IMG/VR virus record: IMGVR_UViG_3300030376_003776 | Coordinates: 1 to 36,861 of that record | Reading direction: 5' to 3' (one strand) | DNA: 36,861 nucleotides | Source: a virus | Taxonomy: Duplodnaviria > Caudoviricetes | Shown here: piece after piece, positions 1 through 36,861 of the stretch | Position numbering within the stretch: position 1 is the stretch's first letter | Layout: every line of letters starts with the position of its first letter | Made by a program: the position numbers and the translations under genes | Notes under the pieces: model-generated | What the model saw: the letters and a program-made list of their open reading frames with translations, nothing else | The model's database searches: none | Told to the model about the DNA's origin: nothing

Positions 1-9
1 CGGCCCCCG
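1..9. repeat. 9-bp terminal direct repeat CGGCCCCCG (also 36853..36861); circular assembly overlap
   Basis: Identical sequence at both ends; joining restores the portal reading frame. Confidence 0.9.
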
Positions 10-41
10 CTTCTCTCCAGCAATTGTTAGGAGCGTTGTAA
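1..41 (+). CDS. Portal protein, C-terminal end (continues from 35157..36861 across the circular junction)
   Basis: After removing the 9-nt overlap the frame reads ..APAPAPASLQQLLGAL-TAA(39-41); TAA overlaps the ATG at 41. Confidence 0.85.
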   Translation, partial: APASLQQLLGAL

Positions 42-409
42 TGCCACGAGCGCGTAAAGTTGCAAAGGGCCAGCAGTACGGTATGGCTAAGGCTCAAGAA
101 GAATCACAGAAGATTCAGCCGATGCTTGACGATACTTCGGTGATGCCTGAAAAGCCTCGGGTTAAGCCGGGTGATGTTAGTTTGACTGCTCCTACAAGGC
201 AGCCGAACCAGGGAAGCTTTGGGCCTGCTAGCGCACCCAACATGAAGGTTGGGTTGACTGACGAGGAACGTGCCAAGGTTGCTACGTTGATTCCTGTTAT
301 GTCAGCTATTGCTAGCACCCCTCACGCTTCTCGCCATATGCGTTCATTCTTGCGTCGTGCAAAAGCGCAAATTGGAGATGTGTCAGACTTTTCCGATAAG
401 GGTCTTTAA
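41..409 (+). CDS. Hypothetical protein downstream of portal (122 aa)
   Basis: TAATG-coupled to portal and to the next gene. Confidence 0.75.
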   Translation: MPRARKVAKGQQYGMAKAQEESQKIQPMLDDTSVMPEKPRVKPGDVSLTAPTRQPNQGSFGPASAPNMKVGLTDEERAKVATLIPVMSAIASTPHASRHMRSFLRRAKAQIGDVSDFSDKGL

Positions 410-3400
410 TGCTCGGATTTGCCGGAAATATTTGGAACGGCACGACTGACGTTTTTGAAGGTCTAGGTTCTTTTGGTGCAGACGTTGTTCGTGCTGCCGG
501 AGAACTAGGTAGCGGCGACGTTGCGGGTGCTGCTGACGTAATTGTCAACTCAGTCCAAGAAGACTTGATGGCAAAGTCCCTTCAGGGTTTGTTTGGTCCT
601 GAAGGTGTTGGCGGCACAATCATTGGCGCTTTGCCACAGCCAATTCGACAAGGCGGCAAATACGTCATTGATCCTGTTTTTGGTGTTATTAACTGGGGCC
701 TAGAAGAACTCGTAGACCGACCTTTGGGTACTGGTCTGACGTTGCTAAACGTAGGCATTAAAGACACAGGCGCGTTGTTTGACCTTTCAACGTATGCCAA
801 AGCTTACGCAATCAATGACGAACGCACTGCTGGTCAAGCGTTGATGGCAGCGGCTTACTTGATTGACCCGTTTGATCAAGAAGACTTTACTGGTTTGCAA
901 AGCAAGCCAATCTTCAACCTTATTTCTGGCACGGTTGACTTTGCTCTAGAGTTTGCAGACCCAACTATTTACGCTGGTGCTGTTGCAGTTAAAGCTGCCC
1001 GTGGCGCTGCTGTTGCTGGCACCGTAAGCAGCACCGGCAAAGTTACTGGCACTTTTGGTCGCCGCTTTGCTAACGAAACTCGCAGCAGCCGATTGTCAGT
1101 AGCTCCTGACGCAAACTATGTGTTTGGTAAAGGCATGGGTGTCCGACGGGCAACGATTGCTGGCAGAGGCCGGACTGCTGGTATAGAAGGACAAAAGGCA
1201 CTTCCTAAGATTATGCAGCCTTTGGTTGCTACGTCTGAGCAAGTAGGACGGCGACGGCGAGTTGCTGAATCGTTTATTGACGAACGAGCAGTTAACTTTG
1301 TTAACTCACAACGATTTATTAATTTGAACAACGCAGTTCAACAAGGTGCTACTGCTTCTGAACGTGCTCGTAATGCCAAAGTCATTATGGGCAGGTCTGC
1401 TCGTCACATGAGTGATCGCGACATTGCTCGTTGGGCCGCAGGCGAAACAACTGAAGCCCGTGCTTTGTCTATGCGAGTTATGCTGGGCGACTCTGCTGCC
1501 CACTACGAAGCCATTCGCATTGCTGGTCAAATTGACGATTTGTTAAACAACGCCCGATGGGGTGAAGTTGACAACTACCGCAAGCTAGCTATGACTGTTG
1601 GCGAAGACGGCGTAGTCAACAACGTGTTCCGTGCCCGAGATGGGCAAGGCAAGTTTATTCAACCGCTGCCAGAAGACGAAATCCTTGCGATGTCAAAACA
1701 GTACGACGAATTGGTCGGCAGCGTTGACTGGACACTTGTTCACCACATGGACGAAGCATTGCGTGAAGCAATGCCAAAGCAGCTTGTTATTGATGAAGCT
1801 ACTGGTGCGTACCGTGTTAGCGATGCTGTTGAAGCAACTTTGCGTTCAGTAGACACTTCGGTTACTCACAAGGCAATCGAAGCAATGTTGAAAGACATTG
1901 GTGAACTAACAGAAGCTGGCTACACCAAACCTCATAGCGTCTTTGGCAATGCTTCTCGTATTAGAGGAATGCCAAACGGCTCTCGTTTGAACGAGCTTTC
2001 TAGGTTCCATCTTAAACGATTGAAAGAAACTGACGAGTCAATCGCGATTACTTCGATTGTTTCTAAGAATCCGTTTACTGACGCAGACACAGTTATTCAG
2101 TTTGTGACGGAACGCACTCCGCACAGCCGTATTTACTTCCACGATTCACAGTCAACAATTCAGGTTGAACGTGTAATGCGTGACGCTGCTCGGGTTGTTA
2201 CTCCTGACGGTAAGCGTCTAATTGAAGAAGATGCTGCGCTAAGAATCGTTGAAGATTACGAAACTGCTCGTGCTGCTGGCAACATTGCTGAAGCACAAAA
2301 CATCTTTTTGACAGAAGTCAGAAAGTTGAGCAATAAAACTGACAACATGTTCGCAGGTTGGTTTGGCGATCAAGTTGGCCCAGGACGCAGAGGCATTGCT
2401 TACGAACGCCACATTCTAGATGAGTGGGAGTTGGCAATGGACGAGATTACTGACCCTGCGCTACGCAAAGAAACTGTTGTTGGTCTAAGCGACGAAAACG
2501 GCAAGGTTACTCGTTCTGCTCTTATTGACGAATCTAAAGAAGGCACAACTCACGTTGCTAACATTCGTTTAAGCCCTAAGCAGCTTGAACAAACTGCTGT
2601 GTTGCCACGATTCGACATTGTTCAAAAGAACTTTGACCGAGCAGTCCGTCGTCAAAGCGATGTTCGCGCTGATCGCATCCGAGCTAAAGCAGCAGACATT
2701 GGCACTTCCGGTTTGAAGGGTTTGCGTAAAGGCACCGACGAACCAATGAAGTATTGGCGCGCTGGTGTTCTACTGACGCCTAAGTGGCCGATGCGTATTA
2801 CTATCGAAGAACAACTTCGTATGGGTTCACAGTTGGGCGCTGCTACAACTGCAATGAACTTGTTTAAGGGCGTTGGCGACTTGCGTAGAGCCTACGGATT
2901 CTTCAACTTTCCTAACGACAAACTGCTTTCTGACATCGACATGATTACTAATGCCATGCGTAGCACGCTAGGCGAATCTGTCGAAACAGGCCGAGTGCTT
3001 AAAATTGACGATGCCCTAAAGGCTCAGATGGATGAGTGGGGTCAAGTCAAGAAAATGCCTGACGATGTAAAGGCTGAACGAGTCAGGCTTCAGCAGCAGA
3101 AGAAGACGTTGATGAAGGTTGACGATCTTTCTGCAATTGAAATGATGGAACTTCTGGGAACTGAAGGTTTCCAAAAGATTGTTGACCGTCTAATCAGAGA
3201 AAAGGTTTTGACGCGTCGCGATTTGCGTCGCACACAAGGCAACTCTGCTTTGAAGGCAATTACTGTCGGCATGTTGTTTGCTAACCCGTTTGTTGGCGGT
3301 CTTTACGGCTTTGTTAGCTATGGCCGCAAGCTGAAACGAATGAACCAAGCAGGTCAGCGTCAAGCTGCTACCAACGTTGCTGGCGCTATGCGTTCTGAAG

Positions 3401-6153
3401 CACGACGCCTTATGGCAGGTGGCGAACGAGCTACTGCTTCTTACAAAGCCGGTTTGGACATGATGTCCGAAGCTGACTATCTGAAGAAGCTAGCTGACGA
3501 AGGAAACGCTAAAGCTGCAAAGGCCCGCAATGCGTTTGAAATGGCCGACGATCTTCTAGAAGAAGCTGGATTCGGCAAGATCAATATTGGCGGTCAGGCA
3601 TTCCGGTCTGGCTTTGGTGACGACCCACGATTTATTGAACAGATTCAACGTGAGGTATCTGCAAACAACTGGGCGCAGTCTGTTCTTCGTGGTGCTCAAA
3701 AGTCAGCAAAACGAGAAATGGACTCGCTGAGCTACAAGGTTACCGGCGTTCTGGAATACACAGATCGCGCAACACGCCGCAAGTTTTTTGATGACCGATG
3801 GACTGAAACCATTGCACGATTTAGCTCTGCAAGCGGCACCGACGAGTTCTTCAACATTGTTTGGAACAGCAGCCAAACCGTGCAAACCCGCAGCGAAAAA
3901 CTTGCAACACTTCTTAAAAACGATGAAGCATTGTTCGACAGCATCGTGGCAGACAAGATGTACCACTTTGCCGACGACGTTGACTACAACACCATCTCAG
4001 AATTTATCGTCCGAGAATACGAAAACATTCTTCCATCTGGACAATTTGCTGACCTCCGTACCGACATCCGAAGCGGTGTCGAAGTCAAATGGCAGCAAGT
4101 CGAACAACGACTCTACGACGGCGCTACCGACCCCAAAATTGCCGAAGTTAACTTCAAAAAGAACATGGAGTTGATGCAGGAAATTCATCCGCAATTTGGA
4201 CGAGTGCTGCATCCCGAAACAGTCGCCAGCCCTAACCGTGTAAAAAACAGGATTGACGGTTTCTTTGAAGACATGTTCCGCATGTTCGGCACCCTGCCTT
4301 CAGACGAACTAGCACGATTCCCGTTCTACAAGAGCGTTTACGACGGCGAACTCCGTCGCCGAACCATCCCGCTTGTTGACGAAGACGGATTCCTTCGTAT
4401 TTCGCAAAACAAGATGAACGACCTAGAACGAGAAGCACGAGAATACGCCACCCAACGCACCCGTGAAGTCCTTTACGACCTGAACGAACAAACCCGCATG
4501 GGTGAAGTAATCGGCAACGCCTCGCCCTTCTTCAATGCTTGGCAAGAAGTCTTGGGACGCTGGGGCGGCTTTGCAGTCGATAACCCCATGTTTGTTGCCA
4601 AAGTCGGCCAACTCTACCGACAGCCTTGGGAAGCCGAATTCCTCGGACTCACCCAAGTCGAAGTTGGCGAAGAAGGAAGCGAAGATACTTACATTGTCTG
4701 GCGTCCTCTAGGCGACGCCTACGACGAAGAAGGCAACCCCACCAGCGTCTTCAACGCCATGCCCGACAAACTCAAAGACCTGTTCTTCCCAGCAGCAATC
4801 CGAGATGGCAACAACCCTCTCCGATTCTCCAAGAACGGTTTCAACATGATTTCGCAAGGCACACCGGGCTTCGGCCCGCTTATCACCGTGCCTGTGCGAG
4901 AAACACTAATTACAAACCCCGAGTTGGAAAACACTCTCGGCTTTATGTTCCCCTTCGGACACCCACACGGCGGATTTCTTAGCCGTCTGGGCCAAAGCCT
5001 TGCACCAGCATGGGCCAAAAACGTCAACAACCTCCTCACAGATACGCACAGCAAAGAAGTCATGGTTAATCGCATGTTCCGCGATTTGACTATTCAGCTT
5101 GCAGAAGCTGGCGACCCATTGGATTGGAACGACGAACTGGCCGTTATGGAAGTTTTGGAAGAAGCAGAGAAGCGAACCCAAAACTTCTTTGTGTTCCGTG
5201 TCGCTGCTGGCCTTTTCTCTCCTACTTCTACGACAGTTTTGAGTCCTTACGAGCCTCTGGTCCAGAAATATCGGGAATTGGAAAAGGAATACGACGTTCG
5301 GGAAGCCCAAATGCGGTTCTTGGACGAATATGGGACTGATTTCTTTGCTTTGACAGGCCGCATGTCACAGTTGAACGACGGTGTGCGTGCAACTGTCGAA
5401 AACGAAGAGCTTTACCGTCAAAACCAAGAGCTAATCCAAGCCCACCCAGCTATTGGAGCCTGGGTTTCAGGCAGTATCGGCCCTGTAGACGAAAACTACG
5501 TCTTCTCACAGGTCGTTTACAACCGTCAGTTCAACACACCAACCGGTCCTGGCTCTGACATCACCCGTCGTGACGTAAAATCCCCAGTTGAGTATGTTGA
5601 AGACACACAAATCGCTCAAGGTTGGATGGAATACTCCGCTATGAACGATCAAGTCCGAAATATGCAGGATCAGGCAGAAAACGTTGGCCTGTCAGCGTCG
5701 CTAAACGCCAAACACAATCAGCGTATTGCCGAATTGAAGAGCAAAGTTATTGACGAAATTAGCGCCAAGTACCCTGCATGGCGCAAAGAATTTGACGACT
5801 TTGGTTCATCAAACCAGCGCATGATTGACGTTTACGACGGTGTTGCGGCTGCTTTGAAGTACGAAAACATTGTGGTACGACCGTCTACTCCGCATTTGAT
5901 GGAGTTCCTGTCGCTCAGAGTTACTGTTCAAGAGATGCTAGAGGCTCGTAAAGCACGAGGTGGCAGCAACAACATTGAAGCTGGCGACAACGAAGACATC
6001 AAAGTTTTCTGGGAAGAAACCAAGGACGACATTGGTGCTCGCCCTGACTTTTCTCCTCTTTACGACAGGTATTTCGATAGAGATAGACTGTTGCCGCAGA
6101 CATTTATCAACGCTGAAGATTTCCCGTTGTCTGGTATGCCGAGGTACGCGTAA
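409..6153 (+). CDS. Giant internal virion / DNA ejection protein (1914 aa)
   Basis: Size, helical Ala/Gly/Glu-rich composition, coupled within virion operon; no polymerase motifs seen. Confidence 0.6.
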   Translation: MLGFAGNIWNGTTDVFEGLGSFGADVVRAAGELGSGDVAGAADVIVNSVQEDLMAKSLQGLFGPEGVGGTIIGALPQPIRQGGKYVIDPVFGVINWGLEELVDRPLGTGLTLLNVGIKDTGALFDLSTYAKAYAINDERTAGQALMAAAYLIDPFDQEDFTGLQSKPIFNLISGTVDFALEFADPTIYAGAVAVKAARGAAVAGTVSSTGKVTGTFGRRFANETRSSRLSVAPDANYVFGKGMGVRRATIAGRGRTAGIEGQKALPKIMQPLVATSEQVGRRRRVAESFIDERAVNFVNSQRFINLNNAVQQGATASERARNAKVIMGRSARHMSDRDIARWAAGETTEARALSMRVMLGDSAAHYEAIRIAGQIDDLLNNARWGEVDNYRKLAMTVGEDGVVNNVFRARDGQGKFIQPLPEDEILAMSKQYDELVGSVDWTLVHHMDEALREAMPKQLVIDEATGAYRVSDAVEATLRSVDTSVTHKAIEAMLKDIGELTEAGYTKPHSVFGNASRIRGMPNGSRLNELSRFHLKRLKETDESIAITSIVSKNPFTDADTVIQFVTERTPHSRIYFHDSQSTIQVERVMRDAARVVTPDGKRLIEEDAALRIVEDYETARAAGNIAEAQNIFLTEVRKLSNKTDNMFAGWFGDQVGPGRRGIAYERHILDEWELAMDEITDPALRKETVVGLSDENGKVTRSALIDESKEGTTHVANIRLSPKQLEQTAVLPRFDIVQKNFDRAVRRQSDVRADRIRAKAADIGTSGLKGLRKGTDEPMKYWRAGVLLTPKWPMRITIEEQLRMGSQLGAATTAMNLFKGVGDLRRAYGFFNFPNDKLLSDIDMITNAMRSTLGESVETGRVLKIDDALKAQMDEWGQVKKMPDDVKAERVRLQQQKKTLMKVDDLSAIEMMELLGTEGFQKIVDRLIREKVLTRRDLRRTQGNSALKAITVGMLFANPFVGGLYGFVSYGRKLKRMNQAGQRQAATNVAGAMRSEARRLMAGGERATASYKAGLDMMSEADYLKKLADEGNAKAAKARNAFEMADDLLEEAGFGKINIGGQAFRSGFGDDPRFIEQIQREVSANNWAQSVLRGAQKSAKREMDSLSYKVTGVLEYTDRATRRKFFDDRWTETIARFSSASGTDEFFNIVWNSSQTVQTRSEKLATLLKNDEALFDSIVADKMYHFADDVDYNTISEFIVREYENILPSGQFADLRTDIRSGVEVKWQQVEQRLYDGATDPKIAEVNFKKNMELMQEIHPQFGRVLHPETVASPNRVKNRIDGFFEDMFRMFGTLPSDELARFPFYKSVYDGELRRRTIPLVDEDGFLRISQNKMNDLEREAREYATQRTREVLYDLNEQTRMGEVIGNASPFFNAWQEVLGRWGGFAVDNPMFVAKVGQLYRQPWEAEFLGLTQVEVGEEGSEDTYIVWRPLGDAYDEEGNPTSVFNAMPDKLKDLFFPAAIRDGNNPLRFSKNGFNMISQGTPGFGPLITVPVRETLITNPELENTLGFMFPFGHPHGGFLSRLGQSLAPAWAKNVNNLLTDTHSKEVMVNRMFRDLTIQLAEAGDPLDWNDELAVMEVLEEAEKRTQNFFVFRVAAGLFSPTSTTVLSPYEPLVQKYRELEKEYDVREAQMRFLDEYGTDFFALTGRMSQLNDGVRATVENEELYRQNQELIQAHPAIGAWVSGSIGPVDENYVFSQVVYNRQFNTPTGPGSDITRRDVKSPVEYVEDTQIAQGWMEYSAMNDQVRNMQDQAENVGLSASLNAKHNQRIAELKSKVIDEISAKYPAWRKEFDDFGSSNQRMIDVYDGVAAALKYENIVVRPSTPHLMEFLSLRVTVQEMLEARKARGGSNNIEAGDNEDIKVFWEETKDDIGARPDFSPLYDRYFDRDRLLPQTFINAEDFPLSGMPRYA

Positions 6154-6935
6154 TGGCTGAAGAAGAAAACGCACCAATGCCAATTGAAACAATCGAACAG
6201 ACGATTGCTTCAGGTTACTCGTGGGCACAAGCAGCTAGCGACGTTGCAGGTAACCCGTTTGTCTTTGATGACCCGGTTCTTGGCTTTACCGAGTTTGAAG
6301 ACGTTATGGACATTGATGATCCAGGCGACGCTACTTACTCTACTGTTGCTAGCGCTGGTGCTGTCCCAATTCTTCAAAGCGACATTATTAATGCGTTGCC
6401 AAACGAAATGGACTCCGACGCACAAAGTATCCTGGCAATGGAAATGTTCTTAAACGTTGACTCTGCTTACGGAGACATCAATCAGGTTTTTGAAGACGAC
6501 GGTGCTGTCAACCAAGAAACGTTTATGAAGGCTGTCGAAACCACGCTGGCCTTAGCTGCAAAAGCTGGCCCGATGGGATACGGGACTACAACGAAGTATT
6601 TGAATATTTTGACAAGTGCAGGTGGCGCGTCTGCGGGCGAGCTAAACCAGCGGTTCCAAGAAGAACAGTCAAAGAGTTCTGGAATGTTTCCAGGGCTTGT
6701 GTTGAACCGTGTTGTCGATAGCGGGTTTGCAAATGTGCTTGGGCGTACTGCGTCTAAGCGTGAACAGCAGGAGTTTGCTGAGCTTGTGTTGGAGCTTGGC
6801 GATTCGATTAAGGGCGTAGAACATCTGGGTTTGGAGGCTGAAGAGTTTGCTCGCGAAGAGAATCCTCAGGAAGCACAGATGATGGATTACCGTAGTGCTG
6901 CTGACCGCATTATGAATGTGATGGGATTGGCCTAA
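6153..6935 (+). CDS. Putative internal virion protein (260 aa, acidic)
   Basis: TAATG-coupled on both sides within the ejection-protein block. Confidence 0.5.
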   Translation: MAEEENAPMPIETIEQTIASGYSWAQAASDVAGNPFVFDDPVLGFTEFEDVMDIDDPGDATYSTVASAGAVPILQSDIINALPNEMDSDAQSILAMEMFLNVDSAYGDINQVFEDDGAVNQETFMKAVETTLALAAKAGPMGYGTTTKYLNILTSAGGASAGELNQRFQEEQSKSSGMFPGLVLNRVVDSGFANVLGRTASKREQQEFAELVLELGDSIKGVEHLGLEAEEFAREENPQEAQMMDYRSAADRIMNVMGLA

Positions 6936-9628
6936 TGAGTGCTACTTTTAATGAAACGCTAAACATCCTGCTTGAAACAGGAATGTCTTACGAAGACGCT
7001 TATCGTCAGGCTGAATCTATTACTGCAACTCGTGAGCGAACCGGCGAGCTTAGTCCTGCTGAGATGGACATTCTCATGGTTCTGATGGAGGGCGGTATCA
7101 CCGGTAAGCGGGCCGAAGATATGGCTCGGACAATTAACGCTCAGCGAGTTGCTGCGGGTACGACGCGAGAAGAAGAAATTGCTAGTCGTCCGATGCCTCC
7201 AGAGCCGACTCCAGAGCCAACGACAGTTACGACTCAGGGTCCGCCTGCACCTTTGCCTCCGCTTCCGCCTGAATCCGAGGCTCCAATACGAAATGAATTG
7301 CCATATGATTTAGGTCCGGCTGATCGTCCGATGGATACGCCCGGTAATCGTGAGCCTCAAACTGTTAGGAAGCCAGGAGAGGAACCTCTTTCGGATACTA
7401 CGCGTCGTCCTACTGTTCTAGCTTCTGACGCTCCCCGTACTGGCGGTTCTATCTATTCGACGTTGACTGAACCAGGCAGGTTTAGCAGAAAGTTTGTTGT
7501 TCCAGCCGACGAAGACCCCGAAGAGTTTGCAGACATATTTGAACAGTTGTTTAAGCTGCAAGGATCTTCAAGCGGAGCTTTTGAAAACCAACTTTCTACC
7601 CGGCTAGATGGATGGGCTGCCCGTCTTGATAGTCCTGAAATGCGGGGGTTGTTTGCTCCTACTGAAACTTTTATTGCGCTTGATCGACGTTCAAGCACTG
7701 AAAAAAGCAACGAATACAACGATCTTGTAGACGAAGCTATTAATGCGGCTTCTGCACGTCGTCAACGTGTTGGTGCCAACATCTTTATTTATGATCTGCT
7801 TGATTCGCTGCCAGCAGAAGGCGAAGATTTTGTAGCAGACTCAAGATTTAATGCTGGTTCGATGAACCATGCTGAGCACATTTACAATGTCAATCAGTTT
7901 GTCTTTGGCAAACAAATTGACATGGCTGGGCTTTTTGCTGGTCGGCCTATCCAAGTTGGCGACATTCAGCTAGCTGACGGTTACGTCATTCCTAATGTGA
8001 CGCTTTCTTCTGCCGAAGAATACGTTGATTTGATTAATAATCAACTAGGTGAACAGTTTGACGACCCCGGCACTATTGAACGACTAACGACTTTTTTTGG
8101 TCTTAACCCGCAAACTGGATTTGCTGGCGAGTTTGATCGCCTTATAGGTTTCAACGAAGAAACCGGTTTGGATTACAACGAAGACCAAGCCCGTGAATTG
8201 TTTGACATTCCGCTGGATTGGTTGCTTCTTTACGATTCTCGTATTGAGTCGGCTGAAGCAGCACGAGAAGAATCACAAGTTCTTAAAACTACGATTACAC
8301 AGCTTGGCAGCACTACTGGTGAAGATGTTGGCGGCGGTCTTATTCGCAGCGGTTATCAAGATGAATTGGAATCTCTTGACCCAACACTGTTTGGAGCAGA
8401 CAGAACTCTTATTCAAAACGCGCAAGCACAGATTGGTGTAGTTCAACCCCCAGGTTTTGGAACAATTGACCCTGACGATTTTCCAGCTATTCCTGAAGGC
8501 GGATTTGATCCAGACGAACTTCAAGAAATCGGTGACAGTTTCCTAGATCTTGGAGATTACGACGGTCCTGTTGACCGTGCCGAATACGATTTGCTTACTA
8601 CTTATCTAGAGCAAAACTACGGTGGTTTCTCGTTCTTCTTTGATTTGGATGCCGACAAACTAAAAATTGGCCTAAACCAATTCGACAAGCCAGTAGAACG
8701 AGATTCTGACGAAGCTGTCCGCAACGTCCACATTTTGGATTACATTACTGGCCGGTACACAACTCACGATACAAGCGGCCCAGCAGGTCAAGTTTTGGAT
8801 GATCAACTGCTGTTTGAAGCTCTTCGTGCTACCGAGTGGTACCGCACTACAAACGTTTCGATGCGTGAATGGGAAGGCGAGTTTGGTGCTGATCCCCTTC
8901 GTACATTCCAGTTTGACCTTACTCAGTTTGAACGTGAAGACAGAGTGGGTGTCAATGTAGAAGACAGTATTTACGAAGATTTGGTTCAAGCAGCCCGAGA
9001 GATTATGGGTGCTGGTGCTGAAGACACAATCGGTAAGAACCGGTTGATTATGTTGGCAGCAGAAATCGACTATCTGGGTTACGACACCGATAGCGTTGAA
9101 CAGCGTAAACGACTTCTTGACAGCGTTATTCGTTCCGAAGTTCCTTGGCAGGCTTCAACCGCAGACTTTAGTGCTTTCAGGTTGACGCGTGATTCAGTCG
9201 AATCGTTGGCTGCTAGGTACTACATTCCGATTACCGATAAACGTCGTGATGAATATGCAGAGATGTTGTTTACTGGCGAAATGACTGAAGAGGGCGTTAT
9301 TGCTCAGTTGCGTAGTCAGGCTATGGCCCGTTACGGAACTAGCGATCAAGTTACTGCTGCCTTGCAAGCCGGTATGACAATGGAAGATTACTTTGATCCG
9401 TACACGGCTCGCATGGAACTAATCCTTGATCGCCCTGTTGACCTAATGCTTGAGTTCCCTGAAGTTATCGAAATGGTTTCTGCTGATGGAAATGCCCGCC
9501 CAATGACTCATGCCGAGTTGGGTGAGTATGTGCGTGGGTTGCCTGAGTGGGGTCAAAGCGATCAGGGTCAGGACACGGCACGCGATGTTGTTACTGAGAT
9601 TGGCAAGTTGTTCGGGGAGACAGCGTAA
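6935..9628 (+). CDS. Putative internal virion protein (897 aa, acidic, Pro-rich linker)
   Basis: Long coupled ORF; position. Confidence 0.5.
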   Translation: MSATFNETLNILLETGMSYEDAYRQAESITATRERTGELSPAEMDILMVLMEGGITGKRAEDMARTINAQRVAAGTTREEEIASRPMPPEPTPEPTTVTTQGPPAPLPPLPPESEAPIRNELPYDLGPADRPMDTPGNREPQTVRKPGEEPLSDTTRRPTVLASDAPRTGGSIYSTLTEPGRFSRKFVVPADEDPEEFADIFEQLFKLQGSSSGAFENQLSTRLDGWAARLDSPEMRGLFAPTETFIALDRRSSTEKSNEYNDLVDEAINAASARRQRVGANIFIYDLLDSLPAEGEDFVADSRFNAGSMNHAEHIYNVNQFVFGKQIDMAGLFAGRPIQVGDIQLADGYVIPNVTLSSAEEYVDLINNQLGEQFDDPGTIERLTTFFGLNPQTGFAGEFDRLIGFNEETGLDYNEDQARELFDIPLDWLLLYDSRIESAEAAREESQVLKTTITQLGSTTGEDVGGGLIRSGYQDELESLDPTLFGADRTLIQNAQAQIGVVQPPGFGTIDPDDFPAIPEGGFDPDELQEIGDSFLDLGDYDGPVDRAEYDLLTTYLEQNYGGFSFFFDLDADKLKIGLNQFDKPVERDSDEAVRNVHILDYITGRYTTHDTSGPAGQVLDDQLLFEALRATEWYRTTNVSMREWEGEFGADPLRTFQFDLTQFEREDRVGVNVEDSIYEDLVQAAREIMGAGAEDTIGKNRLIMLAAEIDYLGYDTDSVEQRKRLLDSVIRSEVPWQASTADFSAFRLTRDSVESLAARYYIPITDKRRDEYAEMLFTGEMTEEGVIAQLRSQAMARYGTSDQVTAALQAGMTMEDYFDPYTARMELILDRPVDLMLEFPEVIEMVSADGNARPMTHAELGEYVRGLPEWGQSDQGQDTARDVVTEIGKLFGETA

Positions 9629-10947
9629 TGATTCCTGGTGGAGATGCACTAAACGCTCTTCAGAATACGCGTGGTGCGTTTGCTGAAGCTGTTCTTCGGG
9701 GGATTGGTGCCCCTGTTAGTCCTTCCAACATGTCGTCCATGTTGGCTTGGATGACTGGTGAAAACACTAAAGCGGCGTTTAATCCGTTGGCAACAACGCG
9801 TAAAGGATTTGACGGTGCAACTGATTTCAACTCGGCTGGTGTTAAGAATTTCAAAGATTTTGAACAAGGCGTACAGGCAACTGTTGACACTCTAAATTTG
9901 AGTTATTACACAGACGTTGTTGCTGCTTTGCAACGAGGCACAACTCCTTTCGAGTTGCAACAGGCTGTTGTTGCGTCACCTTGGGGCACTCAACACTTTG
10001 GAACTGGCGATACAAAGGATTTGACGACGCCTTTGGGAACCCAGTCTTCTGGTCAATTTATTCCAGGTTTGGATTACGAAGATGATCCACAGTCAATGGA
10101 AGAAGCTAGTCCTGCTATTCAGGATGCTTGGCAACTCGCAAAGCAAATGCTTGACGACTATGGCTTGAGCAGTTTGTTCCCAGAAATCGAATCGTTTCTA
10201 TTGAAGGGGTTGTCTGCTGAAGCTGCCGTAGGGCGTATTAGAGACACTCAAGAGTTTAAAGATCGGTTTCCTGGACTTCAGGGAAGAGTTGACAACGGTT
10301 ATAACGCTATTTCTCCAGCTACTTACCTAACGTTGGAAGACAACTATCGCAACTTGATGGTTGAAGCAGGATTTGCTCCTGGTTTCTATGATGAACCAGA
10401 AGATTTAGCTGCATTTATTGCTAATGATGTCCGGCCTGATGAAGTTAATGAGCGTATTAAGTTGGCTCAACGTGCTGTTATGGACGCTGATCCTTTGGTT
10501 AAGGCAGAGCTACAAGAACGATTTGGTATCGGGCTAGATACTGAAGCTGATTTGGTTTCGTATTTCCTTGATCCAGAACGTGCTGTACCTCTTCTTGAAA
10601 TGCAGAGTCAGGTTGGTGTGGCTGAGCTTGGTGCGGCTACTCAGCGTGCTATGGGTACAGGTCGTACTTTGGCTACTGAAACTGCTCAGGAGCTTGTGCG
10701 TCGTGGTTATTCGGAACGTGAGTTGGGTGAGCGTTTGAAGGGTCGTGGCGGCATGACTCAGCAAATGTTGGGACAGCGGCGTGGTATTACGGCTTCTGAA
10801 GTTGCTGCTGCCGAGTTTGGTTTGGATTCTGAAGCAGTAGCAAACATCCGTCGTTTGCGTGAAAACCGTCAGCAACTTGGTACCCGCACAGGCGGTTCTA
10901 TGATTGCTCAGACTGGTGTTTCTAGCTTTGGTAGCTCTAATACTTGA
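9628..10947 (+). CDS. Internal virion protein with N-terminal lysozyme-like peptidoglycan hydrolase domain
   Basis: AWMTGE..FNPLATT..FNSAGVKNF..FEQGVQATV..YY segment resembles phage lysozyme-like domains. Confidence 0.6.
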   Translation: MIPGGDALNALQNTRGAFAEAVLRGIGAPVSPSNMSSMLAWMTGENTKAAFNPLATTRKGFDGATDFNSAGVKNFKDFEQGVQATVDTLNLSYYTDVVAALQRGTTPFELQQAVVASPWGTQHFGTGDTKDLTTPLGTQSSGQFIPGLDYEDDPQSMEEASPAIQDAWQLAKQMLDDYGLSSLFPEIESFLLKGLSAEAAVGRIRDTQEFKDRFPGLQGRVDNGYNAISPATYLTLEDNYRNLMVEAGFAPGFYDEPEDLAAFIANDVRPDEVNERIKLAQRAVMDADPLVKAELQERFGIGLDTEADLVSYFLDPERAVPLLEMQSQVGVAELGAATQRAMGTGRTLATETAQELVRRGYSERELGERLKGRGGMTQQMLGQRRGITASEVAAAEFGLDSEAVANIRRLRENRQQLGTRTGGSMIAQTGVSSFGSSNT

Positions 10948-10972
10948 CGATTAAACAGAAACCTCTTAATCT
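10944..10972 (+). promoter_or_regulatory. Sigma70/SigA-type promoter for scaffold-capsid genes
   Basis: TTGACG (10944-49), 17 nt, TAATCT (10967-72). Confidence 0.65.
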
Positions 10973-11068
10973 AAACAACGGATTGGCCCCCATGCGGGGT
11001 GAGCTATTCCAACCCAATTTCCGCTTGTATTCCACCGTTGCAAGCGCGTACTAGAAGGTGAGTGACAT

Positions 11069-11518
11069 ATGACAGAGAATACGCCTACTGAGGCTGATGC
11101 TGTTAGCCAAGAATCGAAGCCTAACTGGCGACGTGACCTTGAATCCCGCGCTAATGCGGGTGATGAGGCTGTTGCTGAATTGGCACAGTTGCGACGCGAG
11201 TTGTCGTTCCGAGATGCAGGTGTTGACCCTAACTCAAAGCAGGGTCAGTATTTCATGCGGGGCTACGACGGCGAAATGACTGTTGACGCTATTCGTACTG
11301 AAGCTGCTGAACTAGGATTGGCCGGAGAGAGTAATACTCCGTATATCCAGCCCGATCCCGTTGATTACGGGGCGGAGCAGCGAATTGCAATGGCGGCTGA
11401 CGATGCTGGACCCGTTACTAATCCTAGTCTTGACGCGCTTATTCGCCAGACAAACAACCCTGACGAACTGCGAGTGCTGATGGAGACCAACGGTTACACT
11501 TGGAACGCAGCAACGTAG
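11069..11518 (+). CDS. Capsid scaffolding protein
   Basis: Acidic coiled-coil protein directly upstream of capsid; GAAGGTGAG RBS. Confidence 0.7.
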   Translation: MTENTPTEADAVSQESKPNWRRDLESRANAGDEAVAELAQLRRELSFRDAGVDPNSKQGQYFMRGYDGEMTVDAIRTEAAELGLAGESNTPYIQPDPVDYGAEQRIAMAADDAGPVTNPSLDALIRQTNNPDELRVLMETNGYTWNAAT

Positions 11519-11548
11519 CTGATGTAGGCCATAGAGATTGGGAATCTC

Positions 11549-12502
11549 ATGGCTGACATTTATTCCAACACTACTAAGACCGGAAGCGTTTCTTCCGATA
11601 CTACTGCTTTTGAGCAGCTTGCTTACTTCGCCCTGCGTTCGCAGCCGATGTTTGAGATGGTTGCCGATGTGAAGAGCACCAACCAGTCGCACCCCGGTGC
11701 TGCGGTTCAGTTCAACATCTACAACGATATTGCTCAGGCGACCACGGCTCTGACCGAAGGCGAAGAGATCACCCCGGTTGCGCTGTCGGACAGCACCGTT
11801 ACCGTTACTCTTGCTGAGTACGGCAACGCTGTTGTGACCTCGGCCAAGCTTCGTGGCACCTCGTTCCTGAACGTTGACGCTGATGCGGCCAACATCGTTG
11901 GTTACAACATGGCTAACTCGATGGACAAGATTGTTCAGGACGTTCTCGTCGGCGGCAGCAACGTGCTGTACGGCGGCGACGCTACGAACACCGGCGAGCT
12001 TGCTGCTGGCGACACCATTACGGCGTCGCTCATTCGCAAGTCTGTTGCTGCCCTTCGTGGCGACTCGGCTCCGACGTTTGCTGGCGGTCACTACATTGGC
12101 TTCATCCATCCGGATGTGTCGTTCGACCTTCGTGAAGACACGGCTGTTACTGACGTGATTCAGTACCAGATTCGTCAGGACCCCTCTGCTGTCCGCAACG
12201 GCAGCATTGGCATGTTTGGCGGCGTGGACTTCATCGAAACGTCCCGTATTGACCACGGCACCAACGACGGTGCATCCAACGTTGACGGTTACAACACCAT
12301 GATCTGCGGTAAGCAGGCGCTGGCTAAGGCGCACTCGCGCACCGCTGGCTTTGGTGAGAACCCCGGCGTTGAGATGGGTCCGGTTACCGACATCCTGCGT
12401 CGTATGCAGCCGATTGGCTGGTACCACCTTGTCGGTTACAGCCGGTTCCGTGAGGCTTCGCTCCAGCGGATCGAAACCTCGTCCAGCATCGGCGCTAACT
12501 GA
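11549..12502 (+). CDS. Major capsid protein (N4 gp56-like, HK97 fold)
   Basis: LTEG..ITP, VTLAEYGNAV, YIGFIHPDVSFDLR motifs; strongly biased codons. Confidence 0.9.
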   Translation: MADIYSNTTKTGSVSSDTTAFEQLAYFALRSQPMFEMVADVKSTNQSHPGAAVQFNIYNDIAQATTALTEGEEITPVALSDSTVTVTLAEYGNAVVTSAKLRGTSFLNVDADAANIVGYNMANSMDKIVQDVLVGGSNVLYGGDATNTGELAAGDTITASLIRKSVAALRGDSAPTFAGGHYIGFIHPDVSFDLREDTAVTDVIQYQIRQDPSAVRNGSIGMFGGVDFIETSRIDHGTNDGASNVDGYNTMICGKQALAKAHSRTAGFGENPGVEMGPVTDILRRMQPIGWYHLVGYSRFREASLQRIETSSSIGAN

Positions 12503-12525
12503 TAAGCGTTTGATGGTATAAGATC

Positions 12526-12566
12526 GTGGGAAGGCTAAGAGGGTCTTAGCCTTCCCACTTTCTATT
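12526..12566 (+). terminator. Intrinsic terminator after capsid gene
   Basis: Perfect 15-bp stem GTGGGAAGGCTAAGA/TCTTAGCCTTCCCAC, GGG loop, T-rich tail. Confidence 0.85.
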
Positions 12567-12583
12567 CTTGATTGGAGTTCATA

Positions 12584-12682
12584 ATGCCGATGGTTAAGGG
12601 CAAGAAGTACGCGTACACCGCAAAGGGTAAGGCTGCTGCAAAGAAGGCAGCTAAGAAGACGACCAAGAAGAAGAAGTATTAA
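12584..12682 (+). CDS. Small Lys-rich peptide MPMVKGKKYAYTAKGKAAAKKAAKKTTKKKKY (32 aa, not in ORF track)
   Basis: GGAG RBS; stop overlaps next ATG (TAATG). Confidence 0.75.
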   Translation: MPMVKGKKYAYTAKGKAAAKKAAKKTTKKKKY

Positions 12683-13116
12683 TGGCTAGCGGACTGTACG
12701 GCATTACGTTTCTAAACGCCCTAAAGAACGATCTTGCTCTTGATCTAGACGATACGACTGCTGACCGTTTTAAGGCCATGCTGGTTACGTCGTCTTACAC
12801 TCCTAACTTTGGTACGCACGACTTTAAGTCTGACGTTACTAACGAGGTGTCTGGCACCGGCTATGACGCTGGTGGCAAGTCGCTGAGTTCGGTAACGCTT
12901 ACGCAGTCAGGCGGCACGATCACGTTTGATGCTGCTGACGTAACGTGGGCGTCTTCAACGATTACGGCTCGTGCTGCTGTCATTTATGACGATTCGTTGA
13001 CTAACGATCCGTTGATTGCGTACATTGACTTTGGTGCAGACAAATCATCGTCTGCTGGTGATTTTGTGCTGACGTTTAACGCGTCTGGCATTTTCACTCT
13101 TGATTTGACCCCGTGA
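12682..13116 (+). CDS. Virion structural protein, tail-associated (144 aa)
   Basis: NEVSGTGY..FDAADVTW..TARAAVIY..IDFGADKSS motif common in phage tail modules. Confidence 0.7.
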   Translation: MASGLYGITFLNALKNDLALDLDDTTADRFKAMLVTSSYTPNFGTHDFKSDVTNEVSGTGYDAGGKSLSSVTLTQSGGTITFDAADVTWASSTITARAAVIYDDSLTNDPLIAYIDFGADKSSSAGDFVLTFNASGIFTLDLTP

Positions 13117-13124
13117 GGTAGCTG

Positions 13125-14063
13125 ATGGCTGCAAGCATTAATTATCCAGCTAGTCTTGATACTGACGCTACGGTTGGTGGCGGTAACGAGCCTGATGGCA
13201 CGACTGCTCTAGACGCTACCGATTCAGGTCACCCTAAGCATTCTGTGTTGCACCAGAACATTGGTGAAGCAATTCAAAAGATTGAAACCAAGATTGGCAA
13301 GACGGATTCAAGTCCTTCTGCTAACAAGGTTCTGCATTCTAATTCTACTGGTGATTCTGCTTGGACATCTTCACCAGTAGTTTCGTCTTTGACTGCAACT
13401 AATCTTGGTGGTGAGTTGACGACTCCTGCTCAGCCAAACATTACGTCAGTTGGCACGCTGGACAATTTGACCGTTACGGGCGTTATTGACGCTAATGGTG
13501 TCGTCAAGATTACTGATGGGTCTGTAGGTAATCCGGCGTTGACGTTTGACGATGACGAAAATACCGGCATCTTTCGCAACACAACCGATCAGTTTTCACT
13601 TGTAGCTGGAGGTGGTACTGGTTTGATTGTTGCTCCTACCACGGTCAATACTGCTTCGCCAGAAACTTCAAGCACTACTGGATTTAACGCTGTTTATCGC
13701 AACAACACTTTTGGAACGCTTTCTAACTTTACTTCTAGGGCTGAAGTAAAGGAGAACATTGTGAACGTTTCAGCGTCTGACGCTGGAGCGTGGATTGACG
13801 CACTACAGCCTGTGACATTCAACGAGCGGTGGATGCAAGAGGGCGAAGAATCAGCCGATAACAAAGCGTGGCGAGAAGCTGACAGTCAAGTTGGTTTTAT
13901 TGCAGACGATGTTTTTGCAAACTCTACAACGGCTAGGTTTGCAACAATCAAAGATGAGGACGGCACGTTGAAACCTGTTGGTTGGAAGTTTGAAAACGTT
14001 CTTGCGGCTACGGTGGCAGAACTTAAGTCGGTTCGTGCTCGACTTGCAGCCTTGGAGGGCTAA
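13125..14063 (+). CDS. Tail fibre 1 with C-terminal peptidase S74-like chaperone
   Basis: Ser/Thr/Gly beta-rich body; S..VKENI..LQPVTF..GFIADD..coiled-coil C-terminus. Confidence 0.8.
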   Translation: MAASINYPASLDTDATVGGGNEPDGTTALDATDSGHPKHSVLHQNIGEAIQKIETKIGKTDSSPSANKVLHSNSTGDSAWTSSPVVSSLTATNLGGELTTPAQPNITSVGTLDNLTVTGVIDANGVVKITDGSVGNPALTFDDDENTGIFRNTTDQFSLVAGGGTGLIVAPTTVNTASPETSSTTGFNAVYRNNTFGTLSNFTSRAEVKENIVNVSASDAGAWIDALQPVTFNERWMQEGEESADNKAWREADSQVGFIADDVFANSTTARFATIKDEDGTLKPVGWKFENVLAATVAELKSVRARLAALEG

Positions 14064-14191
14064 TGGAAGTAACTGCTGAGGAGGTAGTGCAGGTGATCCG
14101 TGAACGGTGGCCCCTGCACTTTGAGATCGCCGTGCAAGCGGTGCAGATTGCGAAGTTGTCGCAGCCGCAGGAGGCTGCTGAGGAAGACTAA
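14063..14191 (+). CDS. Small protein between the tail fibres (42 aa, MEVTAEEVVQVIRERWPLHF..; not in ORF track)
   Basis: TAATG overlaps at both ends. Confidence 0.7.
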   Translation: MEVTAEEVVQVIRERWPLHFEIAVQAVQIAKLSQPQEAAEED

Positions 14192-15756
14192 TGGCTACAA
14201 ACTATCCAGGGTCACTTGATTCGGGCACGCAGCAGCCTTCGCCGTCGTCCTCGACGGAGATGGATGACTCTGGGTTTGAGCATGATGTCGTACACACAAA
14301 TCATTCTGGCGCGATTATTGCGTTGGAAACGAAGGTTGGTACTGGCGATTCAAACGCTGTTGCTAGTTCGGTGTTGGCTGGAACGGGTTCAGGTACGTCT
14401 GGTTGGACGACTACTCCGACGGTTACTGGCCTGACGGTTAATGGTGATACAAGTTCGACTGGGCATTTTACGGCTCAGTCGGGCGGTGCTGACAGCGGTA
14501 TTGTTCTTGGTCAGGCGTTTAGCACGGATTATGTCGGACTGCGTACTGCTGGCATGGCAGAGGCAAGCAACAACGAGTACGTCCTAATTTCAGATGGGAC
14601 GATCACGTTGTTGTCGGGCGGCACGAACGGCGACGTTTACATCCGAGGCGGAGCAAATAACTCTTCGTGTCAGGTTTTCCTCGACACGTCGGAGAACAAG
14701 ATTGGGCTAACTGGCTCAATCGGGATCAACGACAACTCGCCGTCGTTCGCTCTGGACGTAAACGGGACCGGCAGGTTCACGGGCAACGTGCAATTCGACG
14801 GCGACATAACCGGAACGTCGAACACAAACTTCTACGTCAAGAACGATTCGGGCGAGGAGATCCTGTTCCAAGAGTCGAGCAACTCTTTGTTCTTTAAGAC
14901 AAACGGCGACTGGCGTGCGTATTTCAATTCGGACGGCGACTTTAGGCCGTATGAAGACTCGTCGTATGATCTAGGAACGTCGTCGGTTCGCTGGTCAGTA
15001 ATCTATGGTGACCGTTCAAGAAACGGTAACGGTACTGTCAGTTCGCCTGCATTTTCGTTTGCCAACGACACAAACACAGGCATTTACAGGCAAGCGGCTG
15101 ACTCGCTCGGTATTACTACGGGTGGTACTGAACGTGTACGGATCGGTTCGTTTGGTATCCGTGGCGACGACTCCGGCGACGTTTACAACTTCGACGCGTT
15201 CAAGGGAAACAACGGATCGGCGAGCGCGCCGACGTTCTCGTTCGACTCGGACACCGACACCGGCATGTACCGCAGCGCTACAAATGAAATCTCGTTCTCG
15301 GCGGGCAACGACACGGCCTTTACCATCTCCAGCGGCGGCGTGTTTGTCCCCTCGGGTGAAGATTACTTCGGCGTTCCAACGACAGGAACGGGCAACGATG
15401 CCGAGTGGGCTTCGACTGGGTTCGGCACCTTCATGCTGAAGCGCAACTCCTCGCTTGCCGCCGAGAAGGAGAACATCACCGCCGACCTCGGCACGCACCT
15501 CACCGCCGACATGATTGACAGCGTGGTGCCGAAGATGTGGAACCGCCTGAACTCACCGGGCTACCCCGAGATTGGTCCGCTCGCTGAGGACATGGACGCC
15601 ATCTCGCCGTTCCTTGCTGTGAAGGCTGCGAACTTTGAGGGCGAAGAGCTAGGCGACTCGTTCCTGACCGGCATCAACAAGACCGCCTACCTGTCGCTGC
15701 TTGTTCTGGCAGTCAAGGACCTGCGTGGGCGGGTTGCTGAGCTAGAGGCAGCGTAG
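14191..15756 (+). CDS. Tail fibre 2 with C-terminal peptidase S74-like chaperone
   Basis: N-terminus similar to fibre 1; two P.FSF..DT.TG.YR repeats; S..EKENI..GPLAED..LRGRVAELE. Confidence 0.8.
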   Translation: MATNYPGSLDSGTQQPSPSSSTEMDDSGFEHDVVHTNHSGAIIALETKVGTGDSNAVASSVLAGTGSGTSGWTTTPTVTGLTVNGDTSSTGHFTAQSGGADSGIVLGQAFSTDYVGLRTAGMAEASNNEYVLISDGTITLLSGGTNGDVYIRGGANNSSCQVFLDTSENKIGLTGSIGINDNSPSFALDVNGTGRFTGNVQFDGDITGTSNTNFYVKNDSGEEILFQESSNSLFFKTNGDWRAYFNSDGDFRPYEDSSYDLGTSSVRWSVIYGDRSRNGNGTVSSPAFSFANDTNTGIYRQAADSLGITTGGTERVRIGSFGIRGDDSGDVYNFDAFKGNNGSASAPTFSFDSDTDTGMYRSATNEISFSAGNDTAFTISSGGVFVPSGEDYFGVPTTGTGNDAEWASTGFGTFMLKRNSSLAAEKENITADLGTHLTADMIDSVVPKMWNRLNSPGYPEIGPLAEDMDAISPFLAVKAANFEGEELGDSFLTGINKTAYLSLLVLAVKDLRGRVAELEAA

Positions 15757-15760
15757 ACCT

Positions 15761-16600
15761 ATGACCGCATACCGGTCATCTAGCGACTACCGTCAAGGCT
15801 TACTTAGGTACGACGGCACGGTCGTAGTCAACGTCACCGTTACCCCTGCTGTTATCGCAGGCATCTCTACAGTTCCCGCAGTTACTGTTAGCGTAGGTAC
15901 GGGCGTTAGCGTTGCATCAGCAGTTATTGCAGCTACCTCAACAGCCCCTGCTGTTACCGTTAGCGAGGGCACAGGCGTTAGCGTTACCCCCGCTGTCATT
16001 GCTACAGCGGCGACTACACCTGCTGTTACCGTTACAATTTTGCTTGTTGTCAACGCAAGCACGGTTACCGGCACCGCAACACTACCTGCAGTTACAGTTA
16101 CCGAAGGCGCTGGCATCACAGTCAACGTTGCTACTGTGTCTACTTCTGGACTTATTCCAGACTCAACAATTAGCGTAGGCACCGGAGTTACAGCTACACC
16201 AGCAGTTATTGCAGGAACTGTAACAATCCCAGAAGAAACCGTTAGCGCAGGAACTGGACAAACTGTTAGCTTGGCAACCGTAACTGGCACTACAACCGTG
16301 CCAGAACTTAACTTGTCTAGCTTGATTGTTTTAATTGCTGACACTCCAGTAGCACTTTTAGACGTACTGCCATACCACGTTGTTACACCACAAAGACGAT
16401 GGAAGTCACGCTTTGCTGCTACTGGCAGACGAGGACTAAACGTGTTTATCTTGACTGATAACACGGTGACTACGCGTCACCCAGTTGATGCTTCTACTAT
16501 TTCTCGTCAAATTCTTGCCGGTCACGAATCACCTACAGATTTGACTGCTGAAGAAAGTACGCTACTCGTAAACGCTGGCTACTCATTTAAGGTTGAATAA
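15761..16600 (+). CDS. Virion structural protein with Thr/Val-rich repeats
   Basis: Repeated TPAVIA..T.PAVTVS.GTG units; tail module context. Confidence 0.6.
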   Translation: MTAYRSSSDYRQGLLRYDGTVVVNVTVTPAVIAGISTVPAVTVSVGTGVSVASAVIAATSTAPAVTVSEGTGVSVTPAVIATAATTPAVTVTILLVVNASTVTGTATLPAVTVTEGAGITVNVATVSTSGLIPDSTISVGTGVTATPAVIAGTVTIPEETVSAGTGQTVSLATVTGTTTVPELNLSSLIVLIADTPVALLDVLPYHVVTPQRRWKSRFAATGRRGLNVFILTDNTVTTRHPVDASTISRQILAGHESPTDLTAEESTLLVNAGYSFKVE

Positions 16601-16953
16601 TGCCGAAATACGACTACAAGTGCAAGAAATGTGGAGCTATCGAAGAAGCCATGCACGGCTTTGACGACGAACCCACTATGTATTGTCTTGAATGCGGTTA
16701 TCCGATGGGCAAAATGCTTGGAATGCCGTATGTAGCTCCATCTGCTGCACCATCACGCAACAACGTTATTGATCTAGAAGCCACTAAACAGGCTGAAAAG
16801 AACAAAGACGCTGACATGTCTGCTTACAAGCGTCTTCGCAAAGACGGCGTGCAGCCCCCTACGATCAACGGATCAGCAAAGCTAGAGGCTAGAGCCGGAG
16901 AAAAGTATGAAGTAAACTCTGGCTTGATTGTTAAAGAAGTGCTTGACGGATGA
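16600..16953 (+). CDS. FmdB-family zinc-ribbon protein
   Basis: MPKYDYKCKKCG..E..H..CLECG. Confidence 0.75.
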   Translation: MPKYDYKCKKCGAIEEAMHGFDDEPTMYCLECGYPMGKMLGMPYVAPSAAPSRNNVIDLEATKQAEKNKDADMSAYKRLRKDGVQPPTINGSAKLEARAGEKYEVNSGLIVKEVLDG

Positions 16954-17885
16954 CTGCTCAAACCTGGATCGACCAAACCCGTGATCTGTTGCTCACAGAT
17001 TATGTAGAAGAACTAGCAACGCTTGGTGCAGACATGAACTCGTCTGTAACCACTATTTCGTTTGCCCTGCCGTCTACCGCTCCTGTTGGCGTAGTTGCAG
17101 GCGCAACATTGGAAATCGGCACCGAGCTAATGTACGTCTTTTCAGTTACGGATGGCACCACAACTGTTCAAAGAGGCTACAAAGGCTCTACAGCAGCATC
17201 TCATACTGCTGGGGACCTAGTTACAGTTAACCCTAAGTTCCCTGCATACCAAATTCTTAACGCAGTCAACGACGAACTACGCGACCTATCGTCACCTCAA
17301 AACGGCCTGTACCAGATCAAGACTGTAGACCTAACTTTTAGTGCATCTAAAGACGGCTACGACATGACCGGCGTTACCGACGACATTCTGTCGATCTATC
17401 AGATTACCTACGCTGATCCTGGCTCAGAAAACTCAGAACCACTTATTACCGAATACTCGCTACGCCGCAACCGCAACACCGCATCGTTTGCATCTGGCTA
17501 CGCACTTGTTCTTTACGGCGACGCTTGGCCTGGTGAAACCGTCCGAGTCCAATACAAGACCGGATTTACCGCACTTACAAACAGCAGCACCGCTCTATCC
17601 ACTACAGGTCTACATGCCGAAGCCTACGATCTGCCCGCTCTAGGCGCAGCACTACGCCTCATGTCGTCACGACCTATCCGACGCGAGTTCCTAGACGAAC
17701 AAGGATCATCCCGATCCGCAGAAGAAGTGCCTCCCGGCGCAATCTCTGCATCAATGCGCGACCTTCGTGAACTTCGCAGCCTGCGCATGAACGCAGAAGC
17801 GTCCCGTCTAGACGGCCAGTACCCGACTTACTGGACTCGCTCTGGTGCAGGACGGACTCAGACCCACCTTCACCGGGGGTACTAA
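16950..17885 (+). CDS. Putative head-tail adaptor / tail tubular protein A-like
   Basis: Size and position before the beta-rich gene; IGTELMYV..RGYKGSTAASHTAG insert. Confidence 0.5.
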   Translation: MTAQTWIDQTRDLLLTDYVEELATLGADMNSSVTTISFALPSTAPVGVVAGATLEIGTELMYVFSVTDGTTTVQRGYKGSTAASHTAGDLVTVNPKFPAYQILNAVNDELRDLSSPQNGLYQIKTVDLTFSASKDGYDMTGVTDDILSIYQITYADPGSENSEPLITEYSLRRNRNTASFASGYALVLYGDAWPGETVRVQYKTGFTALTNSSTALSTTGLHAEAYDLPALGAALRLMSSRPIRREFLDEQGSSRSAEEVPPGAISASMRDLRELRSLRMNAEASRLDGQYPTYWTRSGAGRTQTHLHRGY

Positions 17886-17887
17886 TC

Positions 17888-19738
17888 ATGGCGCACGCGC
17901 CTGAACGCCTGCCAGTTACGTTAAATAACGTTTCGTATTTTGTAGAAACGCAAGGCTACGCAAGAACAACCGTACCTGTCCTTCGTGAACAGCGAGACAC
18001 TTCTAACGAACCCGGCGAACAACGACTTAACACCCAAATGTGGGTGCGGTCACAAACCGACTGGAGTCGTGGAGCCGGACAAGAATACTTTGACAACGCT
18101 GACTCAGACCGTCGGCGCTTTCATACGTCATCTGGCATTGATCCCTGGACTAAAGGCCAGATTTCTTTGCTGCCAATTACCGAAGACAAAGGTAATACCG
18201 GCAACGACGTAATTATGAAAGTTTTCCGAAGCGCTTCAACGACATACATGTACGTTGCTTCCGGCACCACGCTTCAATACTCCACTACTTTTGCTAACGA
18301 AACCCCAAGCTGGACCTCTGTTACTGACAACCTGGGCACCATTACAGACTTTGACTCTGACGGCACCAACATCTACGTCGTAGACGGCTTAGCCAAAATC
18401 GACAAAGCAGCACTAGGCGGCACCAGCCTGTCTACCATGAGCGCATCCAGCACAGGCATCAACTCAATCCGTGTGGTAGGCGGACGACTTCTAAGCATTG
18501 ACGGCACAACTGTTACTGAACTAGCAGCCGACGGTTCTGCACTAACAAACTCACTTGCATTTAGTTTCCAACTTGGAAGCACCTGGATCGACGCTGCTTC
18601 CGGACCTACCGGCATTTACCTTGCTGCCAACACCAACAACGTTGGCTCTATTTACTTCTGTAGCACCGGCACCGACGGTCTACTGAACCAACCTGCTCAA
18701 GTCGCTGACCTGCCTATTGGCGAAACAGTCAACGCAATCGAGTCATACGGCGGCCTACTTATCCTTGCAACGAGCAAAGGTCTACGCCTTGCAACAATGA
18801 ACCAAGACGGTTCTGTAAGTTACGGCCCTGTCGTAGACAACGGCGGCGCAGCCTACTCACTTGCTGTAGACGACCGATTCGTCTGGTTTGGCGTATCCAG
18901 CGGACAAGTTTACCGAGCAGACCTGTCCATCTTTACCGAACCACTTGTTCCTGCATGGGCATCAGACGTTGTATCTACAGGCGGATCGCCAAACAACGTA
19001 ACTTGGATAGCACGAGATGCCAGCAAAACTTACTTTGTTGACTCAGGCAACGGCGTACAAGGCGAAGCAGCTTCAGGTAACCTAGTTGCATCTGGCACGC
19101 TAACTGTCGGCGGTGTCCGCTGGAACAGCCAGTTTGAAAAGTCTCTGCAAAAAGTTGAGATTAGGTCTTCACCTACTCTCGCTATTGCTTCAGACACAAC
19201 CTACGACGAATCAAGCGAAACTTACGACGATACTGACCTTGTATACGATGGACTACTGTCACCTATTTCTGGCGGAATCAAACTACTTACAACGACTGGC
19301 ACCGGCATCGACCTGTCAGAACTTACGCTCACAGATCGCACTCCAGTTAACGTTGACTCTTCGCGATCAGACAAATACACGCTGAAGTTCACCTTGACCC
19401 GCAGCGCAACCACGCTAACTGCTGGCCCTGTGCTGGAATCATGGCAGATTCAAGCGTTCCCATCACCTACACGCATTGACGAAATTGTTTTGCCAATTGT
19501 GTTGAAGAAACGTGTTGCTACTTCACGCGGTTCTGGCGCAGCAATCCAGCAAGACCCCAAAGGTTTGTACGACGCTCTACGCACACTGCTAGTTGGCAAA
19601 AGCGTTGTGACCTACCAAGAAGGCAGTCACTCCGAACAGGTCATTGTAGACCAAATGCAGTTTTCACCAGAGCAGCTATCTGCTGATGCTGACTGGTGGG
19701 AAGGCATATGCATTGTGCGATTGCTTACTGTGCCCTAA
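17888..19738 (+). CDS. Putative tail nozzle / tubular protein B-like (beta-propeller, 616 aa)
   Basis: QTDWSRGAGQ..GIDPWTKGQISLL start; beta-strand-rich repeats. Confidence 0.55.
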   Translation: MAHAPERLPVTLNNVSYFVETQGYARTTVPVLREQRDTSNEPGEQRLNTQMWVRSQTDWSRGAGQEYFDNADSDRRRFHTSSGIDPWTKGQISLLPITEDKGNTGNDVIMKVFRSASTTYMYVASGTTLQYSTTFANETPSWTSVTDNLGTITDFDSDGTNIYVVDGLAKIDKAALGGTSLSTMSASSTGINSIRVVGGRLLSIDGTTVTELAADGSALTNSLAFSFQLGSTWIDAASGPTGIYLAANTNNVGSIYFCSTGTDGLLNQPAQVADLPIGETVNAIESYGGLLILATSKGLRLATMNQDGSVSYGPVVDNGGAAYSLAVDDRFVWFGVSSGQVYRADLSIFTEPLVPAWASDVVSTGGSPNNVTWIARDASKTYFVDSGNGVQGEAASGNLVASGTLTVGGVRWNSQFEKSLQKVEIRSSPTLAIASDTTYDESSETYDDTDLVYDGLLSPISGGIKLLTTTGTGIDLSELTLTDRTPVNVDSSRSDKYTLKFTLTRSATTLTAGPVLESWQIQAFPSPTRIDEIVLPIVLKKRVATSRGSGAAIQQDPKGLYDALRTLLVGKSVVTYQEGSHSEQVIVDQMQFSPEQLSADADWWEGICIVRLLTVP

Positions 19739-19765
19739 ACTGTGGAAAACCACTGGAGGCTGTGG

Positions 19766-20500
19766 ATGAAGAAGCTCGTGATTGACATTGAGACGAGGCC
19801 GAACTTGGCCTATATCTGGTCTTTATGGAATCAGAATGTAGGCATCAACCAAATCGAAAAAACTGGTTCAGTAATTTCGTTTGCGGCAATGTGGCACGGC
19901 TCTAAGAAGGTAATGTTTCACTCAGATCATCACGACGGCCACGACGAAATGGTGCGTACTGCACACGACTTGATGTCTGAAGCTGATGCTTTGATCCATT
20001 ACAACGGCAAAGCGTTTGACGTGAAGCATCTTCAGCGTGAGTTTCTGCTGGCTGGGTTAGGACCTGCTGCTCCACACGTTGATATTGACTTGTTAAAAAC
20101 GGTGCGGTCACAGTTCAAGTTTGCTTCTAACAAACTTACGCATGTCTCAGAAGCGTTGGGCATCGGTAAGAAGACACCGCACACTGGCTTTGATCTTTGG
20201 CGCGATTGTATGTTTGGTGACGAAAAAGCTTGGGCGTTGATGAAGAAGTACAACATTCAAGACGTGCGGCTTACATCTGAGTTGTACGACCATCTGCTGC
20301 CTTGGATTCCGAACCATCCCAACATGGCGTTGGCAATGAACAAACCGGATGCGTGCCCGCAGTGCGGCGGCGGACCGCTCGTATCAAACGGTGTGCGTGC
20401 TACGAAGACAATGACTTACCGCAGGTTTCAGTGCATGGCTTGTGGCACTTGGGTCAAGAGCCGTGTGGCTGAGCCGACTGCTCGACCTACTTATGTCTAA
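19766..20500 (+). CDS. RNase H-fold (DnaQ/PolB-exonuclease-like) 3'-5' exonuclease with C-terminal Zn ribbon
   Basis: DIET, HYNGKAFD, YNIQDV motifs; CPQCG..CMACG; GGAGG RBS before ATG 19766. Confidence 0.85.
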   Translation: MKKLVIDIETRPNLAYIWSLWNQNVGINQIEKTGSVISFAAMWHGSKKVMFHSDHHDGHDEMVRTAHDLMSEADALIHYNGKAFDVKHLQREFLLAGLGPAAPHVDIDLLKTVRSQFKFASNKLTHVSEALGIGKKTPHTGFDLWRDCMFGDEKAWALMKKYNIQDVRLTSELYDHLLPWIPNHPNMALAMNKPDACPQCGGGPLVSNGVRATKTMTYRRFQCMACGTWVKSRVAEPTARPTYV

Positions 20501-20679
20501 CGCGCTTCTAGTGCTCGCAACCTGGCTTCGTGATCGTTCAGCGTTTCATGAACATGATCAAAGTTTTCTTCGCCACGGGCAAGACGGACCTGAATATCAA
20601 TCAGAATCTTGCTGACCCACGCCATCCAAGGTAACAGCAGCGCTGTCAGGATCAGCGGGATTATTTCCGTCACGGCCAT
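20497..20679 (-). CDS. Small membrane protein with coiled coil (60 aa)
   Basis: N-terminal hydrophobic helix then ..DHEARLRALE. Confidence 0.6.
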   Translation of the reverse strand: MAVTEIIPLILTALLLPWMAWVSKILIDIQVRLARGEENFDHVHETLNDHEARLRALEAR

Positions 20680-21016
20680 GTGCGGACGTTAACACATAGT
20701 TATGCATTAGTTCAGCCGCAAAATCTGCATCCATAACAGCAACTCTACCTACTTCGGAACCTGTCTGAGTTCTGCGGTCACCGTGGATAGCGAACAACAC
20801 GAACGGCCTGTCTTGCGCCACCCGTCGCAGTTTCGGTATCCAGTCGAATAACAGCCACCGCTTTGCAAATTTAACTTCGACCACAAACGGTTCGCAATGA
20901 ATGTCATGGCTTTCACGAGACGACTCGGTTCGATGAGCGTCACCAAACCCCGCTCTCTGCAATAAATCAAGGATTTCGTTCTCACCTTTTGTTCCTTTGT
21001 CTCGGGCCTTACTCAC
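20597..21016 (-). CDS. Holliday junction resolvase (Hjc-like PD-(D/E)XK nuclease)
   Basis: ARDKGTKGENE..D..VVEVK; GTG start. Confidence 0.75.
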   Translation of the reverse strand: MSKARDKGTKGENEILDLLQRAGFGDAHRTESSRESHDIHCEPFVVEVKFAKRWLLFDWIPKLRRVAQDRPFVLFAIHGDRRTQTGSEVGRVAVMDADFAAELMHNYVLTSAHGRDGNNPADPDSAAVTLDGVGQQDSD

Positions 21017-21029
21017 TTTGTTTTTCCTG

Positions 21030-21045
21030 TGATAATTTTGTGGGA
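21030..21045 (+). promoter_or_regulatory. Possible extended -10 promoter giving a leaderless transcript
   Basis: TG-A-TAATTT, 6 nt, then ATG 21045; no SD sequence. Confidence 0.35.
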
Positions 21046-22292
21046 TGCAATGGCGTAGAATGAGCAAAGCGTTGCTCGTTTTTTTCTATGTAGCAGCCTG
21101 GTTTGCACCCGCTGCAACCGCACTCGAAAGCGTTTCGCTCAGTGCAGACACGCCATACTTGGACTACGACATAACTTTAGACGGCGAAACGTTGCTGCAT
21201 GTCACATTCGACAGCAACACTGCTTGCCCCTTAGATTTCGCAACAACTATTGATCCTTGGCTGCGCCTAATTGATTCAGAAGGCAATATCGTGGCCGACG
21301 ATGACGACGGAAATCACAACGAACAAGACAACTGTTATGGGTCCAAGCTCCACCTTACTCCCGAGGCAGGAACTTATGTCCTACGATTTAGAACGTACCA
21401 AGAACAATCTGGAATTGATATTCCAGACGGCTCAGGAACAGTCACATGGTCAACCGACGGATACTCCCCACCAACAACGACGACTACGACCACAACGTCA
21501 TCTACTACTACGACGACGACTACAACGACGACTACGACTACTACCGCAGCACCCACTACGACGACGACTACGACAACGACGACAACGACGATCCCAGTAA
21601 CTACGACGACGGAGGCACCGCCATCTACCACTACGACCCCACCATCAACGACTACTCAGGCGCCCCCAACGACGACGACGACAACTACTTCGTCCACTTT
21701 GCCGCCCACCACGACCACTACGTTGCCACCGACGACAACGACCACGACGACGCTACCGCCGACGACTACGCTGCCACCGACGACATCAACGTCAACATCT
21801 ACTACTACGAGTACGACGACAACGACGACGGTCCCGCCGACGACAACTACCACGCTGCCGCCTACGACGACCCAACCGCCTACGACGACTACGACGACCA
21901 CGTTGCCGCCTACCACGACAACCTTGCTGCCCCCAACGACAACTCTTCTACCTCAACTTGAAGAAATAACTCCAGAAGTTATTGAAGAACTTGAATACGA
22001 AGAACTGTCTGACGAACAGATTGAAGAAGTTGCAGAAGCAATTCAAGATGCAGATGACGAAGTAAAAGAAGCGTTTGAAGAAGAAGTCAACATTTTCGCT
22101 GGCTCAACTGAGCAATACATTCCTTCAGGCTCCACAGTGTCCGTCGAAGACCGACGCGCCATCATTGCTGTTCAAAGCGCCAGCATCGCAGTAGCAGCCG
22201 CTACACGGCCTCTCCCACCCGCTCCCGTTCCCACCACATCAACAACTTCAGGAGGACCTTCCACACCTACTACTCGGAGAAAAAATGATTAA
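21045..22292 (+). CDS. Secreted mucin-like protein: signal peptide, PPC-like beta domain, Thr/Pro stalk, acidic region
   Basis: Hydrophobic N-terminus with AxA site; DPWLRLIDSEG..DDDDG..GTYVL; long poly-Thr tract. Confidence 0.75.
   Translation: MQWRRMSKALLVFFYVAAWFAPAATALESVSLSADTPYLDYDITLDGETLLHVTFDSNTACPLDFATTIDPWLRLIDSEGNIVADDDDGNHNEQDNCYGSKLHLTPEAGTYVLRFRTYQEQSGIDIPDGSGTVTWSTDGYSPPTTTTTTTTSSTTTTTTTTTTTTTTAAPTTTTTTTTTTTTIPVTTTTEAPPSTTTTPPSTTTQAPPTTTTTTTSSTLPPTTTTTLPPTTTTTTTLPPTTTLPPTTSTSTSTTTSTTTTTTVPPTTTTTLPPTTTQPPTTTTTTTLPPTTTTLLPPTTTLLPQLEEITPEVIEELEYEELSDEQIEEVAEAIQDADDEVKEAFEEEVNIFAGSTEQYIPSGSTVSVEDRRAIIAVQSASIAVAAATRPLPPAPVPTTSTTSGGPSTPTTRRKND
21470..21950 (+). repeat. Low-complexity ACN-codon tract encoding poly-Thr/LPPTTT
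   Basis: Visible ACG/ACT/ACA/ACC runs. Confidence 0.9.
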
Positions 22293-22461
22293 AAAGATTT
22301 TCTTTGAGAGCTACGCACTTGCGTGGACAGTAGGCGGCGTAGGACTCGTCCTGATTACTATGTCTGGAGATACCCTTCGCTGGGGTCTTTGGATTTCAGG
22401 CAGTTCACTAGCGCTGCATACTCTCGGCGTAATTGTGGACTCTCGTTCAAAGACTGAATAG
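22285..22461 (+). CDS. Small two-TM membrane protein (58 aa, MIKKIFFESYALAWTVGG..; not in ORF track)
   Basis: GGAG RBS; two hydrophobic segments; fills gap before holin. Confidence 0.7.
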   Translation: MIKKIFFESYALAWTVGGVGLVLITMSGDTLRWGLWISGSSLALHTLGVIVDSRSKTE

Positions 22462-22470
22462 ACTAGAAAC

Positions 22471-22704
22471 ATGTTTTCAACCTCTGTATTCAAGGACTCC
22501 ACCGAACGTGCTATCTCTGCTTTTTGTCAGACTCTTATTGCTCTCGTCGGTACTGATGGTGCTGGGATGCTTGATGTTGGTATGGTGGACTCGGTAAAGG
22601 CAGCAGCCGTCGCAGGTCTACTTTCCATCGTGAAGTCTTACGCTGCAATTAAGGGACCGATTGGCGGCGCAAACCCAAGCATGGTCAACCTTGAAGATGA
22701 GTAA
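22471..22704 (+). CDS. Holin (r1t-like)
   Basis: ERAISAFCQTLIA..AAAVAGLLSIVKS; adjacent to endolysin. Confidence 0.8.
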   Translation: MFSTSVFKDSTERAISAFCQTLIALVGTDGAGMLDVGMVDSVKAAAVAGLLSIVKSYAAIKGPIGGANPSMVNLEDE

Positions 22705-23431
22705 AATTCCAGTTACTTCTAGCCGTGTAAAGATCGACGGACTACACCCTCGATTTATTGCACGACTTGAAGCTTTCTTTGCCGATCCCCGCATCGCTAA
22801 CCGTGTCGCTGTCGTATCTGGTGTGCGTTCTTACGCTCAACAGAAATATCTGTATAACGGTTACAAGTCTGGCAAGCGAGGCTTCAACCTTGCAGCAAAT
22901 CCAGACCGTAAACTTAGCAACGGTTTTCAAGGCAGCTACCACATGTCGCAGCCTGCTTTTGACGGTTTTGGCTACGCTGTAGACTTTCGCATTACAGGCA
23001 AGGGCATCACTACCGGCGAAGTTAAAAAGATTGCAGCCGAATATGGAATGCACGCTCCTGTCCGTAGCGAATGGTGGCACCACACTCCTGGCAGCGTCCG
23101 CGGCTCACGCTTTCAATGGTTGCCTTACGAACAAGGCAAAGAACCCCCATCGCCCAGTCCGCAAAACGTTTTGGCTGAAGTTGCTAAGTTTGTAGAAGCC
23201 TGCCGCAACACAGTCGTGCGTAAAGGCGACCGTGGACCTGTCGTAGAGTTCTTGCAGACGCAGCTTGATAAAGACGGTTATCGACTTAACCGTGGCCGCA
23301 AACCTGGAGCTGGTATCGACGGCGCGTTTGGCAAGATGACCGACAAGGCAGTTAAACAGTTCCAGAAAGACGAAGGTCTGACTGTTGATGGTGTCGTCGG
23401 CCCAAACACCTGGAATACTCTTCTCGACTAA
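22697..23431 (+). CDS. Endolysin: M15-family peptidase plus peptidoglycan-binding domain
   Basis: SGVRSYAQQ..LY, S.H..AVD, EWWH; DGAFGKMTDKAVKQFQ..GLTVDGVVGPNTW. Confidence 0.9.
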   Translation: MSKIPVTSSRVKIDGLHPRFIARLEAFFADPRIANRVAVVSGVRSYAQQKYLYNGYKSGKRGFNLAANPDRKLSNGFQGSYHMSQPAFDGFGYAVDFRITGKGITTGEVKKIAAEYGMHAPVRSEWWHHTPGSVRGSRFQWLPYEQGKEPPSPSPQNVLAEVAKFVEACRNTVVRKGDRGPVVEFLQTQLDKDGYRLNRGRKPGAGIDGAFGKMTDKAVKQFQKDEGLTVDGVVGPNTWNTLLD

Positions 23432-23655
23432 GCCTGCAAATCTTCAGGCGGATAGTCTGGAACAAGATGTTCTTGTAGCTCAAGCATAACGTCTGCCAAA
23501 CTTTGCATCAGTTCGATGCGGTCATCGTTATCAAGCACATCCCAGCCTGCTTCCCAAATAATTACATTGGGACCATGCTCTTCGTTCCATGTGGCAATAA
23601 TAATAGGAGCATCAATTAGCTCTAGATGTCCTTCGTAAATGTTGTTATCGCTCAT
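23428..23655 (-). CDS. Hypothetical acidic protein (75 aa)
   Basis: ATGA-coupled last gene of the leftward operon. Confidence 0.65.
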   Translation of the reverse strand: MSDNNIYEGHLELIDAPIIIATWNEEHGPNVIIWEAGWDVLDNDDRIELMQSLADVMLELQEHLVPDYPPEDLQA

Positions 23656-24014
23656 CTATTGACGTACTCTTCCATAGTTTCAATGTAATAATCTCCTGTG
23701 CCATGTGGCTTGCAGAACGGAAAATGAGTCATGCCTGACAACGTAGGCCCACCACAGTCACAACATACTGTTGCATTTGGATTGAACACATTGCGTGGCT
23801 TGTAAGTTCTTGCACGAGATACAACCTCGGCAAGCGATGGCGGGAACTTGTCACCAGCCTCTGCAAACGAATCAATGGAACGAGCCATGTCAGCATACGA
23901 GGTGCTGCCTGCGTGCTGCGCCCACTCCATTGAAGTCGAAGACGTAACCTTGAAGGGGTTACCCCACAACTGCTTCATCTTCACAACAAGTGATTCAGCT
24001 TCTGATTGATTCAT
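23652..24014 (-). CDS. Replicative helicase loader/inhibitor (SPP1 G39P-like)
   Basis: MNQSEA..LV..W..W..Y..KFPPSLAEV signature. Confidence 0.65.
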   Translation of the reverse strand: MNQSEAESLVVKMKQLWGNPFKVTSSTSMEWAQHAGSTSYADMARSIDSFAEAGDKFPPSLAEVVSRARTYKPRNVFNPNATVCCDCGGPTLSGMTHFPFCKPHGTGDYYIETMEEYVNR

Positions 24015-24220
24015 ATGTCTCCATGACTCTGAAGGGCAACAACATAAGCAGCCAATGCAAGCTGCGTGTTGTGACCAACCTCAAACAACTGCCACAAATC
24101 TTGACGATTATCGTCAAATGCTTGTTGACGAATAGCATTATTAAGACCAGCAATATTGTCTATCGCTTTGTAAACCATCGTTACATCATCAACGTTTGGA
24201 ACGTAATTATTATCGCTCAC
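24011..24220 (-). CDS. Hypothetical protein (69 aa)
   Basis: GTG start with AGGAG upstream; coupled to next gene. Confidence 0.6.
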   Translation of the reverse strand: MSDNNYVPNVDDVTMVYKAIDNIAGLNNAIRQQAFDDNRQDLWQLFEVGHNTQLALAAYVVALQSHGDI

Positions 24221-24353
24221 GTTTCTTCTCTCCTGGTTTAAGATGGCACGAACAATTACAAAGGGGCCGGGCCACACGCACCTCACCATGCATGTAGACC
24301 GACCCCTTCACACACTCACCGCCATCAATTTGGCAAGTGTGATTCTTCTTCAC
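24210..24353 (-). CDS. Small Cys/His-rich protein (47 aa)
   Basis: GTGA overlap; ..CNCSCH. Confidence 0.5.
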   Translation of the reverse strand: MKKNHTCQIDGGECVKGSVYMHGEVRVARPLCNCSCHLKPGEKKRER

Positions 24354-24487
24354 TGGCGCTTGTTTGGTTTCTTGCCAGTAATACGCTTGATCCAAACAGA
24401 CGGCTTTTCACCAGGCTGCAACTCCAAAGAACTATCGGAGTTACGCAACACCTGCGGATCAACCCATTCCGTGCGATTGATACCCAC
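24350..24487 (-). CDS. Hypothetical protein (45 aa, MGINRTEWVDPQ..; not in ORF track)
   Basis: TAGTG overlap with SSB stop; fills the gap exactly. Confidence 0.55.
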   Translation of the reverse strand: MGINRTEWVDPQVLRNSDSSLELQPGEKPSVWIKRITGKKPNKRQ

Positions 24488-24909
24488 TAGAACGGCTCGT
24501 GCTCAGGAGATGAAACCTGAGCACCAGGGAACGCAGCAGCAACATTACCTGCACCTGCTGATTCCAGCGGCGGACGAATCATGGAAGCCACGTCCCACAA
24601 GTTGCACTTCCAACCAATCTTCGGCTGGCCTTCCTTGCTGACGTAGTTATCCGGTGCAAACTTGCCACGGATCATCACACGACTACCCTTACTGGTGTGC
24701 TGGGCATACGCTTGACCCTCACGATCCGAATTGTTGTTATCCGGCCAAACCGTCAGATCAACAAAGATCGTAGGATCATCCTTCTTCGGCTGATACGCCA
24801 AAGCGTTAACCCAAATAGTCTTCTCTTCACCCTGTGAATTCACAGTTTTGGATTGCCACTCACGGCAAAGATTACCGTACGCAAATCCATATCCTTCACT
24901 CAGCATCAT
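24487..24909 (-). CDS. ssb: Single-stranded DNA-binding protein
   Basis: GNL..FVDLTVW..KGSRVMIRGK..Y..KEG; C-terminal EPF; AGGAGG RBS. Confidence 0.85.
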   Translation of the reverse strand: MMLSEGYGFAYGNLCREWQSKTVNSQGEEKTIWVNALAYQPKKDDPTIFVDLTVWPDNNNSDREGQAYAQHTSKGSRVMIRGKFAPDNYVSKEGQPKIGWKCNLWDVASMIRPPLESAGAGNVAAAFPGAQVSSPEHEPF

Positions 24910-25321
24910 CTTCCTCCTGTTCTGCTGAATCACTCTGTGCCAGCTTGTCCAGCACATAGTTATCTTGCGACCACAAGTGGAGTCCAACACCCACTCGCAT
25001 CGCACACCGTTTGATTGCATCTGAAACGGCGTTCTTTGCATTAGCTCCGTTGTTCGCACCGGGGCGCTCAACATCACCAGCTTCTTCAATGACGACAAGT
25101 TCGCCGTCAATCTGATACGTCACACGCAGAATGCAGCCTTGCACTACACCATCTGCGTTGTAAATCAATTCTTTGACCTCTTGGGTACACGGCCCAATCT
25201 TTGCCAACAGAATCTGTTGAATGTCAGCGTGCGACACATAATCAGCTTGAAACCCACCGGGCTTCGTCTTGATATATGACGCAGGAATACGCTTTACAAG
25301 ATCACGCAGTACGGTCTTCAT
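24896..25321 (-). CDS. Rad52/22-family (Sak-like) single-strand annealing protein
   Basis: DYVSHADI..KNAVSDAIKRCAMRVGVGLHLW. Confidence 0.85.
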   Translation of the reverse strand: MKTVLRDLVKRIPASYIKTKPGGFQADYVSHADIQQILLAKIGPCTQEVKELIYNADGVVQGCILRVTYQIDGELVVIEEAGDVERPGANNGANAKNAVSDAIKRCAMRVGVGLHLWSQDNYVLDKLAQSDSAEQEEDDAE

Positions 25322-25511
25322 GCAGATCAATCACCTTTGCGTTGAGTTCAATCTCATCCAAACGATCCTGCTCAGCAGTCATTCGGATACCTTCGTTAAT
25401 CCAATGACGAATTTGGGCAGTAGCAGACCGTTCCTTAGTAGCTCCAATTAGCCCAGCAGCTTCCCAAGCAGCAGGCTTCATAGGAATAACCTTATTAACC
25501 TTATCAGTCAT
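25302..25511 (-). CDS. Ribbon-helix-helix (Arc/ParD-like) DNA-binding protein
   Basis: ..ERSATAQIRHWI; GGAGG RBS. Confidence 0.55.
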   Translation of the reverse strand: MTDKVNKVIPMKPAAWEAAGLIGATKERSATAQIRHWINEGIRMTAEQDRLDEIELNAKVIDLHEDRTA

Positions 25512-25528
25512 AACATCCTCCAAGATGT

Positions 25529-26368
25529 TTATATTGTTACTTCGTCAGGCCCAATGCCATAACAAAGACTATTATACAGGCAATACCTACATTCCCAATG
25601 TGTTTTCTTCGACGGACGACCATACGGGCCAGGCGACTCAACAGTCTTCAACCGAGACAAACCCTCTTCGCCATTACCGTCGTCATACACAATCGGATGC
25701 GGCAACAACCCACCCAGAATCGCCTTATCGACACGCTTGAAACGAATCAACTCAAACTCTGTGATGTCAAACACCGTTTCAAGACGGCCATCAAACACAG
25801 GATCGTTCAACTCAAAGTAATGCTCATACACATCACCAGCACGCACCTTGTCACGAAACGACGTTTCTTTCGCCACATACACAATGTGAATCGCATTCGC
25901 GCCCAAACCACGCGCATACAGGCCAGCCTGCGCCACATGCTCACGCTTCGGTGCTTCTCGGGCAAGCTTGCTGCCATACGCAGACGCAGACTTGAACTCA
26001 ACTACAACCTTGTGACCATCGCTATACGTCACCACAAGGTCAGCAGACCCCGACAAATCAGCACCCAACGGGCGACAATCCACCGGAACTTCAACGTCTA
26101 CCGACACTCCACCCATAACGGCCTGACGCACAAACGCTTCTTGCACAAAATCATGAATGCTGTTCCCTACATGGAACGCCAATAGCGTCTGCAAGTCCGG
26201 CGTCTCGGACTCGTCAAAGCCCGTGCCCTTGTACCAGCGCTGACGCTCACACGACCCGGCATCAGACACGCGCAAGCGCGTGCCCAGAGCCGTGGGCTTC
26301 GGCCCATCCTCATTGTATTTGCTTACTTGACCTGCATAAATAATGCCTTCGGCATCAATCATGGACAC
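25529..26368 (-). CDS. Cas4-like PD-(D/E)XK exonuclease
   Basis: S.AGSCERQ, GNSIH, GSAD..EFKS, Q..LY, CRYC..C (four Cys). Confidence 0.85.
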   Translation of the reverse strand: MSMIDAEGIIYAGQVSKYNEDGPKPTALGTRLRVSDAGSCERQRWYKGTGFDESETPDLQTLLAFHVGNSIHDFVQEAFVRQAVMGGVSVDVEVPVDCRPLGADLSGSADLVVTYSDGHKVVVEFKSASAYGSKLAREAPKREHVAQAGLYARGLGANAIHIVYVAKETSFRDKVRAGDVYEHYFELNDPVFDGRLETVFDITEFELIRFKRVDKAILGGLLPHPIVYDDGNGEEGLSRLKTVESPGPYGRPSKKTHWECRYCLYNSLCYGIGPDEVTI

Positions 26369-26605
26369 CTACCTTCGTTGTTGCTTTATTCTATCACGTT
26401 CCGCAGGTGTCGTACCTCCCCACACCCCGTAATCCGTATCCCACGGATCAACTGTGTCGATACGCCACTGCAAACATGTTTCCTTGACAACACACTTTTG
26501 GCAAACAGCAACCCCTAAATCCATCTGTCGATGATCAAAAAACTTGACAGATGGTTCTTCTTTACAAGCTGCCTGATCCATCCACATCGTCTGAAACAGT
26601 TCCAT
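26369..26605 (-). CDS. whiB: WhiB-family transcription factor
   Basis: W..QAAC..CQKCVVKETC..GVWGGTTPAER. Confidence 0.92.
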   Translation of the reverse strand: MELFQTMWMDQAACKEEPSVKFFDHRQMDLGVAVCQKCVVKETCLQWRIDTVDPWDTDYGVWGGTTPAERDRIKQQRR

Positions 26606-26906
26606 TTTGTGACTCACGCAACACCTCCATGAACTCCCGCCCAAGTTCACCAGAGACATTAGCTTCAGTATCAGTCATAGTACGCAACCCATGACCTACA
26701 GACGTATGGTCTTGCCGCCATTGCTGAGCAATACGAGACTGCGACCAACTAAACGTCCCAGACAACACAGCATTGATAACCCGACGAGTTCTTACTAACT
26801 CCGGGTACCTAGCCATGCTCATTACCATTTCGTACGACTGACACTCTTTGTCGCACACATAGTCAGCAAGCAACTCGAACAACGTGTCATCAGTAGGAAT
26901 ACGCAC
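26562..26906 (-). CDS. Stand-alone DnaA C-terminal (domain IV) HTH-like protein
   Basis: R..ELVRTR..S..RIAQ..RQDHTSVGHG resembles DnaA GRDHTTVLH. Confidence 0.6.
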   Translation of the reverse strand: MRIPTDDTLFELLADYVCDKECQSYEMVMSMARYPELVRTRRVINAVLSGTFSWSQSRIAQQWRQDHTSVGHGLRTMTDTEANVSGELGREFMEVLRESQNGTVSDDVDGSGSL

Positions 26907-27907
26907 TACACACCAGCAAGCTCACGAACAAGCTTGGTAGCAGTACGCGTCATCGGCATGTCACCCTTGATGAACTTCGTCATCATCCGCTGATCACGAT
27001 TCTTACCGTGCCCGTGGAAATGCTGCTCGTACTCGTTGACAGCCTGGATTGCATGGAACGCAGACTTGCGCGGGATCGTGCCATTGTCGTTGTTCCAAAT
27101 AGAACGCAGTCGATTGCGAGTCTCACGAGCAGCATTGAACGCCTTGGTGTTGAGTTGCACCCAATCACCAGTCACCTTGTGCGGACCCATTTTGATGTCA
27201 ACCTCGGGCTGGATCGTGTTAACAAGTTCAACCCACTGCGAATCACGGAAGTCCTTGTCCATCAACTGCATGATGTCACGGTCCATGTCATCCATCGCAC
27301 GGTATGCACGCTCAAGACCAGAGCGAGCTTCGATCAGACGATCTCTGGCAGACGACGTGTGCTTGATCGACCAGCGTAGATCACCCATGCGGGTAGCAAT
27401 ATCGTACGTGTTCTGACAAACCACACGGACAGTCACAACGTAGACAACAAAGTTGCCAGTACCGTGATGCGTAGCAACCAGCAAGAACCGGTTGGTAGCT
27501 TCTTCAGTACCTGCAAACGCAACTGACTCGCCAAGATCAAGCAGCATCCAAGCCATGCTGGAGTTGAACATAGTGCCAGCCGTAGTAACAGGCAGACCAA
27601 GCTCGTCTACCAAATCGACCATCTCGTAGTTCTGAATGATTTCGTAACGATCAGACACGATCTGCGGCTGCTTGCCAATCGAAGAATCAACAAGTTCTTC
27701 AGGCACAGAACGCTTCAGCAACCAACGACCAGGGATCGGGTTGTACGTCTGACTGTCGATAATCGGGGACTTGTAGATCTGGTAGTCCAGACCACCAAGC
27801 TCATAAGCAAGCGCTGGGTTAAGCACCGTGTCTTCAGGCAGAACCAAACCCTGCCTATGCCACGGAGTCTCACCGACACTCACCATCATTTCAGGGATAG
27901 CTCCCAT
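26906..27907 (-). CDS. DUF932 / TIGR03299-like phage-plasmid protein
   Basis: TPWHRQG, VSDRYEIIQN, VRVVCQNT, IKHT, AVNEYEQH. Confidence 0.85.
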   Translation of the reverse strand: MGAIPEMMVSVGETPWHRQGLVLPEDTVLNPALAYELGGLDYQIYKSPIIDSQTYNPIPGRWLLKRSVPEELVDSSIGKQPQIVSDRYEIIQNYEMVDLVDELGLPVTTAGTMFNSSMAWMLLDLGESVAFAGTEEATNRFLLVATHHGTGNFVVYVVTVRVVCQNTYDIATRMGDLRWSIKHTSSARDRLIEARSGLERAYRAMDDMDRDIMQLMDKDFRDSQWVELVNTIQPEVDIKMGPHKVTGDWVQLNTKAFNAARETRNRLRSIWNNDNGTIPRKSAFHAIQAVNEYEQHFHGHGKNRDQRMMTKFIKGDMPMTRTATKLVRELAGV

Positions 27908-27909
27908 AT

Positions 27910-28107
27910 TTACCACTCTCCTGTTTGTATAAAATCTTCTGCCATTGCTTCTGCAATGCGCTCTTCAATCTGCATCAGCACTTTGTAATCGGCTGTGCCA
28001 GTCATACCAACAAACTCGATGTATGACATCTTCTCCACACGCTCAAGTGCACGTTCGTACACTTCGGTGAATGCTTCCTCGGACGTTTTGTTAACGACGT
28101 TACGCAT
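27910..28107 (-). CDS. Hypothetical protein (65 aa)
   Basis: ORF in leftward operon; start chosen to avoid overlap. Confidence 0.55.
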   Translation of the reverse strand: MRNVVNKTSEEAFTEVYERALERVEKMSYIEFVGMTGTADYKVLMQIEERIAEAMAEDFIQTGEW

Positions 28108-28114
28108 CAATATT

Positions 28115-28330
28115 CTACCTGCTTTCTTGTTCTTCAACACACTCTGGACACTTGGCATCGGCATACGTCACACCATCCCACTTATCCAACTGCTCTAACT
28201 CCCAACCCTCACCCTCAGCCTCAACGACAAGAGAACCAGCATCAAGCCAACGCTCACGCCACTCTTGCTGATAGCAAATGTCACACTCCAACTCAAAGCC
28301 CTCATCAGGACCAGCAAATACAAGACCCAT
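28115..28330 (-). CDS. Small zinc-finger protein (71 aa)
   Basis: CDIC..EGW..CPEC; AAAGGTGG RBS. Confidence 0.65.
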   Translation of the reverse strand: MGLVFAGPDEGFELECDICYQQEWRERWLDAGSLVVEAEGEGWELEQLDKWDGVTYADAKCPECVEEQESR

Positions 28331-28455
28331 AGGTCCACCTTTCATAGTTAAGAAAGCGCAGAGAAGGAGAGGGAGAAAGGAGTAAGAACCTCTCCTCCCC
28401 TGCACACCGGTTAGATATGGGTGATAGTGAACCACCCTTACCAAAAAATTGTGTA

Positions 28456-28646
28456 GAGCAGTTTTACGACATGCTCAGGTCGGGTGCAGTTTAAGGAGAT
28501 GCTTAGCTCTGTAAGTGTATTAGGTGGCAGGATGAGGGCCTGCCCGGTTGCATCAAGTTAACGCCTGTGCCTAAGGCGTGGGGGATTCTGCGACCTGATA
28601 CCTCCTGGTCACATTGGAGGGAGCAGTTTCAGCCGCTGCTCAGGGC
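28456..28646 (-). ncRNA. Structured non-coding region with three copies of a ~27-nt H-type pseudoknot motif
   Basis: Copies at 28456-82, 28484-510 and 28621-46: stem-CURAGCA-stem-UNAAAC-UGC, first stem covaries. Confidence 0.6.
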
Positions 28647-28670
28647 GTACTCAGTCATTGTTCATATCAG

Positions 28671-28730
28671 TTACCTACTAACTAGAATTACAAACGCCAT
28701 CAGCAAGAATAGCCAACCAGCACCAGTCAT
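28671..28730 (-). CDS. Tiny membrane peptide MTGAGWLFLLMAFVILVSR (19 aa)
   Basis: AGGAG RBS; TAATG coupling. Confidence 0.45.
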   Translation of the reverse strand: MTGAGWLFLLMAFVILVSR

Positions 28731-28963
28731 TAGAATGGTTCTCCTGTGGTATGACGATCAAGGATGTAATCGTCTTCATCGCTGATCGGATACGCACCAC
28801 GCTCAATCTCAAAGTCAAGCAGTAGCTGAGACAGCTTGGACTGAAGATCGTTGGCATCACGCCATGTCAATGTGATGTAGTTTGTGTTGTAAAGATTTGA
28901 TGCTTGGTCGTGTAGATCAACACGCACCATGAAATCTGTGCGGTCACGAAAGACAGTAATCAT
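28730..28963 (-). CDS. Hypothetical protein (77 aa)
   Basis: GAGGTG RBS; TGATG coupling. Confidence 0.65.
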   Translation of the reverse strand: MITVFRDRTDFMVRVDLHDQASNLYNTNYITLTWRDANDLQSKLSQLLLDFEIERGAYPISDEDDYILDRHTTGEPF

Positions 28964-29244
28964 CACCACACCTCTTTGATATTGCGCACGTTAGCGGTCT
29001 GCTCAATGACATCGGCTGCGTCGTAATCGTTGACACGCTCACGGATGGCCTGATCAACAGCAAACGTCAACTGCTTTGCAAGCACAGCCATCTGCTGCAA
29101 GTCGTGACAGAACACAGTCAACTCTGCCCTGTCAATCTTGATCGTTACCCAATTCGTATCGAACGTTGGATAGTGTTTTGAATTAGCATCAACCGAAGTG
29201 CTTGACTCCTCGGTCATGTGTAGTGATGTGCTGAATAGAGCCAT
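28963..29244 (-). CDS. Hypothetical protein (93 aa)
   Basis: GAGG RBS; coupled. Confidence 0.7.
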   Translation of the reverse strand: MALFSTSLHMTEESSTSVDANSKHYPTFDTNWVTIKIDRAELTVFCHDLQQMAVLAKQLTFAVDQAIRERVNDYDAADVIEQTANVRNIKEVW

Positions 29245-29246
29245 GT

Positions 29247-29348
29247 CTATTCCTCTCTTTCTTTTTTGTAAGACAAATAATCATCAACCAGCAGCGCCAA
29301 CAGGAAGCAACTGGACATGATGAAGAACAGAAGCCAGAACGTATACAT
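29247..29348 (-). CDS. Small membrane peptide (33 aa, MYTFWLLFFIMSSCFLLALLV..; not in ORF track)
   Basis: GAGGT RBS; single hydrophobic helix; fills gap. Confidence 0.55.
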   Translation of the reverse strand: MYTFWLLFFIMSSCFLLALLVDDYLSYKKEREE

Positions 29349-29354
29349 CAGACC

Positions 29355-29531
29355 TCACTCATCAACATCGAACATACCGGTGAACAACGGACGCACACCG
29401 CTCGGTGCTGGAGCAGGGTTGTTTGTGTGAATGTCATAGTGACAGTAGGTACAAATATCCTCCATACCCCACACATAGTGCTTATCCCACTCCTTGCCGC
29501 TGATTGGCAAGTTGCAATGGTCGCAAATCAT
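29355..29531 (-). CDS. Small zinc-binding protein (58 aa)
   Basis: MICDHC..CTYC; GAAGGG RBS. Confidence 0.6.
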   Translation of the reverse strand: MICDHCNLPISGKEWDKHYVWGMEDICTYCHYDIHTNNPAPAPSGVRPLFTGMFDVDE

Positions 29532-29651
29532 TTTTCTAATTCCCTTCTCTATGGTGATAGTGATCCCGGAACCGGGGGGGCCGGCCGGCGCATCACCGGC
29601 TACGGGCCTCACGCAGCAGCGCACCCCCGCGTTGCTGGCTGGTGCGGGACA

Positions 29652-29684
29652 CGAGAAAGCCCCGACCCGCTGGGGGCCGGGGCT
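29652..29684 (-). terminator. Intrinsic terminator of the 153-aa gene
   Basis: AGCCCCGGCCC-CCAGC-GGGTCGGGGCT then TTCTC, 7 nt after the stop. Confidence 0.65.
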
Positions 29685-29691
29685 GCTCGGG

Positions 29692-30153
29692 CTATCGGGC
29701 GTGGATGTCTTTGGTGAGGGACTTCCACTCGTCGTCATCCCGTGCGACGGTCGCCTCGTCGGTGCGCTGGCGGAACGGGAGCATCGCGAGGCGGAGCGGC
29801 TTCAGGAGGTTTCCTGCGGCGGCTCGGTTCGGAAGCTCTCGGAAGGCCACGACCCGCGTCTGCTCCTCGAACTGATCGGGGTCGAACGCGTCGGGGATGT
29901 TGACTCGGGCCGTCACGCCGAGGATTGCCTGGCTGCCGACCATGCTGAGGAAGTAGCCGTTGGTGTCCTTGACGCCGGGTTCGACGCTGCCGTGAGGCGG
30001 GACCTCCATGACCCAGGTGCCCGCCTGGCGGCCCTGCATCACCTTGCGGGCGATGCCGTCGCTGCCGTCCGGCAGGCTCACCATCCCCTCGTGGATTCGA
30101 TCCAGGGCGTCTGCGAGACGCTCCTCGGTTGACATGTTCACGATATCGGTCAT
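29692..30153 (-). CDS. Hypothetical protein (153 aa) encoded inside the left arm of the fold-back
   Basis: GAAAGGAG RBS, high-GC3 codons, downstream terminator; no family recognised. Confidence 0.8.
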   Translation of the reverse strand: MTDIVNMSTEERLADALDRIHEGMVSLPDGSDGIARKVMQGRQAGTWVMEVPPHGSVEPGVKDTNGYFLSMVGSQAILGVTARVNIPDAFDPDQFEEQTRVVAFRELPNRAAAGNLLKPLRLAMLPFRQRTDEATVARDDDEWKSLTKDIHAR

Positions 30154-30671
30154 CGTGTCTCCTTTCGTAGAGGGGGCCGCGCGGCCACGTCGAGCGTCGG
30201 GTCCCTCGACGGGACGCCGTGGCATCCGTCACATGGGCCGGTCGCGGATGAGGAGGAGGAGGTAGCCAATCGGCGGAACTGGCGACGACGCAAATCGGGT
30301 GGTGTGGCATACGTCACGCCGGGGCGACGGGCGGGGGGTCGAAGCGCCGGAACCAGAGCGCAGAGTCGTAACAAGCAAAAGTTTTTTGGGGACGTCCCAA
30401 CCCACGCCGAGGAACGAGGTGTGGTAAGGACGGGTCCAAAAAAGTTTTGTGCAGGGACGACGGCGCGATCTGGGCCGGTGCTACGATCCCCCCGACCGGC
30501 GACACGGTGTGATGGATGGCACGCCGCACGATTGGCGGCGGCGACAGGCCGACGATAGGCTGCCGACGACGACGAAGTAGCAGCCGGCGCATGTGATGGA
30601 TGGCATGGTGGCCCGTTGAGGGGCTCGACGCTCGACGTGGCAGGGTGGTCCCCTCTACGGAAGGGGGCACG

Positions 30672-31185
30672 AGGGCCGATATCGGGGACATGTCAGCCGA
30701 GGTGCGGCTCGCAGACGACCGGGATCTAATCCACCCCCCTCTCTTCTCTTTTATCTTTCATTTCTCGTGATAGTGGGCGCCCAACAGAGGGGATGGTGTG
30801 ACTGCGGGACGGTAGCGGCGGCAGCGACCGTGAGGGGATGCAGGGCAGACAGGTGGGCGGCTGGGGCTTGGAGGTTCTGCGTCACGGTAGTGGCGGACCC
30901 GGCGTCGAGGACGCCGACGGCTGCTTCCTCGGCGTGGTCGGTAGTCAGGCGGTCATCGTCGTGACGGCCAGAGGCAACGTCACCGTCGTGTTCGACACCG
31001 AGCAGGTCGAGGGGCAGGCGTGGGGCGTGGACTGCCGGGAGATTACGGACCGGGCCGACGCAGGGAGCCTCATGGAGCCGCTCCGTCTCGTGGTGCTCAC
31101 GGTCCGCCTGTGCACCGTCGAGGTGACAGGCGCGCGGGATGGCGTCGAGGGGATGTTCCTCACCGAAGACAGCCTCGCCCGATAG
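30672..31185 (+). pseudogene. Non-coding inverted mimic copy of the 153-aa gene
   Basis: About 80% identical; ATG>AGG, SD AGGAG>AGGGG, in-frame TGA at codon 26, 52-nt insertion, mostly non-synonymous changes. Confidence 0.85.
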
Positions 31186-31561
31186 TCCGACAGCCACGGT
31201 CCCCATCGGGTCGGGGCACTCGGGTCACGCAGGGTTTATCGCGCCCCCCCAAGAAAGCAACGACGTGATAGTGACGCTTAAACTTGAGAGCAGGCGCGAT
31301 AAACCCAAGCCAGCAACGCGGAAATGAAACAGTCCCCCACCCCAACCCTCCGGAAGTCTTGCTTTGTTTGACCGGTGCCGGTGGTTTAAGAAGGGTGGGG
31401 GGCATTCTTCTAGCGCTGCTGCGTGCTGCCTGTAGCCGGGGATGTGCCGTGGCCCCCCCGGTATAAATAATGCTAATCAGTGTGTTGGTAGTTTTGGTTT
31501 GTTGGGTTGCCTGTTGTTTGGTTTGGGGTCGGGTCACCCCTGGGTCCCTCCGCCAGTTTAG

Positions 31562-31730
31562 GTTGGTCGCCTCTAGCAAGTAGCTTTGGTTGCTAGGCCG
31601 CATTCCCGGTGGGACATGCGGCTGCTGCCCTTCTGACGGGCGATCTCTCGGCGGCTGACCGAGGCACAACAGTTGACCGTGTTGTGTGCGGTGTGCCACG
31701 ATTATGGCGTGGCTGTGAGGCTGCGTCAAC
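31562..31730 (+). ncRNA. Multi-branch structured element (six hairpins plus closing stem)
   Basis: Six back-to-back hairpins seen by eye; RNA versus ssDNA role unknown. Confidence 0.5.
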
Positions 31731-31753
31731 TAATAAGGATATAGGTGTTGGCT

Positions 31754-31942
31754 ATGGCTGACTTGATGGTTGATGTTTTTCGGAGGATTGGTGTGCAGAA
31801 GCCCGGTGATTGGGTTGCGAAGTATCAGGCTCCAGATTCGGAGTGGGATGATGAGGAAGTGGATTGGGGATCAGATTCGGATGTACCGGTTGATCCTGCG
31901 TGCGACTTGGAAAGCCCGGAGGAGTGCGAGTCATGCCAGTAG
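31754..31942 (+). CDS. Small acidic protein ending ACDLESPEECESCQ (62 aa)
   Basis: AGGTG RBS; C-terminal CxxC. Confidence 0.65.
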   Translation: MADLMVDVFRRIGVQKPGDWVAKYQAPDSEWDDEEVDWGSDSDVPVDPACDLESPEECESCQ

Positions 31943-32010
31943 GCAGTGTCCTGTTGCTGATCCTCATTTGTGTATTTGTGATCTTTGTGATTGTAAAGGA
32001 TGGTAAGTGA
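31933..32010 (+). CDS. Possible 25-aa membrane peptide MPVGSVLLLILICVFVIFVIVKDGK
   Basis: GGAG upstream; TGATG coupling to next gene. Confidence 0.35.
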   Translation: MPVGSVLLLILICVFVIFVIVKDGK

Positions 32011-32192
32011 TGGCTGCTAGCGCGAAACATTATTTTCGAGATGGTCGGATTCATAACGGCAAGTTTCATAAGATGTCGAATGGCAAGTTGCACACTGGTG
32101 CTAGTCATACGGCGTCAAGTAAACCGTTGTTTCATTACGGCCAGTTGAGTAAGAAGGCTCAGGCAAAGGTCCGGGCAGATCGGAAGAAGTGA
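32010..32192 (+). CDS. Small basic His-rich protein (60 aa)
   Basis: HKMSNGKLHTGASHT; coupled. Confidence 0.7.
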   Translation: MAASAKHYFRDGRIHNGKFHKMSNGKLHTGASHTASSKPLFHYGQLSKKAQAKVRADRKK

Positions 32193-32392
32193 TGGCTGCT
32201 AAGAAGGTTGCGAAGAAGAAAGCGAAGTCTCGGGTTAACGAGGCTGGTAATTACACGAAGCCTACGATGCGTAAGAATCTGTTTAATCAGATTAAGGCTG
32301 GTAGCAAGGGCGGTAAGCCTGGGCAGTGGTCGGCGCGTAAGGCGCAGATGTTGGCGAAGCAGTACAAGGCTAAGGGTGGCGGTTACAAGTAA
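32192..32392 (+). CDS. Small basic protein (resembles DUF5872 N-terminal part)
   Basis: NYTKPTMRK..KGGKPGQWSARKAQ..YKAKGGGY. Confidence 0.75.
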   Translation: MAAKKVAKKKAKSRVNEAGNYTKPTMRKNLFNQIKAGSKGGKPGQWSARKAQMLAKQYKAKGGGYK

Positions 32393-32637
32393 TGGCTGCG
32401 AAGAAGAAGTCGCAGAAGTCTTTGGATCGTTGGTCGAAGCAGAAGTGGCGTACTCCGTCTGGTAAGCCGTCTGGTAAGACTGGTGAGGTGTATGCGCCTG
32501 CTGCGACAATTAAGAAGTTGAAATCTACGCCTGCTGGTCGTAAGAAGTTAGCGGCGGCTAACAAGAAGAAGCGTGAGGCTACTCGTAAGGGTAAGCAGCA
32601 TGCTCGTCATGGTTTGCATAAGGGAAAGAAGCGCTGA
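32392..32637 (+). CDS. Small basic protein (resembles DUF5872 C-terminal part)
   Basis: SQKSLDRWSKQKWRT.SGKPS..TGE.Y.P. Confidence 0.75.
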   Translation: MAAKKKSQKSLDRWSKQKWRTPSGKPSGKTGEVYAPAATIKKLKSTPAGRKKLAAANKKKREATRKGKQHARHGLHKGKKR

Positions 32638-32930
32638 TGGCTGAGAAGAAGAAAGACCCGAAGCTGGCTCGTGCTGGGGTGTCGGGTTATAACAAGCCAA
32701 AGCGGACACCAAATCATCCGAAAAAGTCGCATGTTGTTGTGGCCCGTAATAAAGCGGGTACAACGAAGTTGATTCGTTTTGGGCAGCAGGGTGTGCGTGG
32801 TGCTGGTAAGAACCCGAAGTCGGCTAAGGATAAGGCTCGTAAGAAGTCGTACTATGCACGGCATAATGCTCAGGACAGCAAGCCGGATATTCTTTCGGCG
32901 CGGTACTGGTCGCACAAGGTGAAGTGGTAA
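32637..32930 (+). CDS. Small basic phage protein (97 aa)
   Basis: GYNKPKRTPNHPKKSHVV..IRFGQQG..ARH..ARYWS.KVKW. Confidence 0.75.
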   Translation: MAEKKKDPKLARAGVSGYNKPKRTPNHPKKSHVVVARNKAGTTKLIRFGQQGVRGAGKNPKSAKDKARKKSYYARHNAQDSKPDILSARYWSHKVKW

Positions 32931-33181
32931 TGGCTCCTCGTAGGTCTAAGTCGCCTGGTAAGACTGCTAAGGCGATGAACAAGAATCCGGCGCAGCGCAA
33001 GAAGCACAATGCGCGCAATGCGAAGTATCACGACACGCCAAAGCGTCGTGCGTATCGTGCCGAGTTGGCGCGTGGCCGTCGTGCCAAGGGCATGATGGGC
33101 AAGGGCGGTCCTGATCTTCATCACAGCAAAAACGGTAAGTTGGTAAAGAAGTCGGTCAAAACTAACCGAGGCCGCAAATAA
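32930..33181 (+). CDS. Small basic protein, possibly HNH-derived
   Basis: G.G.DLHH..G..NRGR; directly before terminase. Confidence 0.6.
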   Translation: MAPRRSKSPGKTAKAMNKNPAQRKKHNARNAKYHDTPKRRAYRAELARGRRAKGMMGKGGPDLHHSKNGKLVKKSVKTNRGRK

Positions 33182-33196
33182 CACATAGGGGGCGTT

Positions 33197-35149
33197 ATGC
33201 CGTCCGGTAAACACGCTAACGTTGACGATTGGGTCAAGTACCTAATCCTGCGTCGGGGCGGCGAATCAATGCGCCAGTCCGCAATCAAAGCGGGCGTCAA
33301 CTACCACTCTGCCCGTGACAACGAAGCAGGACGCACATCTACACGAGCTTGGATGCAAGCAAAGGAACAGGTAGAGCGCATCGGCGTTTCTACCATTCCT
33401 TCGTATGACGAACTAGAACCAGACGCTCGCGAAGCATTCGACAACATCGAAGCCTTTGCACTCCGCTACTTCGGTATTATCTTGCAGCCCTGGCAGATGG
33501 AAGCAACCGAACACATCTTCACCCTCCTTGATAGCCCACAAGAGGAATACACCGTCATCAACGCGCCACCCGGCTCCGGCAAATCCACGTTTTTTGCCAA
33601 AGTGATCCCGGCATTCGCCACCTGCCGAAACCGTGCCCTGCGAGGCATGATCGGCTCATCAACCCAACGCCTAGCCGAATGGTACACACGACGCCTACGA
33701 GCAGAGTTTGAACGAGAACATGTAGCCCGAGCAGAACTTAACGACCAAAAACTTGGCCTTGCTGTCGATGCAGAACGCACCATGCAACAAGACTTTGGCG
33801 CATTTAAACCAGACGCCAAAGAAATCTGGCGCGCCGACGCATTCACAGTTTTGCAACCAGACGACCAACCCCTGTCACAGAAAGAACCAACATGGTCAGC
33901 CTTCGGCATGGACTCCGGTTTCCTGGGTGGCCGCTTTGATTTAGTTATTTGGGACGACGTTTGGGACCCGCGCAAAATGCGGAACTCCGAATCTCGCGCT
34001 GACATGTACCGATGGTGGGACGAAGTTGCAGAGACTAGACTTGAACCAGGCGGTCTGTTTATTCTTAACGGGCAGCGCATGTCGTCAGATGACATCTATC
34101 GTTATGCGTTAGATAAGAAAACTCCGCTTGATGAAGACGAAATGGTGGAGGGGGGCATGGTGTCTGGGGAGAACCCAGAACGGGATGCCTCCTTTCCTGT
34201 TGAAACACCCCCCTCCGCTCCCCATGAAGAGTCGAAATATCATCATCTGAAGTATAAAGTTCACTACGAAGATCGCTGTACAGGCGATCACGGATCGGAC
34301 GCAGCACCATACCCAGAAGGGTGTTTGCTGTATCCAAATCGTTTGCCGTGGCGCAGAGTGCGTCACATCAAAGCACAAACTCCAGACCGTTACGAAATCC
34401 TTTATCAGCAAGAAGATTCTGACCCATCGTCAGTTCTTGTTGACCCAACCTGGGTAGCAGGCGGCATGGGCACCGACGGCGTAGCCCACGTTGGTTGCTG
34501 GGACAACGACAGAGATTTGTGGGAACTTCCCATGTATCTACCGTCCGATCCCGTCATTGTTGCCTCTGCCGACCCATCACCTTCAAACTTTTGGGCCTTG
34601 CAATGCTGGGCTTACGTTGAAGAAACAGAGTACCGGTACCTTCTGGAGTCCTACAGGCGCAAAATGGACGCGCCGTCATTCTTGGACTGGAACCATGAGC
34701 AACAGACTTTTACCGGAATCGCAGAGGATTGGTGGCAAATATCGAACGATATGGGGACCCCGATACAATACTGGATCGTTGAAGCCAACGCTGCACAGAA
34801 GTTCATCCTCCAATACGACCACTTCCGCAGGTGGGCGTCCTTGCGTGGTGTGGAATTGGTTCCGCACTATACGCACTCGAAAAACAAAGGCGACCCAAAG
34901 TACGGGGTGCAAATGCTGGCCCCTTTATACCGGACTGGAAGGGTACGCCTCCCAGGTAAGCAAGGAACAGCAGCGCGTCCACACTCGCTACTTCTTGTAA
35001 ATGAAGTCACAAAGTGGAATCCTGAAGGGACAGGTTCTAGGACCGACGATTGTGTTATGGCACAATGGTTCTTTGAACACAATCTTGAAAAGATTTATAC
35101 TCCACAGGTAGAATCAGTTCGGCAATGGCGTCCGTCGTGGCTGGGTTAG
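33197..35149 (+). CDS. terL: Terminase large subunit
   Basis: NAPPGSGKST Walker A, GGRFDLVIWDD Walker B, YQQ, ADP, VEANAAQ, DDCVMAQWF. Confidence 0.93.
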   Translation: MPSGKHANVDDWVKYLILRRGGESMRQSAIKAGVNYHSARDNEAGRTSTRAWMQAKEQVERIGVSTIPSYDELEPDAREAFDNIEAFALRYFGIILQPWQMEATEHIFTLLDSPQEEYTVINAPPGSGKSTFFAKVIPAFATCRNRALRGMIGSSTQRLAEWYTRRLRAEFEREHVARAELNDQKLGLAVDAERTMQQDFGAFKPDAKEIWRADAFTVLQPDDQPLSQKEPTWSAFGMDSGFLGGRFDLVIWDDVWDPRKMRNSESRADMYRWWDEVAETRLEPGGLFILNGQRMSSDDIYRYALDKKTPLDEDEMVEGGMVSGENPERDASFPVETPPSAPHEESKYHHLKYKVHYEDRCTGDHGSDAAPYPEGCLLYPNRLPWRRVRHIKAQTPDRYEILYQQEDSDPSSVLVDPTWVAGGMGTDGVAHVGCWDNDRDLWELPMYLPSDPVIVASADPSPSNFWALQCWAYVEETEYRYLLESYRRKMDAPSFLDWNHEQQTFTGIAEDWWQISNDMGTPIQYWIVEANAAQKFILQYDHFRRWASLRGVELVPHYTHSKNKGDPKYGVQMLAPLYRTGRVRLPGKQGTAARPHSLLLVNEVTKWNPEGTGSRTDDCVMAQWFFEHNLEKIYTPQVESVRQWRPSWLG

Positions 35150-35156
35150 GTTTGGG

Positions 35157-36861
35157 ATGATTACAGCCGAAGAAATCGTTGATCTTTATTACAGCCGAAA
35201 GAATGCTCATTCTGGCATTAAGGATCGAATGAGTCATATCCGTGACCATTACAACGGTGACGTTGTTGTGCCGCTGCCAGAAATTGATTCAACCGAATCG
35301 GCAGCAGTCGCTAACTTGTTGGCTCAGGGTTTGGACCAGACCGCAATGCGTGTGGCTTCTGTGCTGCCTGACATTGTGTGCCCGCCTTCGGATGATTCAT
35401 CTAAGCAGGCTCGCAAGCATTCACAGATTCGTCGCAAGGCCATGTTTGGTTGGTGGCAAAATTCTACGATGGATTTGCAGTTGGCAAAGCGTGCTCGCCA
35501 TCTAATCGGTTATTCACAGACAATTACGCAGATTCGGTTTGATCCAAAGAGCGGTGTGCCTACTTGGCACGCTCGTGATCCACTAACTGCTTATCCGTCG
35601 AACCTTCGTGGTGTAGACGACATGCGACCGCAAAACTGTGTGTTTGCTTATCTGCGTCCTATGCATTGGGTGCAGCAGTTTTATCCGCCCGCAGCTTTGC
35701 GTTTGACGGGTGGACCGTCGCACATGCAGCGCGAGCCAGATGAGACTGTCGAACTTATTGAATACGTTGATGACATGTGCACCGTTTTGGTTGCGCTTAA
35801 CCAGCCTAATCCAGACTCGGGTGTTGTTATTCAAGAACTAGAACGAGTCGAAAACCCGACTGGCCGTTGTCCTGTTGTGGTTGCTTCTCGTATTTCGTTG
35901 GCTGACTCTCGTGGACAGTTTGACGGCATTCTTGGCATGTACCAGCAGCAAGCAAAGTTGATGGCGCTTGAAGTGTTAGCTGTTCAGAAGGGCGTGTTCC
36001 CTGATACTTGGCTAGTCGGTAGTGCAGGTGAGCAGCCCAAGATTATTAATAACGCTAATGGTTTGACTGGCGAGATTGGTGTGGTGCGTGGCGGTTCGTT
36101 GCGAGACATGCAGATGCAGCCAGGGTTTATGACTAACCCGGCTATTGACCGGCTAGAACGTGCTCAGCGTTTGACTGCTGGTATTCCTGCCGAGTTTGGT
36201 GGCGAGTCTACGAGCAACATTCGTACTGGTCGTCGTGGCGACGCCGTGTTGTCTGCCGTAGTGGACTTTACGGTGCAGGAAACGCAGAAGGTTCTTGCGC
36301 GTTCTTTGGAAGAAGAGAATCGTTTGGCTATTGCTCAATGCAAAGCGTATGCAGGTAACAAGCCAAAGTCTTTCTATGTCAATATGGGGAAGACAAAGGG
36401 CAAGGTTGATTACACGCCTAACAAGCATTTTACGAGTGACGAAAATCATGTGTCGTACTCGCAGGCTGGTGCAGACATTAACAACCTTGTGATTGCTGGC
36501 GGTCAGCGTTTGGCGATGGGCACTATGTCAAAGGAAGCGTTTATGCGGATTGATCCGCTTGTAGAGGATGTTGAGAAGGAGCGCGACGCTGTAGTAGCTG
36601 AGCAGTTGCAACAGTCGTTGTTGGCTGGTTTGCAACAGCAGGCTGCACAGGGTGCGTTGCCTCCTGCTGATTTGGCTCGGATTATGGAGCTAGTTAAGAA
36701 CGATAATCTTGAGTTGCCTGACGCTGTTGCCAAGGTGCAGCGTGAAGCGCAGGAACGTCAAGCTGAGCAAGTGGAGGCAACTGCGCCTGAAGCGCAGCCT
36801 GGTATTGCTCAGCCGGGGGCTGGTGCTGAATCAGGCGGGGGCGCGCCTGCACCGGCCCCCG
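35157..36861 (+). CDS. Portal protein (578 aa including wrap to 41; absent from ORF track)
   Basis: MITAEEIVDLYYSR..VANLLAQGLDQTAMRVAS open to the end of the window; follows terL; Gln/Ala/Pro-rich tail. Confidence 0.85.
   Translation, partial: MITAEEIVDLYYSRKNAHSGIKDRMSHIRDHYNGDVVVPLPEIDSTESAAVANLLAQGLDQTAMRVASVLPDIVCPPSDDSSKQARKHSQIRRKAMFGWWQNSTMDLQLAKRARHLIGYSQTITQIRFDPKSGVPTWHARDPLTAYPSNLRGVDDMRPQNCVFAYLRPMHWVQQFYPPAALRLTGGPSHMQREPDETVELIEYVDDMCTVLVALNQPNPDSGVVIQELERVENPTGRCPVVVASRISLADSRGQFDGILGMYQQQAKLMALEVLAVQKGVFPDTWLVGSAGEQPKIINNANGLTGEIGVVRGGSLRDMQMQPGFMTNPAIDRLERAQRLTAGIPAEFGGESTSNIRTGRRGDAVLSAVVDFTVQETQKVLARSLEEENRLAIAQCKAYAGNKPKSFYVNMGKTKGKVDYTPNKHFTSDENHVSYSQAGADINNLVIAGGQRLAMGTMSKEAFMRIDPLVEDVEKERDAVVAEQLQQSLLAGLQQQAAQGALPPADLARIMELVKNDNLELPDAVAKVQREAQERQAEQVEATAPEAQPGIAQPGAGAESGGGAPAPAP

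Follow-up and report, generated by a model that had tools for sequence, protein, structure and literature searches.

The closest described systems are the Frpo/ssi elements of the F and IncI1 plasmids, strand-specific imperfect duplexes that, as described in PMC11541004 and PMC12672017, serve host RNA polymerase and drive the first-entering genes of a leading region transferred as a single strand. In these accounts Frpo is an intergenic promoter hairpin, searched for in regions of 50-350 bp, and it solves the initiation step only (PMC11541004, PMC12672017). GNA-capped DNA hairpins that act as phage single-strand signals are described for the early promoters of N4 and for the G4/ssiA origin mini-hairpins, with stems of a few base pairs closed by C-G (PMC13037366).

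Here we describe a fold-back in a tailed phage that resembles these systems in part. The window, by which we mean the whole stretch of DNA analysed, is an entire virus record of 36,861 bases, and its rod of 790 pairs takes in leader, coding sequence and terminator and opposes them with a decoy copy, whereas the longest ungapped hairpin segment in the 12-kb F leading region is 32 bp. Unlike the single-strand-transferred plasmids, the window belongs to a terminase phage without known single-strand transfer, and no relaxase or transfer family, such as would mark a Frpo leading region, was found among 34 scanned window proteins. A GAA apex is shared with the N4 and G4/ssiA hairpins and is present in four of four rods, but it reads G-GAA-C, so that the C-G closing pair of the GCGNAGC mini-hairpin (cGNAg) is absent; the apex is closed by G-C, flanked by tandem G.A and carried on a kilobase rod, and no virion RNA polymerase was identified in the window phage. 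In HDV, obelisk and viroid-like rods an ORF on one side likewise faces non-coding complement, with the folded strand as template; the window rod differs in lying in a dsDNA phage, in not being closed, in having no ribozyme match and in having G.A as frequent as G.T. One strand of an integron attC site also folds better than the other, through G.T/A.C asymmetry, but these are far shorter recombination substrates, and no integrase was found among the 34 scanned proteins. The sequence-only reading of this DNA knew of no equivalent, and we found no gene-length mirror in a phage described in the main texts of open-access papers, the supplements of which could list such elements. As proposed here, the element would work like Frpo, and it is larger in kind.

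Genome and setting of the element

The reading frame that follows terL runs past the end of the window and closes 13 codons into its start, which fits a complete circular map. The genome encodes a terminase, a major capsid protein, an endolysin, a PD-(D/E)XK nuclease, a Rad52-like annealing protein, SSB and WhiB, and because WhiB is among these the host is probably actinobacterial. Assigning a host from MAGs was tried and rejected, as the three terL matches fell in three phyla on short contigs, which we read as binning noise. The sequencing runs that contain window DNA are marine or estuarine, with no RNA runs among those listed. Elsewhere in the genome, positions 21045-22292, adjoining the endolysin, encode a protein of 415 aa that has an extended tract of Thr/Pro-rich repeats and matches no family, and five small Lys/Arg-rich genes (phrog_17747, 14910, 7595, 6437) lie ahead of terL at 32007-33181, their products being candidate DNA-binding core proteins.

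The element is an island of 66% GC in a genome of roughly 49% GC, with leftward early genes on one side and the rightward terL module on the other. All four rods described here, those of the window and of loci L008, L063 and L073, lie between leftward early genes and the terminase, a junction that we infer to be the genome end. Streptomyces podoviruses are among the nearest cultured terL matches; in Immanuel3, which has a terminal repeat of 275 bp, terL lies 679 nt from the left end, the genes at the right end point leftward and neither end has a rod. By likeness to Immanuel3 the window rod would lie near the right genome end, a placement by analogy only, because the terL likeness to the Streptomyces phages is weak (29% identity over 28% of the protein). 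At a right end the + strand has its 3' end, and 5'-3' resection would leave the + strand.

Organization of the fold-back

The sequence-only reading drew two arms complementary from 29571 and 31462 inward to an apex, a geometry that is borne out, with the apex at 30408-30419 (Table 1). It placed a ribosome-binding site, the 153-aa ORF and a terminator on the left arm; the hairpin at 29659-29685 is visible there, but our scanner did not flag a terminator. The right arm was correctly called a dead mimic. Because its start is lost, a stop lies in frame and the ORF/mimic mismatches fall mostly at codon positions 1 and 2 (33/40/18 at positions 1/2/3, or 73 of 91 at the first two), the mimic is free of protein selection. 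The mimic of the window has a pyrimidine-rich, G-poor insertion (Table 1), and those of L008, L063 and L073 carry C-rich, G-poor ones. The apex CGAGGAACGAGG is predicted to form a GAA triloop plus tandem G.A, and four tandem GA/AG steps are found in the left inner arm at 30250-30260.

TGTGA-N6-CCAC sites occur in the window at 30310-30326 and 30220-30236 and in L008 at 5503-5518 (−). They resemble a CRP/GlxR box, and in the rod they pair symmetrically as TGGCA/TGGCA around a G.G.

Table 1. Features of the fold-back and its flanks in window coordinates
Feature	Position	Strand	Remarks
GATAGTG heptamer in GTGATAGTG	29554..29562	+	strand-biased family heptamer at left edge of GC-rich island; TATGGT before it, 29551-29556
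Left half of closing stem	29571..29622	+	pairs with 31413-31462
Terminator-like hairpin of gene	29659..29685	-	followed by TTTC on − strand; mirrored at 31191-31217; seen in sequence
153-aa ORF	29692..30153	-	+ strand is the template; unnamed phage family
Left inner arm, template side of leader and promoter region	30154..30407	+	sense strand without TAnnnT
Ribosome-binding site AAAGGAG	30159..30165	-	read in sequence
Apex 12-mer CGAGGAACGAGG	30408..30419	+	C-GA-G-GAA-C-GA-G; common to L008, L063 and L073
Extended -10-like box TGcTACGAT	30479..30487	+	mimic only; -11 A is an A.A mismatch in the rod
-10-like box TAGGCT	30556..30561	+	mimic only; -11 A is an A.A mismatch
TGGCATGGT box	30601..30609	+	68-72 nt before start; conserved in mimics of window, L008 and L063
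Dead mimic of ORF sense strand	30672..31185	+	start lost, in-frame stop
52-nt pyrimidine-rich, G-poor insertion	30735..30786	+	loops out of rod; holds GATAGTG at 30769
Outer loop, largely unpaired	31218..31412	+	GATAGTG at 31267; other letters in X4
Right half of closing stem	31413..31462	+	pairs with 29571-29622
Right flank, conserved in close clade (12 other terL loci)	31438..31571	+	candidate end/late-promoter region

The 153-aa gene and its product

Homologues of the 153-aa ORF range from 90% down to about 30% identity. The protein had no match among Pfam, PHROG or PDB sequences, and its Atlas result was blank. A first structural model (pLDDT 37) was unusable; the second (pLDDT 75) had no Foldseek match at E<=0.001 and a best VIA Z of 3.7, which does not imply a new fold. 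Identity with PsiB (PF06290), an Atlas lead at 0.77 for the L063 protein, was rejected (hhalign of A4 against F PsiB, 0.8%), and PsiB was not among the matches listed in fold searches of the protein. P0007-P0009 were set aside as repeat-protein noise. Four database 'proteins' (P0003, P0006, P0029, P0030) are translations of the mimic arms of relatives, and annotators should be aware that such arms have already been deposited under that label.

Mismatches, spacing and strand folding

The 462 pairs of the ORF comprise 371 Watson-Crick and 91 mismatched pairs, the latter made up of 44 G.T, 33 G.A, 9 T.T, 3 G.G and 2 C.T, with no A.C, C.C or A.A; an earlier count by hand (about 91) was identical class by class. 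By template base the ORF mismatches fall on T 37, G 35, A 17 and C 2 times, C being mismatched at 2 of 145 positions. The pair of copies was also considered as a DGR template/variable repeat and rejected, given its inverted arrangement, this distribution of mismatches and the lack of an RT among the scanned proteins. Across the 790 aligned pairs of the rod, G.T exceeds A.C by 69 to 4 (p 2e-16), G.A exceeds C.T by 66 to 6 (p 7e-14) and G.G exceeds C.C by 10 to 0, which is also significant; T.T and A.A, at 9 and 3, do not differ significantly. Mismatches avoid being neighbours (3 adjacent against 17.7 expected; 0 of 20,000 random placements as low), which agrees with the fairly even spacing noted before, and the longest perfect run is not unusual (19 against 22.5 expected, p 0.31).

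When 951 nt were folded as DNA, the + strand reached -397.5 kcal/mol (z -24.9) and the − strand -270 (z -11.1); for the whole element the values are -854 and -626. The sequence-only reading thus went too far in holding that the − strand cannot fold, since it does so, if much less well than the + strand. Its view that selection keeps the + strand foldable is supported by the covariation and by the recurrence of the design with other genes. The strand difference may, as it also suggested, suppress cruciforms.

Independent sequences and covariation

Runs X1-X4 were compared with the window as contigs. An 8.8-kb contig of X1, possibly the source of the window itself, spans the element with 1 difference, and both arms are present in X3 and X4, from two other studies; for these reasons the element is not an assembly artefact, and the arrangement stands as first described. 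Between 29930 and 30950, 29 of the 32 letters at which X4 differs from the window were used. The 28 paired substitutions yield 24 changed pairs (13 Watson-Crick, 7 G.T, 2 G.A, 1 G.G and 1 A.A), with a destabilising outcome in 1 against 12.5 expected (0/20,000), and 4 pairs are changed on both sides against 0.43 expected (p 0.0004). These double-sided changes lie in the leader, while changes in the ORF are mostly on the mimic side. X3 has at least 5 double-sided Watson-Crick swaps, counted in 40 of its 248 rows. In X3 and X4 the apex region differs from that of the window, with 576 letters for 239.

Recurrence in other phages

The same gene-plus-mirror design recurs with different genes in related and unrelated phages. 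L008, whose terL matches that of the window at 89%, carries a 146-aa homologue of the window gene (36%) with its own mimic; the two pair with loops in place of many mismatches and with a weaker bias among single mismatches (G.T 16 to A.C 6, G.A 15 to C.T 6). Between its gene and mimic arms, at 5527-6503, lies an ungapped 424-nt core of (GAG)n against (GAC)n, in which 124 of 125 tandem G.A steps are 5'-GA/3'-AG, all 85 one-base linkers are Watson-Crick (70 G-C, 15 C-G) and irregular units are matched across the arms (score 317 against <=129 in 300 unit shuffles). A mirror or triplex reading of this core is ruled out by the linkers, all 85 of which are complementary, not identical. GGA/AGG zipper-like motifs are seen near the L008 apex, and the core can be regarded as a natural non-canonical helix.

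L063 has 87-89% DNA identity to the window in both flanks and a distant 138-aa gene inside (hhalign against the window gene 69%, E 4.5e-5). Its leader and first codons pair with a right-hand mimic and the body of the gene with a left-hand mimic, with single bulges and G.A, covering the whole template through another geometry than that of the window; its strand folding gap is small (-502 vs -461). L073, found in a search with the apex motif common to the window, L008 and L063, has a terL and a gene without similarity to those of the window, in the same layout and with a rod around the same 12-mer. The L073 gene arm holds G.T and A.C at 42 to 4, G.A and C.T at 14 to 3 and G.G and C.C at 12 to 0. 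Three near-identical 19-nt loops (GATGCGAGCTTCGAGTGTC) bulge from its mimic arm at 3540-3700, each of which can form an apex-like tandem-G.A mini-hairpin. Each of the four rods folds from the strand that serves as template for the gene, with a mirror reaching from leader to stop.

Among relatives of the window the fold-back is present in L008 and L063, but of the five close relatives in which the region is present, four (L002, L003, L010, L011) possess a GC-rich early island and lack a long fold-back; rods are likewise absent from terL loci further removed. Because most close relatives do without it, the rod is dispensable in this family. Local folding of 150 nt in the rod-less relatives gave no clear strand bias. 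A rod search of 56 terL loci found one positive (L008), and among 5 DUF932 loci L063 was positive, three were without the region and one was the contig of L008. A strict apex-pattern search returned 11 loci, 2 of them known, with 1 new rod among the other 9; a loose one returned 119 loci, of which 105 were testable and 1 was positive (the contig of L073), by a test that missed the contig of L063 and is therefore insensitive where rods are bulged. When viral and metagenome contigs were scanned at the protein level, only the contig of L008 and a copy of the window were found; a GTDB protein scan found none, and a search of cultured phages gave no match.

The early islands of rod-less relatives have features of their own. 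That of L010 (1950-4470) is saturated with CTCGAG palindromes, and that of L002 has many short GC palindromes, is closed by a 4217-4262/7558-7637 stem and has a GP88-family gene (PF17338; 4519-5538, −) as its innermost gene. At the right edge of the island, L003 (7678), L006 (790) and L011 (about 7250) have the apex 11-mer, or a hairpin of cGAAg plus tandem GA, directly after a GATAGTG-like motif.

The GATAGTG heptamer

GATAGTG/CACTATC is found in the window at 28423, 29169, 29556, 30769 and 31267, and also at many terL loci. Over 30 loci plus the window it is distributed between the strands as 56 vs 2 upstream of terL and 6 vs 4 downstream, frequently as closely spaced pairs and along the borders of the early island, whose left edge it marks in six phages; in the window rod it sits in loops. 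It is a candidate nick, priming or Chi-like site. A sigma-70 box was considered and rejected, as there is no partner -10 or -35 and a ribosome site lies downstream in 13 of 51 cases against a background of 23%. Hairpins beside the heptamer are not clearly enriched (8/56 vs 8%). As in the virion nick sites of tf/LUZ24, phiKMV and T5 described in PMC3517423, a short motif is confined to one strand. The CACTATCAC found here matches the tf/LUZ24 nick site TACTATGAC at 7 of 9 positions but departs from the consensus TACT/RTGMC, YCACTATC differing at positions 1 and 7, and for phage tf itself a CACTGTGAC variant is described as not nicked (PMC3517423). The window motif also differs from nick sites of the tf/LUZ24 type in being confined to the early region.

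Proposed mechanism

We propose, as on balance the probable reading, that the element is a whole-gene version of the plasmid Frpo promoter, in which promoter, gene and terminator are rebuilt as a duplex when the + strand is single-stranded. In the fold-back the + strand sets the template of an early gene against an inactive copy of the sense strand, and it likely works as single-stranded DNA that rebuilds a transcribable duplex, probably at whichever genome end is first to enter the cell. Host RNA polymerase would start in the inner arm of the fold and transcribe the left arm. During transcription the upstream duplex must reform, or else the RNA stays on the template (PMC5467207), and because release depends on this, the mimic, as a stand-in non-template strand, would allow the RNA to be released and not left hybridised. 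The G.T, G.A, G.G and T.T mismatches, together with bulges and loops, would keep the + strand fold stable, and would also stop recombination between the copies and leave the − strand mRNA open, while in duplex DNA the mimic would be kept silent by its C-rich insertions, G-poor tracts that perhaps serve as Rho-loading tracts or loops. The + strand might be exposed because the genome has a single-stranded end, because 5'-3' resection starts from the right-hand end, or because pieces of the − strand are lost; how it would come to be single-stranded is the least secure step of the mechanism. The original proposal was of a gene cassette or an origin folded from ssDNA, and the former fares better: 'origin' is the weaker term because the mirror extends over everything from promoter to terminator and has been built anew for genes that differ.

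The promoter evidence is uneven. Only two TAnnnT occur in the inner arm of the window, both in the mimic and each arising from one of three A.A mismatches. In L008 and L063 gene and mimic alike carry a TGnCAnnnT box, and L073 has TATGAT in the mimic and CATGAT and one TAnnnT on the gene side; the asymmetry is clear in the window only, is not clear-cut in the other three, and comes with no consistent -35.

Alternative explanations

A + strand RNA would also form a 1.9-kb rod, its left arm antisense to the mRNA, and could act as a masked antisense switch, a dsRNA decoy or an HDV-like polymerase template, a possibility that we consider unlikely. On the + strand a TAnnnT does immediately precede the rod (TATGGT at window 29551, TATCGT at L008 4819), position 29504 matches a + promoter weakly, no mismatch is commoner than G.T, mismatch counts correlate in rank with penalties alike for DNA and RNA (-0.74, -0.76), and with ViennaRNA the L008 GA core forms 175 cross-arm pairs under the RNA set and 0 under the DNA set. 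Yet the 206 isolated mismatches of the four elements include 52 G.A against 9 A.C and 16 C.T, an excess of single G.A that has no energetic reason in RNA: under DNA parameters G.A has a 1.8 kcal/mol advantage over C.A in every one of its 52 contexts, and under RNA parameters in none, as expected from the initial assignment of the mismatch code to DNA. The GAA triloop apex and the GGA/AGG motifs are also of DNA type, in that GNA-loop hairpins are described as much more stable as DNA than as RNA (PMC13037366) and PMC11014236 describes, for DNA, GGA/AGG zippers as well as the stacking of G on G between sheared G.A pairs. Rfam gave 0 matches at E<=1 in window 29000-32200 and, for 5 loci, 0 at gathering and no ribozyme. 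We judge the folded molecule quite probably to be DNA.

Such a DNA structure might instead serve replication, terminal-repeat copying or end protection, as an origin, priming site or nuclease block, with the gene mirrored merely as neighbouring sequence. This would suit the position at the early/late junction, the strand-biased GATAGTG in the rod loops, the rod-less relatives that keep the apex 11-mer or small hairpins beside that heptamer, and the description of mini-hairpins as marks of ssDNA priming sites (PMC13037366). We nonetheless hold it improbable, given a mirror that runs from leader to stop in all four rods, its two-arm rebuild in L063, the mirroring of the gene in L008 despite a long core of non-coding repeats, and the lack of clear hairpin enrichment by GATAGTG. 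A decaying inverted duplication under biased repair, in which NucS/EndoMS clears G.T, G.G and T.T from an occasional − strand hairpin and leaves its blind spots, seems very improbable. It fits a probably actinobacterial host (WhiB) and the reported cleavage by EndoMS of G/T, G/G and T/T, the classes missing from the − strand fold, but the enzyme is described as sparing the mismatches behind A:T-C:G transversions, which leaves G.A 66 vs C.T 6 unexplained (PMC6159521). The even spacing, the compensatory swaps, the 124 oriented tandem G.A steps and the shared apex need positive selection. Inverted repeats are, finally, a known artefact of amplified libraries, and one locus, L057, ends 40 nt past the apex, both of which would speak for an assembly chimera or fold-back artefact; this is already refuted, as the arms differ at 20% of positions, in a pattern, and independent runs and other phages hold both arms.

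The reading of the element as a gene that works from single-stranded DNA is favoured by the mismatch code and spacing, the covariation, the recurrence in L008, L063 and L073, the DNA energies, the TAnnnT in the mimic, the Frpo precedent and the position. It is weakened by the folding of the − strand, the small gap in L063, the equal rank correlations, the result of the ViennaRNA DNA set on the L008 core, the promoter asymmetry that is clear in the window only and the rod-less relatives, and also because boxes in the mimic would exist in duplex DNA too. Terminase phages normally deliver duplex DNA, which counts against a single-strand reading, and GA mini-hairpins show no + strand bias family-wide (11 vs 15).

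Implications

More broadly, and with slightly more doubt than confidence, we suggest that some tailed dsDNA phages may deliver or expose their leading end single-stranded with self-assembling 'one-strand genes', each with a decoy written in a G.A/G.T/G.G code and a shared apex, reaching from promoter to terminator and transcribable before its complement exists. The device would have been rebuilt for different genes in unrelated phages and would include a naturally occurring helix of 400 bp in which tandem G.A pairs predominate. If true, this would mean an unrecognised single-stranded phase in the tailed-phage life cycle and a new mode of gene expression, from a strand with its own stand-in partner. 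The signature of gene, biased mirror and apex motif would make it possible to search for the genes that phages need first, probably for counter-defence, and cores of the L008 type offer a natural test of long G.A-rich DNA helices. The element may also give a candidate handle on an old question, the purpose of one-strand motifs and nicks in virion DNA.

What the first reader, a model, noticed from the sequence alone, without database searches (positions are those of the whole stretch)
29692..30153. Orphan 153-aa protein singled out for encoding inside the fold-back
Seen: the only credible gene in the rod, monocistronic, with a strong SD and high-GC codons unlike the rest of the genome. I recognise no family, HUH motif or polymerase motif. 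Inference: it may be the first protein made after entry or during ssDNA exposure, such as an anti-defence, end-protection or second-strand initiation factor.
Basis: inference. Interest (0 to 1): 0.7.

Follow-up and report, generated by a model that had tools for sequence, protein, structure and literature searches.

The report
Phage gene wrapped in mirror hairpin
A marine tailed phage carries a small conserved gene of no known family paired with a non-coding mirror copy whose mismatches suit one DNA strand only, so the gene could likely be read from folded single-stranded DNA, probably to make an early protein against host defences.

Summary
The 153-aa ORF is real, but not a strict orphan. It has 11 further homologue clusters (29-90% identity) and a likely distant clade of 4. 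No named family or fold match was found. All three distinct viruses where I could see the DNA (window, L008, L081) wrap the gene in a fold-back with a non-coding mirror copy; L081 uses a different two-hairpin layout. Only the template strand folds well, and the mismatches fit DNA rather than RNA energetics (G-A 33 vs C-T 2; 126 vs 0 oriented tandem G-A pairs in L008). The arms co-vary in related strains. An extended -10-like box sits on the mirror strand only, and a leftward promoter is confined to rod carriers. Best reading (0.5): a whole transcription unit readable from one folded DNA strand, Frpo-like but gene-long, making an accessory, acidic, immediate-early anti-defence or host-takeover protein. 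Its function, its expression and the single-stranded stage are untested. 24 of 26 loci examined lack rod and gene, so a core replication role is unlikely. This scan noted similar gene-mirroring fold-backs on other phage DNA; my literature searches found no description.

The parts
29692..30153 (-). Gene for the 153-aa acidic alpha/beta protein (P0001); the + strand is its template
30159..30165 (-). Shine-Dalgarno AAAGGAG, 5 nt before the ATG; AAGGAG also in L008 and L081
29571..31462 (+). Whole 1.9-kb fold-back, much more stable on the + strand
30669..31185 (+). Non-coding mirror copy of the gene, 81% identical over 462 columns; would act as the non-template strand when folded
30735..30786 (+). 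52-nt pyrimidine-rich bulge in the mirror arm; L008 has a 52-nt C-rich bulge near the same place
30601..30609 (+). TGGCATGGT, an extended -10-like box on the mirror strand only; it pairs with 30216-30224 with 3 mismatches (G-G, two G-T), two of them in the hexamer
   Evidence: TGGCAT[GC]GT also on the mirror arm of L008 and L081; once in the whole window
30408..30418 (+). Apex CGAGGAACGAG (tandem G-A pairs under a GAA triloop), identical at the apex in L008 and L081
30249..30262 (+). (GAG)n facing (GAC)n: G-C pairs alternating with tandem 5'GA/3'AG pairs; expanded to about 550 bp in L008
29659..29685 (-). Terminator-like hairpin after the stop codon (weak U tail; not called by the scan)
31701..31729 (-). 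TTGACG-17-CATAAT promoter-like site facing the rod; found only in rod carriers, with a variable spacer
31441..31740 (+). Conserved non-coding stretch (GATGTGCCG...ATGCTA, G/T tract, CCCTCCG box) shared with rodless relatives; candidate late promoter and terminal-repeat region (inferred)
29556..29562 (+). GATAGTG motif at the rod's left foot (also 30769 and 31267); recurs in the early region of many relatives

Best explanation
The ORF encodes a conserved, acidic, accessory phage protein whose template strand pairs with a non-coding mirror copy, and this fold-back likely lets host RNA polymerase transcribe the gene from single-stranded DNA, so that a protein predicted to block a host defence or DNA-processing factor would be made at the start of infection. 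Shown: the gene and its family; the mirror arm; strand-specific, DNA-type mismatch chemistry; co-variation of the arms; coverage of the gene in two different hairpin layouts; a -10-like box on the mirror strand only. Inferred: (1) the + strand becomes single-stranded here, most likely by 5'-3' resection of the - strand from a nearby genome end, placed by analogy with cluster BF phages; (2) in the fold the mirror arm supplies a mismatched TG-G-CATGGT box about 60 nt above the ATG, and polymerase reads promoter, SD, ORF and terminator as a pseudo-duplex; (3) once the locus is double-stranded that box is gone from the gene's own strand (CACGGC in the window), so expression would be a short early pulse; (4) the protein works by binding a host protein. 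The mirror is probably kept in step by template switching or conversion, with selection filtering the mismatches.
For: Of 91 mismatches across the gene, on the + strand: G-T 44, G-A 33, T-T 9, G-G 3, C-T 2, and A-C, A-A, C-C 0; G-T vs A-C p=1e-13, G-A vs C-T p=4e-8. In the 63 isolated contexts DNA parameters rank G-A (3.5) with G-T (3.4) and far above C-T (5.2), while RNA parameters do not separate G-A from C-U (6.6 vs 6.7). Mismatches are isolated: 3 adjacent vs 17.7 expected, 0 of 5000 shuffles as low. Tandem 5'GA/3'AG vs the reverse order: 126 vs 0 in the L008 inner stem and 5 vs 0 in the window. The same 11-nt apex occurs in 3 of 3 rods. In run X5, 5 of 21 listed pairs change on both sides and stay Watson-Crick, and none becomes A-C, C-C, C-T or A-A; in run X9 about 75 nt left and 74 nt right are deleted at nearly facing positions. 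Each mirror matches its own gene (0.81, 0.87) better than the other virus's gene (0.64-0.66). Mirror-type translations from other records track gene variants (P0024 71/127 to P0017 vs 67/127 to P0001). In L081 the gene body is the right arm of one hairpin and the promoter and start are the left arm of another, so covering the template strand is what persists. TGGCAT[GC]GT is on the mirror arm in 3 of 3 rods and occurs once in 36.9 kb. A cruciform is implausible: duplex about -3034 vs -854 and -626 for the two hairpins (different parameter sets, rough). [quoted passage not shown] The window encodes a Cas4-like exonuclease, an annealing protein and SSB. Precedent: ssDNA promoters drive transient early genes, many of them anti-defence, on plasmids (passages of PMC9849209; 10.1101/2023.02.15.528439).
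Against: No single-stranded stage is shown or known to me for a tailed dsDNA phage of this kind, and the genome end is placed by a weak analogy only (terminase 29% over 28% of its length, capsid about 39%); Immanuel3 has no rod. The -10-like box is not canonical, has no recognisable -35, and in L008 the gene's own strand (CACAGT) also keeps the key A and T. L008's gene arm (G-T 12, G-A 14, T-T 9, G-G 6, C-T 6, A-A 4, A-C 3, C-C 1) and L081's first hairpin (G-A 26, G-T 13, C-T 8, A-C 5; tandem 3 vs 2) are much less biased than the window. The tandem count in L008 comes from one repeat expansion aligned under my own scoring, not from 126 independent events. Only 40 of 217 strain differences were displayed, so partner changes may be hidden. 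Homology of the L081 protein is modest (hhalign 69%, E 4.5e-5; 28%, E 6.5e-4 with its clade). Codon-level selection between window and L008 is weak or saturated (identity 0.46/0.55/0.46 by position; 17 of 45 identical residues use another codon). The SD is predicted partly paired even in a short transcript. A conventional leftward promoter at 31729-31701 could serve the gene from dsDNA. Nothing ties the protein to a function.
Confidence: 0.5

Rival explanations
1. The fold-back is mainly a DNA shield or self-priming cap for an exposed genome end: it hides ssDNA from nucleases and SOS sensing and offers a 3' end for fill-in. The gene is cargo or helps process the end, and is expressed from ordinary dsDNA promoters.
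For: The same DNA-type, one-strand chemistry. The rod ends exactly at the conserved right-hand motif. 28 of 56 terminase loci end within 4 kb upstream of the terminase, against 5 within 4 kb downstream. No helicase, primase or replicative polymerase gene was recognised in the window.
Against: A cap needs no gene mirror, yet the gene is what stays covered in both layouts; the mirror-only -10-like box is conserved; most relatives lack any rod. The contig breaks can also come from abundant relatives sharing the small late genes, and the virus record is only 86% complete.
Confidence: 0.2
2. The structure works as RNA: a cis-antisense hairpin in transcripts from the leftward promoter at 31729-31701, or a + strand RNA, silences or times translation of a host-toxic or strictly timed protein.
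For: The leftward promoter is confined to rod carriers (2 of 13 loci; 2 records in the viral collection). The - strand RNA is still predicted to fold strongly (-1203 kcal/mol) and to pair the SD and start. G-U is the commonest mismatch on the + strand.
Against: The strand that the leftward promoter would copy (-) is the one whose pairing is spoiled. No rightward promoter or gene feeds the + strand from the left, apart from two 9/12 consensus hits at chance level. RNA parameters do not explain G-A 33 vs C-U 2. Rfam gave no match.
Confidence: 0.15
3. An inverted duplication of the first early gene is kept similar by template switching and has no function of its own; the protein is an ordinary accessory early protein.
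For: It explains why mirrors track their own gene and the patchy distribution (2 of 26 loci).
Against: It does not explain isolated mismatches, one-strand bias in all four mismatch classes, the shared apex, the 52-nt bulge in two viruses whose proteins are 36% alike, the tandem G-A lattice or the second layout.
Confidence: 0.1
4. Rod and gene form a selfish single-strand mobile element or a replication origin, and the protein is its mobiliser or second-strand initiator.
For: The module is GC-rich, accessory and bounded by short inverted repeats.
Against: It always sits at the same locus of one phage clade; there is no relative in prokaryote genomes, GenBank phages or plasmids; the protein is acidic, no catalytic motif is invariant (H54 is lost in the L081 clade), and no HUH or primase family matched.
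Confidence: 0.05

Closest known systems
Frpo/ssi single-stranded DNA promoters of conjugative plasmid leading regions (F Frpo1/Frpo2, ColIb-P9 ssi; passages of PMC9849209 and 10.1101/2023.02.15.528439)
   Same: A fold-back on the template strand that would rebuild a promoter for early, transient genes; plasmid leading genes are often anti-defence.
   Different: Frpo is a non-coding stem-loop with canonical -35/-10 boxes upstream of genes that stay single-stranded. Here the whole gene is duplexed by a mirror copy, the boxes are non-canonical, there is no DNA match to plasmids, and the carrier is a tailed phage with no known ssDNA entry.
Coliphage N4 hairpin promoters (recalled; papers seen as search listing only)
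   Same: A phage early gene read from a DNA hairpin with a small purine loop.
   Different: N4 hairpins are a few base pairs long and are read by a roughly 3,500-aa virion polymerase. The 1914-aa virion-type protein here matched only a family of unknown function, and the rod is 1.9 kb.
d(GNA) triloop mini-hairpins and sheared G-A pairs (passages of PMC3201870; stability of tandem G-A and the (GGA)2 motif in DNA recalled)
   Same: GAA/GTA triloops and tandem 5'GA/3'AG pairs on the folding strand.
   Different: Here they are built into kilobase stems. The apex loop is closed by G:C, the less stable closing pair in that paper.
Streptomyces cluster BF podoviruses (Beephvirinae, e.g. Immanuel3; PMC9753666 passages)
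   Same: Same layout: rightward terminase and virion genes, leftward early genes running in from the other end, Cas4-family exonuclease.
   Different: Distant (capsid about 39%); BF phages encode primase and helicase and show no fold-back or homologue of the protein.

Membership tests
Frpo/ssi ssDNA promoters | Stem-loop on the strand that is the template of the early gene | tested here: met
   + strand is the template and the better-folding strand
Frpo/ssi ssDNA promoters | Canonical -35 and -10 boxes rebuilt in the stem | tested here: not met
   Only a TG-G-CAT[GC]GT box on the mirror arm, no TTGACA-like hexamer at spacing
Frpo/ssi ssDNA promoters | Sequence likeness to plasmid Frpo/ssi | tested here: not met
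   No blastn match in 72,556 plasmid records
Frpo/ssi ssDNA promoters | Located in DNA that enters the cell single-stranded (oriT leading region) | not testable with these tools
   Tailed phage; only contigs were available for the runs
Frpo/ssi ssDNA promoters | Transcribed by host RNA polymerase as ssDNA but not as dsDNA | not testable with these tools
   Needs in vitro transcription
HUH / Rep / primase initiators | HUH, primase or polymerase motif or profile match | tested here: not met
   No invariant HUH-type motif; no Pfam, PHROG or NCBIfam match
HUH / Rep / primase initiators | Matching fold | tested here: inconclusive
   Two models (pLDDT 78, 84); best Z 5.2 over 45 helical residues and 4.6 over 74; no Foldseek E<=0.001
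Known phage anti-defence proteins (Acr, Ocr/Ard, Gam, sponges) | Sequence or fold match to a described protein | tested here: inconclusive
   No PDB sequence hit; a cas/anti-cas chain 7eni_C at Z 3.7, rmsd 3.8, 83 aligned is within noise
Known phage anti-defence proteins (Acr, Ocr/Ard, Gam, sponges) | Small, often acidic, accessory gene at the head of the early region | tested here: met
   135-153 aa, pI 4.76-5.30; absent from 24 of 26 loci; these traits are not specific
Described structured RNAs (Rfam) | Covariance-model match | tested here: not met
   0 matches at E<=1 in 28200-32000

The most novel reading that the evidence does not exclude
Some tailed double-stranded DNA phages expose one strand at the leading end of the genome and carry a complete, self-duplexing transcription unit there: a mirror pseudo-strand built with DNA-specific G-A, G-T and triloop chemistry turns a single strand into a readable gene, with a promoter that exists only in the fold, to deliver a pulse of a new anti-defence protein before defences that need true double-stranded DNA can act.
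Probability: 0.35. Interest if true: 0.92.

Novelty: new variant of a known kind. Interest (0 to 1): 0.74.

Why it matters
If right, it points to an unrecognised single-stranded stage in tailed-phage infection and extends ssDNA promoters from plasmid stem-loops to whole mirrored genes. It would also give a sequence-only marker for the first gene a phage expresses, a good source of new anti-defence proteins. The roughly 550-bp G-C/tandem G-A stem of L008 is a natural non-canonical DNA helix that can be tested with synthetic DNA. The core claim can be tested in vitro without culturing the phage.

Tried and rejected
Protein function by homology: no family for P0001 in PHROGs, Pfam or NCBIfam; PADLOC gave one E 0.042 hit in 1 of 11 members; none in PDB sequences, the ESM Atlas or GenBank phages. 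Fold searches gave only noise-level rows (levivirus coat proteins TM about 0.2; WGR, PH and PC4-like domains at Z 3.4-4.0), which I do not use. P0008 and P0009 are long proteins matched through several short stretches (P0008 is visibly repetitive) and were dropped; P0004 and P0006 are mirror-type translations and were kept out of the family alignment; L065, L067 and L068 are chance hits. A first permissive self-pairing score was non-specific and was discarded (replaced). Local 200-nt folding in 7 rodless relatives showed no consistent + strand preference, so the single-strand fold is not family-wide. Regular spacing of mismatches by longest perfect run was not significant (19 vs 22.6, P 0.31). 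A shared GGGATGT motif before the BF terminal repeat was found in 1 of 4 BF genomes and dropped. No RNA holder was listed among the sequencing runs. Thin cover of 30516-31017 in low-depth runs X2-X4 is not used. No relative was found in prokaryote genomes. A metal or catalytic His pair was rejected as universal because H54 is absent in the L081 clade. Literature searches for a phage gene-mirroring fold-back found no description; the library lacks most subscription journals.

Full report
Setting. The window is a 36,861-base virus record, about 86% complete. It encodes a terminase, major capsid protein, tail and lysis genes rightwards, and WhiB, DUF932, a Cas4-like exonuclease, an annealing protein and SSB leftwards. 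This points to an actinobacterial, podovirus-like phage. The runs that hold it best are marine metagenomes. The finding lies between the leftward early block and the rightward late block.

The ORF. 29692-30153 (-) is an open 153-aa frame with AAAGGAG 5 nt upstream and GC3 0.87 against 0.47-0.68 in 8 other ORFs. Direct search gave 2 clusters at 90 and 85%. A profile of 6 sequences gave 11 clusters among 3576 candidates, 135-153 aa, 31-90%. The 12-member alignment has 22 invariant columns, among them IH, VPxHG, YFxS and LxPL. A fourth clade (P0030-P0033) is probably homologous: tblastn 27%, E 0.01; hhalign 69% and 28%. It keeps E11, H21, VP and Y67 but not H54. All 12 core members are acidic. 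Two AlphaFold models agree on two N-terminal helices, a four-stranded sheet and C-terminal helix (pLDDT 78 and 84). No library or fold search named the protein. Selection is shown at protein level only; the codon comparison with L008 is saturated.

The fold-back. The gene is the left arm of a rod at 29571-31462. The right arm is an 81% mirror copy with a lost start, a stop and a 52-nt insertion. Read as pairs of the + strand, the 91 mismatches over the gene are G-T 44, G-A 33, T-T 9, G-G 3, C-T 2, with no A-C, A-A or C-C. Each class mirrors its opposite on the other strand, so neutral decay would give even splits. Mismatches avoid each other (3 adjacent vs 17.7). DNA energy parameters predict G-A over C-T and RNA parameters do not. 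A cruciform would cost about 1,500 kcal/mol by a rough comparison, so the fold needs the partner strand absent.

Are homologues always in fold-backs? Of 56 terminase-related loci, 25 had at least 3.2 kb upstream. With the window, 2 of these 26 have a rod (scores 1712 and 1140, all others at most 74), and the family profile hit only the window and the L008 virus among the loci then held. L008 carries a 146-aa, 36% homologue with a frameshifted mirror, a 52-nt bulge near the same place, CCC-GAA/GTA-GGG mini-hairpins and a centre of (GAG)n facing (GAC)n that aligns as 126 tandem 5'GA/3'AG pairs and none in reverse order. L081, found through the conserved late leader, covers its gene with two hairpins: promoter and start in one with the mirror on the right, gene body in another with the mirror on the left. 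All three share the apex CGAGGAACGAG, a TGGCAT[GC]GT box on the mirror arm only, and a leftward TTGACG-17-CATAAT right of the rod. That promoter pattern occurs in just those two records of the viral collection. The apex word also occurs near the late motif in L003, which has no rod, and in L006, whose contig ends too soon to tell. Several close relatives (L001, L004, L005, L006, L014) end too soon to be judged. No DNA context was available for the other homologue clusters, although mirror-type translations P0023 and P0024 share their longest-contig lengths with gene variants P0020 and P0017, and P0024 tracks the P0017 variants. Strain contigs show five double compensatory changes among 21 listed pairs (X5), a near-symmetric 75/74-nt deletion (X9) and a replaced centre (X5) (40 of 217 differences displayed).

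How it most likely works. The folding strand is the gene's template. Folded, it carries promoter region, SD, ORF and a terminator-like hairpin against a mimic non-template strand. The mimic shows TG-G-CATGGT with mismatches about 60 nt above the start, where the gene's own strand reads CACGGC. I infer transcription from the folded strand and loss of it once the locus is duplex, as shown for Frpo on plasmids (PMC9849209 passages). How the strand is freed is unknown. Cluster BF phages, the nearest cultured relatives, have the same layout with short terminal repeats between early and late blocks (PMC9753666 passages). If that holds here, the rod lies just inside the end whose + strand ends 3', and 5'-3' resection would expose it. 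This step is analogy only. The protein is accessory, small, acidic and stands where rodless relatives carry several small leftward genes. I commit to an immediate-early inhibitor of a host defence or DNA-end-processing protein, by analogy with plasmid leading genes (10.1101/2023.02.15.528439 passages). Rough odds: real gene 0.95; selected single-strand DNA fold 0.8; transcription from the fold 0.55; anti-defence or host-takeover role 0.5.

Against. L008 and L081 gene arms are less biased than the window. The -10-like box is non-canonical and not strictly mirror-only in function in L008. The SD is partly paired even in a short transcript. A normal leftward promoter could serve the gene. Rodless relatives show no one-strand folding, and Immanuel3 has no rod. 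No expression, terminus or binding data exist.

Comparison and novelty. It works like an Frpo promoter if the inference holds, but it is not a member: no canonical boxes and no sequence match to plasmids. I found no printed description of a gene-long mirror in phages (most subscription journals are not searched and no supplements were read). Papers seen: passages of PMC9849209, 10.1101/2023.02.15.528439, PMC3201870 and PMC9753666; N4 papers as listings only. The stability of tandem G-A and (GGA)2 motifs in DNA, N4 promoter details and actinobacterial -10 rules are recalled. Earlier notes of this scan describe similar fold-backs in other phages; they are unchecked and not counted as support. 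What this locus adds is three carriers with two layouts, a test that favours DNA over RNA, a G-A lattice stem and a new protein family tied to the structure. Verdict: real, a new variant of ssDNA-promoter logic, interest 0.74.

Noticed in passing
L008:6520-7500: About 1 kb of GAG repeats grading into GAC repeats that aligns as a roughly 550-bp stem of G-C pairs alternating with tandem G-A pairs, plus GGAATGAATGGA and GCGGAG repeats on both sides of the apex.
   Followed up: partly
L010:1440-4640: The early region of a rodless relative holds 61 copies of CTCGAG in about 3.2 kb; possibly restriction-site decoys or a protein-binding array.
   Followed up: no
L002, L003, L010, L011, 1.3-4.5 kb upstream of the terminase: The GC-rich early cassette lacks the avoidance of palindromic 6-mers seen in the rest of these genomes.
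   Followed up: partly
window 28420-31275 and relatives: GATAGTG (CACTATC on the early strand) recurs several times in the early region of many family members; a candidate early promoter or operator.
   Followed up: partly
window 31441-31740: A 300-nt non-coding stretch conserved in 12 loci with a G/T tract and CCCTCCG(T/C)CAGTTT box; no Rfam match; candidate terminal repeat, packaging signal or late leader RNA.
   Followed up: partly
window 32007-33181: Five small lysine-rich ORFs before the terminase, shared with abundant marine phages.
   Followed up: no
window 21045-22292: 415-aa ORF with a long ACG/ACT-rich repeat (21469-21940), probably a threonine-rich linker.
   Followed up: no
window 23428-29244: The early block has exonuclease, annealing protein, SSB, WhiB, a DnaA-C-like HTH and DUF932, but no recognised helicase, primase or polymerase; the record may be incomplete.
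   Followed up: no
window 31233-31308 and 31335-31402: Two side hairpins bulge from the right arm near the rod's foot; L081 shares part of the second.
   Followed up: no

What the first reader, a model, noticed from the sequence alone, without database searches (positions are those of the whole stretch)
30438..30494. Promoter element present only on the mimic arm: candidate ssDNA-activated (Frpo-like) promoter
Seen: near the apex the right arm reads GG-TG-C-TACGAT (extended -10, 30479-87), with an AAAAAAGTTTTG tract (30438-49) at UP-element distance. The gene's own sense strand reads GG-CG-C-TTCGAC at the paired position, which is not a -10. Known: sigma70-family factors read the -10 on the non-template strand, and Frpo works only when folded from ssDNA. 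Inference: in the hairpin the right arm provides the non-template -10, partly mismatched, and the left arm is the template. The 153-aa gene or a replication primer would then be made only while the + strand is single-stranded. In dsDNA the same promoter would only transcribe the dead copy. No clear -35 is visible.
Basis: inference. Interest (0 to 1): 0.85.

Follow-up and report, generated by a model that had tools for sequence, protein, structure and literature searches.

The report
Fold-back DNA promoter in marine actinophage

Summary
The letters are as described. TG-C-TACGAT (30479-87) lies on the dead arm of a 1.86-kb fold-back whose mismatches suit only the + strand and fit DNA better than RNA (62 G·A vs 3 C·T). 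In the predicted fold, its -11A and -7T, the two bases sigma captures, are unpaired. The A-tract is on both arms. A second dead-arm-only -10, TTGGCG-18-TAGGCT (30532-61), has the same A·A mismatch at -11 and lies in a stretch unchanged in 4 of 4 relative runs. A distant phage (L009) has a weaker dead-arm-only GTGACA-17-TATGGA. So the idea survives with a different main site; TACGAT looks like a lineage-specific duplicate. No single-stranded stage and no transcript is shown, and a conserved ordinary promoter at 31729 could reach the gene from dsDNA. The scan noted gene-length fold-backs before on other DNA. Verdict: a likely Frpo-like promoter in a dsDNA phage, about 50%.

The parts
29586..31449 (+). 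Whole imperfect fold-back; stable mainly on the + strand
   Evidence: 580 of 738 paired columns Watson-Crick; G·T 66 vs A·C 4, G·A 62 vs C·T 3; DNA MFE -729 (+) vs -510 (-)
29692..30153 (-). 153-aa ORF (P0001) with AAGGAG ribosome site at 30159-64; the + strand is its template; function not assigned
30672..31185 (+). Mimic (dead) copy of the gene: start codon and ribosome site altered, two stops, 52-nt insertion
30479..30487 (+). The finding: extended -10 TG-C-TACGAT, mimic arm only; -11A in an A·A mismatch, -7T bulged; predicted start 30494, templated by 30332 (G); lineage-specific
   Evidence: segment absent from relatives
30339..30348 (-). Paired coding-arm position of the distal -10 (TTCGA; no -11A)
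30438..30449 (+). A/T tract at UP-element distance; partner tract on the left arm at 30376-30387, so present on both arms
30532..30561 (+). Second mimic-only promoter candidate TTGGCG-18-TAGGCT (CGA before the -10); A30557 faces A30268; -10 unchanged in relatives
30264..30269 (-). Paired coding-arm position of the proximal -10 (TTGGCT; no -11A)
30565..30579 (+). Tandem G·A ladder (GAC repeats facing GAG repeats at 30246-60) directly after TAGGCT, over the predicted start site
30296..30534 (+). Lineage-specific apex module, itself a + strand stem; carries a second copy of the leader box; replaced by a 576-nt segment in relatives
30508..30521 (+). Box copy 1 TGTGATGGATGGCA (left partner 30304-17), 26 nt after TACGAT
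30592..30605 (+). Box copy 2 (left partner 30219-32), 36 nt after TAGGCT; box and its G·G mismatch also in L009
30408..30419 (+). Apex cap CGAGGAACGAGG (GAA loop over G·A pairs, inferred) at the dyad centre; the same 12 letters cap L009
30733..30784 (+). 52-nt loop present only in the mimic arm; a 52-nt loop lies at nearly the same place in L009
31701..31729 (-). Ordinary leftward promoter match TTGACG-17-CATAAT pointing into the element; same hexamers in L009; rival dsDNA route to the gene
31439..31449 (+). Clade-wide motif upstream of the terminase that forms the right foot of the fold-back

Best explanation
The mimic arm likely works as the non-template strand of a host sigma-A promoter that would exist for the gene only when the + strand is single and folds back. 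Shown: the gene and its leader pair with a dead copy; the pairing tolerates its mismatches only on the + strand; the only TANNNT boxes of the paired leader are on the dead arm, each with -11A facing an A. Inferred: in the fold, polymerase captures the pre-unpaired -11A (and -7T for TACGAT) and copies the left arm into mRNA or a primer; in dsDNA the coding arm has TT instead of TA and stays silent at these sites. TAGGCT is the conserved site; TACGAT is likely an upstream duplicate gained in this lineage. The single-stranded stage is not identified; candidates are end resection by the phage exonuclease with its annealing protein and SSB, or strand displacement in replication.
For: Strand asymmetry: G·T 66 vs A·C 4, G·A 62 vs C·T 3, G·G 10 vs C·C 0; leader fold -214.7 (+, z -19) vs -136.5 (-, z -6.7) kcal/mol. 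DNA rather than RNA: 48 of 127 isolated mismatches are G·A, worth -1.9 kcal/mol under DNA and -0.1 under RNA parameters. Substitutions between strains are balanced (X4: G>A 20, A>G 13, C>T 18, T>C 17), so the bias is not drift towards G; two compensatory pairs seen (30197/30628, 30204/30621). -11A faces A in 2 of 2 paired TANNNT (p 0.0008); no TANNNT in the coding arm's leader. 30535-30615 has 0 changes in X3, X4, X12 and 30542-30615 has 0 in X10, against 44 in 743 over the right arm of X4 (P about 0.007). L009 (36% protein identity): best promoter match is on the mimic arm (GTGACA-17-TATGGA, 8 of 12, vs at most 5 of 12 for TA-starting hexamers on the coding arm), with positions -11 and -7 unpaired. 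Sigma captures A-11 and T-7 of the non-template strand (PMC10979975, passages); TANNNT without a fixed -35 is the mycobacterial norm (PMC3898074, passages). WhiB, exonuclease, annealing protein and SSB genes are next door.
Against: TACGAT and the A-tract are not in the alignable part of any relative. The L009 candidate lacks -7T at the canonical place, is not at the same position as TAGGCT, and A·A is not enriched at TA steps in L009 (1 of 10 vs 5 of 107, p 0.42); its one paired TANNNT (5087, in the gene copy) has a normally paired A. L009's gene arms are less strand-biased (G·A 20, G·T 17, A·C 12, C·T 6), although its centre is strongly so. A hairpin-templated RNA from TAGGCT would start in a pyrimidine run, while 85% of mycobacterial starts are purines; on dsDNA the same box has a purine start into the dead copy. 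The left-arm A30268 was not directly read in relatives: the 71-nt left piece has 2 unlisted differences. The relatives share identical junctions and count as about one comparison. The motif statistics are post hoc. A conserved leftward promoter at 31729 could supply the gene from dsDNA. A tailed dsDNA phage has no obvious single-stranded stage.
Confidence: 0.5

Rival explanations
1. The fold-back is a real ssDNA structure but serves replication, end processing or packaging; the -10 matches are by-products and the gene is read from the ordinary leftward promoter at 31729.
For: The right foot is a clade-wide motif upstream of the terminase (18 of 56 loci, many too short to hold it); cumulative GC skew turns here; F-plasmid ssp2 acts as a replication roadblock (10.64898/2026.01.09.698686, passages); TGnTAnnnT alone is within chance; the three candidate sites are not at one position.
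Against: Does not explain why the rare A·A mismatch sits at -11 in both TANNNT boxes, nor the unchanged 81 nt around TAGGCT; the skew turn also follows the switch of coding strand.
Confidence: 0.22
2. The boxes are ordinary dsDNA promoters for a mimic-arm RNA. The long leftward transcript from 31729 would fold on itself and hide the ribosome site; the mimic RNA would pair with its 5' half and free the mRNA (an anti-antisense switch).
For: Both boxes have purine starts on the + strand; the - strand RNA still folds strongly (-278 kcal/mol, z -10); the leftward promoter is conserved in both element-bearing phages; called ORFs from mimic arms exist in relatives (P0010, P0012).
Against: Needs no + strand fold, so it leaves unexplained the G·A/G·T bias and L009's ladder of 274 G·A pairs in about 495 columns, which would be C·U in that RNA. 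The open 115-codon mimic frame is within chance (P 0.21).
Confidence: 0.13
3. The folding molecule is a 1.9-kb + strand RNA made from a rightward promoter at the left foot (TATGGT, 29550-55; TATCGT in L009).
For: The -10-like hexamer and the following GATAGTG are conserved at the left boundary; + strand RNA folds well (-378 kcal/mol); tandem G·A pairs are also stable in RNA (recalled).
Against: Isolated G·A mismatches are nearly as common as G·T (48 vs 58) although they gain nothing in RNA; GNA-loop caps are far more stable in DNA than RNA (PMC13037366, passages, for GCGNAGC, a different closing pair); no Rfam match.
Confidence: 0.15

Closest known systems
Frpo/ssi single-stranded promoters of F, ColIb-P9 and pESBL, classes 1-3 (PMC9849209, PMC11541004, PMC12672017; passages read)
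   Same: Strand-specific stem-loop in which -10/-35-like boxes would be read by host polymerase; gene templated by the folding strand; possible primer role.
   Different: Tailed dsDNA actinophage, not a plasmid leading region; stem of about 750 bp that includes the whole gene paired with a dead copy; -10 present on one arm only with -11A in an A·A mismatch; tandem G·A ladder of variable length; no known single-stranded stage; no activity measured.
Phage N4 virion-RNA-polymerase hairpin promoters (PMC4496689, search listing only; details recalled)
   Same: Phage promoter that needs a DNA hairpin; GNA-type loop at the apex.
   Different: N4 uses a short hairpin and its own polymerase; here the boxes are host sigma-type, 70-150 nt from the apex, and no RNA polymerase family was found by Pfam in the 36 ORFs scanned.
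Gene-length fold-backs noted earlier in this scan (e1-5883015, e1-9759645, e1-7405935; unchecked AI notes)
   Same: Gene paired with a decayed mirror copy; mismatches spare one strand.
   Different: Other genomes and genes; their short notes do not mention a mimic-only -10 with an A·A mismatch or a G·A ladder.

Membership tests
Frpo/ssi ssDNA promoters | One strand folds into a stable long stem-loop | tested here: met
   + strand z -19, - strand z -6.7; prediction only
Frpo/ssi ssDNA promoters | The stem reconstitutes -10 and -35 boxes | tested here: inconclusive
   TACGAT: extended -10, no -35. TAGGCT: TTGGCG at 18 nt (P 0.03 in leader, 0.09 in arm); X12 reads TTT before 30535, giving TTGCGG at 17 nt
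Frpo/ssi ssDNA promoters | Downstream gene is templated by the folding strand, 5' of the box-bearing arm | tested here: met
   ORF 30153-29692 on the - strand; boxes on the 3' arm of the + strand; same in L009
Frpo/ssi ssDNA promoters | Lies in the leading region of a conjugative element that enters as ssDNA | tested here: not met
   Virus record with terminase, capsid and WhiB genes
Frpo/ssi ssDNA promoters | Active on ssDNA, inactive on dsDNA | not testable with these tools
   needs in vitro transcription or 5' mapping
Frpo/ssi ssDNA promoters | Sequence likeness to Frpo1/2 or ssi1-3 | not tested
   no Frpo sequence was fetched; classes 2 and 3 also lack such likeness
Actinobacterial sigma-A promoter | TANNNT -10, often after TGN or CGN, no fixed -35 | tested here: met
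   TGC-TACGAT and CGA-TAGGCT against PMC3898074; L009's TATGGA does not meet it
   segment replaced in X3, X4, X5; same junctions in X10, X12; replacement read only at its ends
N4-type hairpin promoters | Phage-encoded virion RNA polymerase | tested here: inconclusive
   no polymerase family by Pfam; the 1914-aa and 897-aa ORFs had no hit and were not searched further

The most novel reading that the evidence does not exclude
A class of phage gene cassettes that sense their own strand state: a dead mirror copy rebuilds a full double-stranded transcription unit, promoter and gene, from one strand, with the -10 written only on the mirror arm and its two sigma-captured bases left unpaired by design, and a tandem G·A ladder of tunable length that lets only that strand fold. 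A dsDNA phage would thus express a gene only when its genome end is resected or displaced, for example under nuclease attack.
Probability: 0.35. Interest if true: 0.9.

Novelty: new variant of a known kind. Interest (0 to 1): 0.72.

Why it matters
Host-polymerase ssDNA promoters are described for conjugative plasmids, where DNA enters as one strand. My searches listed none in a tailed dsDNA phage and none whose stem includes the gene. If right, such phages have a regulated single-stranded stage and a gene wired to it, and the mismatch at -11 gives a simple sequence rule to find such promoters in the other gene-length fold-backs of this scan. The claim is directly testable with two synthetic templates and host polymerase.

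Tried and rejected
Protein function: no Pfam, PHROGs or PDB-sequence hit for P0001; no ESM Atlas hit; model pLDDT 78 with no Foldseek match at E 0.001 in PDB or BFVD; the wide VIA search never ran. More members: viral contigs gave only L009's contig (L058 and L059 are chance matches in coding DNA); metagenome contigs gave one piece identical to the window that stops near 30460; none in genome contigs or GenBank phages. Long inverted repeat in 1 of 56 terminase loci by blastn and 1 of 30 by a G·A-aware alignment; only 21 of these have 5 kb upstream. No RNA holder listed, which says nothing on expression. X2 has no cover at 30366-31091, a hole that proves nothing. One 36-nt piece in X12 lacks TAGG but has unlike flanks on both sides and five gaps; I treat it as another organism. 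Diversity-generating retroelement: rejected, changes are on both arms and not adenine-specific. Live paralogue on the right arm: start, ribosome site and two codons are broken; open tail within chance. TG-G-CATGGT in box 2 is positionally conserved but L009's coding arm has CACAGT there, so it is not mimic-only. The box resembles GTG-N8-CAC of CRP (consensus recalled); spacing to the -10 (-52.5, -43.5) fits no canonical class, left open. An A-tract-plus-box pattern gave 0 of 1000 shuffles but was tailored after the fact and is not used. PMC9209446 passages were not useful.

Full report
Setting. The window is a whole 36,861-nt virus record with terminase, capsid, WhiB, exonuclease, single-strand annealing and SSB genes, so an actinophage by inference; runs that hold the stretch are marine or estuarine. 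At the switch between leftward and rightward genes lies a GC-rich inverted repeat, 29586-31449. Its left arm carries a 153-aa ORF on the - strand; its right arm is a dead copy with altered start codon and ribosome site, stops and a 52-nt insertion.

The fold is real and strand-specific. Of 738 paired columns 580 are Watson-Crick; the rest are G·T 66, G·A 62, G·G 10, T·T 9, A·C 4, A·A 4, C·T 3. On the - strand the first three become C·A, C·T and C·C, so the leader folds at -214.7 (+) against -136.5 (-) kcal/mol. Isolated G·A mismatches (48 of 127) gain 1.9 kcal/mol under DNA and 0.1 under RNA parameters, which favours DNA. Changes between strains are balanced in direction and include two compensatory pairs.

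The observation. All letters and coordinates are right. In the fold A30483 (-11) faces A30342 and T30487 (-7) is bulged. These are the two non-template bases that sigma flips and captures (PMC10979975, passages). With 21% of the leader unpaired, exactly this pattern has P about 0.017, post hoc. The motif alone is not rare (P 0.08-0.15), and the A-tract is present on both arms.

A second site. The paired mimic arm has only two TANNNT: TACGAT and TAGGCT (30556-61); a third lies in the unpaired loop. The coding arm reads TTCGA and TTGGCT there and has no TANNNT in its leader. Both have -11A facing A: 2 of 2 against 2 of 123 other paired A (p 0.0008), or 2 of 45 in the leader alone (p 0.006). TAGGCT follows CGA and has TTGGCG 18 nt upstream; TGN and CGN prefixes and a loose -35 are typical of mycobacterial promoters (PMC3898074, passages). 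Each -10 is followed by a copy of one block (CCGGCG..TGTGATGGATGGCA), so I infer that the two are duplicates that kept T-A-x-G-x-T and the A·A mismatch while the middle letters changed on both arms; that alignment is weak at the -10 itself. A third TA/TT mismatch lies at 30425-30 (TAAGGA), without -7T.

Close relatives. I laid 6 of the 20 listed runs. X2 (same study as the likely source) matches the window with holes. In X3, X4 and X5 (three studies, arms about 95% alike) 30296-30534 is skipped and 576 other letters stand in its place. X10 leaves the window at 30295 into GAG repeats, and X12 joins at 30535 from GAC/GAG repeats. So TACGAT and the A-tract are not conserved in alignable form; only the ends of the replacement were seen. 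By contrast 30535-30615 has no change in X3, X4, X12, nor 30542-30615 in X10, where 44 of 743 positions differ over X4's right arm (P about 0.007). The left piece 30225-30295 has 2 differences in each of X3, X4, X10 that the tool did not list, probably near a piece end, so A30268 is likely but not shown to be kept. These strains share junctions and amount to about one comparison.

A distant relative. L009 (terminase 89%, cargo protein 36% identical) has the same plan: live gene left, dead copy right, 52-nt loop, the box, and the same 12-letter cap at the dyad centre (the 12-mer also occurs in L007 and L039 without an element). Its centre is a nearly gap-free ladder with 274 G·A pairs in about 495 columns, possible only on the + strand. 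It has no TACGAT, TAGGCT or TGnTAnnnT inside the element. Its best promoter match is again on the mimic arm, GTGACA-17-TATGGA(T), where the coding arm reads GTGTCA and TTTGG-T, with -11 and -7 unpaired. Against: no -7T in register, a different position, no enrichment of A·A at TA steps in L009 (p 0.42), and weaker strand bias in its gene arms. The element is patchy: 1 of 56 terminase loci, 21 of which have 5 kb upstream.

Mechanism. Shown: pairing, strand bias, box placement, conservation pattern. Inferred: when the + strand is single it folds; host sigma-A polymerase binds a mimic-arm -10 with -11A already unpaired and copies the left arm, giving RNA from about 30257 (leader 104 nt) or, in this lineage, 30332 (leader 179 nt). 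In dsDNA the same boxes could only fire into the dead copy. The proximal start would fall on pyrimidines, which is unfavourable. How the strand becomes single is unknown. The right foot of the fold pairs a motif found upstream of the terminase in 18 of 56 loci (one match, L026, looks spurious); if that is the genome end, 5'-3' resection would leave exactly this strand, but termini were not mapped. A conserved leftward TTGACG-17-CATAAT at 31729 offers a dsDNA route, although its RNA would carry its own antisense arm.

Known systems. It would work like Frpo/ssi promoters, which fold from ssDNA, rebuild -10/-35 boxes, are reported inactive on dsDNA and may prime replication (passages of PMC9849209; PMC11541004; PMC12672017; 10.64898/2026.01.09.698686; Masai and Arai 1997 not read). 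It is not a member: no conjugative leading region, and a gene-long stem. Searches listed no such promoter in a tailed phage; the library lacks most subscription papers, and supplements with Frpo structures were not read, so an A·A mismatch at -11 may be known there. Earlier notes of this scan describe gene-length fold-backs in other phages and a conjugative element; I did not test them.

Verdict. Observation confirmed; interpretation partly supported. TACGAT fails the conservation test but is well built within its lineage; TAGGCT is the better site; the ssDNA-promoter reading stands at about 50%.

Noticed in passing
L009 3520-4511: About 495-column in-register ladder with 274 G·A pairs (GAG repeats facing GAC repeats, with self-pairing GAGTGA, GAGCGA, GAATGA, GATTGA units); close relatives of the window seem to carry a 576-nt version, the window only 15 nt of it.
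   Followed up: partly
window 31439-31480 and 18 terminase loci: Clade-wide motif GG(G/T)ATGTGCCG followed by ATGCTA, 1.3-2 kb before the terminase; often in a local palindrome, but paired with the far foot of the fold-back in the window and L009. Candidate genome end or late promoter.
   Followed up: partly
window 29169, 29556, 30769, 31181, 31267; L003, L006, L011, L012, L013, L017: GATAGT recurs on the + strand only, often in pairs about 32 nt apart, upstream of leftward genes; candidate operator. Two copies sit in loops of the mimic arm.
   Followed up: partly
window 30733-30784; L009 4612-4663: Both mimic arms carry a 52-nt pyrimidine-rich loop at nearly the same place, each with a TATCYT hexamer.
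   Followed up: no
L017, L018, L023, L036 upstream of the terminase motif: AAAATTTTTT-type tracts next to GATAGT resemble the window's A-tract, so the tract may be a clade motif and not a UP element of this promoter.
   Followed up: no
window 29586-31449: G·T, G·G and T·T mismatches are the substrates of actinobacterial NucS/EndoMS (recalled); the folded strand might be cut or processed by it.
   Followed up: no
L011 1900-4500: Region packed with CTCGAG palindromes and repeated leftward promoter-like blocks (GTGATCGTGG pairs, TACAAT/TACATT).
   Followed up: no
window 21045-22292: ORF with a long Thr-rich low-complexity tract (ACG/ACT repeats).
   Followed up: no
window 1-9 and 36853-36861: The record begins and ends with the same 9 letters; it may be circular, though IMG/VR classes it as linear.
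   Followed up: no
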